Shown here: piece by piece, positions 1-64,000 of the stretch
Layout: the number at the start of each line of letters is the position of its first letter
How positions within the stretch are numbered: position 1 is the stretch's first letter
DNA from: Callorhinchus milii
Lineage: Eukaryota
Assembly: GCF_018977255.1 (NCBI RefSeq)
Contig: NW_024704742.1
Location: 129,086,001 to 129,150,000 of the forward strand
Reading direction: 5' to 3'
Length of the DNA: 64,000 nucleotides
The notes under the pieces: model-generated
Told to the model about the DNA's origin: nothing
The model's database searches: none
The model's input: only the letters and a program-made list of their open reading frames with translations
Translations under genes and position numbers: made by a program

Positions 1-863
1 GGCCCTCCTGTTTGGCTCGCGTCAGCGCCTCCGCACCTCAGGCGCTGACACCATCAGCATCCAAGGCTGCACTCTCCACCTCTCAAAGCCGGTCAGGAAC
101 CTCGGTGTTCTGTTCGACTCTGAGCTGTCCTTTCTCCCTCATATCCGCACCACAACTGGCACTGCCTTCCATCACCTCCGGAATATCGCCAGACTACGGC
201 ACTACCTCACCCCTCACGCTGCTGAAACCCTGGCCCTCGCCTTTATCACCTCAAGGCTGGACTACGGGAACTCTCTCCTCGCCGGCCTTCCCGGCACCTC
301 CCTCCACAAGCCGCAGGTCATTCAGAACTCTGCAGCTCGTGTACTGTCCCGCACCGGGCTTCGGGACCACATCACTCCCACCCTCGCTCGCCTCCACTGG
401 CTCCCCATCCCCCAGAGGATCGATTTCAAGATCCTCATCCTCACCTACAAGGCCATTCACGGCCTTGCTCCCTCCTACCTCTCTGACCTACTATCCCCCT
501 ACCTACCTGCCCATACCCTCCGTTACTCTCCGGTCTGCTCCACATCCCCCGCCCCAACCGCCCTACCATCGGTGGCCGGGCCTTCAGCCTCTCAGCCCCT
601 AGGCTTTGGAACTCTATTCCCCCAGTGCCTTCGCCGCTTCCTCCCTTTCCTCCTTCAAGGCCGGTCTCAAGACCTTTCTCTTTGACCGAGCCTTCGGCTC
701 CCCTCTCGACTCGCTAACCCCTCCTCGCTCCCTCCCTTCCCTTCCCTCTCCCTGACCATTTCCCCCCTGCTCGGGTCCTGACCCAACTGTACAGCGCCTT
801 GGGACGTCCTCCCGACGTGAAAAGCGCTCTATAAATGGAATCTTGTTGTTGTTGTTGTTGTTG
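1..863 (+). mobile_element. Young L2-clade LINE, 3' portion (ORF2 C-terminus, 3' UTR, stem-loop, (TTG)n tail); runs off the left edge
   Basis: Near-identical to the reverse complement of 27110-28020; encodes [36 protein letters not shown], typical of the L2 ORF2 C-terminus; ends ataaatggaatc(ttg)n. Confidence 0.93.
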
Positions 864-1182
864 AAAGCCGCTATACAAATGTAATTTGTTATTGTTGAAA
901 CTATTTTTTGAGCTAAATTCATTCACCACTTTCGAGACTCAGTGCTTGCAGCAGAATGTTTTGTGTGATTGAGAAATGCAAGTGCAGATGAATATTAGAA
1001 CAGAGGCTTTTCTCTTGCAAAGAGTTTTGATCCACAAGTTGAACCTTCAACTTGGAGTCCTTTCAAAGCAACAATAGCCCTCAGGCCAGTCTCTGCAGTT
1101 CATTGGCAGCTAAAAGTAATAATTGTTATAAATTAATGATGAACTAAGCAAAAACTAAAAGCCATTAGATGGCCAACATTTA

Positions 1183-1600
1183 TTTTTGGTCAGCCGGATG
1201 TCTGACACATTCAGAAACCCTTCACCATTCTTAAGAGTACCCAAACCAAACTAAGAGTTACAAGATTCTACACATGGACATTCCCATGATTGGAATGAAA
1301 GTGCATTCTCTCCCGGAGAGACACACCCTGCTTACCTAATTCTGGATAGCATAGACTTTCTTCTATGCTGTAAATGTCTTTTGATGCTTCCACCAAGAAT
1401 AGCAAAATTTACCATTGATAGTATTGTCTAGCAGCTTCCCACCACTTGCCCAGCTCAGATCCTACCTCTACCCTATGGTTGGCCAACAAAATAAATTTTC
1501 TTGATTGAATATTTCTTTATGCCACTTCCAGCCTGCGGACCGCAGGTTGGCATCACTGCCTTAGTGCTTTGCCTTACAGGATTAACAGGAGCTGAGTGTC
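1183..1600 (-). repeat. Unclassified interspersed repeat 'family C', degraded copy
   Basis: ttttggtcagcc...cttaagagtacccaaaccaaac...cctgcttacctaattctgga shared with 18696, 42033, 50508 and the reverse complements of 5245, 30100, 56660. Confidence 0.75.
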
Positions 1601-1869
1601 CAGTATGGACTGAAATCTGATTTCTGACCATTCATCTTTTTTAAAACAATCAAAAATAATGGATAGGAGGGAAGTTATCATACAATCAAGCTCTCCAGAA
1701 GATTTCAGAAACCTATCGTTCGACGTCTGAGATTATAAGACTAGACTTGAATCTCCTCTTATTATTCACAATAGCTGCTTGTTTTTGACAATGTATTTGT
1801 CTTTTCATACCCTGCTGTGCTCCTGGATTGCAAACTTTGCACATGTTTCATCTACCAGTAAATCTGCAA

Positions 1870-2200
1870 CATTGCAGTGTTTTCACAAGTGGCAGGTTGT
1901 GGTTGCTTTTCCTTTATTTTAATGCTTTATGGGAAAAAAGAAGGGAGTTTCACCCAGTGTCCTGGACAACAATCCTCCAAATTAAATTGGTCATTAAATT
2001 ATTGTGGGACAATATTGATTATTTGTGGGACATTGCAGCATTGCAGTTGGCTTAGTTAAAGTCCCATCCGAAGAAGAGCACCTCCAACAATGAAGCGCAC
2101 ACTCAGCACCAAATTGGAGCATCAGGACTTTCGTCCAAACTCTTGATGTGATACTTGAAGCGACAATCTTCTGACGTAGAGGTTAGAGTACAAGAAACCA
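1870..2200 (-). mobile_element. Degraded Deu-domain-type SINE fragments (family B), mixed orientation
   Basis: gggagtttcacccagtgtcctgg (+) and catccgaag...cacctccaacaatg (-) match the family B body. Confidence 0.55.
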
Positions 2201-2464
2201 AGCCAAGCTGACACCTAGCTCTGAGATGCATTGAATATACTGAGATTTCCACCACAATATCCAATTCCAGATGTCTGGGTATAGAAAAAGGATGGCCAAG
2301 TGTGTTGGAGGGAACTCCAAAGGACCCCATGGCACTACTTGACAAAAGGGAGACTCTCCTGGTGTCCTGGCTAACAATCCTGCACATTATGTCACACACT
2401 GCCATGTTCACCCACAAAATACACATAACAGCAAATACTGTGAAATGCTCCAGATGTGAAATGC

Positions 2465-2660
2465 GCTACAACAACAACAACTTACCATTCACACAGGATA
2501 GTGTCTTGAAGTGTGGAACAATAGCATAGTTTGATACTGAACCAGGGAGAAAGGGGAGGTGACCATAGGTATAGTCAAAGAGGAAAGTCTTCAGGTCTGA
2601 TCTGAAGATGGGCAAAGAGGGAGCAAGGTGGAGGGATTGAGGCATGAGTACAAAATGGAA
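2465..2660 (-). mobile_element. Old L2 3'-end fragment
   Basis: (caa)n tail followed by gtcaaagaggaaagtcttcagg...gcaaggtggagggatt, homologous to the L2 3' end. Confidence 0.6.
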
Positions 2661-2918
2661 GGATTACATTATTATTTTTATTCTTATACCTCTCACCAAT
2701 TGCATAACATGCAGCTGCATAAAACTAGAATTGTTCATTAGATAATCTTTACCTACACACTTTCTCTTTCTCCCTCTCTTTAATTTCCATCTCTCCTTTT
2801 TCCATATGTTCTCCTCGTGAGGGAAAATTGAAGTAACACAAGAATTGACACTTGTCACTTGCCCACCTTGCTAGAAATACTAATCTTAATAATAGTCCTT
2901 ACATTAAATATAGCCCCT

Positions 2919-3258
2919 TATAATAATAATGATAATAATAATAATAATAATAATCCTTGCATTTGATGTAGCGCTTTTCACGTCTTCTAGATGTCTCAAA
3001 GCGCTTCACAGAATAGACAGTAAAGTGAATTGATTGTATATTTGTGGGCGAAATGCAGCAGCCAATTACGCACAGCAGTGTCCCACAAACAGTCGTGGAT
3101 TGAAAATGACCAATTTATTATTGTTTTTTTTTCTTGAGGGATTATTATTAGGCGTGTGGAGTAAGGAAACTTGCCCAAGTTTTCACCCTGCCTGGAATTG
3201 AACCCAGGTCTTTCGCTTGCAAAGCGAGTGCTCTAACGACTGTGCTATAGGACTCCAC
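2919..3258 (-). mobile_element. tRNA-derived SINE family A, short subfamily, full length
   Basis: Reverse complement has a tRNA-like head (tagcacagtcgttagagc; gggttcaattcc), ttgggcaagtttccttactccacacgcc, Deu-like 3' part, hairpin and (ATT)n tail; ccttat on both flanks. Confidence 0.9.
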
Positions 3259-3349
3259 CTTATCACGTCACTGAAATATTCTAATGATCTGGGTGACGCT
3301 ATCCTGTGTGAAGGGTGCTGTATAAATGCAAGTTGTTGTCAGTGTTGTT

Positions 3350-3915
3350 GACGGTATTTGTAGTCAAATGCACCAGCCAATTTTCGCACAGCAAAGTTCC
3401 ACAAACAGCCATGAACGAAATGATCAATTCTATCTAGGGGTGGCAAGGACACTGGGAGAAACTCCCTTCTCTTTTTGAATAATTCCATGGGATCTTTAAA
3501 GCCCACTTGAATGCAATGGGAACTTGTTTAATGTCTTGTCTGAAGTATAACAAGACAGTGCACCACTAGGACTGGAGTGTCTGCCAAGACTGTGAGTTCA
3601 ATATCCTGACATAGGGCTTGAGCCTACAACCTTCGGCAAAGATGTTTTGGGCTCTTTCCTGGATGATAAAAAAACAAAATGGTCAGCAAGAAACATTATA
3701 ATAATAATAATCCTTACATTTGACATGCATATTGGGAGGACATCTCAAATTGCTTCACAAAATAAGTTGTAAATTTTGCTGAAGTCACTGTGCATTTTGT
3801 AAGCAAACATGACAGCCAACTTGCACTCAGCAGTGTCCCACAAAACAGCCATGAAGTGAATGACCAATTTTATTTCGGGAATTGTTGGCCAAGACACCGG
3901 GAGAAACTTCCACAA
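3350..3915 (-). mobile_element. Two degraded Deu-type SINE (family B) copies
   Basis: ccaggacactgggagaaactccc-like and ccatgggatcttt motifs; gtcccacaaaacagccatgaagtgaatgacc. Confidence 0.65.
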
Positions 3916-5244
3916 TTAAGGCAACGATATCTGATTGGCAAATGCTGCATTTTCAATGCCATTGTCTTGAAAGTGCTTTGAAATGTGCTGACTCGCTGAC
4001 AGCTGAAGACAAGCCAACACAAATGCCAAGCTCTCCTCCTCCCTGAAAATGACACCAATGGTCCCATTAGCTCAGACAGTGCTCTCCACATAACACCGGG
4101 TCTTAAGCATACACCAACAGCCCTCTTCAAATAAAGACAAGACTCAGTCTTCACACTGCACATTGAATATTATTACAGCTACGTAAATAAGCTTTTTGGA
4201 ATGATGAATGGCACACATTAAAAAACAAAACTCTGGAATTCAAAATAAAATTAGCACTAAAATTCATCGCAAAGGAATACTTTGGTAAACTTAAGGCCCG
4301 CTATCTATAATTAGAGAATAAATCAATAAGACTGTTGAGTTACATCAAATTTTTTTTAGTACTGAACGTAAAACTGCAACCATTCTTGTAGCACTTCATT
4401 TTGAACCGCAAGGGTTTAATAAAAAAACAATAATAATAATCCTTTCATTTGGTATAGCGTTTTTCACGAGGTCGATTCAAAGCACTTCACAGGATACACT
4501 CTAAAGTGTAGTGACTGTTTAATTTATAGGAAACCCCTGTTTATTTTGTGTGCAGCAACACCCCACAAATACCCATGAAGTGAGCGAAAATTGTATTGAG
4601 GGGATTGTTGGCCAGAACACTGGGAGAAACTGACTTTGGGGTCTAACCATAGTGCCAGCAATGAGGGGTGGGGAAGGAGGAGATGTGGCAATGCACATCC
4701 AGTACCAGTTCACAATGATTGACCAAAATTCAACCTTTCTTAATTGATTCAATGTGATATTTATAAGACATTATTTTTTCTCCCCATAGAAACAAGGGTG
4801 TTGAAATCCTGGAGCAAAGAGAGTTTGGAAGGTGCTGCATATTTTTCCTGAGCTAAGATGTTAATGGTGTGATATTCCTTCTTCTGAATGTTAGTCTCTG
4901 GCAGATTCCATATCTGATGGCAGAATTGTAGGCAACCCAAAGCCAATTTCAGAAGAATTGTGTTTAAAATGGTTCATAGCAATAATAATAATAATAATCA
5001 TCCTTGCAGTTAATATAGCACTTAATCAGGTTCTCAAAATATGCCAAACCACTTCATAGGTTTTACTGTAATGTGCAATGAATATAGATTTATAGGTGAA
5101 CACAGCAGACAATTTTACACAGCACTGTCCCACAAACAGCCATGAAATAAATGATAATAATAATCCTTGCATTTGATATAAAGCTTCATCACATCATTTT
5201 GAAGTCTGAAAGCGCTTCACAGTTTGGCAACTGAATGTAAGAAT

Positions 5245-5520
5245 CGAGTCAAGCCTCTATGGGAGTCATCCCACTCAGCTCTTGTTAACCCTGCAAGCTA
5301 AAGGCCTAATGGATAGAATAGTCCTAACTGAAAACAACCCTCTGGAATTAGATAAGCAGGATATGTCCCTCCAGGGAGAGAGTGCACATTCCAATCCAAT
5401 AAATATCTCAGGAATTTCCATGTGTAGGTGGGTTGTATGCAACACTCAGTTTGGTTTGGATACTGCTATGCATGGCAATGCGTTTTCACATTTGTAAGAC
5501 ACCCAGTTGACCAAAAAAAA
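5245..5520 (+). repeat. Family C repeat, 3' part ending in an A-run
   Basis: ggaatttccatgtgtaggtggg...cagtttggtttggatact...gttgaccaaaaaaaa. Confidence 0.75.
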
Positions 5521-5812
5521 GATTTATAATGTTCACCTAAACAGGCCGATTGGTTTAACATCTCATTGCAAGATCACAAGATCGCAAAATTGGTTTGGAT
5601 AAAAAAGACCATTCAACCAATCTAATCTCATCCTTCCAGAATACTCACCCGCTCATGTTTGCCCATAAATAAAGTCACTATACTCAACAGTAATTCCTGT
5701 GAAATGCTTTGAGATTTCTCACCAACATAATAAAGCACAATATCAAATGCAAGGATTATTATAGTTTAAAGATAGTTAAGTTCAGACCAAAATATTTAGC
5801 CCCAACTTGATT

Positions 5813-6130
5813 GTGGAGTCCTGTAGCTCAGTGGTTAGGGCACTTGTCTCACAAGCGGGAGGCTCAAGTTCAATTCCCAGCAGGGCAAAAGCTTGGGCAA
5901 GTTTCCTTACTCCACACGACTGATAATAATCCCTCGAGAAAAATAAACAATAATAAATTGGTCACTTCAATCCATGACTGTTTGTGGTACACTGCTGTGC
6001 GCAACTGGCTGCCGCGGTTGGCCCACAAATATGCAGTTAATTCACTTTACAGTATATTCTGTGAAGCACTTTGAGATGTCTCGAAAACATGAAAAGTGCT
6101 AAATCAAATGCGAGGATTATTATTATTATT
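5813..6130 (+). mobile_element. SINE family A, short subfamily, full length
   Basis: gtggagtcctgtagctcagtggttag (A box), gttcaattccc (B box), ttgggcaagtttccttactccacacg, (ATT)n tail. Confidence 0.9.
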
Positions 6131-6879
6131 AAGGATTATTGTAATCATTACCATCTTCCCATCACAGCAGCAAGCTGTCATCTGAAGGACAGCACATCCT
6201 CCAGCTTGACACTGGAATGACATCCTAAACTATGAGGTCAAAGTCTCAACATGGGATGTGAACTCACAATCTTCTGATTCAAAGACTTGAATGCTACAAA
6301 CTGAACTATGCTGAAAACTTTTATCTAAATTTGTGCAAATTTCTAAAGAAAAGCAATTCCAAACTGTATGAAATTGTTATGGATTACTACTTGTCCTAGG
6401 CAGAATGAGTTCTTCGAAACCACTTCCTCATTCGATTGAAAACCTTTCTGTTTTTCTACCTCCAGCAAAGATACTTATATTTGTAACGTTACAGGTAGGG
6501 TGCAGTAACTCTCCCTAAAGAAAGACAAATTAAATACTGGAGTTAATGGCTCTTCTCATTTGAATGCCAATGAACACTACAACAACAAGATATCATTACG
6601 ACAGAATCCTATGAATACCAATGAATACTATCTTTCAGCGTCCCTATATGTGATTTGAATCTTTATGCCACAATGGGATTGAAAAGTAGTACAATTACTG
6701 AAATGTCAGCCAACAAAAAAGAGCCCCGTGATGTAAAACATCTCCAGTGGGGAGTCCATGTATGTTACATCGACTCAAGAGACCGAGGCTCTGACCCAAG
6801 GTTATCTCAGAGCCGAGATCTCGTGTATCTTGGGTGTACTTGAAGATTCTCACTGGAGATTCCCATTTTCTCATGGTGA

Positions 6880-7110
6880 GGGAAGACTTGGAGGTGCAGA
6901 CCAGTCAGTGGTGGTTGGGATTCTTCCCATTCAATTCCTGTTTACTCTGCAAGTCAAACCCTAATTTGAATGGTGGTCCTACCTGGACTACCAGCAGGAC
7001 AGCTTATCAGACAGTGTTCTCAATGATAGGAAATGTGTTGTTTAGCTGGATAAACTCTAGCAGTACCACAATGCACACTCTGGAGTCTCCACATTTTGTC
7101 TCTTGTCAAC
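6880..7110 (+). repeat. Family C repeat, diverged internal fragment
   Basis: gcagaccagtcagtgg...cccattcaattcctgtttac...ggtggtcctacctgga aligns with 56885-56980. Confidence 0.6.
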
Positions 7111-7189
7111 CTTGGCTATCATCAAAGGATGCTGGTACTTCGCTAACTCTAAAACAAGGGGACCTAGACTGGGGCTCAGAGGTGGGAAA

Positions 7190-7512
7190 GCAAACACACA
7201 GGCTAGACTTATTTAATTGACACAGAGAGTGATGAATATGTGGAATGAACTATCTCAGGAGACAACGGAGGCAGCCTGACAAAAAAACATGATTACACAT
7301 TATGAGCAAGAGAGGCATGTTTAATTTATGTTAAACTTTGGGAATAGCCAAATGGGTCACAATGGCTGTTTTTTGTTCTGTACATCAATATGTTTCTAAG
7401 GATATGGGAAAAGAGCAGGTAAATTGGATTAGAATAAATAGCTATTACGGCTCAATCAGAATGATCTGAATGACCAACAATGGTCTCTTTTTGAGTTGAA
7501 ACGTCTTATGAT
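7190..7512 (+). mobile_element. Degraded CR1-clade LINE 3'-end fragments
   Basis: cacagagagtgatgaatatgtggaatgaact (RV..WN motif) and gggaaaagagcaggtaaattggattag...cttatgattc tail. Confidence 0.55.
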
Positions 7513-8457
7513 TCGATATTGAAATTATAGTTCAGTAACACTTTTCATTGACTCAGATAAAATCCTGGTCGTCAATGTCTCTTGTTCATACTAATAATTA
7601 TGCAATTATTATTTAGGGGTCAAAGTGGTATTCCTTCAAGCTTTCCTTTACTTATTGAAGGAATGTTTCATGGAAAACCAGCAGATGGTGCCCCACTCCT
7701 GGTAAGTGTTTTTTTGTTCCTATCAGATACCTTAACGCTACCATTTCCTTTGATCCAAAGGTGAGTTCTAGTAATCAAACCTGGGAAAGCAATACAGTAG
7801 TGAGCAAAAAATAGAATCTAGAGCCTCATTAATAAATGGAGTCTAGAATTTACAAAAAATAGTTCACATCAGGGTACAAGAAAATGATAGTACGAGGACC
7901 CTGCTAAAACATGGCAGTGCTAGAACAAATCGCATATCTATAGTGGGACGCCACCTACTGGCATTCCCTAAAGTGTTCCTTAAATAAGTTGAAGAATGTT
8001 GCAAAAAACACTGTCAATTTTACCCCATAATATTTCAAGTACGAATGACTCATACAGCGTCATAGCATTTACGTCATTACAAAGCTGCGAAAACAGTTCA
8101 AAGTACTATAATCAAAGAGGCACTGTTTTCATGAAAAAGTATTTGGGGCCTTTTTTTGGGTTACAAATACACAAAGCGCTAACGTAAACTGTATAAAAAA
8201 AGTTAATTGAATCATTTGCACTCAATAGCACTATGATGAAAATAATGTATGACTTCACTTTTGCACAAAAGGTTTGCCAAAAACAAAGCAAGTTTCAGAA
8301 GATGTCAACTGAATTTCTTGGCAAGAACAAATACATTGCTAAGGCACTTTATACATAAAATAATGTCTCCAAATCCTAACAGATGTACACTCCAAACAAG
8401 AAGTAGGAGGAATTTAGAGGCAAACCAAAGGCAATCAAAGAGATAGTATTTAGAATA

Positions 8458-9025
8458 TAATAATAATTCTTGCATTTGATATAGGGTATTATTACGTCTT
8501 TGAGACGTTTCAAAGCACCTCACAGAATGTATTGTAATAATAATAATCCTTGCATTTGATGTAGCACCTTGTCACGTCTTTGAGGCGTCTCAAAGCAGTA
8601 CACAGATTATATTGTAAAATGAATTGACTGTATATTTTGGGGGCAAAATACGGCAGCCAATTGTGCATAGTAGTATTCCACAAACAGTCGTGGATTGAGT
8701 GACCAATTTTATTTTTTGAAGGAATTATTATCCTCAGAAAAGTGATTCGCCAATTGACTAACAACTGGGTTGCTACTTACTATTAGGTAAACAGAGGCAT
8801 GTGGAGTAAGGAATCTTGCCCAACGTTTCACCCTGCTGGGAATCAAATCCAGGTCTCTTGCTTGTGAGGTGAGTTCTCTAACTCACTGAGCGACAGGACT
8901 TCACACTATATTGTAAATCCACACTGTAAAGTGGATTGGCTGTGTATCTTGTGGCAAAACATGGCAGCCAATTACGCACAGCTGACACATTGGACATAAA
9001 GTCATGGAATGAATGACCGCATTTT
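8458..9025 (-). mobile_element. Older SINE interrupted by a full-length family A (long) SINE at ~8535-8905
   Basis: Host tail at 8458-8537 continues at 8909-9025; tattgtaa duplicated at 8530-8537 and 8909-8916. Confidence 0.85.
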
Positions 9026-10542
9026 TAGAAATTAAAACTGGGAGAGATACACTGAGAATTTATTTTGGAATAGAATTCATAACATGGACATGGTGACTGA
9101 AGGATTAGCTTGTAATCGTGGAGCAGAAAGAATGAGGACAAGCAGTGAATTGGAGTCAGAGGAGTACAAAGTGTAGGCTGTGATGTAGGACTGGAAACGA
9201 TTGCGTAAATAAGGTGGAGAAAAATCTGGTTCTCCTTTAGTCCTAGTTTCCATCTTAGTTTGCTCAACTTGATGGAATATGCCAGCTCTTCTCTGGACTT
9301 TGATGCTTCCTGAACTTGATAATAATATAATAATCCTTGCATTTGGTATAATGGGTTATCATGTATTCGGGACATCTCAAAGCACTTCACAAAATATACT
9401 GTAAAGTGAATTGACTGTATTTTTTTGAGGGTAAAAATATAAAAAATATAAAAAAATATTTAAAAGAATGGATTGGTTGAAGAAGGTCCTTCAGCCCATT
9501 TGATCTCATATTTCCAGAATCCCATCTTCACGTTGTAGTATCAAGCTGTTGCTTTTGACCTTTATCTCCTACACCACAACACTTACCCTAACAAGCCCAC
9601 ACTAACTCTCTTATCACCTACATAATCCAACAGGATCAACCAAACTACACTTGTCACCAATACCCGGTGCCCTTGCATTTGCCTTTCTTAAGCAAGGTGT
9701 GGGGTATATTTACCATCTCTCTATGTACAACTAAGTAACCTTACCCCTGCATCACTCCTGATAGAATGGTATCTCAGGATTAAGCTGCTTTGCCCTTTGC
9801 ATTGGGGAAAGTAAATACTCTGTGAGTCCTTGGCTGGTTCAAATGGCTTTCATGCATATCCCAATCATGCACAGCTTCTAATTATTGTCTATTGGAGACA
9901 CAGATGATAAACCCATGGAATAATATAATCACATTCATCAGCCCCTCCCTACAAGCCAGCAGATCATATGTTGGATCTTGCAGCAGGATTACCTTCATAA
10001 ACTAGACTTAAACCACTTCAAATAGATTTATACAAAGTTTTGGTTATGGGCTTCCCTCCATATGTCAACCAGTCGTATTCCCACTAAATCAATGCAGAGC
10101 TTTTAACACCTCTGGATAAGTGCTCTCTCCCAAGGATTTAATCAACAAATATGCAAATCTAAAAATATACCAATAACATTCTTCAATGGTTAGGTTATAT
10201 AAAATAGTGAAGAAACATGCTCCTTAACTTATTATCTCCATTGAAATTGTTATGGCAAATGTTCACTCCTGAATCAATGACCCAATAAATTACTGTGAGC
10301 ACCACTCAATAAATAGCTTCAGGACTGTACTCAATACATTGCCTTGAGAGGTACTTCACAACTTGTTTCATCTTCATAAATTACCCCATATCTTGCACTA
10401 AACTAATTACAAATCACCCAAGCAGTTATGTCATAGCTGTCTTTGCCAACAAATGTTCTTTCAACAAATTATTGTCATGAGCTTCACTCAAGGAAAAAGT
10501 CTCTGGATAAATAAACCAGTGAACCAGGCTCAATAAATTATG

Positions 10543-10796
10543 AAATAAAAATAGAAGTCGTTGGGAATACGCAGCTGGTCAGGCAGAATCTATAGAGAGA
10601 GGAAAATTAGTTAACATTTCAGGTCAATAACCTTCCATCAGAACTCAGAACTCATCAGGGTTTCTGATGAAAGGTTATTGACCTGAAAAGTTAACTAATT
10701 TTCCTCTCTCCGTAGATGCTACCTGACCTGTTGCATGTTCACAGCGACTTCTGTTTTTATTTCAGATTTTTAGCACCTACAGTATTTTGCCTTTTG
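10543..10796. mobile_element. Fold-back (inverted-repeat) element, probably Penelope-like pseudo-LTR-derived, with 13-bp TSD
   Basis: Arms ~10541-10643 and ~10662-10764 are reverse complements; tcaataaattatg duplicated at 10530-10542 and 10797-10809; hammerhead-like cores in both arms. Confidence 0.8.
10660..10696 (+). ncRNA. Degenerate minimal type I hammerhead ribozyme motif
   Basis: CTGATGA (10664-10670), stem II aggt-tattg-acct, GAAA (10685-10688), a-GTT, aact; mirror copy on the minus strand at 10609-10645. Confidence 0.55.
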
Positions 10797-10867
10797 TCAA
10801 TAAATTATGCATGAGTTCCCATCAGGCTGCTTCTTATTCTTTCCATCATGTTAGATATTACTATACG

Positions 10868-11922
10868 CATTAAGCAGCATGGTGGGAAGCTAGTGGAAAC
10901 TGGACAGAACTGGTGAGATGTGGGTACGGAGTTTGGTCCAGGTCAGTATGCAGGCAGCAGAGTTTTGAATGAGCTGGATTTTTTGAATTGTGGAGATGGG
11001 GAGATCGGCAAGGAATGCATATGAGTAATCCAGGCAGGAGGTGACAAAGACACACACGAGGGTTTCGGCTGCATTTAGTGTCAGGTACAGTTGAAGGTGG
11101 ACAACGTGGCGGAGGTGGAGGAAGGCAGTCCTGGTCAGTGACTGGATGTGGGGGAGGAAGGATAGCTGAGGGTCAAACCAGGTGCCTAGGTTGCGCACTG
11201 GTTCGGTGAGTCTGAGGGAGACCCTAGACAGGTTGAGGAGTTTAAATCTGCAGGAGTGAAGAAATTAATGGGAGCCAAGGAGTATGGCTTCCGTCTTGTC
11301 CACATTCAGCTGCAGGAAGTTTACACTCATCCAGGTCCCGATGTCTGCCAGACAAGCTGATAGAACATCGGTGGACCTGGAGTTGGTACTGGAGGAGACA
11401 AAGTAGATTGTGTTTCATCCGCATACATGTGGAAATTTACCCAGTGTCTGCGAATGACATTGCCCAGAGGGTGCACATGGATAAAGAAAAAAAGAGGGCC
11501 AAGGATGGAACCCTGGGGTACCCCGCTAATGTCTGGGCAGGGGCGGGAGGAACCATTTGCCGAGATGAAATGGAGATGGTTGGTTAAGTAGTACTCGAAC
11601 CATGAAAGTCACTAAGGTGAATGAGGGAGAAGAGGCGGTGGAGGAGGATGACATGGTCGACTCTGTTGAACACGGAAGAGAGAACGAGAAGGACGAGGAG
11701 GCAGAGGGAACCCCAGTCATAGAGAGAATGTTGTTTGTGACTTTGACGTGCGCTGTCTCTGTGTTGTGTGCAGGGTGAAAACCAGACTGCAGGGATTCGA
11801 GGAGGGAATGGAAGGAGAGGTGTGACTGAAGTTGACCTGCAACAATACGTTCAAGGACTTTGGCAAGGAAGGTAGGTTGGAGATGGGATGGTAGTATGAG
11901 AGATTGGAGGGATCAAAGGTGA
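10868..11922 (-). mobile_element. Older L2 LINE fragment spanning the RT domain (frameshifted)
   Basis: Minus strand encodes FHMYADET, GVPQGSILGP and RNLGTWFDPQLSFLPHIQSLTRTAFLHLRH...IQNSAACILT. Confidence 0.9.
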
Positions 11923-12049
11923 TGTCTCAAAGCGCTTCACAGAATATACTGTAAAGTGAATTGATTGTATATTTTGGATTTAAGCGCACTGAGATGCTAT
12001 CCTGCATGTAAGGCGCTATATAAGTGCAAGTTGTTGTTGTATTTTGTTG

Positions 12050-12330
12050 GTGAAATCATCATTAAGAGAAGCAAGACAAGAGGACATAGGCTTCAGGCTT
12101 GTGAAGGAAAAATGCTTGGACACACAGCAGGAAGTATTTCTTTGCACAGAGGGCATTCAACAGCTGTAATGGGTTGATAATCAGCAGGAAGAGTGATTGA
12201 AGCTAGGGCACTGGACTCATTTAAGAAATAACTTGATGCTGTAGTGGAAAGACAATAGGTTGATATTCTGGAAGGATGAAATCAAATGGGCTGAAAGACT
12301 TTCTTCATCTGAACTTCTTTTGTGATCTTC
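12050..12330 (+). mobile_element. CR1-clade LINE 3' fragment
   Basis: TRGHRL motif (acaagaggacataggctt), ggactcatttaagaaataacttgatg, gggctgaaagactttcttcatc tail. Confidence 0.7.
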
Positions 12331-13419
12331 TAAATTTTTAGAGTTGATTTTCATTTTTTCAATGTCAAAAAGAGTGAATAACTAAGTAAAATCACCTTGA
12401 TTTAAACTACGACCTAGTCTCACAAGGTCTGGATAGAAACAACATTCCTGAAGCTAAAGAATCCTACTGTGTGCAGACAGCTAGGTCTCTTGTTTTACAT
12501 TATTCCTGAAGACAGGCTTAAGAGTCTTATTTATGCGACAGTCATAATACCTGCTACAGCAGACAGTGCATATCTAAAAAGAGGTCAATACATCTGGAAC
12601 ACAGCTGCTTATATATCAAATTCTCTCTATAACAAAGAATTTTGCCGTAAACACCAAATACATGGCATACCATATAAAACGTTGCCATGGTTGTGTTTTG
12701 TATCCACACTCCAGCCACACATTCTGCAAGTCAAAGGTTAATGAGCTTTGTTGATGTGGTACTCAACATTGCATAGATGAGATGTTTGTATCTGTCTTTA
12801 ATTTACTAATGCATGTCCAGTTCTACATTTCAATTGCTTATTGGCATGAGGCTGAATGAGAACAAAGCTTTACTTTGGTGATAAAGTCCAGGCTTCATCT
12901 GTTCAGAAAATTGCTTTGATCAATAAAGGGAGCACTTTAATAATTGCATTCAGAATGTTTCATTAAGCAGACCCTGTGGATATCAAGATCAACCTGAAAT
13001 ATTGGTTGGAGTAATTTTATGTCCCCACCCTGTAAACTGGAAAACCCTCAACGAGAGGTTTCACATGCAGTTCTGGTTATGATTGTGATATAAGGAAATA
13101 TCTGTGTTACATCAACTAAAATAACTAGATGATCTTACAAAATGATCTATGTTCACCAACAAAACACACAGTAACTATACTTGACAGTAAATCCTGTAAA
13201 TACTTTGAGACGTTTTGAAGAAGAATTACCATCTACCATCCTTCCTGTTCATCCCTTCCAGCTGCTAAACATTATCTTCACAGCTCAAATGTATATTTGG
13301 CAGGTTTTGACTTTCAACCAACACATTATTTAATTTTCTTGAGAGAGAAATAGAATGAATGATTTGCTGTAGAATTGTTGAATGTTTATAGCACAGAAGG
13401 AGGCTCTATTGCGCAATAA

Positions 13420-13843
13420 GTGTCAGCCTGGCTTAATTGCCTCTGAGTCAGAAGACTCAAGTCTACATCAGGACTTGGAATTCACAGTTTTGGCAGTCTC
13501 TCTAGTACAGTGCTGCAGAATGCTGCATTCATTGAGGTGCAATCCTTTAGGTAAAATGTTAAACTGAGGTCCAATCAGTCTATTCAGGTGGATGTTAAAG
13601 ATCCCTGAGCACTATTCAAAAATAGAAGGTTGCTTCTCCCTGTCCTGGCCAGCAAACCCCAGATAAAATTGGTCATCCACCTCATAGTTCTTTATGAGAC
13701 ATTACTGTGTGCAATTTAGCTGCCTTGTTTATCCACAAATACACAGTCACTACACTTCACAGTAAAAAAAACTTGCGAAGCACTGTAAGAAATCTCGACG
13801 ACATGATAAGGTGCTATATCAAATGCAAGGATCATCATTATTA
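13420..13843 (+). mobile_element. Full-length Deu-domain-type SINE (family B; SacSINE1/AmnSINE-like body)
   Basis: gtgtcagcctggct...ctctgagtcagaag head; gttaaactgaggtcc...caggtggatgttaaagatccc body; L2-like tail gtgctatatcaaatgcaagg. Confidence 0.8.
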
Positions 13844-14072
13844 TCTAATCTGGGCCGTTGACAGCTCCTCAAGGGAAATATCTAAGTCATGCGTTTCAAA
13901 CACAAAAGTGAACCACAATATTTACATCAAATACAAATGCTACAATGTCAATGTTAATTCTCGATTAAGTAAATCCACCTTAAATAGATTATTTATTAGG
14001 ACGAAATGTCCAAGCGCTATTGCAAGTAATGTATAGTATATATTGGTACAATAGTATGGTTGAAAATGTACA

Positions 14073-14245
14073 CAATAATAATAATAATCCTTGCATTTGA
14101 TATAGCGGCGTATCATGTTTTTTAGACATCTCAAAGCGCTTCACAGAATATACTGTAAAGTGAATTGTATTTTGTGGGCGAAATGTGTCAGTAAATTGTG
14201 TGCCTCAGTGTCCCACAAGCAGTATTGGATTGAAGTGGCCAATTT
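14073..14245 (-). mobile_element. SINE 3' module (family A/B tail)
   Basis: (aat)n ccttgcatttgatatagcg...aaagcgcttcacagaatatactgtaaagtgaattg. Confidence 0.8.
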
Positions 14246-14324
14246 TTGGGGGGGATTTTTTATCCACTTGAGGGACACAGGAGGTTTCCTAAAGCTGCCA
14301 ACGGCATGGATACAATACAATATA

Positions 14325-14590
14325 AATTACTACACCACAAAAATTATATTTATATTTCACCTTTCGTGTCAGGAGGATATCCCAAGGCATTTAACAGTTA
14401 TGGTTTGTTACCTGAGCTGGGGGTGAGAACTGACCAGTGTGGGGAGGGGAAAAATGACCAAAAGCGGGATCAAAGAGGTAAATCTTGAGACTAACTATGA
14501 TCGAGGTGAGAGAGGGAGTGAGTCGGAGGGAATCCAGGATGAAGTTCCAGAGACTGGAGGCAGATAGGCTGAAAGCCAAGCCACCAATTT
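14325..14590 (-). mobile_element. Old L2 3' fragment
   Basis: tttcgtgtcaggaggatatcccaagg hairpin; encodes AFSLSASSLWN...LKIYLFD. Confidence 0.75.
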
Positions 14591-14939
14591 GGCTTGAATC
14601 CAGTTATTCTATATCTTGACTTTCAGAAAAAAATTCATAAAACTACTCACAGGAGATTTATAGCTGAAATGAGAGTTCATGAGATCGTAATGGAACGTGA
14701 TTTGGATTATTATTTGAGTAGATAATAGAATATTGAGGAGAAAGATAGTTGGAAAATGTCATATTTAGTTGCTGTGAGTTATGTAATACTCCACAGATTG
14801 GCTCGTAAAATGTATAGCGGTCTTGATGATGGTAATCAAAGTGTAAAATGTGCTTGTGGATAGTGCATAATAGATAGTGCAAAGATAGCATATATTGTAT
14901 CAGAAATATTATCCAGACAAATACAGTCTCTGAAAAATA

Positions 14940-15200
14940 GTAGATGGATAACAGTGTTGGGGGCAGCGAACATAGAGCTAGTCAAAGCTGGCAGAGTGGA
15001 GGGAGTGGGCAAAGGAGGAGGACTACAGGAGATTACAGAGGTATAGATAAGGTAAGGGTGTGGGTCATTTGAAAGTTAGAACAAGGATCTTAAAGTTCAG
15101 TGTGATACGTGATAGGTAGCTAGTGGAGCCTGATGAGGGCACGTTGATGGGCTCGCAGAGCATGGTACAGCAAAGGATACAGACTGCAGATTGGATTGGG
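14940..15200 (-). mobile_element. Old L2 ORF2 C-terminal fragment
   Basis: acaaggatcttaaagtt...tagtggagcc matches the LHWLP...FKIL region. Confidence 0.55.
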
Positions 15201-15859
15201 TCTGAAATCAATGAATTATGAAGACAATAGGGAAGAAGTGGCTGGGCTCATTGGAAAAACAGGGAATGCACGTCACAGATTCCTCGGGTGGAATGACCCT
15301 GAAGATTGACGTGATGAATTCTTTTAACCTTTTCCCTGTTCTCCATAACACTTCGTCCTCAAAGGACCTATTTTTTACTTTCCCCCTGTCAGACAGGCAG
15401 CTAAACCATTGCTGTGAATCAGTTTTGCCGCTGTCTACTATTCACTCAGCATTCCATTTGCTTGTGAGGTCGCTGCGAGTATTTTGCAAACCGTGCAAAT
15501 TCCACATATAAACACATTTTCAAATAGGCCAAGTCTTATATGTTGACATACATTTGAAAAGGTCACACTGTTTTTTACCGCCGTAACCTTTATTTCTCGC
15601 AACAGTCTGTACTTGAAAAAGTTCACATAGTCAACTTTATGTTGTTATAGATGCAGTTCCTGAGCGGGAGGTGCAAATTATCCTATTGCAAAGCATCAGT
15701 ATTCAGAGCATCAGGAAAGATGGACTTGTTGAGGCTGTTTCCTGTTTACATGCAGAATAAAAATTCTCCTGTTTTTTGCCAAACTGAGCTCCAGATGTTT
15801 GCAGCTTTTTGTGATGGTTATGAACTGCTTTTTAAGTTACTGACAATAATGCAGTAATG

Positions 15860-16140
15860 TCAATAATAACTCATGCCTTTGATATAGCGCCGTATCCCAT
15901 TGAAACATCTCAAAGAGCTTCACAAGATTTACTATAAAGTACAATGGCTGTATAGTTCGTAGGTGAACGCAGTGATCAATTTGCTATTTTTTTAAATCTG
16001 GGGAATGGTGACCAGGACACTAGAGAAACTCCCTTCTCTTTTTGGAATAGTGTCTTGGGATCTTGAACATCCACCTGAACAGGCTGAGGGGGCCTTAGTT
16101 TAACATCTCATCTAATGAGTGGCATGTTTAACAATACATG
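15860..16140 (-). mobile_element. Deu-type SINE (family B) fragment
   Basis: ccaggacactagagaaactccc...gggatcttgaacatccacctgaacagg...gtttaacatctcatc. Confidence 0.7.
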
Positions 16141-16246
16141 TTAGAAAGTGAGAGCAGAGAATAGACCCTGGGCTGATGACTGATAAAACACAGCAAAAGC
16201 TTAAAAACTGGAGAGTTAAATAGGAAAAGGCAGGCAAAGGCAGGAT

Positions 16247-16362
16247 GGGTAAAGCAGATGGACGGGTAAAACAACCAGATAGGTAAACAGGAGGCAAGGT
16301 AAAACAGGAGACCAGGTAAAACAGGAAGAAGGTAAAACAGTAGGAAAGGTAAAACAACTGGA
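16247..16362 (+). repeat. Minisatellite, ~7 imperfect units of ~17 bp (core GGTAAAACAG)
   Basis: ggtaaa(a)ca recurs at ~16-18-bp spacing. Confidence 0.8.
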
Positions 16363-16532
16363 CAGCTGAGGAAAGAGCAAGGTGGCTGAAAGTGGGGTCA
16401 AAAAGAAAGGTCTTCAGGCAGGTTTTAATGATGGGGAGAGAGGGTGCGAGGAGGAAAAATTTCAGGATGGAGTTCCAGAGTTCAGAGGCAGAATGGCTCA
16501 CCCATTGTGGAGCAGATACCTGGGAGACAGAT

Positions 16533-16850
16533 AGTAATAATCCTTGCATTTGATATAGCGCCTTAGCACGTCTTTGAGACGTCTCAAAGCGCTTCACAGA
16601 ATGTACTGTAAAGTGAATTGATAGTATATTTTGTGGGTGAAATATGGCAGCCAATTGTGCACAGTAGTGTCTCACAAACAGTAGCGGATTGAGTGACCAA
16701 ATTATTATTTTTTAAAAAATAAAAAATCTGAAGAGATTATTGCCCCCTAAAAAGCGATCCACCAATAGACTAACAACGGGGTTCCTACTTACTACTAGGC
16801 AAACAGAGGTGTGTGGAGTAATAAAACTTGCCTAACATTTAGCCCTGCCT
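16533..16850 (-). mobile_element. SINE family A, long subfamily, head truncated
   Basis: Contains the ggttcctacttactactaggcaaacagagg segment and the standard tail. Confidence 0.85.
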
Positions 16851-16880
16851 GACGTGAAGCAGGCCGGTGTTTGCTGAGCA

Positions 16881-17097
16881 ACAACAACAACAACAAGATT
16901 CCATTTATAGAGCGCCTTTCACGTCAGGAGGACGTCCCAAGGCGCTGCACAGTTGGGTCATGACCCGAGCAGGGGGGAAATGGTCAGGGTGAGGGGAGGG
17001 AAGGGAGGGAGAGAGGAGGGGGGAAATGGTCAGGGTGAGGGGAGGGAAGGGAGGGAGCGAGGAGGAGGAAGAGAGTTGAGAGGGGAGAGGGGAGAGG
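16881..17097 (-). mobile_element. Young L2, severely 5'-truncated (3' UTR only)
   Basis: Near-identical to 27110-27320 including the tandem G-rich unit and (CAA)n tail. Confidence 0.92.
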
Positions 17098-17667
17098 GAG
17101 CAGAGAGAACGATTGGGGCAGAGGGGTGCAGGAGAGGCAAAGTCAGATGAAGTGAAGGTGAGCAAGCTCTGCATTCATTAATGCTTGCAATACTTCAGTC
17201 AAGAAGCAACACTAAAGAAATGCAAGTTTACGTTTCCTGCAGCTTTGCTTTAAATAGAGTGATTTACAAAATGAATAATAACCCAAGAAAAATATCAAAT
17301 TCAGATGTGTAAGCAGTGAATTTTAATGTCACACAGAGGTGCTTTGCTAGGGATCAATTAAGACCGACCCGTTTTACCTCACTAGCATAGAGTGTAGTAA
17401 GTGTTAACTTTGCTTAAACAGAGGCCAGATATGAATGTACTCCCCGCAGCAAAATCAATCTCAAATGTGAGGCTTAACAAGATCCAGAGCCCTTTAGTGT
17501 GGGTTATGTTAGACTGCTGCTCAACAATACATCTGATATATAAACCAGAAGTCCTCGCCCCACGCAACAATAATGTGGCCATTTTCTGTCAACCAATCTT
17601 TGCATTAGTCTAGAACCTTATCAGGTCAATGAGATGCATCAAAGTGTTTCACAGTGTTCAATGTACA

Positions 17668-18108
17668 GTAATAATAATCCTTATATTTAATACAGTGTAT
17701 TTTACATCTGGAGGATGTATCAAAGCACTTCACAAGAAATACTGTGAAGTGTGTATCTTGTAGGCAAAAGTTTAGTGACTGTATTTTGTAGACAAACAAC
17801 AACAACCACTGCAATACTGCACAAATAGGCAGAAGTTAATGACCAATTTTATTTGCGGACATTTTGGCCAGGACACTGGAAGAAATTCCCTTGTCTTTTC
17901 AAATAGTATCAAGGGATCTTTACCATCCATCTGAACAGGCAGACAGGACCTCAGTTTGAGAACTCATCGGAAAGATGGCATCTCTGACAACGCAGTGCTC
18001 CTTTGGCACTGCACTGGAACGTCAGCCTAGACTGAACTCAATGTAGGGCTTGAATCCACAACCTTCTGACTCAGAAGCGAGAGTGCTATCAACTGAGCCA
18101 GGCTGACA
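17668..18108 (-). mobile_element. Full-length Deu-type SINE (family B)
   Basis: Reverse complement: gtcagcctggctcagttgatagcactctcgcttctgagtcagaaggttgtggattcaagccc head, Deu-type body, tail. Confidence 0.85.
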
Positions 18109-18695
18109 TGGATAATGGGCAAAGTTTCTGGCAAAACTATGCAACTAAATTGTGGTGTCCCTTTAGTGCAAAATGCAAAAACAAAATTGCTTTCGATATT
18201 GCGTATTAGCTAAACATCAGTTAAAATATGTGAATTTTTGTGCCAGATTTATTGTGCTACAGCATGGTTTTCCATAACTGCCTCGACATTTATGTGCTGT
18301 TAACTGAGGCCACAAGTTAATCATTATTCAAGCTATAGCGATGGAATGCTAAATAGTAGATAACGTTCCTTCAAATGTAAAGATACCTAGAATTTATGTT
18401 AGAAAAGTCGGAGATGCTTTCAGTTGGCTGTCGTGCACCTCTTCTTTGTTTTTATGGTTTTAACTCACAAGCTCTGTGGGGACTGACTCATTGCCTGCCC
18501 TGCGTGGCTCCTCCACTGCCTGAGACTCGATTCAACCCTGATTCATTTTATTTCAGTTTTTTTACTTACATTTTCTTTTCAAGGTTTGCCGCTGGAGACA
18601 CAGCCCAGACTGAGCTCAAAATCCCGACTTGCGGCTTAAATCCACAACGTTCTAACCCAGAAGCGAGAGTGTGATCAACTGAGCCAAGCTGACAC

Positions 18696-19170
18696 TTTTT
18701 TTTGGTCAGCCCCATACTGAAACCCACCAAAAACCAAGCTGAGAATTTCATGTATCCCACCTACATATGGAAATCCCAGAGATAGATTGTTGGAATAGAA
18801 TGCAACTCTCTCCCTGAAGGGACCCATCCTGCTTTACCTAATTCAGGAAAGTATTAAGCACAGGTTGGCAAGCGTTTGGAGCGTCACAGTAGGCGTTGGG
18901 AGTACTGCTGGAGTCTAACCAGCTAAAACCGCATAGCTTGCAATTGATATCGCAGTCTGGCAAGCTTTCCCACTGCTTGACCACCCTACCAGTTAGGACT
19001 TTGGCTTGTAGGGTTAACAAGAGCTGAGTGGGATGACTCCCTGCTCCCAGTGACTGGTCTGCCCTTCTAAATCCTGCCGATGAGCCAGGCTGGCTGTGCT
19101 GTCATCAGCAGTACCCTGGAATACTGCCGACCCACCTGGCTCAGGAACTAGACTAGCGAGACCACCACAG
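18696..19170 (-). repeat. Family C repeat, long copy
   Basis: Collinear with the reverse complement of 56820-57275 over ~450 bp. Confidence 0.85.
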
Positions 19171-19279
19171 AGGGCTGGCTCAATTTCGATATTGCGTGGC
19201 CAAGCATGTCAACTTGGAGCCAGTTCAGCTCCAAGGAGACCCCGCTTACCTTCCCCCCCTCCCCCCACCCAAGGAGAAG

Positions 19280-19455
19280 ATACACAAGGATGTAAACTGA
19301 CAGACACACACATTCACTCCCAAACGTGCATCCAAACATATGTACACATTTCATGCACATATACGTTCACAGAAACAAAAATACACAGATACACATTCAC
19401 AGACATTCCCATTTATAAAAAGGCATTCACATTACCTGAAAAAGAGACACACTCT
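19280..19455. repeat. Degenerate (CA)-rich simple repeat
   Basis: acacacacattcac...atacacagatacacattcacagac. Confidence 0.6.
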
Positions 19456-20359
19456 ATTTCCATTGCTTCAAATCCAGTTACTACAGTCACCGGCCTCACT
19501 GTTTAAAAAGTGCAAAGTTGAAACAGTAGAAGCCTTTTCTTGAATTTGTTCTTTTTTTAAAAAAAGAACACTTTGCGAACAATCCTCAGGGTCTCGTTCA
19601 AACAGCAACAATCCTGCAAAATTTGGCAGTAAGTCCAGATTCAGAGCAAAGCACTAAGGAGATGTCAAATTAATTTTAAAAGCATTATTTCTTTCGCTGG
19701 AGCAGCAATCTTGCAATGTTTATTTCTGGAATATTTTACACAGAGGAGGACAATGTAATTGATTCAAATCTTGAGTTTCTGTTGACACATGCTCAATTAT
19801 GAAGTTACACCCCTTGTATTGTTGTATATTTACATTGAAACGTTTAAAAAATTGCAAAATTCTTCACTGTTTATTCTTCAGAAAACAAATCCAAGTTCCT
19901 GCTTACCTCACATTACGGCTCATTTAGAGCCAATATCCACATGTGTCATTTCGGTAGAGCCCACACCCCCAATTTGTTGATTTCTCTCTTGACCACAACT
20001 CAGGCATTCAACAAAAGTAGGGTGAAAAGTTATAAATTACACAACTCGAGACTGTTTTGTAAGGATTTAGAGCCATTAGAAAAAAATGTTGTAAACTTCT
20101 TTCAGTCAATTGTGCTGACTGAACAAAGTGTTAAGAAATGTTATTCTGTGCTATATAAATGCATATTGTTGTTAAACCCAGATAATATGGTGAGTAGATT
20201 TCGTTTTTGTCATGGAAACTCATCACCATACTAAAAAGTATTCAAACCCAACTATTGAAGGTTCCACACACTCATGAAAATTTCCTAGTCATCTAGGAAT
20301 TCAGTAGGCACTCTCTCCTCGGAACGACATAATCTGTTCACCTAATCCCGGGAAGCACT

Positions 20360-20545
20360 ATGAGGTGTGGGTTGGCAAGATGACCAAGGATGTGGTCAAA
20401 GAGGAAGACCTTGAGACGGACCTTGAAGAAGGTGAGGAAAGGTGCAAGGCAAAGGGCCTCTGGAATAGAGTTCCAGACAGTGGGGGCAGAAGCACTGAAG
20501 ACGCAACCACTTATGGTGTGGTGGGCAGGATGGGAGATGTGAGGC
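20360..20545 (-). mobile_element. Old L2 3' fragment between family C fragments (20235-20360 and 20560-20660)
   Basis: Encodes FSASAPTVWNSIPEALCLAPFLTFFKVRLKVFLFD. Confidence 0.75.
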
Positions 20546-20692
20546 AGACCACTACTTCCTTGGAAGGGCAGACCAGTCACTGGCGGCAGGGAATTATTGC
20601 ACACAGCTCCTGTTAATGCTGCAAACCAAAGCTTGAATGGGTAGGGTGGTCCTATCTTGAGCACTCATTGATCAGTATATTGCAATACAGTA

Positions 20693-21025
20693 AATAATAA
20701 TAATAATAATAATAATAATCCTTGCATTTGATATAGCGCTTTTCACGTCGGGAGGACGTCCCAAAGCGCTTCACAGAACACACTGTAAAGTGAATTGACT
20801 GTATATTTGTGGGCGAATGTGGCAGCCAATTGCGCACAGCAATGTCCCACAAACAGTCGTAGATTGAAAATGACCAATTTAATTATTGTTTTTGGTTTTT
20901 TGGAGGGATTATTATTAGGCGTGTGGAGTAAGGAAACTTGCCCAAGGTTTCGCCCTGCCTGGAATTGAACTCAGGTCTCTCACTTGCAAAGCGAGTGCTC
21001 TAACCACTGAGCTACAGGACTCCAC
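20693..21025 (-). mobile_element. SINE family A, short subfamily, full length, little diverged, with LINE-identical hairpin loop
   Basis: Intact tRNA-like head with arm ctcgc-tttgcaa-gtgag (TGC, Ala-like); tail agcgctttgggacgtcctcccgacgtgaaaagcgct; long (ATT)n. Confidence 0.92.
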
Positions 21026-21964
21026 AATAGACAGTATAGAATATAACACCATCTCAAAGCGTTTGATGTTGCTGAACGGGCACTTGAGCTGGAGGAGGGG
21101 GCCGAGTGCGGTGGAGAGAGGAAAGATGATCGAAAGCATGGTCAAAGAAGTATATTTTGAGACATGCCTTGAACAAGGGGAGGGAGAGTGAAATACAATG
21201 ATACTGAAGGGATAAGAAGATTTTTTTGAGATAATAGTGAATTGGTAACAAAAAATGTTTGTAGTGCCAAAACCAAGCCTTGTGGAATACATAGGCAGAG
21301 GCAGTTACAATGCACTTGACTAGTATGCACAGCATATGTTGGCATCATGTTCAAACTAATTGGATTACACATACAAAACAGAGCAATTTTAGATGGCAAT
21401 TGCCACAATTATCTATATCATTAGCCAAGCAAAACACTGCCCTGCACAGGTCACAAGCAATGCAGCTTTACAATACGTTTTTCTCTGCAGTATACCGTGA
21501 CAATACCCATCTGGTGACAAAATGAATGACGTCTAGTTGCAACCAAGGGTATCTGTGCTATTTGTTCAGGGCCAACGCACACCCACAAAGACACAAAAAA
21601 AGCTTTATACTGTACAAATAAATGATGGTGGCTCCAAAGCTTCTGAGATATACTGTCTGGTGGACATGAGGACTTAATTTAGTTCTTACATCAAATTGAC
21701 CTTATATGGGTCAATTAGAATTATTGGAACAGGAGTGAGCATCTTCCTAGGGAGGAGGTAAGTGGGGTTCCTTCGGGGCTCAGTTGGCTCTGAGGTGGTA
21801 AAGGCAGATCGAATTGAGTCAGTCCTCTGTGCTGCTCTCAGCTCAGCAGTCTGATATCTGAGCCAGATGGGTCCGCAGTCACAATCCTTCTAAAAATTAC
21901 ATTTCAAAAATCGTCAATTGAAAAAAAGGCACCTTTTTTGCCAGCTGGAAGAAGGTGATTAGAC

Positions 21965-22355
21965 AACAATGAAAACAATGTGCATTTATATAGCGCTCGT
22001 CAAGGGGGTAGTGTATTGGAGCACTTAAAAGTCTTCAGGCGTGATATGAAAATGCGTAAGTGGCGTAGGGGGCAGGGAGAGCAAAATTGAGGGAAAGAGT
22101 TCCGCAATTTTGGGGTCATAGTGCCTGAAAGCATGGCGGTGATGATGGAGCGGAGGCGGCAGGTGGTGGAGTGGGGAGTAAGCAGATCAGAGAGGTTGGG
22201 AAGTGCCAGAGCATGAAGGGGCTTGTAGATGAGTGGGAGGATCTTGAAGTCAATCTGTTCTGTGATAGGGAGCCAGTGGAGACTGGAAAGGACGAGTGTG
22301 ATGGGGGTATGGAGTTTAGAGCGAGTGAGTATTTGGACGGCAGAGTTTGGAATTA
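21965..22355 (-). mobile_element. Old L2 3' fragment
   Basis: Encodes PNSAVQILTRSKLHTPITLVLSSLHWLPITEQIDFKILPLIYK. Confidence 0.85.
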
Positions 22356-22757
22356 GAATTACCTGGAACGAGGGAATCACTCCACTGGCAGTTATCAAAC
22401 TTTTTTAATTAACACAATGAATATTGAAAGGTCTGCAAATTTTACCACTACATTCTGGTTCCCAATGAAAGCATTGGACTTGGACTTCTGGAACATTGAA
22501 GTGGCTGGCACATCACAAGTTGTTCTGTACAGTGTTAAATGCAGATGTTTGTCAAATAGCTGATAAGGAAACTGATACATGGAACAGCTGCTGGAAGACT
22601 TTCTGGGTTTGTGGATACAGCCTCATCTTGCATCCAGGGTTTAGTATGCACCTTGACTGGTAGGCAGAGAGGTAAGTAGCTACTGTTCAAGCTCTGCACC
22701 TCCAACTGGTAGAAATACCACTCAAATAAATGCATGTCAGAGCCTGTGGACAGGAGG

Positions 22758-23126
22758 ATAATAATCTTTGCATTTGATATAGTACCTTATCATGTCTTCG
22801 AGACGTCTCAAATTGCTTCACAGAATATACTCTAAAGTGAATTGACTGCATATATTATTGTGGGTGAAACGCGGCAGCCAATTGCGCACAGCAGTGTCCC
22901 ACAAACAGTCATGGATTGAGTGACCAAATAATAATAATTATTTTTTTGAAGGATTTATTAACCCCGGAAAAGCAATCTGTTAATTGACTAACAACCAGGT
23001 TCCTCCTTACTGCTAAATAGAAACATGTGGAGTAAAAAACTTGCCCAACGTTTCGCCCTGCCCGGGAATCAAACCCAAGTCTCTCACTGGCGAGGCGAGT
23101 GCTCTAACCACTGAGCTATAGGACTC
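22758..23126 (-). mobile_element. SINE family A, long subfamily, full length
   Basis: tRNA-like head, CORE-like segment, Deu-like 3' part, tail; aggat on both flanks. Confidence 0.9.
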
Positions 23127-24589
23127 TAGGATGGTAGCAATGCTCTCACACATTTCATGTTGAACTGTGCTACTCAAGTGGTTTGAAGAAATTTTGGTTG
23201 CCCTCTATTCACCTAGTGATGATTAAAATCTTGGCTTGATGGATGCCTAATGAGACACTATTATTTGTGAAGCTCTTTAAGACATTTTGACATTGCTGGT
23301 GGTACTTCAAGTGCAAGTATCATTTATTTCATTTTTAGGTCAGTTGCTTGCATGGTTCAAGCAGCCATTCAATGAGGATGAATAAGAAATCATACGACTG
23401 AACATAAAGCCTTGTCATTTAAGCCAAACATAGTTTAAATTAAAAAATGCACAGAGAAATGGCATCAAGTTCAATAACTTTATTGCCCTATTTAAGAGTT
23501 TACATTCTTTGACTTCTAAAGCTTTTCAATCTGACAAACGAATATGCGGCATTTGTTTCATCATCTGAAAGTCAAAGGTTAAAATGAAATGGTGCTGAAA
23601 TGTATATGTCTATATGCAATTCTGCGTAACTCTATTAATGCTTCAAGGAAAGTGATGCCATAGAAAGGCAGCTTCTAACAGTTAGACAGCAGTTGCGAGA
23701 AAGTTAGAAACATCAGCTCGCAATATGTCTAAACACACAGGAACTAAATATAGGCAAGATTATAGCTATCTCCAGGTTTAAGAAAACTGGTGTGGATTTA
23801 TGAGGTTATGATATGTTTCGCTCCATCAGCTGTCCACTAAAATGTTCACAGCATTCCTTTCATGCTTTGACCGGCAGTTTTATCACTTTTCTCTTGAAAT
23901 CACTTCTTTCTAAAAGTTTTGCTCTGGTGATTTCATTTTGAGGTCACAACCCTCATGAATCAAATCTGTCAAAACTGCTGTTAGCTGCAAATTTTTACTA
24001 ACAATACATTTTTAGTACTTTCTTCTTTGTGTTTTGGCTTCTTCTGGCAATCATGAACAATTCTCTAAAGTAACTGGGACTGAAATGATTGCTCATTAAA
24101 AGAGTCAGCAAGGACATGATGGGCCAAATAGTTTTATTCTTGTATAAGTTGATCTTTCAACACTTAGCTGTTGGTGGGACCTGTCAAGTGCAAAATTGGC
24201 TGCAAATTTTGCATACAGGTATAGAGCCATGACACTTGACAGCAATAAACTATGAAGCACTGTGAGAAGTCTTGACTTTGTAGACTCCATATCAAATGCA
24301 AGGATTATTATTATTATAATCTAAAGCACTCCTTGTTCAGATGTTTCACTTGCTCTTATTGTGGCCCCTTTACCAGCTGCTGCATGTTCAACAGCTTATA
24401 TTTCATTTAACATTTTTTCAAATGGTGCAGTCTCTGATCTATGTTCAATACCACTGATACATCTTTCTGCTTTATTCTGAATAAATATTACGTCTATCAT
24501 TTTTAGCTCTTAAATGTAAATGAGTTGGTATTTCAACGGACACGGTGCAAAATGAGGCTTTGCTCATGTTGTTTATTGTCTTTTCTTTC

Positions 24590-25145
24590 CACCAGACAGC
24601 CTGACTCATTTGGTAGCAATGTTTTTCTCCATAGTCAAAAAACATTGTGAATTAGACAAGCTCCCAATCCAGGCTAATCACTCCCCGGGCTGAATGGGGT
24701 TGCTGTATTGTTGGAGGTGCTGCCCTTTGGACGAGACGTAAACTGAGGTGCAGCTTGCTTGTTGAGATGGATGTTAAAAATAATAATCCATGCATTTGAC
24801 AATGCGCATTATCACGTTTTCAAACAGTCTCAAAACGCTTTACAGAATATACTGTCAAGTGACTTGACTGTGTATTTTGTGGCTGAAACGCGACAGCTAA
24901 TTGTGCACAGCAGTGTCCCACAAACAGTCATGGATCAAGTGATCAAATTATTACTTTTTTTTGAAGGAATTATTACCCCCGGAAAAGCAATTCGCCAATC
25001 AACTAACAATCGGGTTCCTACTTACTGCTAGATAAACAGGCGTATGGAGTAAGGAAACTTGCCCAATGTTTCGCCCAGCCGGGAATTGAACCCAGGTCTC
25101 TCGTTTGCGAGGTGAGGGCTCTAACCAATAAGCTATAGGACTCCA
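24590..25145. mobile_element. Family B SINE 5' half (+, 24590-24780) followed or interrupted by a full family A long SINE (-, 24779-25145)
   Basis: ggaggtgctgccctttggacgagacgtaaactgagg (Deu body), then (aat)n tail through head ataggactcc. Confidence 0.85.
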
Positions 25146-25939
25146 GATTTCAGAGCTTCTGGAGAGTGAGTTAGGGTATCCAGTGAAAAGAGTTTTGGAG
25201 AAATATCCTTTAGGTGACAAAGACATGGATAAAGGATTTGGCACCGGTGTAAGCTCAGCAGATATACCGTATTGTGAGAAAAACAAACATGTAACTGATT
25301 CCAAAGTTCTAAGTAAAAATGTGCTGAAGCTCCTTAACCTCAGGTGATGATTTTGGAAAGTTATCTGACAGAATTATTTAAATAATGGCAACAATTTATG
25401 GAGTTTATATGATTTACGGAAAATGACTCTTGAAAGTTTTGCTTCATATTAATGTTCAGTGGATTGGGTTTTTAACCTTTGCCTGATATTTCTGTGGAGT
25501 GGACGCCTGGCTGAGACGCAGCTGTTCCCCATCCAGAATAAACTCAGGTTGATCATTATTTTCTGAAACATTCAGCATCTGGACTGCAGACACTTCAAAG
25601 CTAAATTTCTCGAGGAAAACACTGCAGTTTTGCTGCATCATCTCATAGGGAGCTCAGATTGAGGAGGGTTAATGTTACGTTACTGAGTGTGTTTTGAGGC
25701 ACTTCACTACAGCAAGAAACTCTTTGAGTTACTTTTTGTAGTGTTCATTTGAGTTGGGGCTTTGCTAGAATGAGGTGATGTATTCCGAAGGTTCAAACAC
25801 AGACTGAAACAATAGGATGTGATTTCCAACTCAGATTGGTTAAAATAAAAAACATTATTATTATGCCTTTAAGAAAAATCTTGTATTTTTAGATTTCTCA
25901 AGGAAGTGGGTGTTTTGTCATTTTTCCTCCATTCTGCAT

Positions 25940-26370
25940 TCACGTAGACCAGGCTGACATTCCAGTGCAATGCTGGAGGAGTGCTGCAATGCCAGAGGTG
26001 CTGTTCTTGGACAAGATGTTAAACCAAGCCCCATTTGCCTTATCAGGTGAATGAGGTGGGGTCCTGTAGCATACTGGTTAGGACACTCACTTCGCAAGGA
26101 AGAGAACCCGGGTTTGATTCCCAGGCAGGGCGAAACCTTAAATAAAATAATAATATTAATAATAATTTGGTCACTCAATCCATGACTGTTTGTGGGATAC
26201 TGCTGTGTGCAATTGTCTGTTGCATTTCGACAGACAATTGACATTACAATATTTGAGACATCTCAACAATGGAATAATGTGTTATATCAAATGCAAGGAT
26301 TCTTCTTATTATATTAATGATGTTGAAGATCCCATGGCATTACTCAAACGTATAAAGCAGAGTGGAGCAA
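25940..26370 (+). mobile_element. Family B SINE interrupted by an internally deleted family A SINE (26053-26315)
   Basis: Deu body caggtgaatga resumes as tgttgaagatcccatggc; aatga on both sides of the insert. Confidence 0.8.
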
Positions 26371-26789
26371 CCTATTAGCAATCACTGCGAAGGCTCCCAC
26401 ATGAACAATAGCCATTGGGGCAAACAGAGCTTGTGGAACCTCAGCCGAGCAAGAGGCGGCAGACCAGGAGCAGAGAGGCAGGAGCCAGTAAGGAGAAAAT
26501 TTGGACACACTGAATTTAAAAAGAAGAAACATTGACTGTGCTAGAGAGAACACTTCTGCATTTTCGAAAACATGTTTGAATGTATTCCTGAGTTACAGTC
26601 GATGTTTTAGATGTTCGATCGCTGTACATTTCCAATTAAGAAACCTGTTCAAAAATACTGCAGCTTTGATCCTGTGATTTTTAATGATAGATAGCATTGT
26701 TACAGTCAATGACCTTCAATGCTGAAATTATCTTTGAACAGTGAATGTCATAGTATTCACAAATCCCCTGCATTTACCATCACAGTCAG

Positions 26790-27109
26790 GAACAGAGCAA
26801 CCCAGCACATCGATGGTGGAGGAGGTTGACTCTCTGACATGCAAAGGACGTCACGGGAACAGCAGGAGATAACTCCCTGAGTCATCATCTCTTAGTCTTG
26901 GAGAGTTACTCAGGGACACAAAACTTACATGGCTTCAAGGCAAGTATCGTATTGGGCACATCATAGAAAGTTGACATTTTATGAAAGTTTTTGCTTATTC
27001 CCAGCCATTCATAAAGTACAGCCATGTGGGGTCCTCCTGGGTGCTACCTATTCTTTAATGGTAAGCATGGCCAGAAGAAAGAATGTTGCAGCCCGGAGAT
27101 TCAGGACAA
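26790..27109 (+). mobile_element. Decayed RTE-clade LINE RT C-terminal region, left half (split by L2)
   Basis: VEEVDSLTCKG (cf. VDSFTYLG) and GVLLGATYSL (cf. LLYGAETWTL) in broken frames. Confidence 0.5.
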
Positions 27110-29337
27110 CAACAACAACAACAACAACAAGATTCCATTTATAGAGCGCCTTTCACGTCAGGAGGACGTCCCAAGGCGCTGCACAGTTGGGTCATGACCC
27201 GAGCAGGGGGGAAATGGTCAGGGTGAGGGGAGGGAAGGGAGGGAGAGAGGAGGGGGGAAATGGTCAGGGTGAGGGGAGGGAAGGGAGGGAGCGAGGAGGA
27301 GGAAGAGAGTCGAGAGGGGAGCTGAAGGCACGGTCAAAGAGAAAGGTTTTGAGACCGGCCTTGAAGGAGGAAAGGGAGGAAGCAAGGCGAAGGCACTGGG
27401 GGATGGAGTTCCAGAGCCTCGGGGCTGAGAGGCTGAAGGCCCGACCACCGATAGTAGGGCGGTTGGGGCCGGGGACGTGGAGCAGACCGGAGCCAGAGGA
27501 ACGGAGGGTACGGGCAGGTAGGTAGGGGGATAGTAGGTTGGAGAGGTAGGAGGGAGCAAGGCCGTGAATGGCCTTGTAGGTGAGGATGAGGATCTTGAAA
27601 TCAATCCTCTGGGGGATGGGGAGCCAGTGGAGGCGAGCGAGGGTGGGAGTGATGTGGTCCCGAAGCCTGGTGCGGGACAGTACACGAGCTGCAGAGTTCT
27701 GAATGACCTGCAGCTTGTGGAGGGAGGTGGCGGGAAGGCCGGCGAGGAGAGAGTTCCCATAGTCCAGCCTTGAGGTGACAAAGGCGTGAACCAGGGTTTC
27801 AGCAGCGTGAGGGGTGAGGTAGTGCCGTAGTCTGGCGATATTCCGGAGGTGATGGAAGGCGGTGCCAGTTGTGGTGCGGATGTGAGGGAGAAAGGACAGC
27901 TCAGGGTCGAACAAAACGCCGAGGTTCCTGACTGGCTTTGAGAGGTGGAGAGTGCAGCCTTGGATGCTGATGGTGTCAGCGCCTGAGGTGCGGAGGCGCT
28001 GACGTGAGCCAATCAGGAGGGCCTCGGTTTTTCGCACGTTGAGCTGAAGAAAGTTGTCTCTCGTCCAGGACTCGATGTCGGACAGGCAGGCTGTCAGGAC
28101 ATCGGTGGTCGTGGAGTTGAGAGTAGAGGAGGAAAGGTAGAGTTGGGTGTCATCCGCATACATGTGGAAGTTAACCCCATGTTTGCGGATGATGTCACCG
28201 AGGGGGAGCATATAGAGGGTGAAGAGGAGGGGACCGAGGACAGAGCCCTGAGGGACACCACATGAGACAGTACGGGGGGTGGAGGAGAAGCCATTCGTTG
28301 AGACGAAGTGAAGACGGTGGGAAAGGTAAGAGCTAAACCATTCAAGGACAGTGCCTTGAAGGTTGAGGTGGGAGGACAAGCGGTGGAGTAGGATAGCGTG
28401 GTCGACCGTATCGAATGCTGCCGATAGGTCGAGGAGGACGAGGAGACAGAGGGAGCCCTGGTCACAGATGGTCAGGATATCATTGGTGACCTTGACCAGG
28501 GCAGTTTCTGTGCTATGAGCAGCACGGAAACCTGACTGAAGGGGTTCAAAAAGAGAATGGGTGGAGAGGAAAGAGCGCAGTTGGGAGGCGACAACTCTTT
28601 CCAAGACCTTGGAGAGAAAGGGGAGGTTGGAGATGGGCCGGTAGCTTGATAGCTGCGACGCATCAAGGGAGGGTTTTTTCAGGGTGGGCGTGATGATGGC
28701 AGTTTTTAATGGAATGGGGACAGAGCCAGAGGAGAGGGACAGGTTTATGATGTCAGTGATGTGTGGGGCAAGAAAATGGAGCTGGGAGATAAGGAGTGGA
28801 GTGGGGATGGGGTCAAGGGAGCAGGTGGTTGGTTTTAGGGATAGGATGAGTTCAGTGACAGAGGGTGGGGAAACGGGTACGAAGGTGTGTAGGGGAGGAT
28901 GGGTAGGAGTCGGAGTGTGGGAGGGAAGGGGTGGGTGGTGGGTGGAAGTTGGAGGGGAAGTGACCGCGGAGCGGATTCCCTTGATCTTGGATTCAAGGAA
29001 ATCCAGCATCTCCTCGCAGTGAAGGTTGGAGGAGATGACCTGCGCGGGGTGGCGGGGGGGACGGAGGAGTCGGGATGTGGTGGAAAACAGTAGCCTGGGG
29101 TTGTTCTTCGCCTCCAGGATTATCCTGGAGTAGAAGGACGACTTGGCCGAGGCTAGAGTGGAGCGGTAAATTTTGAGGAGGTCCAGCCAGATTTGTCGGT
29201 GGACCGTTAAGCCGGATTTGACAAAGGTGCGCTCAGCAGCCCGCACCTGGCATTTCAGTGAGCGGAGGTGGGTGGTGTACCAGGGGGAGGAGCGGGAGTA
29301 GGAGACAGTGCGGGAAGTGATGGGGGCAAGAGTAGTA
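27110..29337 (-). mobile_element. Young 5'-truncated L2-clade LINE, ~2.2 kb
   Basis: Uninterrupted ORF2 remnant, 3' stem-loop, (TTG)n tail; gacaa at 27105-27109 and 29338-29342. Confidence 0.96.
27264..29337 (-). CDS. L2 ORF2 remnant with intact reverse transcriptase domain; endonuclease lost by 5' truncation (the 795-aa track ORF extends into flanking DNA to 29651)
   Basis: Motifs [59 protein letters not shown] (28149-28160), [14 protein letters not shown]; no stop over ~690 codons. Confidence 0.9.
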
Positions 29338-29690
29338 GACAAATCCTTCTCCATGTCAGATGGAGGCTGGCTGATGGGGGCACGGGTTGCTGAGGTTTGA
29401 CCCGAACCTGACGAGATTATCTGTTTTGTTGCACCTGGGACATGGAACAAGATACCGACGGACAGGCTCCCAAAATGTATGTTGCGAAGGAAAGTTACAG
29501 GCCCAACACAGGCAACAGGACCGGGTTGACCACTGGTCAAGAATCCTTGACTGCGTAGAATCAAAAGAGATAAAAACAAGTTGTCATCCTGTCCTGTAGA
29601 GGAAGAATTCTGAACATGCACATTATATTGCAGCTGGTGCTTTTTGTTCAATAATGCCTCTTACTCAGGCAATGGGTCATCTTCCGGACA
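29338..29690 (+). mobile_element. Decayed RTE-clade LINE RT C-terminal region, right half
   Basis: [43 protein letters not shown] resemble the RTE pattern RIL.I.W ... WLGHV.RM...RLPK.LL.G.L...R..GR....W. Confidence 0.6.
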
Positions 29691-30099
29691 TAACATTTCC
29701 TTAAAGTGCGAAATTCAAATGTCTTCTGAGTCATGTGAGATTGCTTCTGCTTTTGATTTTACTGCATTTCTGTATTTCTCCAAACTTTAAAACTGTTGCT
29801 TGTCTTGAAATGGCTAAACATTTCCATCCATCCCTGATATTCAGCTTATACGTCTTGCACAAACATATTGGATTTTTGGATTCTTTCCCTTTGCAATCAC
29901 AGGCCACCAGTGCTGTGTTATTCGCTTTTGCAGTTTAAACTTGCCTGCATTACATTCAATTACATTCAAACTGATTCCTTCCATACATCATGGATGGAAA
30001 TGAGAAAACTCAATTACATTACATCAATTCTGTTCCTTGCACAGGTCATGCACCATTGCCCTATTATGGATAGGTTCGACCCCATTTATCAATGGCAAG

Positions 30100-30366
30100 C
30101 TATGCTGTTTTAACTGGTTAGACTCCAACACACACTCTGGGGTCCCCAAACCTGGGTTCTTGCCAACCCTCATCTAATGCTTTCTGGAATTAGGTAAGCA
30201 AGATGCATCCCCCATGGGAGAGAGTAAGTGCACATTGTATTCCAACAATCAATCTCTGAAATTTCCATGTGTAGGTGGGATGCTTAGAATTTTCAGTTTG
30301 GTTTGGATACTCTTAAGCACGTGATGGGTTTTCACATGTGTCAGACACCTGGATGACAAAAAAAAG
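30100..30366 (+). repeat. Family C repeat, 3' part with A-run
   Basis: ctggaattaggtaagcaagatg...gtgtcagacacctggatgacaaaaaaaa. Confidence 0.8.
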
Positions 30367-30649
30367 ACAGATCTTTTGAGGGACAGTTCTCCATATGTTC
30401 TAAAGATTCTATAAACTGAGATATTCATCCATCTCCACTGTATGGGCAGCACTTGGCCTGCTTCACTCCATAGACAAGATTTCCTTCCTCTCTTAGCTTC
30501 AGCAGCAGAGAAACCATCACATCCAATGAATGATGTGGTCACCTCCAGCTGTACGTTGCTCCTGTCACACTGCACCCGGAATAGTATGTACAATGAGAAG
30601 CTAAAGCAGTGCATTTGCGATACTGTTGGCAATGCACTAGATACATAGA

Positions 30650-30967
30650 TACACAAACATAGAAACAGGAGTAGGCTATTACCCGCCTGTGCCCTTGTCC
30701 CTTAATACCTTGATCTAACAAATATTTATCTACCTCCATCTTGAAATTGTTAATGCACCAAGCATCCACAGTCTTTTGGGGAGGGAATTCCAGATTTCCA
30801 CTACCCTTTAGGTGAAAAATTGCCTCCTAATTTCACTCCTAAATGGCCAAGCTCTAAATTTAAGATTATGTCCACTTGTTCTGGATTCCCTTGCAGAAGA
30901 AATAGTTTTGCTGTACCTACCCTATCAAATATCTTCATTATTTTAAAACCTTCAATTATATCACCCC
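30650..30967 (-). mobile_element. CR1-clade LINE 3' end
   Basis: Minus strand GDIIEGFKIMKIFDRV...FKMEVDKYL...GIKG; catagaaacaggagtagg tail. Confidence 0.8.
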
Positions 30968-31350
30968 AGATGCACAGAAGAGCAACGAGAATAATCCCTA
31001 ATATTAGAGGGATGAACTACCAGAAACGAGAGCAGTTCCTAAGTCTTGAAAAGAAATGTCTCTGAGGGAACTTTATTGAATGTTTCTATAGGATTCTGAA
31101 TGGGATTGAGAACCTACACCCAGAACAGTTCTTTCAGATATATGAAGGATCAGAACAAGAGGACACAGGGATTCAGGGATGTGTATGGCAACAGACAGCA
31201 AGATGTATTCCTTCACAGAGAGGGTAATTAAAGGCTGTTATCGGGAGGCTGGTTTAGACTCATTTAAAAAACATCTTGATCCTGTAACGAGAAGATAATG
31301 GATGAGAATATAATGGAAGGAAAAAAATCCAACCTCTCTTGTGATCTTGT
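30968..31350 (+). mobile_element. CR1-clade LINE 3' end, different subfamily
   Basis: HRRATRIIPNIRGMNYQ...LEKKCL; agaacaagaggacac (RTRGH); actcatttaaaaaacatcttgat. Confidence 0.8.
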
Positions 31351-31780
31351 GATTCCATGCCTACAAACTTGAAACTCATTACAAACTAGATACAGAGTAA
31401 TCGCATTGTATTTCCTTTTGACAGAGATTCACCTTGCTTACAGGGCAGACTTACTGTGGATTCCAGTACTGGCTAACCAGGTTCTTATGCTAAAAAATAG
31501 CATCACTGGTCTCGCTATACAAGAATAGCACCTTCACAAGAAAGGTGCAATAAAATGTAATTTTGTATTGTATTGGATCTCACTTCCTGCATGCTGCCCA
31601 TACACACTATACAAAAACAACAACAACAACAACAAATTACACTTGTATAACACTTTTCACATTGGGAGGATGTCCCAAGGGTTTAGGCACAGCAAGTGCT
31701 GCTCGTATAACATTGTGAAGGAAATGATTAACAACAAAAATAACAACTTGTATTTCTATTGCAGCCTTTATGCGGGATTA

Positions 31781-32036
31781 TAATAATAAAAATAATGTTT
31801 GCATTTGATTTAGTGATTTTATAACGTCTTTGAGATGTCTCAAATCACTTCACAGAATATACCTCAAAGTGAATTGACTATACATGTTATGGGCAACTAA
31901 TCGCGCACAGCAGTGTCCCACAAATAATCATGGATTGAGTGACCAAATGTTTTTTTTAAGGGATTATTACCCTTGGAAAAGCAATCTGTCAAACAACCGG
32001 GTTTTTACTTGCTGCTAGGTAAACAGAGGCATGTGG
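31781..32036 (-). mobile_element. SINE family A long, headless
   Basis: Tail plus gctgctaggtaaacagaggcatgtgg. Confidence 0.8.
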
Positions 32037-32780
32037 GATAGGGTCTCAGAGCGCTTTAAGTGATTTCAGTGGTGCTTCTTGTGCCACTGCACAGGAAGTG
32101 GGGTCACCAGAAGCCAGACATTTTATCACACCTCAATTATAGAATGGTCGTTCAGACATTGAAACCAACCGACTAGGTTATAATGAGGTTTTCTCATATC
32201 ATTCAGTTCTCCCTTGAAAGAGTTAATGGACACAGCATCTGTTGCATCTGTTGCGTTCATGGAAGTCAATTCCAATCACTTGCCAGTAAGTAGTTAGCAT
32301 TAAACAGATCTCTGCATGTTTTACAGGACTTATCAAAGTGTAATTTGTTTCATGTAAGTTTGTACAAGAAAGCTGTTTATTCTAAAAATAAGAGCACTTT
32401 GAGTTATCAAACTTTGAAGGTACAAAGCTAATATGTTCATGTCCATTTCATCATTTCTGAAATAGAAAATTGACATATAACAGGTATCCGGCACAGTTCT
32501 GCTAATTTACAGCTTTCATTTCTCAGAATGTATCAACAGAATATCTGGATTATTTTATTTTCATTTAGAGCTCCTCCACTTGGCCAAAAATGCCATCCTG
32601 GGATGTCAGAATTAAGACTGGCTTATTTCTCATTCAATACAACTAGCGTTACAATCACAGAACAGTTCAAACAAGAATCATTCGTAAAATAAATCATTTT
32701 CAAAGTATTTTTGGAGTAATAGCAAATCTGACTCAGAGAAATCAAGCCTTGTTTTTTTTTATTGTGCGTTTTATTATTTA

Positions 32781-33084
32781 GGTGAATCCTATAGCTCAGT
32801 GGTTAGAGCACTCGCCTCGCAAACGAGAACTGGGTTCAATTCCCGGCAAGGCAAAACCTTGGGCAAGTTTCCTTACTCCACACGTCTAATAATAATCCCT
32901 CAAGAAAAAAATAATAATAATTTGGTCACTATCCACGACTGTTTGTGGGACACTGCTGTACGCAATTGGCCGCCACGTTTCGCCAACAAATATACAGTCA
33001 ATTCACTTTACAGTATATTTTATGAAGCGCTTCGAGACGTCTCGAAGACGTGAAAAAGTGCTATATCAAATGCAAGGATTATTA
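32781..33084 (+). mobile_element. SINE family A, short subfamily, full length
   Basis: tagctcagtggttagagcactcgcctcgcaaacgag head; ccacacgtc joined directly to taataataatccctcaag. Confidence 0.9.
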
Positions 33085-33984
33085 TAGGGATTATTATTTA
33101 AACGGCAATCGGATATTGTTGCCAAATGACCAATGCTTAAAGACCATTTTGCCAAAATTGAGCTCTGATTATTTTTAGCTGTCCTTGTGGACAAGTTTAC
33201 TTAAAGTCACATTGCCATCAGAAATAAGGAAACATGCCACATATGGAGGAACCAAGGTATCCTTTCTATCCCAGTGTAAGGAGACCTCTAAGTTGAGACT
33301 GATACACAATCTCTTCTTCATTTAAAACAAATTCAACTTTGTTTTCACAATTTCAGATGAATACTTTCACTGATTCCCATCCAAACCTTTAAACCATAAA
33401 TCTGTCTCATAGAGAGATTTAATCTTGGAATATTTAATAATAAATAATCTTTTATCTTTTTTTTAATAGAGCACCTTTCACACTGGTAAACTTACAGGAT
33501 TTTACTGAATCAGTAGGTAACTCAAGCATTGTATTTTCACAGAAAATGTATCGACCTTCTGTCACCTTTTTCAAACACTCTTCACGTAGAAAAGTGCCCC
33601 TACCAACACCAATTAAAAAGAAGATAATAGTAATTTGGTCAATGATCCACAACTGTTTGTGGGACCCTGCTGTTGCAATTGCCTGCCATGTTTCGCCACA
33701 TAACACACAGTCAATTCGCTTTACGGTAAATTCTGTGAAGCGCTTTTAGATGAGTCAAAGACGTGATAAGGCATTATATCAAATATAAGGTTTATTATAG
33801 AAAAGTGCCCCTACCAATTCACGTTAATGCAAAACACACAGGAGATGGTGCCTCCACTTCAACACACACACACACTAAGTATAAATTACCACAACTTACT
33901 GGAGCAATGAGTAAACCAAATCTACACCAAAATCCCCAGAAGGTCAAACCAGCTATTCAATCAGCATCATCTTTGCTGAAAATA

Positions 33985-34400
33985 ACAAAAACAACAATAA
34001 TAAATTGCATTTGTATGGCGCCTTTCACATTGGGAGGACAACCCGAGGAGCTGGACAGTCAATGGTTAGCACCCGAGCTGGTGGTTGTAATCAAGAAGGG
34101 CAGAGGGGAAGGGGGTGTAGGTGTGGGAAGATGACCGAAAGCACGGTCAAAGAGAAAGTACTTGAGACAGGCTTAGAAGAAGGCAAGGGAGGGGGTGAGG
34201 AGAAGGGATTCTGGGATGGAGCTCTCGAGGATGGGGCAGAAAGGCTGAAGGCGTGACTGTTGATGGTGGGGAGGACAGGGCAGGGGATATGGAGCAGACA
34301 AGAATCTCCTGAGTGAAGGGAGCAGGAATGTTGGTAAGTTGTTGGTAGGTCGCAGAGTTCGGGAGGGTTTTGAAAGCCGGGATGAGGATCTGAACTGGAT
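33985..34400 (-). mobile_element. Old L2 3' fragment
   Basis: ggcgcctttcacattgggaggac hairpin; ggtcaaagagaaagtacttgagacagg; gatgaggatctgaac. Confidence 0.8.
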
Positions 34401-34814
34401 GAATCAACAATACAGGGATAATGGCCTCAGCTTGCCTACTGCACTGGGAATTGAAGAGTGCAAGGCTGATTGAGAGTCTCAGCTTGTGGTTTTGTCCTTC
34501 AATCAACCTTTCTATCCTTATTACTCATGCCCAGTGTTTCTCAAATATATTTCTTCTCAGTTCCCACAGAGTAATTGGATTGACTAAACAATGTGCCCTA
34601 TTTTGTACTTGTTTCTGCCTGCAGGAGGGTTTCACCCCTTTAGTGTGGAAGTGCGCAGCTACAGAAAGTGCTTGACCTTTTATTGCGTAGGCTACATTGT
34701 TACGCACTCATTATTAAGATAAGTGGCACTGTAGAAGTGGAGCTAAGTTTTAGTAGTGAGGAATGATTTGACTTGTACAGACATTCAGGACTGAAAAGTA
34801 GATAATTATAATAA

Positions 34815-34990
34815 TCATAGGAACATAGAATCTTACAGCACAGTAAAAAAAAGACCATACGGATCATCGTGTCTGTGCCAGTTCTTTGAAAGAGACATCC
34901 ATCTAGTCTCACTCTCCCGCTCTTAACCCAAATTTTACAATTTTTTTCCTTTCAAGTACAAATCCAAATCCCTTTTGAAAGCTACTGAAT
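34815..34990 (-). mobile_element. CR1-type 3' tail fragment
   Basis: catagaatcttacagcacag...catcgtgtctgtgccagttctttgaaagag; similar to 53140 and 54715. Confidence 0.65.
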
Positions 34991-35319
34991 AATAATCATG
35001 CTAATACAATTATAATAATATAATAATAATCCTTGCATTTGATATGGGACCTTTTTAGAACATCACAAAGTCTCAAACCCCTTCACAGGAATTTACTGTA
35101 ATGTGTCTTGACGGTGTATTTCTAGGTGAATTTCTACACTGGTGCATTCCATTGGTGATAAACCCAATAGTGTAAAGTACAAAGGTTCATTTATATGGGG
35201 GGTTCCCATTCCATCAGATGTCCCTTTATAGTTTCATTTAGGAGACTTAACCTATCAGTCTGGGCAAGATTTGAACATGATACCCATAGGACAGTGTGTC
35301 GATGGATTGCTACTCCTAT

Positions 35320-35800
35320 AATAACCAAGGGCAGCTTGTCTAATTGTTGCTCATAGCTTATTCTTTTAACACTAGGGATCATCCTCGCTGCTCTCCTCTG
35401 TATTGCTTCTGGGGCCTGGGTAGCCCCTTAGGTCGCAGTGACCAAAATTGTATGTAGTCCTCTAGCTGTGGCAAGATCGGAGAACTAAGTAGCTTGAGTA
35501 TGACATCTGAGGATCCAAACGCAGCTGACTTGTCAATATAGCTTAACCTGCTATTTGTCTTGTTTATTGCTTCCTCTCACTGTTTTGACATGGTGAGCAA
35601 TGATTCAACTAACACCCCAAGTTGTCTATCACCTTCCCCCTTGGTAAGTTCTAACCCATCCATGGCCCTTTCCATTGAATGCAAGTGCCTCCTATTTCCT
35701 ATTTTTGATTCCAATATGCAGTAGTGTTCATTTATCTGTGTTATTTGCCTGTCATCAGCCTGTGCTCATACCCCATCAAGCTTTCAGCTGTCTCTACTGA
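35320..35800 (-). mobile_element. Degraded CR1 RT C-terminal fragment
   Basis: Minus strand IQRRAARMIPSVKRISYEQQL; cttgggtgttagttgaatc-like LGV motif. Confidence 0.6.
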
Positions 35801-36364
35801 CTGGAGCAGTTTTGGAGATTAAGCCCACAGATAGCATTTGGTTTTAAAAGATTGCTGGTAGCGTCTTGCATTTATTCTTTCGCAAACCAGGCTTAGTTTT
35901 CTCAAAAATGGACAGATGAATAATTAAACTCTGGTACAGCCAATTGTTAGCTGTAGTTGTGTTCAACAAACTTATATCACCTAGAGATAGGATTATTCAA
36001 TTTCATTGTGAGTCTCATATAATTGTCTAATGATAATTACTGCATTTTGCATTCTGATCCCTTGCCGGCATGAATTTTTCTTCCCTCAGCAGCTAAGAAG
36101 ATTTAATCATCTATTAATTGTTCTACAAGATTTGCTTTGTTTAACAATTGGTCAAATCAGCACTCAATCACAGGGGACAGAGAACAAAACAGTTTCATCA
36201 GGAATGCATCTCCGAGGTTCTGGGTCTTTTAGAATTTATGTCAGAGCTGCCGTTATTATCTGTGCAGAACAGCAAGGTGATGGCAGGATTGATGCGGGGA
36301 TTAACAATTAACAGTGGTGTTAATGAACATTTTTTTCCCTATTTATCACTGAGTTTCTGGCCTA

Positions 36365-36652
36365 GCCCAATCTGCACACCGCAGTGTCCCATAAGCAACC
36401 ATGAAGTGAATGACTAATTTTATTTGGAGGAGAAACTGCCTTCTCTTTTTGAATCGTACCTTGGAGTCTGAACAAGCAAATGGGTCCTTGAATTAACATC
36501 TCATCCAAAGGATGGCACCTCTGACAATCCCCAACATCCCCAACATTGGAATGTCATCTTAGACTGTGAGTTTAAAGTCCCAACATAGGGCTTGAACCCA
36601 AAAGCTTCTGATTCAGAGGCGAGAGTGCTAGCCACTAAGTTAGGCTGACACT
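36365..36652 (-). mobile_element. Deu-type SINE (family B)
   Basis: ggatggcacctctgacaat; ttctgattcagaggcgagagtgcta...ggctgacac head. Confidence 0.75.
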
Positions 36653-36979
36653 TTAGGGGCTGAGCAGAAGTTTATCACGTTTCCACTGGGAAGGAGTGGA
36701 AACATAAAGTTGCCAAAAGTACAGCACAATGGAGGCCCAAGAACAGTCTACCCTATCTTACCCTCCATGAGTAATTTAAGACATGACAAGTTTAGCATAG
36801 CTTGGAAGAACTAGGGAACTTTGGATCTAAGGTTCCCAGAGCTTTCCACTGTGATGGTAGACATAGAGAATTAATTGCTGTCAACATCTCTATTGTTGTA
36901 GTATGGGACTAGCAGGATTGTAAAAGGCAGACTAGATGGTCTTTTTTCGTCTAGAAATTGCCATGTTCCTATGTTCCTA

Positions 36980-37878
36980 TGGCGTCCTGACCGACTGCCT
37001 GTCCGACATTAAGTCCTGGATGAGGGCTCAATGTCAGCAACACCGAGGCCCTCCTTATTAACTCGTGCCAGCGCCTCCGCACCTCGGGCACTGGCAGCAT
37101 CAGACTCCACATCTTTATGCTCAACCTCACTGAGCTAGTTAGGAACCTGGGTGTCTTGTTCGACCCTGCACTGTCCTTTCAACACCACATCCGCGTCATG
37201 ACTGGCACTGCCTACCACCACCTGCGCAACATTGCCAGACTCCGTCACTGCCTCACCCCTCAGGCTGCTAAAACCCTCACCCACGCATTTGTCAATCAAG
37301 GCTCGATTATGGAAACTCCCTCCTCATCGGCCTTCCCAACTCTTCCCTTCACAAGTTGCAGATCATCCAAAACTGTGCAGCTCGTGTACTCTCACGCACC
37401 AGGCTCTGCGACTCCTTCACTCCCACCCTCGCCCGACTCCAATGACTCCCCAGAGGATCGAGTTTAAGATTCTCATCCTCACTTTCAAGGCCATCTATGG
37501 CCTTGCCCCCTCCTACCTCTCTGACCTGCTGACTCCCTACCAACCTGCCCACTCCCTCCCTTCGGCGGGCTCTGGCCTGCTCCATGTCTCCCCCCAACCC
37601 GCCCTACCATCGGTGGCCGGGCTTTCAGCCTCTCTGCCCCCAAACTCTGGAACTCCATCCCACAGGCCCTTCGCCTCACTTCCTCCCTTGCCTCCTTCAA
37701 GGCCGGTCTCAAGACCCTTTTGTTTGATTGTGCCTTCAGTCGCCCTCCCACCTCTCTGCCTTCCCTCACCCCTATACCACCCCTCCCTCATGATCGGGCC
37801 CCAAGACCTGACCGTTTAGCTCTTTGGGACGTCCTCCTGACGTGAAAGGCGCTCTATAAATATAATTTTGTTGTTGTT
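36980..37878 (+). mobile_element. Intermediate-age L2 3' fragment with tail
   Basis: [17 protein letters not shown]...[16 protein letters not shown]; frameshifts; gggacgtcctcctgacgtgaaaggcgct hairpin; (ttg)n. Confidence 0.92.
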
Positions 37879-38379
37879 CCCATCAGTGGATCAAAAACAG
37901 CAAAGGATTTGTGTGTCCAAGCGAAAAAGTTGTGTAACCATCCAAGGATAAAATATCACAGCACGAGCATAATTAGAATGCTGCAGACTTGCTCAGCGAG
38001 ATATCAGTCCTTTGAATTTCCTGATCTACGTGCGTCAGCAGATAAGTCACAACAATACAGTTTTACACCTCCTCATGAATGCTGATGTGAAAATAATTTT
38101 AGCTTTTCTCAGGAAGTAGTTATAAATTACTGCATGAATTCAGTACCCACCCAGGCAAAAATCATTTCACGTTTAATATGTAATCCAATCAACAACAATA
38201 ACAACTTGCATTTATATAGCACCCTTCAAGCATGTAGCATCCCAGAGCGCTTCACAGTGGCAGATTCTGACAATGACTCAGGGGGTGAGGGAGTGGAGAG
38301 TGGAGTACCATAAGCACGATAATACTTTTATTTTAGCATTACAATTCAATTTCTCTGTGGTCATTTTTGGGAGATGGCA

Positions 38380-38705
38380 TATTTCACCTCCTTACCTCTT
38401 CAACTTCCACACACTGCACTCTTCTTCCACCTCCTTCGCTCAGCTGGCTAGCACCATCTGCACATCCCTCAAACGCTCCACTCCACCATTTGGCAGCCGT
38501 GCTTTCAGCCACTATACCCCAAACCTCTGGAACTCTCTGCTTCAATCCCGCCACCTTGCCCCCTCTTTGCCCAACTTCAAATCGCACCTGAAGACTATCC
38601 TCTTTAACCATACCTATGGTCCCCTCCCTTTTCTCCCTGGCTCAGAGTTAACCACATCATTGTTAAACGAGAAAGTGATATATAAATGCAAGTTGTTGTT
38701 GTTGA
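38380..38705 (+). mobile_element. Old L2 3' fragment
   Basis: GSRAFSHYTPNLWNSL...FKSHLKTILF; tataaatgcaagttgttgtt tail. Confidence 0.75.
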
Positions 38706-39529
38706 AGCAGTTAAAGCATCCTTTGCCTGCTGTTACAACAGATTCACTGTGACCAGTGATTTGTCTTAAACTAAACTTTTGACACTCCAAGTTTTCTGGG
38801 GTATTTCCTTAGAAGCACGCATCCGCACACATGGAATAAATTTAAGAACATAACAATTTGCTAGGCAAAAGAAGATTAATTCCAATTTGTTCTTGAAAGA
38901 ATCAATACTTTCTGCTTCCACCTCCTCCCCTCGGGAGTCTGTTCCATACGTTTACTACTCGCTCACTGAAGTAGAGGTTAAGAGTGACCTTAAAGAAATA
39001 TCAGTGATCATGTATGCCTCACATGAAGCAAACCCACTTTTACTTGCAGATGTCTAGATTCCACATTTCATGAGTCTTTGATTTTATACCTTTAGAGCAG
39101 TTGAAACCTGGACTTTTTCAGTGAAAGGAATGCTGCCCCCATCACTGCATTCACACCATGTGGTTTTCATTACGTACATCCATGCACAATATCAGACTTT
39201 GTAGCAGGAATTTGTCCCTCAATTTAGCTGCCTGCCTTTGCAAAGCGCAATGATGATTTGAAGTGATGGATAACCCATTTTATGCAATTTATGAAGTGAA
39301 AACACTGAGTAATTAAGTGAAATTAGCAATCTTTTCTGGACCATAATTATATCTTCAGCCGGGGGAGCAGCTTGGAAAGCTTTCCCTCAGGAATGGTTCC
39401 TTTTTTTCCAGACACTTTTAACTAAATCAGCACTGAAGATCCAGTTATTTGAAGCCGTTAGCTGTGACAATTACTTCCTATTGAATGATAAACTTAAATC
39501 AGCAAAACACGTCAGGAGGACAGTTCTAT

Positions 39530-39775
39530 ATGGGGGGATTGTTGAGCAGGACACGGGGAGAGACTCCCTTTTCTTTTCAAAAGGCACCATGGCATCTTTA
39601 ACATCTACCAGAACAGGAAGACAGAGTCTCAATTTAATGTCAATTCCGAAGGATGGCACCTCCAGAAATGCAGCAGCCTCCCGGCACTGCACCGGAGTGA
39701 AATCCTGACCTGGAGCTTGAACCTACAACCTTCTGACTCAGAGATGAGAATGCTCCCAACTGAGCCAGACTGGCA
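39530..39775 (-). mobile_element. Deu-type SINE (family B)
   Basis: caggacacggggagagactccc...ccgaaggatggcacctcc...ttctgactcagag. Confidence 0.75.
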
Positions 39776-40049
39776 TACAATGCACAAAGTCATAAGAGCT
39801 CACAAGAGAGGTTTGGATTAAGAAAGGCCTCATTCTCATTCTTCCAGAACACCCTCTCTACCGTCTTCCCAAGCATCGAGCTGTTTGTGAAGTGATTGTG
39901 CTTTCTGGTAACCTGTGAAAACCCTAACAGTGGATATTTCACCCTGAAATATTTAGTGTATCAGCTCAATTTAAGTTTTGAAATGCAAATTGTATCAACA
40001 CAGTTGTGGAGTATGCACAGTTTGGAATTAAGTAAGTAATAGAAGATAA

Positions 40050-40226
40050 TAATAGTAATAATAATAATAATAATAATCGTTGCATTTGATATAGCACCTT
40101 ATCACATCTTCGAGACATCTCAAAGAGTTTCACATAATATGCTGTAAAATTAATTGACTGTATATTTTGTAGGCCAAACACCGCAGCCAATTGTGCGCAG
40201 CAGTGTCCCACATACAGTCGTGGATT
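40050..40226 (-). mobile_element. SINE 3' module with long (AAT)n
   Basis: Standard tail and cagccaattgtgcgcagcagtgtccca. Confidence 0.8.
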
Positions 40227-40404
40227 ATTAAAGCATTTGGGAGGAACCAGATATGATCACTGAGAAGAGTATCAGAGAAAGCATTCCACACCCTGCACAC
40301 CATAAATAAATGTTCCATAAATAGCGATGAAGGGAATGTCTTTTTTTTGTTTTGCAAATTATTTGCCAGGATAACGGGAAAAAATCCTTTTCAACTGTGT
40401 CTAC

Positions 40405-41020
40405 AAAAACAACAACAAAATTACATTTGTAAAGCGCCATTCATGTCAGAAGGACGTCCCAAGTCGCTGGACAGTCACTGTTTCAGACTCGAGCTGGGGG
40501 ATCAGGATCAGGGATGGTGGAGGGCAGGGGGGGAAGGGGAGGGTCTTGAGACAGGTCTTGAAGCAAGCAAGGGAGGGGGTGAGGCGCAGATGGGATGGAG
40601 TTCCAGAGGGTGGACGCAGAGTGGCTGAAGTCCTGCCCGCCAATGGTGGGGCGGGCAAGGCGGGGAACGTGAAGCAGGCCAGAGCCCGCTGAGTGGAGGG
40701 AGTGGGCAGGTTGGTAGGGTGTTAGAAGGTCACAGATGTAGGGAGGAGCAAGATCTTGGAGGTCTTTGAAGGTGAGGACCAGGATCTTGAACTGTATCCT
40801 TTGAGTGATGGGGAGGCAGTGGAGCCAGGCGAGGATGGGGGTGATAGGGCATGGAGCCTGGTGCAGAAGGGGACACTGGCTGAAGAGTTCTCAATGATCT
40901 GCAGCCTGTGGAGGGAGGAGTTGGGAAGGCCGACAAGCTGGGAGTTTGGGTAGTCGAATCTGGATGTGATGACTGCATGGATGAGGGTCTCGGCGGCCTG
41001 TGGTGAGAGACGTGGCGATA
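40405..41020 (-). mobile_element. Older L2 3' fragment
   Basis: RLSPQAAETLIHAVITSRFDYPNSQLVGLPNSSLHRLQII; hairpin and (caa)n. Confidence 0.88.
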
Positions 41021-41699
41021 AACAGAAGTTAGAAACATTATAAAATTTGTAATTTCTTTGCAAAATACATCTGCCTTGAATTGGTTATTCACCCAAATCA
41101 AAAAAAAAACAGTTTCTGCTCTCCAGAGTTACCTGGCACAGTACTATAGGTGTTCTTCCCTCCTGTTTTATGTATTCCATATCCCTTGAGCTGAGCATGG
41201 CCTTTTAATGTACTTTGGGACACCCTCCCTTAATGAAAGGCACTATATAAATAAATAATTATATTGCATTGTTTGTTCTCATCTTCTGCGTCTTTGGTTA
41301 TTGTTGTGCGATTATACTTGCACAATGTGGAGTGTTTCGAGCAGAAAAGGGTTCTCCATCCTTATTATAATTCTGCCCAAGTTGAAAGGTTGATTTTAAT
41401 CATAGTTCTTTTTGTATATGTATCCAATTGAGCAGAGCTGTTGTGGTCAGAATTGGTCGGCAATTGAACTGTTGAGATATAAAGCAGCCCTCAGCTCTGC
41501 TTTGCTTCAGTGCTGAGCCAAATAAGATATTTTCACCATATGTTGCTCCAGAAATATCTAACAAGAAACTGACATGTTGTGTATATATTTTAAAACCTAC
41601 AGCAACTAGAATTAGGATCATTGTCTCCCATCAACCTGTAAATGATTACATATGATTGTTGATTCCAAGACCATTATGGTGACATTGAGACATATTTAG

Positions 41700-42015
41700 G
41701 TGTCAGGCTGGCTCAGTTTAGATGAAACGTTAAGCCGGGTGGACATTAAAGATCCCAATCCACTGCTTGAAAAGTAAAAGGAGTTTCTCCCAGTATTTTA
41801 ACTAACAATCCATCAGATTCTAAGAAAAGATAATTCAGTTACGACTGCTTGTAGGACATTGTGTGCACAAATTGGCTGCCTCATTCACTATAAAATACAT
41901 GCAAGGATTGTTGGCCAGGACACCAGGAGAAATTTCCTTCTTTTTTGAATAGTATCACCCAGACAGATTGAAAGGACCTCAGTTTGGCATCTCATCTGAA
42001 AGATGGCACTTCAAT
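41700..42015. mobile_element. Two family B SINE fragments in opposite orientation
   Basis: + strand gtgtcaggctggctcag...ggacattaaagatccc; - strand ggccaggacaccaggagaaatttcc...catctgaaagatggcac. Confidence 0.65.
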
Positions 42016-42032
42016 TCAATGTCACGATAGTT

Positions 42033-42215
42033 TGTTTTGGTCAGCCAGGTGTCTGACTCATGTAGAAAGCCATCACCATGCTTAAGAGTATCCAAACCAA
42101 ACTAAGAGTTTCATGCATCCTGTCTATACATGAAAATTCTAGAGATATTTATTGGAATGGAATATGTACTATCTCCCTGGAGGGACACATCCTGCTTACC
42201 CAAACCTGGAAAGCA
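42033..42215 (-). repeat. Family C repeat, terminal part
   Basis: ttttggtcagccaggtgtctgac...cttaagagtatccaaaccaaac...ccctggagggacacatcctgcttacc. Confidence 0.8.
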
Positions 42216-43134
42216 TGAGTCACAAGAGTCAGGTTTATAGTAAAATCTTGTGAAGCGCTTTGAGACGTCCTCCAAACATAAAAGGCGCTAAATCAAATGT
42301 AAGGATTATTATTATTACTGATCTCTGACAGTCTTGATGAACAGCACTACAGCAGATCTCATTAGATATTAGTCACAGGCTGAAGAACAGCTTCTGCAAC
42401 AGCTGCTCATGTGCTCCAAAGCTTGAGCCCACATCTTCTGTAGCTTTTCAGAATGGATTCACACACACAGTACACTGAATAAATAAATTGAGCTAAAGTA
42501 AAGTGCAACTTTTATCTTAGCTTTGGATGAATACTAAATATATTTAATATATTTAAAAAATGCTGATTTGAAAAGTATAAGCCAATAGTGGAGGGGAAAG
42601 TAATAAGTATTGCATGTCAAACAAAGCAAAGACAGTTACAGGATATAATAATAATAATTTGATATAACCAGTATTGCATTGTTGAGAAGTCTCAAAGCGC
42701 TTCACAGAATATACTGTAAAGTGTAAATATTGTGTATGTTGTGGGTGAAAGGTAATGATCAAGATGAATATAAAACTGCAAAAGATTGCTTAACGCAGTG
42801 AAACCAAAGATGGATGCATTAGAATAATATTAGACCGATTTACTGTTCAAGGTCATTCAAATGAGGATCTACATATACTGTATATTGAATGAGGGAATCT
42901 GTAACATTTACTGAAGCATTATCAGTAACTCATTCATTTCATAAATTTCTCTGGATATAGAATAAATTAAGTGAGAAAACTGGGGGAATAAAAGCAATGA
43001 ATATGGTTTATGTAACAGATAATAACTCTTAAGAGTTGCTCAAAGGAAACTAATGGAAATTTTATCAAGTGAATCTATCACCCACACAAACCGTCACATT
43101 GAGATGACTTCCATCTTAGATGGTATCAACTTGA

Positions 43135-43525
43135 CTCTGTTGGTCACACTCTTGCTGACACACCAATGCAGCAGTGGAGTTGGTTCCATCCATCAAATGA
43201 AACATTAAATTGAGGTCACATCTACTTGTTCAGGTGAATGTTAAAGATCCCGTGACGTTATTCGAAAAGAGAAATGAGTTTCTCCCAGTGTCCTGTCCAA
43301 CAATAAAATTGATCATTTACTTCATGGCTATTTGTGAGACATTGCTGTGTGCAAATTAGCTGCCATGTTTGCCTGTAAAATAGACAGTCATTCCTCTTTG
43401 CAGTAAAATTATATGAAACATCTCAAGGTATAAATAAGTATTCCATGTCAAACAAAGCAAAGACATTATTTGAGATGTTTCAATCATATAATAAGGCACG
43501 ATTTCAAATACAAGGATTATTATCA
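43135..43525 (+). mobile_element. Deu-type SINE (family B)
   Basis: caggtgaatgttaaagatccc...tttctcccagtgtcctg...ttgctgtgtgcaaattagctgcc...aggattatt. Confidence 0.75.
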
Positions 43526-45040
43526 TGCTGATATCAGTCAACACTTTTTCATTATAAACAAACAATGATGTTGTTAATTGTTCTAAGAGTATCTTATTGT
43601 TACAGTATATTGAAAAGGAAAGGTGTAACTTTGATCATCCTGAAACAATGGATCTAGTTGAATGGTTCATGTAAAGTAGATCTGAAGAGAAATCTAAAAC
43701 ACTGAGCAGGGACTGGCAACATCAATAACAGCTCTGAAATCATTGGGCCCACACACTTTGCTGAAGTCTGGGGGTGTTCAAAAGAACTGCAAATAATAAT
43801 AATAATCTTTGCATTTGATATAGTGCCTTATCACATCTTCGAGGCATCTCAAAACACTTCACAGAATATACTGTAAAGTGAATTGACTGTATATTTTGTG
43901 GGCGAAATGTGGCAGCCAATTGTGCACAGATAAATAGCTTCCAATTTAAGACCTGCTTTAAGAATTTGCCAATATTCTGTACAATGCTAAATTTTGTTTT
44001 AAGGTCAAGATAATGAGAAATTGCAGGCCTCTGAAATATCCTTAAAGTTCTGATGGACATGAATATTGCATAGAGCAGGTAATTTGACTTGAACGGCACA
44101 AGCCTCATGTGACTGAAGATTAGAAAGCTATTTTTACCTAGTAGTGGAAGAACTATGGAAAAATATATTCACTGAATGCTATGTCGAGAGGCTCCTTTAA
44201 AATGAAGTTGGATGAATCTCTGACTGAGAAAAGGATTGAATGTTTTAAGGAGACAATAAGATATTCAATGGAACATGCTGAACATGCTGATCATTTATCT
44301 TCCTGTTAGGATCACGGGACCATCATCTATGGAATTCTATTGATGAGGGATGAATGGAATACACTGGAATGCTAGAACCTGATCCATTAAAGGCCACTTT
44401 GTACCAGTGGAAAGAATTGTTCCAATGGAAATTACTGTGTTGTGTTTTCTCATTTCACAGTGTTGTGTCATTCTGTATCTGACAGAGTTATCAAAGTATA
44501 TTTCCCACATTGTTTAGATAAGAAGGTTAGCACTGACTTACTACAGCACCTATAATAGGAAATCCTAGATAATAGCAAATAATAATACCCACACACAACT
44601 GAAAATATTTATAGAGAAATTGTATCCACTGAGATATTTCTAAATATTTTGTATTAAGTGTCATTACAAAAATTGAAAAGCTATTTATTTCCTCTTAGAG
44701 TAGAATGGAGATAATTGGTTTCCTACACTACATTTAACATTTCCTGATTACTGAGTATACAAGTACACCAGTGACAATAAAGAACATTCTTTGTTACATA
44801 TTATTAACATTTGATATAGAGTCAGTAGGATGCCTCAAAGAGCTTCACAGGATTTACTGTAAAGTAGCGGCTGTGTATTTTGTAGGTGAATGTAGCAGCT
44901 TGCAGTGGAAACTAGCTCTACTATTATGAGATGCTTAAGATTGCTAAATATTTGTTTTAATTTGGAGCGTCTTGCTGAGCCAAATTAAATGGACACTGAG
45001 GTCCAAATGACAGCAGTAGATTCAGAAGGCTGTACCAAAG

Positions 45041-45363
45041 GTTGGAGTCTTATAGCTTAGTAGTTAGAGCACTCATCTCGCAAGGCAGTGTACGTGGGTC
45101 AGATTCCCAGGCAGGGCGAAACATTAGGCAAGTTTCCTTACTCTGCACGCCTCTGTTTACCTAGCAGTAAGTAGGAACCTGGTTGTTAGTCGATTGGGGA
45201 ATCGTTTTTCCGGGATTAATAATCCCTTCAAAATAAATAAATAATAATAAAAATTTGGTCACTCAATTCATGACTGTCAATTCACTTTACAGTATATTCT
45301 GTGAAGGGCTTTGAGATGTCTCGCAGTCGTGATAAGGCGCTATATCAAATGCAAGGATTATTT
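45041..45363 (+). mobile_element. SINE family A long, with internal deletion in the Deu-like part
   Basis: Head ggagtcttatagcttagtagttagagcac; cgcctctgtttacctagcagtaagtaggaacc; catgactgt joined to caattcac. Confidence 0.88.
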
Positions 45364-45391
45364 ATGATCATTATCTGAGGATTTTGTTTCC

Positions 45392-45670
45392 TACGGTCTG
45401 TCACGTCATATGTCTGACACATGCGGAAACCCATCACCATGCTTGAGAGTATCCAAACCAGACAGAGAGGTCCACATATGCATGTGTAAATTTCCCTATA
45501 TCTGGAATGGATTGGGTACTCTCTCCCTAGTGGGACACACCCTGATTATGTCATTCTGGAGAGTATTAGGCACAGGATGACGAGAGCCAATGCTTGGAGA
45601 CCCCAGTTTGTGTGCTGGGGGAACTGATGGAGTTTAACTAGTTAAAATGTTTAGCTTGCCAGTTTTAACT
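45392..45670 (-). repeat. Family C repeat
   Basis: tgtctgacacatgcggaaacccatcaccatgcttgagagtatccaaacc...ggagtttaactagttaaaatg. Confidence 0.75.
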
Positions 45671-46224
45671 TGCCTGATGGAAACACTGGAAATATATAGC
45701 AGAACAAATTATTCACTGGGGAGGAGGCCAGAACTGAGCAGTGAAATGTTTGGAAGGATGAATATTCCAGAATTTTTGATTGATTGTCTTTGGGGATCGG
45801 ATAGAATCTATTGAAGAACTTTCCTCAGGAGATAGGTTTCTCATGGTCTGTGAAAAGAACGAGCTTGAATGTCTTTTTCCAATCTATTCTTTCTTGTGTT
45901 CTTAAAAATATCCCCTGACAACACTAAATCTGGAATATTCCTTATTCCATCCGTGAGTGAGATTGATAATTCATTTCATATTATTCTAGACGATGACTTG
46001 TACTGTAGGCTGACATCCAATAATGACTAGGTTGATACTACAGTACTAAATCTCATTGCAGTTGTATCTTACCAGACTCAACAGTGAAGGCAAGAGGATT
46101 TGAACCTAGTTCTCAGAGGTTAAGGGGTAGTTATTATAAGCAAGGTTCATCAAGTATTGTAACATAAGCATCTTTGAAGCATATACTATGGCTCTGCATT
46201 ACTAGCTAGTTCCTCCAGGAGAGT

Positions 46225-47370
46225 GGGCGAAACTGGAGATGTTCAGCTGTTCTCCTTCTGCCCATTTTGCGGTGACTCCCCCACTTTCCCCTTTCATCAG
46301 CGTGTTTCTCCAAATGAACGCCACCTACTCTCTCACCACTGCTGTGAACTCTTAGCCCTTTCACCCTCCACCCACCACGACCTTACCTCCACTGTCAATC
46401 TTGCTCAAAACTCCCAACCTGCCTTCCTCAACACTTTCAATCCCATCATATCCCAGTTTGCTTCTCATCCCACTAAACCCCTCTGATATGACAACCGCTT
46501 CTGTTGCAGCACTATGCTGCCATATGCATCTGGATCAATTCCAACTCCATGGCCCATCCACAGATCTGGCTGTACCACACCAGAGTTTACCATTGTCCAC
46601 TTGCCTCTGCCAAATCTGCTTTCTAATGAAAAATTGGTCTATTTCACACCTTCATCACTTCCAGGCTTGATTATTCAAATGCTCTGATTCCCCAACTCTC
46701 TACGCATGATGTAAACTATCCAGAACTCTTGTTCTCTCCAGCACCAGGTTCCACAAGCCCAACAACCCATCCTCGCTCGGCTCCACATCCTCCACCAAAT
46801 CAAATTCAAGATCCTCATACTTATTCCTTCATAGCCTCGCCACTCACTACCTTTGACTTCCTGCAATGCTACCACCCCAGTCTCTCCCTCCATTTAGTGA
46901 ACACTGACCTGTTTCATACCCACCCACCCCCTCACCCCGCACCTGATCTGCTTCTGCTTCCCTGTTGAGTGGGTGGGCTTTCAACCACAAAATGTATACA
47001 GTCAATTCACTTTACAGTATATTCTGTGAAGCGCGTTGTGTGGTCTTGAAGACGTGATAAGGCACTATATCAACTGCAAGAAATGCAATATTATTATATT
47101 TGCAATAAAATGCAATATTATTATAATTATAATGATTTTGCCTCCACTCTTTGGAACTCCATCCTAGAGTTCCTCCGCCTCAACCCTCCCTCCCCATCTT
47201 TAAAGCTTTGCTTAAGACGGATAATTTTGACTGAGCTTCCAGTCACCTTTCCCCCCAACTTTCTCAGCTTCCCTATCCCCCCGTTCAGGCTCCTAATCAG
47301 CTGTGTGAAGCCCTTAGAGAAATCCTCCCGATGTGAAAGATACCATATAAATAAAAAGTGCTAGTGTTGA
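46225..47370 (+). mobile_element. Cluster of heavily degraded L2 fragments with an inserted SINE tail (~46985-47130)
   Basis: atccagaactct...ctcggctccac...ttcaagatcctcat; ctttggaactccatcc...cccgatgtgaaag tail. Confidence 0.6.
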
Positions 47371-47863
47371 TGTACATCAAGCTGACAACAGACCTTGATT
47401 TATGAGGGCAAAAACTATTTTCTGTTGAGTTTCATAAAACTGGCACATTAATTTCATTACAGTACAATAAACATTTCATTTAGCATTTATAAATAACCTG
47501 GCATCGGAACCTGTTAACTTTATTAATCAGAATGTGTCACTGAGTTTCACTTTCAAAAGTGCACTGATGTTTTTGTTGGAAGTAACAAGAGTTTAAGGCT
47601 TATTATCTGAAATTATTAACTGAGCATGTCCCTGGACTTTGTATCCCTTAAATGTTTATTTGTCTTTCTTTGTTGATTTGTAGATGGTTCATTTTTGTTT
47701 TTTTAACATTAGCATCAACCACATTCTCACTGAATTCCCACTACCCTTACTCTCTGCCTGAAGAAGTTCCTCCTAATTTCTATTTTAGATCCCCTAATCA
47801 TTATGGAATGCTTGTTTTGTGCTGTGGTTTTCGTTATTTTTGTCCAGTCCTCTGTTTATTCAT

Positions 47864-48208
47864 GTAGAGTCCTGTAATGGTAAGAGCACTTGATTTGCAA
47901 GCGAGAGAACCTGGGTTTGAATCTCATGCAGGGCAAAAGTTGGGCAAGTTTCCTTACTCCACAGCCCTCTGTTTACCTAGTCGATTGGTGGATTGTTTTT
48001 CTGGGGATAATAATCTCTCAAAAAAGCAAAAAACATTTGGTCACTGAATCCACAACTGCTTGTAGGACACTGTTGTGCACAATTGACTGCCGCATTTCAC
48101 CCATAAATATACAGTCAGTTCACTCCACAGTATATTCTGTGAAGCGTTTTGAGACGTCTAGAAGATGATAAGGCGCTATATCAAATGCAAGGATTATTAT
48201 TATTATTA
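47864..48208 (+). mobile_element. SINE family A long, small deletions
   Basis: gagtcctgta...tttgcaagcgagagaacctgggtttgaatc...ttgggcaagtttccttactccac...(ATT)n. Confidence 0.88.
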
Positions 48209-48430
48209 GTCAATTTCACCACGTGAAATCTTACACTATTTTTATGATATTTTGAAGTTATACTTTAAAACCTGCCAGTGTAAAATATCTAGAGATAGTT
48301 GGAGTGCTTTAACACAATGTTTAACGGTGATTGTTGCGCGTTGGTAAATTGTGCAAACATGCTAAGATTACGTGAGGTAGTGAAAACTATGTAGGCGGAT
48401 TCCCAAACAACCTAAACTGCTTAGTTAAGC

Positions 48431-48645
48431 CTAGTAACAATGACAGGGGAAATGGTTTCTCCAGCAACCATGGTGGGAGGGGGGTGGGGTGCTGGTTCCC
48501 CTACCAACCATGGGAGGGCTGGTTCCAATTGCAACCATGACAGTGGGAGGGGGGAGTGAGGATAGTTCCCCTAGCAACCATGATTGGGGGTTGGTTCCTC
48601 CAGCAATTCTCACAGGAGTGGTTTCTTAGAAACCATGATGGGAAC
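48431..48645 (+). repeat. G-rich minisatellite, ~7 units with core GGTTCCCCTAGCAACCATG
   Basis: Core variants near 48431, 48453, 48493, 48520, 48563, 48592, 48619 with variable G-rich spacers. Confidence 0.8.
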
Positions 48646-49099
48646 CAGGTGAATCTTTGACGTCCACCTGAACAGGCAGACAGGACCTCGATTGAAAATT
48701 TCATCTGAAGGACGGCACATCAACAATGCAGAGCTCCCTTGGGATTATCATACTTGTCCCTCCACAGCCTCAATCTACATTTTCACTCGCAAAATATACA
48801 GTCAATTCACTTTACAGTATATTCTGTGAAGCGCTTTGAGATGTCTCAATGGCGCTAAATCAAGCTGAGGGATTATTATTATAGTTTCAAAGGATTGTTG
48901 TGGGGCTTAAACCAACAGTTTTCTGATTTAAATCTAACTAACCGAGCCAGACTAACACTCACAGCAAGGTTAACGAACTTGACAACATCAATACATATAA
49001 CTTTCGAGTAATGACTTAGTTTATACCCAATGGCACCTGTCTTGGTCAAATGGTATTGACCTTTGAAAATGAAATGCTGAACTAACAATTACCCCATTT

Positions 49100-50100
49100 C
49101 CTTGGACCCTCTTGGACCCTCTTGATAATATCATCTGCAGACATGGTGTCAACTTCCACATGTATGCAGATGACACGCAACTCTATCTCTCTATCTCCAC
49201 CTTTGACTCCAGGACGGACACTGATGTCCCGATAGATTGCCTGTCAGACATCAAGTCTTGGATGAGAGCCAACTTTCTACTACAGTTGAACATCAGCAAG
49301 ACCAAGGCCCTCCTGATTGGCTCGCGCCAGCACCTTCCCATCTCAGGCACTGGCAGCATCAGCGTTCACGGATGCAAACTCCACCTCATCAAGCCAGTCA
49401 GGAACCTAGGCATTTTGTTCGAACCTCAACTGTCTTTTCTCCCTCACCGATGATCCACTCTGCCTTTCCCCACCTCCGCAACATCGCCTGGCTCCGCCAT
49501 TGCCTAACCCCTCAGGCCGCTGAAACCCTCATACATGCCTTCATTATATCCAGGCTCGACTATGCCAACACCCTGCTTCTCTGCCTTCCCTGCTCTTCCC
49601 TCCACAAGCTGCAGATCATCCAGAACTCTGCAACTCGTGTCCTCTCCCACACCAGGCTCTGTGATCCCTTTACACCCATGCACACTCAGCTCCACTGGCT
49701 CCCCATTCCTCAGAAAATCGAGTTAAAATTTTTCGTCCCCACCTTCAAAGCCTTCCATGGCCTTGCCCGCTCCTACCTCTCAGACCTGCTAACCCCTTAT
49801 CACCCCTTGTTTGCTCCCTCCACTCAGTAGGCTTCGGCCTGCTACATGCCCTCCGCCCAGCCCGCCTTTTGCTTCTCTGCCCCCACCCTCTGGAACTCCA
49901 TCTCTCATTCCCTTCACCTCACTCCCTCCCTTGCCTCCTTCAAAGCATGCCTTAAGACTCTGCTCTTCGACGTGCTATCAGCCACCTTCCTATCCTCCAC
50001 CCTTCCTAATCCCAACCGCCCCCTCCCTGATTGTTCAGCGCCTTGGGACGTCCTCCTGACATGAAAGGCGCTTTACAAATGTTGTTTTGTATTGTATTAT
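49100..50100 (+). mobile_element. Intermediate-age L2 fragment from RT YADD to tail
   Basis: [21 protein letters not shown]...[29 protein letters not shown]; hairpin at ~50037-50072. Confidence 0.92.
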
Positions 50101-50507
50101 GTTTAACCTGGGGGGTCATCAAAGTGGTACATTTGATACTGATCTGCATTTCATTTCTGGTGCTGAATTGGCCCACTTTCTGAGGCACCAGATTGTGAAA
50201 TTGAAAAGCAATACTCCCACAATTGTTGCAGATCAAACAAATGGCTTAATTATTCTGGGCACTGTGCATGAAATGAGATTGAACAGATGTTCAGTTCGAC
50301 AGCGTTCCAAAGACTAAAATTTTTAGGCAATGAGGTAAACATTATACGACATCAACAACAATTGACATTCACATTCATTCACTCCATGCTGTTTGTGGGA
50401 GATTGCTGCGCGCAAATTGACTGCTGACTCACCCACAAAACACACTGTCACTCCACTTCACAGTTTATCCTGTAAAGCTCTTGGTATGTCCTCCTCATGT
50501 GAAAATA

Positions 50508-50700
50508 CTTTTTTTTGGTCAGCCAGATGTCTGACACAGATGCGAAAACCCATCACCATGCTTAAGAGTATCCAAACCAAATTGAGATTTCCATGCATCC
50601 CACCTACACATGGAAATTCCATGTTTATTGGAATGGAATGCGCACTCTATCCCTGGAGGGATGCATCCTGCTTACCTAATTCTGGAAAGTATTATGTGCA
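50508..50700 (-). repeat. Family C repeat, terminal part
   Basis: tttttttttggtcagccagatgtctgacac...ccatgcatcccacctacacatggaaat. Confidence 0.85.
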
Positions 50701-52199
50701 GCTTGGCGGTAGGGCAGGTGTCCTGGATGGATGAGCCTTCTTCATCCAGGAAAGGACAGAATGGAAGTGGAGCAGGGAAAAGAGACAGTGGAGAAGGATG
50801 GAATGGGCGACAGAATCAAAAGTGGCCTAGAAATCGAGGAGAGCAAGAAGGCAAATAGAGCCCTTGTTGTAGATGTTGGTAACTTTGACCAGGGCAGTCT
50901 CAGTGCTTGTGATTACAATTAAGTAACTGGATTTTCTATGTTACTTGCTATTTGTGTTACAATCTCTTGATTATTTGCATCATTGCTTTTCTGCCTCTAT
51001 GGCATTCTTTAACAAATTGATTTTAAAGAAAGTGCCAACACATTAAAAACAAAGACATAGCCAGATTCTGACAGCAACCAGTATTGATAAAGGGAAGAAA
51101 GTCTGGCCAGTAAAATAAGCTCTAACTCCATGCAAATAAGAATGAGAGAGATCAAATTGGGCCAAGCGTTAAGCTGGGAACAAGATGTGGACTAGGACCC
51201 GAGCTTTGAATGCATACCTTTCCTTGGCGTGTACAAGGTGACTTGAAGGTGATGCAAATCAATCCGAAGCCTTTCAATGGTGTAGCTCTATTCCATACTG
51301 TGTGATTGGAAGGTCAGCATTATATTGTAAGTATATGTCAAAGTTGGCATTCTTTGGTTGCTTTTACTTATCAAGCTAACAAGAATGATCAGCATCAAGA
51401 ACCAGGGTCACTGTCAAGGATGGAAAGGACACAATGTGAAAATTTCACAGACTCCACTGACTCCACTTAAACCAAATAGGGGGTCAAAATTATAATAATA
51501 ATAACAATAATAATCCTTTTATTTCATTTGTTTGCCCTATCACGTTATCGAGATATCTGGAAACACTTCACAGGATTGGAAAAATAATTTAATCACTCAA
51601 TCCATGACTGTTTGGGGGACACTGCTGTGTGCAATCGACTGCCTCATTTCATCCACAAATACAGTCACGCCACTTTACAATATATTCTGTAAAGTACTTT
51701 GAGATGTCTTATCAATGACTTGATAAGGCACTATATCAAATGCAAGGATTTTGCTGTGAAGTGTCGTGACTGTGTATTTGTGGGTGAACATGGCAGCCAG
51801 TTTGCACACAGCATTGTTCGACAAACAGGCATGAAGTAAATGACAAATTTTATTGACTGACTAAATTTTACAATATTCTGCAATACAATTCCTTTCATAC
51901 TTAAGGAAATCCTCCTTCCTGTGACCCCCTCCCCCTCAACTGACTTCTGAACACTAACAGCTCTCCAAGCCAGCCTCAAATCCCTGGGGGTTATCATCTT
52001 GGACTCCACCTTAGTGAGGATTATTTTTGAGTTAAAACTAATGTCAATCAGGCTCAAAGATTTCAGCAAAATCTCAATTGCAGTCTGGTAACACAGATAG
52101 AGGCCACTTCAGGTTTCTTCACAAAATAAGGGCCTAACTGGAGATTGGGATCAGCAATTATTGCCTGAATAAATTCAGGTAAGTCTTTTCAGCCAGAAT

Positions 52200-52605
52200 T
52201 CAAGATACAATGCAATCCAAAATTACATTTGTATAGTGCCTTTCACGCCAGAAGGACATCCCAAGGTGCTGAACAGTCAGAGATTTGAACCCGAGCTTGG
52301 GGGTCAGGATCGGGGAGGGTAGAGGGCAGGGAGGGTACGAGGCTGGTCGAAAGTGCATCCAAGAAGAGGGTTTTGAGACACGCCTCGAAGGAAGCAGGGT
52401 GGGAACGAGGCAAAGGGAATGTGGGAAAGAGTTCCAAAAGTTGTGGAAGAAAGGCTGAAGGCCCAACCGCCAATGGTGGGGGAGGCTGGGCAGGGGACAT
52501 GGAACAGTCCACAACCTGGTGAGTGGAGGGAGCAGACAGATTGATATGGAGTCAGCAGGTCGCAGAGATAGGAAGAAGCAAGGCTGTGGAGGGCCTTGAA
52601 GGCAT
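52200..52605 (-). mobile_element. Older L2 3' fragment
   Basis: gtgcctttcacgccagaaggacatcccaaggtgct hairpin; FEACLKTLFLDA. Confidence 0.8.
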
Positions 52606-52764
52606 TCAGCCAGGTTTGAGTGGTATTGTTTTTCAGAAATCAGGGGGATATTTCACAAGAAATTTTAACTCTGTTCCTTATGGAATGGAATGTGTTTTGG
52701 ACTAACACAATTTTGACAGAATATTTTCTTATACAATCCACACTCGGTTAAATCAGACAAATAC

Positions 52765-53135
52765 GGTTCAGTTGGTACACTCTCAGTCAGAGGGTTTGGT
52801 TTAAAATCCACAACAAGACTTGGAACTCATCTTGTCTAGGCTGACTGGATGGATGGCAATTTCTATTTGATAACCCCTGTTTTTCATTGATGATCTATAA
52901 TTGACACCAATTCCCTATCTTAGGAAGGAGTAAATAAGTCAGGATTTCTGACCCTTCGCCACCATCGCCACCACCACCATCCGCAAGGCTTTAGGATGAT
53001 GAAGGAAGACAAAATAGTTTGCCCCTCTCCATAGAGAAATCATTTTCCAACACTCATTGTCAAGGTTTTAGTATGAATAATGGCCTCTTGACCATTTGAA
53101 CAGGTTCCAGAAGGCAACTGGTGCCCATGGAACTT
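52765..53135 (+). mobile_element. Third SINE-like family: family B-type head with a different body
   Basis: ggttcagttggtacactctcagtcag...tctaggctgac head, then a non-Deu body ending caactggtgcccatggaact. Confidence 0.55.
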
Positions 53136-53137
53136 GA

Positions 53138-53555
53138 ATCATAGAATCATGGAATCCTACAGCTCAGAAGTAGGCCATTTGAAAGAGTTGTCCAATTAGT
53201 CCCACTCACCCACTCTTTCCCTTTAGCCCTGCAATTTTATTATTTTCCAGTATATATCCTACTCCCTTTCGAAAGTTATTGAATCTGCGTCAACAACCCT
53301 TTCAGGTCATAACAACTTGCTGCATAAAAAAAATTCTCCTTATTCTCTCTGGTTCTTTGGCCAATTTTTTAAATCTGTGTCCTCTAGTTACTGACCCACC
53401 GACCAGTGGAAACAGTTTCTCCTTACTTACTCTTTCAAAGCCCCTCATAATTTTGAATACCTCTATTAAATCTCCCCTTAACCTTCTCTGCTCTAAGGAG
53501 ATCAATGCCAACTTCCCTAGTCTCTCCACATAACTGAAGTCCCTCATCCCTTGTG
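53138..53555 (-). mobile_element. CR1-clade LINE 3' end
   Basis: MRDFSYVERLGKLALISLEQRRLRGDLIEVFKIMRGFERVSKEKLFPLVGGSVTRGHRFKKL; (atcatagaatc)-type tail. Confidence 0.92.
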
Positions 53556-54714
53556 TACCATACCCCCGTAGAAAGATAAAAGAATCGAACGAGAGAAGAA
53601 GAGGAAATTGCAGAAGAAAAAGTGGCCGGACAAGAGATTGCTGACCTGTAGCAATGTGATATGATCTTCAGAAAAATCTCTTCAAAATATTGAGAAGGAA
53701 ACATCAGAAGGTTTGATTTTGTTGCTGCTTTATTGTACATTTTAGTTGCTTAAAGGGTAGACAAGCAGTTGCGAGTTGACTGCCAGAATCAGAGGAGCTG
53801 AAACTCTATGATTGTACAATGTTTTAATAACTTTAGTACGTGGCATCACACACGTCCTTGTCAGATTACGGTAAACAGAGATAATATACCATTGTAAATC
53901 TTGCACTTAAGCCAGTTGAAAGGCCTTATTAACAGGAAATTAAAAACATCAAGCAATTCACCACAAAGGTCTTTGCTGCTGACCTACATACTAGATATTA
54001 TTACTCTTTGTTATTTTACATTTTTGGTTGTTAATGAAAAAGAACTGGAGGCGTATTAGCAGTGGCAGAGCAACTTGGGTCAAGATACTAATCTTTCAAG
54101 GTCAAGTTTCACACAAAAAACATCATTGCTGTCACCTGACCATGATATCTTATGATGAAACTGGCATGAAGAACGTGCAGAAATCCTATAAATAGTTTAC
54201 CTCCATCACCTGATGTAGCGCAGGAAATTAAATTACTCCACTATGTAACACTTTATACTTTATTGAGCTAGAGCTGGGAGGAAAGGTATTGACATTCTGT
54301 TTGCAGTTTTAACACCCGACTTGCTTTCAAAGGGAATTGAGGAGTTGGAGAGGCAAGAGAAACAAAGATGACTTCAGGTCTTAGAGCTGTGAAAAATAGA
54401 ACCATAGAAATCTATGACACAGCAGAAGGTTGTTTAACCAATTGTGAAAATGCCAGGGCAAATGTCAGTAGATCCCTGCTATAAGTGCACCTGTGCTACA
54501 GTGGGGAGCATTATAATACGGTTGCCCTGTGTTGTGTAATATGGTTGTATCCCATTCAGTTCATTCAATTAAACTATACATCCTAATCCCAATTCCCTTG
54601 CTTCTACAGGCTGACTGTTGTAATGTGGTGGTTTGGGTCAATAAACTCAGAATCTGCCCACATTATAGTGAAGACATTAAAAATTGACTACCAGTATGGA
54701 GTCATCAGATAATG

Positions 54715-55100
54715 GAATCATAGAATTGTACAGCACAGAAGGAGGCCCATCGTGTCTGTGCTAGCTCTTTAAAAAGAGCTATTCAAATCAATCCCACTAC
54801 CCCTGCTCTCTCCCCACAGCCCTGCAAACTTGTCCTCCCCAAGTTCACCTTCCTTTGTTGGTGAACAACATCTTGCACGTATAAAGTGCCCTTCACACAG
54901 TGGCTCAGAGCACTTAACAATGGCATAGTTTTGACCCTGAGCCAAAGAGAAAGAGGAAGTGACCATAGGCACAGTCAAAGAGGAAGTCCTTAGGTGTGAT
55001 CTGAAGAAGGCAAAGAGGGGGCAAGGTGGAGGGATTGAGACAGGGGGTTCCAGAGGTTCGGAGGAAGCACAGCTGCCAGTGGCGGAGCTGAAGGACGTGC
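54715..55100 (-). mobile_element. CR1-type tail (54715-54842) adjacent to an old L2 3' fragment (54865-55100)
   Basis: atcatagaattgtacagcacagaaggaggccc; cagtcaaagaggaagtccttagg...ggggttccagagg. Confidence 0.7.
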
Positions 55101-55429
55101 AGGAGGTACTTGTGAAGTGACAGCAGTGTTTCCTGTACCGTGTGCATGAGCAGCACACAAGAAATTACATTAGCAACTTCCTTTATGTAGCACACATGCG
55201 TACTTTGTGCAGGAAGCTAGTCACCCAACAGCAGGGGCCAGAGATGGACAACGTTTCTGCTTTAATGTGGGTCACTGTTATAAGTGCACCGGTGCTATCA
55301 TGCGTTCTGTTATAACAGAGTTGAGAGTTGCCCTGTGCTGTGTGAGATTGTTGTATCCAATTTAGTTCTGAATTATTGTCAGGTTTTCATTATTCAGAGT
55401 ACATTATAAACACAACGAGCCAGATCTTG

Positions 55430-55718
55430 TGTCCTTCGGATATGTTAAACCGAGGTCCTGTCTGCCTGCTAGACATACCATGGCATTTTTCGAAAAGAAA
55501 AAGGAGATTCTCCCAGTGTCCTGACCAACAATCCCCCAAATAACTTTGGTCACTCACTTCATGGCTGTTTGTGGGATACTGTGCGTGCAAACTAGATGCT
55601 GGGATTTGCCCACAAAATACATAGTCATTCCACTTTAGAGTAAATCCTGTGAAATGCGTTGAGATGCCTCGTCGAGGTGATAAGGCACTTTGTCAAATGC
55701 AAGGATTATTATTATTGT
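55430..55718 (+). mobile_element. Deu-type SINE (family B), 3' two-thirds
   Basis: gttaaaccgaggtcctgtctgcc...ttctcccagtgtcctgacc...aggattattatt. Confidence 0.8.
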
Positions 55719-56109
55719 ATCCAATGGGGTGTTGCATTGAAATACGTCATCATTTGTGAAATACAAAGAATTCAAACACTGTGACCTTTAAGATAAAGAG
55801 TGGGTGGAGGAGTCATGTCATTGTCAGAAGTCTCTGTTCTGCAATAAAAGAAACATCACGATGTGTCTTCAAGTTTCTGAAAAAATTCTATGCTGTTGCA
55901 TTAAAAGCTGAGCTGTATTGTTAAGGGAAATTAGTGCTACAATTGACCTATACAATATCTCACCAAGGAATGACACTAAGTGCAAAACGTCTATTATGAG
56001 CCCCAATGCTGTGATCCATCACCCAATCAACACCAACAAAACCCAAGTGTTTTATTGAAGGATCATGATTCCATTAATCAACATGTCAGAGCCACATAGC
56101 CCCATGAGA

Positions 56110-56585
56110 ATGTATAAGATCAGAAATAACCATTGCGCTCCATCAGGTCAGCCCCAACGTTACTACCTTTTAAATAAATTCCATATTACTCCATATCCTT
56201 CATTGAATTCTTTCCCAAATACTGTAGCTATCTAGATCCTTCGTGAAGTTGCTTCTACTGCCTCTGTTGGCCATCTATTCTACACATTCATGATTTAAAT
56301 AGGGATTGAAAAAGTAAACCCAGAATAATACTTTAGAATGAACTAAGACAATCGAACAAGAGGACATAGGTTTAGATTTGCAAAGGGCAATTTTAGGACA
56401 GATACCAGGAAGTTTTTCTTACTCAGAGAGTAATCAACAACTGGAACAGGTTGCCAGGAAAAGTGGTTGAATCCAAGACATTAGACTCATTTAAAAAGCA
56501 GTGATTGTTGGAGTGGAGGGTGGGTATTCTAGAGGTATGAGATTGGATGGGCTGAAAGGCCTTCTTCATCCAAACCAATCTTGTA
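56110..56585. mobile_element. Two CR1 3' fragments back to back (- 56110-56290, + 56295-56585)
   Basis: + copy cgaacaagaggacatagg...RKFFFTQRVINNWNRLPGKVVES; - copy taagatcagaaataacc...ctattctacacattca. Confidence 0.7.
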
Positions 56586-56659
56586 ATCGCTGCATAGTAT
56601 ACTGTAATTAAATCTGAACCGTTAATTTTCCCTCTTCTAAGCTTGAGAGCACAATTTTT

Positions 56660-57280
56660 TCCAAGTCGGCTCCCATTAGCCATACAAACCATAGCCCTAA
56701 AGGGTAGGGTGGTCCTAGCTAGACAAGAAGCAAGATGATTCCCAGACAGTGTTCACAATGTCAAGCTATATGGTTTTACTTGGTTAAGTAAAACTTAGAT
56801 AGTCTGGATCCTCAGGCAGGTCCTCAGTATTCCAGGGCACTGCTGATGACAGCACAGTCAGCCTGATTCATTGGATGGACCTAGAAGGGCAGACCAGTCA
56901 CTGGGGGCAGGGAGTCATCCCGCTCAACTCCTGTTAACGCTCCAAGCTGAAGCTTTAATGAATAGTGTGATCCTAGCTGGATAAGCAGAGGCAAAGCTTG
57001 CTGGACAGCAATATCATGTGGTTTTAGTTGGTTAGATTCCAGTAGTACACTCTTCAGTTGCCAAGCATTGGGTCTTACTAACCTGCACCTAATACTTTCC
57101 AGAATTAGGTAATCAGGATACATTCCTCCAAGGAGAGAGGGCACATTCCATTCCAACAATCTATCTCTGGGATTTCCATGTGTAGGTGGGATGCATGGAA
57201 TTCTCAGTTTTGTTTGGATACTCTTAAGCATGTCATGGGTTTCCACATGTGACGGACAGCCAGCTGACCTCCCCCAAAAA
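56660..57280 (+). repeat. Family C repeat, longest copy (~620 bp), with internal direct duplication
   Basis: Collinear with the reverse complement of 18696-19170; ends ccagctgacctcccccaaaaa. Confidence 0.85.
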
Positions 57281-58719
57281 GGTGCCAAATTTCAGTTTTC
57301 AATCTTGCTGCACTTTGTAGTACTCCCTCCAATGCTTCCCACTTGTCATTGGCCACCAGGATAGTCTGTAAAATTCTAGGAGTGACAATGAACGAGCATC
57401 ACTTTTTATGAGTTATGTTCTTTCCCTTCAGCTCTATACCCCAAGACCCTATCAGGTTTTCTTTTAATTGCAGCCTCACAGATGTGGGAACCATTTCAGT
57501 AATCTAACCACTAGTTAGAAATCTCTCCCATTTGTTTCTTCCAGCAGATTTAGTATTAAGGCTTTAGAATTTTTTGTACAACCTCTTCACACAAGTATTT
57601 AATTGAACCCTACCCCCGAAAAAGGAGACCTGGATAAATATCGTCTAATTTACATTATTTCTTAATAAGGTATTTGGCTAGATTTTTGCGTCAACTTCTG
57701 ACATTTCTGGATTACCTGGGGAAAATTACCCCTTTCCCCCATTTCTCCAAATCCATTTACGCAATAATTTTTGGCAGCTTTAAACATAAGAGAAATCTCA
57801 AAATCCCGCAGTCCTGATTGACACTGAAGCCTTTCCAAAGGCACGTTCTCTGAAGGCAACCAATTGCTTGTCCGAGATGCCTCTTTAAATTCCAATCTAT
57901 AAATCACAAGTAACAATGACACCTACTTTAACGCTGGAGTCTATTTTGAGGCAACCAGGCTCCACTTGTATTCATTAGAGCTACTGGTAATGAGTTACAT
58001 TCAACCATTTGGAAAACACCTGATCACTGAATCTTATTCGCATCTGCAAGGTGAAGTGAAAGCCACTGATTAAGATGAAAAGATTTTCAATGGATTGCAT
58101 TTTATTTCAAATTCCTGCAAGTTACTTGCTCCTGTTCATCAGAGAAGCAATGGTCCCATGCAAACCACTAGGAAGGTATTCACTCTTAATGAGTTTTCAA
58201 CCTCATTGTCCTTGCTGGTTACCATAGCACTAGCTACTTACCTAGAACCGCTATAGAAACAAGAAGAGTAGGCAAATATTGTATTTTGTGCTTGTGCTTG
58301 TAGGGCAACTACATTGTCATAATGACAAGGTCATGAGGAATAGAATAAAATAGTGGTTTTAGAGCAGTTTACAATATATGCTGCAGTTATGAGTGATAAC
58401 CTGCATCCTATGGGTGTTCCTGATGCAGAGCTCTATTTATACTGCTTGCAATTAACTGGATAAAGAATGAATGTGCTTCGGTGCAATTTGCATCAATGTA
58501 TATCATGATCATGAATGAATGTAATCAAGCTTCGTCAGGTTGTTTTCTTCTGTCAAGATACTGGGGCTGAAAAAGAGCTTCTTACATAAGTGGTAAATTA
58601 GACACAGGAAGAACCCAATCAGTCCCTCCGACTTGCTCCCCCAGTTTATTGATTGCAGATCTTTTAATCCCATTTCCCATCCTTTTTGCCACACCCCTTA
58701 ACATATTTTGATACAGTGC

Positions 58720-59170
58720 TTATATTCCTTGCATTTGATATTGTATCTTATCACTTTGTCAAAACGTTTCAAAATGTAGTGAATGTACTTATAGGGAAAT
58801 GCAGTAACCTATTTGGGTACAGTAATGTTCCACAAATAGCAACAAAGAGAATGGCTATTATTTTATCTTGCGGATTATTTGCCAGGAAAATGGGTAAAGC
58901 TCCTTTTCGACTGTGTCACCTCCCCTTTCTCTCCAGCTTGGGGTCAAAATATGCTTTTGTTGGAGCAATGTCATGGGATCTTTAATGGGATCCACCTGAC
59001 CAGGCTGAGTTCAATATCGCATCCAAAGCCCAGCATCTCCGACAATGTATCACTCTCCAAAACTACATTGGGGTGTCAGCCTGTACTTTAATTTCAAAGT
59101 CCTCATTTTAGGCTTGAAGCCACAACCGTACTACTAAGAGGACAGAGTGCTCCAACTGAACCAGGCTAAA
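58720..59170 (-). mobile_element. Deu-type SINE (family B), degraded full length
   Basis: catgggatcttt...ccacctga...cagcatctccgacaatg...gtcagcc...agagtgctccaactgaaccaggct. Confidence 0.7.
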
Positions 59171-59354
59171 ACTCTTAATGGAAACAGGAGTATTAATGGT
59201 GCTGTTGGAAAAAAGGGCTTTGCAACATAAACAAGGTTTGCCAGAATGAAACCAGAGCTCACCAAGCCATCTCAAAACACCCTGGCTTTAATCTGAAATT
59301 TCTTTAGAGCTGAGTTCATGCATATCAGCATAAAGGATTCATCATTGTGGTTCA

Positions 59355-59714
59355 TAATTATAATAATCCTTACGTTTGATATAGTGCCTTATCATGTCAT
59401 TGAGACATCTCAAAGCACTTCACAGAATAGGTTGTAAAGCGAATTGACTGTATATTTTGTCGGCAGCCAATGGCGCAAAGCAGTGTCCCACAAACAGTCA
59501 TAGATTGAATGACCAAATTTTTTTTTTTTTAAGAGATTATTAAGCCCGGAAAGCGATCCACCAATCAACTAACAATTGGGTTCCTACTTACTGCTAGGTA
59601 AACAGATGCCTGTGGTGTAATGTAAATTGCCTAAAATTTAATCCCGCCAGGAATTGAACCTGGGTCCTCTCGCTTGCAAGGCAAGTGTTCTAATAATATG
59701 CCACAGGACTTCAC
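59355..59714 (-). mobile_element. SINE family A long, full length
   Basis: Tail, gggttcctacttactgctaggtaaacag, head ggaattgaacctggg...caggacttcac. Confidence 0.88.
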
Positions 59715-59723
59715 CTGGTGAAA

Positions 59724-60222
59724 ACAACAACAACAACAACAACAACAACAAGATTCCATTTATAAAGCGCCTTTCACGTCAGGAGGACGTCCCAAGGCGC
59801 TGCACAGTTGGGTCATGACCCGAGCAGGGGGGAAATGGTCAGGGTGAGGGGAGGGAAGGGAGGGAGCGAGGAGGGGGAAATGGTCAGGGTGAGGGGAGGG
59901 AAGGGAGGGAGCGAGGAGAGGGAAGAGAGTCGAGAGGGGAGCTGAAGGCTCGGTCAAAGAGAAAGGTTTTGAGACCGGCCTTGAAGGAGGAAAGGGAGGA
60001 AGCGGCGAAGGCACTGGGGGATGGAGTTCCAGAGCCTAGGGGCTGAGAGGCTGAAAGCCCGACCACCGATGGTAGGGCGATTGGGGCGGGGGACGTGGAG
60101 CAGACCGGAGCCAGAGGAACGGAGGGTACAGGCAGCTAGGTAGGGGGATAGTAGGTTGGAGAGGTAGGAGGGAGCAAGGCCGTGAATGGCCTTGTAGGTG
60201 AGGATGAGGATCTTGAAATCAA
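59724..60222 (-). mobile_element. Young 5'-truncated L2 (~500 bp)
   Basis: Near-identical to 27110-27604; long (CAA)n tail; tandem G-rich unit. Confidence 0.94.
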
Positions 60223-60429
60223 AGGATAAAGGGGCGTCAGTATTGAAAAAGCAATCCTCTTGAAACCCGCAATGTTACTATAAAATGGTTTTACAACAAC
60301 AACAAAATTATATTTGTAAAGCGCCTTTCATGTTGGGATTTAATATCTCATCCAAAGGACAGCAACTCCAATAATGCAGTGCACCCTGAGCACTGTATTG
60401 AAGTGTGACCCTGTACTATGAGCTCAATA

Positions 60430-60870
60430 AAAGTAACAATAATAATAATAATCCTTGCATTTGATGCAGTGCCTTATCATGTTGTTGAGTTGTACTAAAG
60501 TGCTTCACAGAATATACTGTAAAGTGGAGTGACTGTATTTTGTGGGAGAAATGCAGCCGCCAATTGCACACAGCAGTGTCCCACAAACAGTCATGGATTT
60601 ATTGACCAAATTATCACTATTATTATTATAACCCACCACATTCTGAAGTAGAGTCCCTCTCTTGCCTCCTTCAAATCCTGTCTGAAGACGTTCCTCTTCA
60701 ATCGTGCCTTCATCCAACCTCCCAGCCCTAACCCCACCCCCTCTGCCCTCCTTCCCTTCTGGCCCCAACTCCCAGCTCGGGAACAAAACCCCTGATTGTC
60801 CAGCACCCTGGGACGTCTTTCCGACGTGAAGAGTGCTATACAAATATAATTTGTTGTTGTTGTTGTTCCC
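60430..60870. mobile_element. SINE 3' module (-, 60430-60625) and older L2 3' end (+, 60655-60870)
   Basis: Standard SINE tail; gcaccctgggacgtctttccgacgtgaagagtgct hairpin and (ttg)n. Confidence 0.8.
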
Positions 60871-62819
60871 AACTGACACCCATTGGGTGAATCACTGATG
60901 GGGGGGAACTAGTGAAGCACTCTGTAGTCTTTCTGTTCCAGTTCCCCCCCAAAATTGTGTCCCTTCAACATAAATATGAGCTGCAAAACAAAACCTGCAT
61001 GAAGTGCACACGGCACAGGAAAGCTTAACCACTCTAATTTCAGAACATTCCCTTGGTAACCATCGCTTCACAACATCACTACTGACCTCCTCTCCCTCAC
61101 ACAGAACTCCCAACGTATACACTTCTCAACAGCCAGAAATTCTCTGATGCACCTTCAATGTTACCACTGGATGTTATTAACTTCAGAGCCGTATTTTGTC
61201 AAGGGGCAAGCACTCATCCTTGATCCTCATGATTAAATCTAGCTTTTTTTTTCCCCACCACTGGTCCAGGTGACTGCAGAAGAGGCTGCATGAAATGTTG
61301 CTGTTAAATTCCAAGCAGCGTTTCAGATTTGTACAGTCCATTCCAACAACAAAAAATTGCATTTATATAGTGCCCTGTAAGCAGGATAGTGTCTCATATT
61401 GTTGCACAGCAGCAGAGTTGGAGGCCGAGCAAAGAAGGGGGAGGGATAGTTGATTACAAGTGCCATCGAAGAGGTAGTTCTTCAGGTGGGATTCAAAGAA
61501 AAATTAAGAATCAAAACAGAGGGAATCAGGTAAGGAGGCCAAGAGGTTGTATCACTGGTTCTACATTGCAATTCTCTAAGCAAAACAGGGCTCTTTACGT
61601 ACTGTACTTGAAATTAGGTTAAAGCTGTCAGTACTTATTTCATTTATATCAACAACTTCACATTTTTATGCCATGTCAGGAGGGCATCTCAAAGCTTCAT
61701 TTGAGAGTCCGAGCGGTGGGTAGGTGATGGGGGAGGTTGAGGAAGGAAGGTGGAAGAATACATTAAAACTATTAATTTAATTTATTCTCCTAACTGGGGA
61801 TAATGCCTTTGGAAATGCCAAGGACGATGGTAGCTGGTTTAATAGCAGAAGTTCTAGCTGGGTATGAACGCACTCCACAAATATTATAATAATAATAATC
61901 CTTGCTTTTGATACAGTGCCTTATCATGTCATTGAAATGTCTCAAAGCACTTCACAGAATATACTGTAAAGGGAATTGACTGTATATTTTGTGGGCGAAA
62001 GGTTGATTTAATTCTGACATTCAATTGCGAAACATGTCACCTTTCAGCCAGCTCTGCACCAAGGAAACCTGACAAGGAAGACAGGTTATTAGGACTCTGA
62101 ATATCCCAAGTGAGAGATTTTTCCCTTCAATCTTTCTTATGTTTGTACCTAGGGACCAGATGTGAAAGCATTGTGTCCTAACTCATTACCTCCACCAGTC
62201 CCTCAGTTAATTATTGACACATTAAATAAAGGGAGATTATTTTTTTCCAGCTGTCAAACTCTATGAACCAGTTGTGCAGCAAATACACATACAATTCTAG
62301 GAAAGGGAATAATCCTACCAGCACGAGAGCTGGTGTGAATGGACCACTTACATTTACATCACTTAAATGCAACCATAGGATTGCACTGGTTTAAATTCAC
62401 ACATAGTTATTTAATAACAGCCACTACCTTTGACCTACAGGGGAAATCAGAGTAACTCTCCAAACATCAGTGCATTTACTGACCTTGGGTGAGCAAACAG
62501 ACCTAATTCTCTACCGCTCAGTGAACATACTAATTTTGGCAACATGAATAATAATAATCTTCCAAGGTCAGTGAATTTACCAATGATTAAAGAATTGCCA
62601 CTGCTATAAATAATAATAATCTTTGCATTTGATATAGCGCCTCATCACATTGAAACTTCTCAAAATGTTTCTGTAAAGTGTAGTGACTGTGTACTTCATA
62701 TACAAACACAGCAGACAATCTGCGCACAACAATGTCCCACAAACAGCGGGGGAACGATTGACCAAATATATATTTCAGATATACCAATAGAGCAGGACAA
62801 GCAGGTGCATCAATTATAG

Positions 62820-62990
62820 GATAGACACTGGGAAGCATTTCTTTATGAAGATGTAAACAGTGTTAGTAGGAAGAATGATAGGAGTCAGTACACTGGACTC
62901 ATTTCAGATGCTGTAATAGGAAGACAGTAAAATGGGTATTCTCAATGTACGAGTTCAAATGACTGAAGGATCTTCTTCATCTCTTGTACT
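62820..62990 (+). mobile_element. Degraded CR1 3' fragment
   Basis: ggaagcatttcttt...cactggactcatttcagatgctg...gaaggatcttcttcatc; similar to 12050-12330. Confidence 0.5.
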
Positions 62991-63779
62991 GTTAGCAATG
63001 GAATACATAAGGATTCAAAATGATATCAAACTCCAAAGTATTTAATGAGGATTTTTTAACCATTCATTCTATTTAGCCCATCGTTCAGTGCAGACTTTAC
63101 TTCTGATCTTTTAAAAAATACATGTCACATTGTTGTGGAGTTTGAGAGGTTAAGACAAAAGGCATTTCAGTAAATTTCAACCTCGGTGCTTGGGAAGGGG
63201 ACGGTGATACAAAAAATACAGATTAAAGGAATTACCGGTGGGGTACGGGTGGAAACAAAATATTCATAAAGAGGGTGGTTATAATTCAGATATCTCTAAA
63301 CAAACTCGAGCTGAAGCAAATGATTTTACCATACAATGAAACACAAATTTCCATTTATAGTTTGAAAGAGAAATAAATATTACTTGAAAAAGAAGAATAT
63401 TAAAAGGTAAGAGGAAAGAACAGTATGGTGTTAGACTAGCTATCTTGTGTGGGGAAAAACAACACAGATTTAATGAGGGAATGGTCTGTTTCTGTAGAGT
63501 AACGTTCAATGATTCTATAAGAGGAACTGGATGTTAATACACTCGTATTGATTTCCCCAAAGCCAATTAATTTAGAAATGTTTCACGAAATTGGATCATC
63601 TCAACCTAAGAGATTACCTTGCACTGGTATTTACATTTGATGTCTCTTGCTTATTGCCAGGAATTAAACTGATTAGCTGTACTGCCGAGTGGCATGCAAA
63701 TGAGACTAATCAAATATCTTTCATGCCAAAGAAGCAGAAAGATCTAGGACAAAACACAAAATATTGCAGGTTAAATAAT

Positions 63780-63967
63780 TAATAATAATTTGGTCACTCA
63801 ATCCACAACTATTTGTGGGACACTGCTGTGCACAATTGTGCACAATCACGTTTCGCCCACAAAATGTACAGTCAAATCACTTTATAGTATATTCTGTGAA
63901 GCGCTTTGAGAAGTTTCAATGACATGATCGGGCACTATATTAAATGCAAAGGTTATTATTATTATTA
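63780..63967 (+). mobile_element. SINE family A 3' module
   Basis: ttggtcactcaatccac...tgtgggacactgctgtgcacaatt...gcgctttgag...(att)n. Confidence 0.85.
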
Positions 63968-64000
63968 CCTTCAAGAATCCCATCATGTTGAGATCCAACT

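Follow-up and report, generated by a model that had tools for sequence, protein, structure and literature searches.

Introduction

Minimal hammerhead ribozymes (min-HHRs) are type I hammerheads which have a CUGANGA box, one unpaired base before helix II and a GAAA-C-G-U-H segment, and which have no loop III (PMC4209133). According to the available text of Cervera and De la Pena (2014, PMC4209133), solo copies are widespread, and opposite-strand pairs are found 100-700 bp apart. The min-HHRs are reported to be inactive as monomers and weak as dimers (PMC4209133), or otherwise to be active only with the protein of the element (10.1101/2021.04.23.441226, PMC3846280, PMC2377424 and PMC11167929; hereafter the PLE papers, cited from their available parts).

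Penelope-like elements (PLEs) of the EN+ type leave insertions that are often 5′-truncated, with an adjacent inverted copy, a tail of 30-40 bp at one end and a target-site duplication (TSD) of variable length, and a 34-bp repeat has been described in them (PLE papers). Head-to-head copies with junction palindromes, a 31-bp tail and TSDs of 8-10 bp were described by Arkhipova et al. (2013, PMC3846280). The PLE protein of the anole cleaves both strands at an AT-rich ATT site, and both are extended (PLE papers). In the same PLE, two internal starts of reverse transcription (RT) bound the tail, and unprocessed RNA is the main template (PLE papers including PMC11167929). Another related group is that of the non-LTR retrozymes, which have been reported in the one chondrichthyan sampled (Li et al. 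2026, 10.64898/2026.07.22.740005, available text).

Comparison of the locus with described elements

In this study, I analysed a fold-back insertion with two opposed hammerhead motifs in a 64-kb stretch of DNA, the whole of which is called the window. Like the min-HHRs of metazoan PLEs, its motifs have the type I layout, a short helix I and an opposite-strand pair of copies. They differ from the description in PMC4209133 by an A-U instead of a G-C pair at 10.1-11.1, by a helix II of 4-5 bp and by the damage to this copy. A helix II starting with A is also present in one coelacanth row of the published alignment, and the searchable supplement contains no name of a cartilaginous fish (PMC4209133).

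The likeness to EN+ PLEs (Penelope/Poseidon and Neptune; Craig 2021, Arkhipova 2013, Schostak 2008, Frangieh 2024, available parts) covers the head-to-head, 5′-truncated inverted copy, the junction palindrome, the one-sided tail of 30-40 nt, the AT-rich TSD and the position of the hammerhead ~100-130 nt from the 3′ end. In contrast to those elements it has no ORF at all, and it is set among them without a clade. The anole ORF starts at helix II, whereas here the only open frame begins 23 nt downstream of the cut site and is preceded by an acceptor-like signal. With the retrozymes of Li et al. (2026), as their available text describes them, the element shares its shortness, the absence of coding sequence, a type I hammerhead and the derivation from a PLE end. 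However, retrozymes are defined by tandem repetition, head to tail, with two or more intact hammerheads, whereas this element is head-to-head and damaged. A retrozyme was ruled out, as there is no tandem array but two opposed damaged copies and no other in the window.

The Penelope-type anatomy claimed in the first-pass annotation of this DNA holds: the inverted copy, the one-sided tail and the AT-rich target with its TSD match the PLE descriptions. In the literature, such a structure is by default a 5′-truncated PLE by-product. The locus is very probably a known kind of genomic debris, a truncated PLE fold-back with a decayed minimal hammerhead.

Anatomy of the insertion

The following features were assigned, from left to right.

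10530-10542, + strand: left copy of the TSD, 13 bp, 11 of 13 A/T, includes ATT, 100% identical to 10797-10809
10543-10645, − strand: left arm, an inverted, tail-less copy of the element end
10609-10645, − strand: left-arm minimal hammerhead, with an intact 4-bp helix I, A9 changed to G, and U at 15.2 (CpG decay)
10639-10670, no strand: inversion junction, with a tandem 7-mer plus a palindrome of 7 bp whose loop is 5 nt
10660-10696, + strand: right-arm minimal hammerhead, with CUGAUGA, an extra A, a helix II of 4 bp plus U.G, and GAAA
10662-10796, + strand: amplified unit of ~135 nt in sense orientation, made up of the pseudo-LTR end and the tail
10689-10718, + strand: candidate splice-acceptor-like signal, with a branch-point-like motif (10689-10695) and a pyrimidine run (10699-10711)
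10763-10796, + strand: one-sided tail, 34 nt; the family 3′ end lies at 10795-10797
10797-10809, + strand: right copy of the TSD, repeat match to 10530-10542

The annotation had claimed a perfect 13-bp TSD, inverted arms of ~100 bp around a spacer of ~18 bp, and a short unpaired 3′ extension, and all of these were recovered. The two TSD copies are identical at 13/13 positions, and the chance of such a pair is ~4e-5 to 1e-4 for a search area of 30x60. The TSD of this single copy is thus 13 bp long, at an AT-rich site. The arms (10543-10643 and 10662-10762) are complementary at 88/101 positions with 18 nt between them, and the 13 mismatches comprise 9 transitions and 4 transversions. A perfect TSD next to arms that have diverged by 13% has a probability of ~0.17 and is unremarkable. 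The extension (10763-10796) exists on the right arm only; it counts 34 nt, or 32 nt if the arm is taken to include the 2-nt TG/CA match to the end of the TSD.

It was found that the spacer is not neutral. Positions 10639-10652 are a tandem 7-mer, and 10652-10658 is perfectly complementary to 10664-10670 across a loop of 5 nt. The junction is built of re-copied pieces from the 5′ end of the hammerhead. The whole insert folds arm-on-arm at -145.5 kcal/mol. At two mirrored places (10697/10608 and 10734/10571) both arms share letters that are not those of the family majority, which fits one template or one subfamily.

In each of three samples, one contig covers 10300-10617, a stretch that takes in the flank and the greater part of the left arm; the differences number 0, 1 and 0. 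The part of the left arm from 10543 to 10617 is unchanged in these contigs. Since the arms differ at 13 places and contigs read from the flank into the left arm, an assembly fold-back is not the source of the inverted arm. The whole element is spanned by no contig among those listed from four runs, and 10820-10880 has no cover, so that the contigs give no independent confirmation of the right junction. No empty site was seen among the contigs of the four runs, an absence that carries no weight.

The window is repeat-rich vertebrate DNA with ~40% self-matches, and the element is the sole copy of its family in these 64 kb by both blastn and a relaxed motif descriptor. Weak matches at 63748-63771 (E 0.17) and 24377-24417 (E 2.1) were not accepted as copies. 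Other repeats were noted around it. A decayed LINE fragment occupies 10885-11920, starting 75 nt to the right of the element, and a 43-nt inverted pair (9478-9520 and 12265-12307, 88% complementary, 2.7 kb apart) flanks the element and is probably two pieces of another repeat. The stretch 51603-51833 is self-complementary (71% over 244 nt), apparently from two opposed SINE-type pieces. Eight tRNA-like Rfam matches at the gathering score (e.g. 20950-21021, 5817-5888 and 59639-59710) are the heads of a ~330-nt repeat that occurs many times in the window; they are probably tRNA-derived SINEs, not tRNA genes. On the − strand, an uninterrupted frame of 797 aa at 27264-29660 encodes an RVT_1 domain (E 1.4e-36). 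Near-identical copies of the 3′ part of this frame occur in the window (97% over 499 nt at 59727-60222), which suggests a young LINE family. I take this RT frame (27264-29657) to be L2-like from its resemblance.

State of the two hammerheads

The annotation had read in each arm a minimal Penelope-type hammerhead of type I. Both motif readings were exact, and the family core agrees with the published layout of the min-HHR consensus. The family layout has a helix I of 4 bp, the box CUGAUGA, one unpaired A, a helix II of 4-5 bp, GAAA, and the C-G and U-U positions. At this locus, the CUGANGA box with one unpaired base is present in the right arm (10664-10671), and the left arm has A9>G. In both arms, a helix II of 4 bp plus a U.G pair is followed by GAAA. 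The pair at 10.1-11.1 is A-U in both arms; the usual G-C, which is highly conserved but not universal, is absent. Helix I has 4 bp in the left arm, where 3-5 bp is the criterion of the class, and is broken at the junction in the right arm. The claimed AGUU/AACU stem I is thus seen in the left arm, and the consensus of loose contig ends before 10662 ends in AG in 4/4 runs. The broken stem of the right arm is probably an effect of the junction rather than decay. A palindromic 15.2/16.2 without loop III and an NUH site are found in the family; the arms here have lost the palindrome, with A in one and U in the other. In the right arm, 15.2 (10689) is A instead of the family C and the site is GUU, so that cleavage would be expected after 10692.

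A strict descriptor of the motif, which was written after the motif had been seen, gave 1 match in the window (10664, + strand) and 0 in a set of 100 Markov sequences (order 1, 64 kb each). A relaxed descriptor gave 1 match (10641, − strand) and 1 in total across 10 order-2 Markov sequences. The Rfam hammerhead models did not retrieve the annotated motifs, either at E<=10 in 9500-12000 or at the gathering score in the window. Damaged, loopless hammerheads may fall outside these models.

The annotation had also called this copy probably inactive, and the sequence agrees: each arm has a core defect, and the arms pair together instead of forming a tandem dimer. A dimer in cis takes two sense copies, whereas any transcript of this locus would have one sense motif and its complement. 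Since opposed hammerheads cannot form such a dimer, the copy is very probably silent and was probably so already at birth.

A large family with a fixed 3′ end

Contigs of four sequencing runs were aligned to 10300-10880 at 80% likeness. Three runs (X2-X4) are whole-genome-like and all come from one study; the fourth (X7) is only guessed to be RNA. The numbers of aligned contigs were 2,619, 2,576 and 2,905 in X2-X4 and 733 in the fourth run, nearly all of them on the element. The left flank is covered by one contig per run in X2-X4, against thousands on the element. It is a reasonable inference that there are thousands of related copies, the depth itself not being a copy number.

The C of ACGU, which neither arm retains and which the annotation had inferred, was confirmed by the family. 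Position 10689 reads C in 81%, 83% and 81% of the depth in X2-X4 and in 67% in the fourth run, and the family core is CUGAUGA-A-helix II-GAAACGUU. The neighbouring 10690 reads A instead of G in 15-19% of the depth, the partner change of CpG decay. At the mirrored place of the left arm (10616, which is T here), C reaches only 12-16%, and C pooled over both arms reaches 50-52% in X2-X4. The pooled share is low because contig placement is biased, contigs sorting to the arm that they resemble. These letter shares are as expected for a decaying CpG in GAAACGUU. Close to alignment ends (within ~30 nt) the letter table seems to register nothing, and A9 and the tail are therefore unscored.

The family 3′ end is fixed, tail included. 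Behind 10795-10797 there are 197, 204 and 230 loose ends in X2-X4, whose agreement (0.37-0.41) is like that of flanks. A smaller pile of contigs (63, 63, 70 and 16 in the four runs) begins at 10662, and the letters upstream of it are mixed like genomic flanks (agreement 0.39-0.43) except for a terminal CAG. The depth is polar: the hammerhead core lies 35-40 times below 10740-10759, so the larger part of what aligned either stops short of the ribozyme or does not match it. Such a rise of depth towards the 3′ end would follow from 5′ truncation, from the presence of subfamilies whose helices differ, or from both. A depth step across the cut site was disregarded, since the mismatches of this copy clip alignments there.

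The annotation had regarded the whole structure as a tiny non-autonomous retroelement. As worded, this did not hold, as there is no sign of any copying of the fold-back unit. The strand-switch joints (15 listed of 36) are at scattered positions with one contig per run each, and the junction of this element is absent from the listed contigs and from those 15 joints. Thus, the fold-back looks like a one-off, and what has been amplified is the sense arm of ~135 nt.

A scan for the family in contig collections gave 0 viral and 0 genome matches, and 0 and 1 in metagenomes. The one metagenome match lies in a long coding frame that is unrelated, and it was dropped as due to chance. No published description of the family was found, including none that joins Callorhinchus and a hammerhead ribozyme, in a literature search that left Repbase, Dfam and subscription journals outside.

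An acceptor-like signal and a short open frame

In rotifer PLEs, the pseudo-LTR plus tail includes the first 12-22 codons of the ORF (PMC3846280, available text). In Drosophila Penelope, the intron of the pseudo-LTR ends at helix I (PMC4209133 and the PLE papers, available parts). In the right arm of this element, the candidate acceptor has 13 pyrimidines, a YAG at 10713-10715 and an ATG at 10716-10718, from which a frame is open to the end of the element. The hammerhead cut site (GUU) and helix I overlap the branch-point-like motif. By thresholds that were set after the signal had been seen, the window has 32 such acceptors, two of which are these arms; 12 have a branch-like motif, and one, this one, precedes an ATG. 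An open frame of 27 codons has a chance of ~34%, and 10714 reads G in 16% of the depth, which counts against an acceptor.

Neither a spliced read nor a protein (by queries with the 32-residue frame) was found to support the acceptor. A search of 1.84 billion proteins with the 32-residue frame gave 0 matches at E<=0.001, and a link to an RT plus GIY-YIG ORF was not obtained; the frame matched no Pfam family, and its Atlas match reached 0.77 only. In the window, Pfam gave no match in 174 of the 183 repeat-free frames, and the other 9 overlap the RT frame, which was scanned whole. In two bins (10600-10639 and 10680-10719) the ratio of X7 to X2 depth is 0.28-0.35, and in the remaining nine it is 0.50-0.75. 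As it is also 0.56-0.57 upstream, at 10640-10679, there is no clean step, and the ratio was not used as evidence of splicing.

A second acceptor-like signal, a pyrimidine-rich run with CAG at 10748-10765 (+ strand), lies at the start of the tail and is below the filter. In the sense arm, 10713-10721 can pair with 10771-10779, and the majority letters keep the complementarity, making it a candidate RT-binding stem. This helix is unsupported, since the fold of the sense arm alone is no better than those of shuffles (z -0.73).

It may be speculated that in the parent the 3′ end of a spliceosomal intron contains the hammerhead, whose cut site and helix I would overlap a branch point 21 nt before the AG/ATG of the ORF, and that the ~135-nt unit, with its preferred 5′ end, is perhaps a discrete SINE-like partner amplified to thousands. 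I consider this improbable. If it were true, splicing and ribozyme folding would be mutually exclusive and would decide between an mRNA and an intron-retaining template for transposition, which would give a handle on why PLEs keep introns. A report of an overlap of hammerhead and branch point was not found among the papers listed by a literature search.

Proposed origin

It is highly likely that the locus is an old insertion, dead on arrival, which consists of the terminal ~135 nt of an EN+ PLE (minimal hammerhead plus tail) and an inverted tail-less copy, made by an RT/GIY-YIG protein. The TSD is observed; the PLE protein would have nicked the AT-rich site with a stagger of 13 nt. Reverse transcription would have begun at a fixed point of the RNA, the tail end at 10796, as the fixed end of the family is observed; the step of internal initiation is borrowed from the anole PLE in vitro. 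Copying would have halted near the 5′ border of the hammerhead, and its template would have been an RNA uncut at GUU, since the whole motif is kept in the sequence of both arms. For the inverted arm, a second nick may have primed at the inner RT start, 34 nt upstream, or the copy may have snapped back at the junction palindrome, and both routes fit. The result would be a single integration event that left two cDNA ends, at 10796 in one arm and at the equivalent of 10762 in the other. Afterwards, the arms would have drifted 13% apart. From the literature, the parent hammerhead would be a type I with a loopless helix III that cuts only as a dimer or with the help of protein. The present copy would not cut with a defect in each core, and in a read-through RNA arm would pair on arm.

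Alternative explanations

The ~135-nt arm might instead be a discrete, SINE-like PLE that is non-autonomous, resembles a retrozyme monomer, has a 5′ end of its own and is mobilised in trans; the locus would then be a fold-back insertion of this unit. This differs from the truncated-PLE explanation only in the source RNA, and the PLE origin is shared. Contig starts cluster at 10662 and the letters upstream are mixed, so the copies seem to stop at helix I and not to enter a shared pseudo-LTR; several contigs carry exactly 10662-10797. Non-autonomous PLE derivatives have also been described (Li et al. 2026, 10.64898/2026.07.22.740005, and the PLE papers, available parts). However, a cluster at 10662 is inevitable with a query that has no family sequence further upstream, and a mixture of subfamilies would also lower the agreement. 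The depth keeps rising 3′-ward as in ordinary 5′ truncation, and the locus shows neither a tandem array nor a tRNA- or pol III-type head. I regard the SINE-like unit as possible but doubtful.

A MITE of a DNA transposon, with an incidental likeness to a hammerhead, would account for the shortness, the inverted arms, the TSD and the high copy number. In such an element the arms should abut the TSD, but here a 34-nt tail separates the right arm from it. The polar depth of the family, its fixed single 3′ end and its single-arm pieces also argue against a MITE, as do the stuttered arm junction without an internal region and the family majority that restores the ribozyme core. The TSDs made by transposases are usually of fixed length and shorter than 13 bp, and the length of the TSD was counted against a MITE, which is very unlikely here. 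Exaptation as a miRNA or siRNA precursor, or as an active ribozyme or splice acceptor on a host transcript, is suggested by the stable 100-bp hairpin, by sub-threshold matches to miRNA models and by the acceptor-like signal. Among the 9 Rfam matches at E<=10 in 9500-12000, 7 are miRNA models, but all 7 lie 26-79 bits below the gathering score (the best at 45.8 against 72) and are driven by the hairpin. Both ribozyme cores are damaged, the arm differences are scattered like neutral drift, and Pfam found no host exon in the window. There is hardly any likelihood of an exapted hairpin, and the truncated PLE insertion is the explanation that I retain.

Significance of the family

The single locus is neutral debris of a known class and has little significance alone. 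The family, on the other hand, provides a large natural collection of PLE ends from a genome like that of a cartilaginous fish. It could be used to test the anole-derived model of two RT start sites, and to test whether hammerhead-cut RNA ever serves as the template; both arms of this copy say that it was uncut. If the overlap of the cut site with a branch point is real in the parent element, the question of intron retention in PLEs would become testable.
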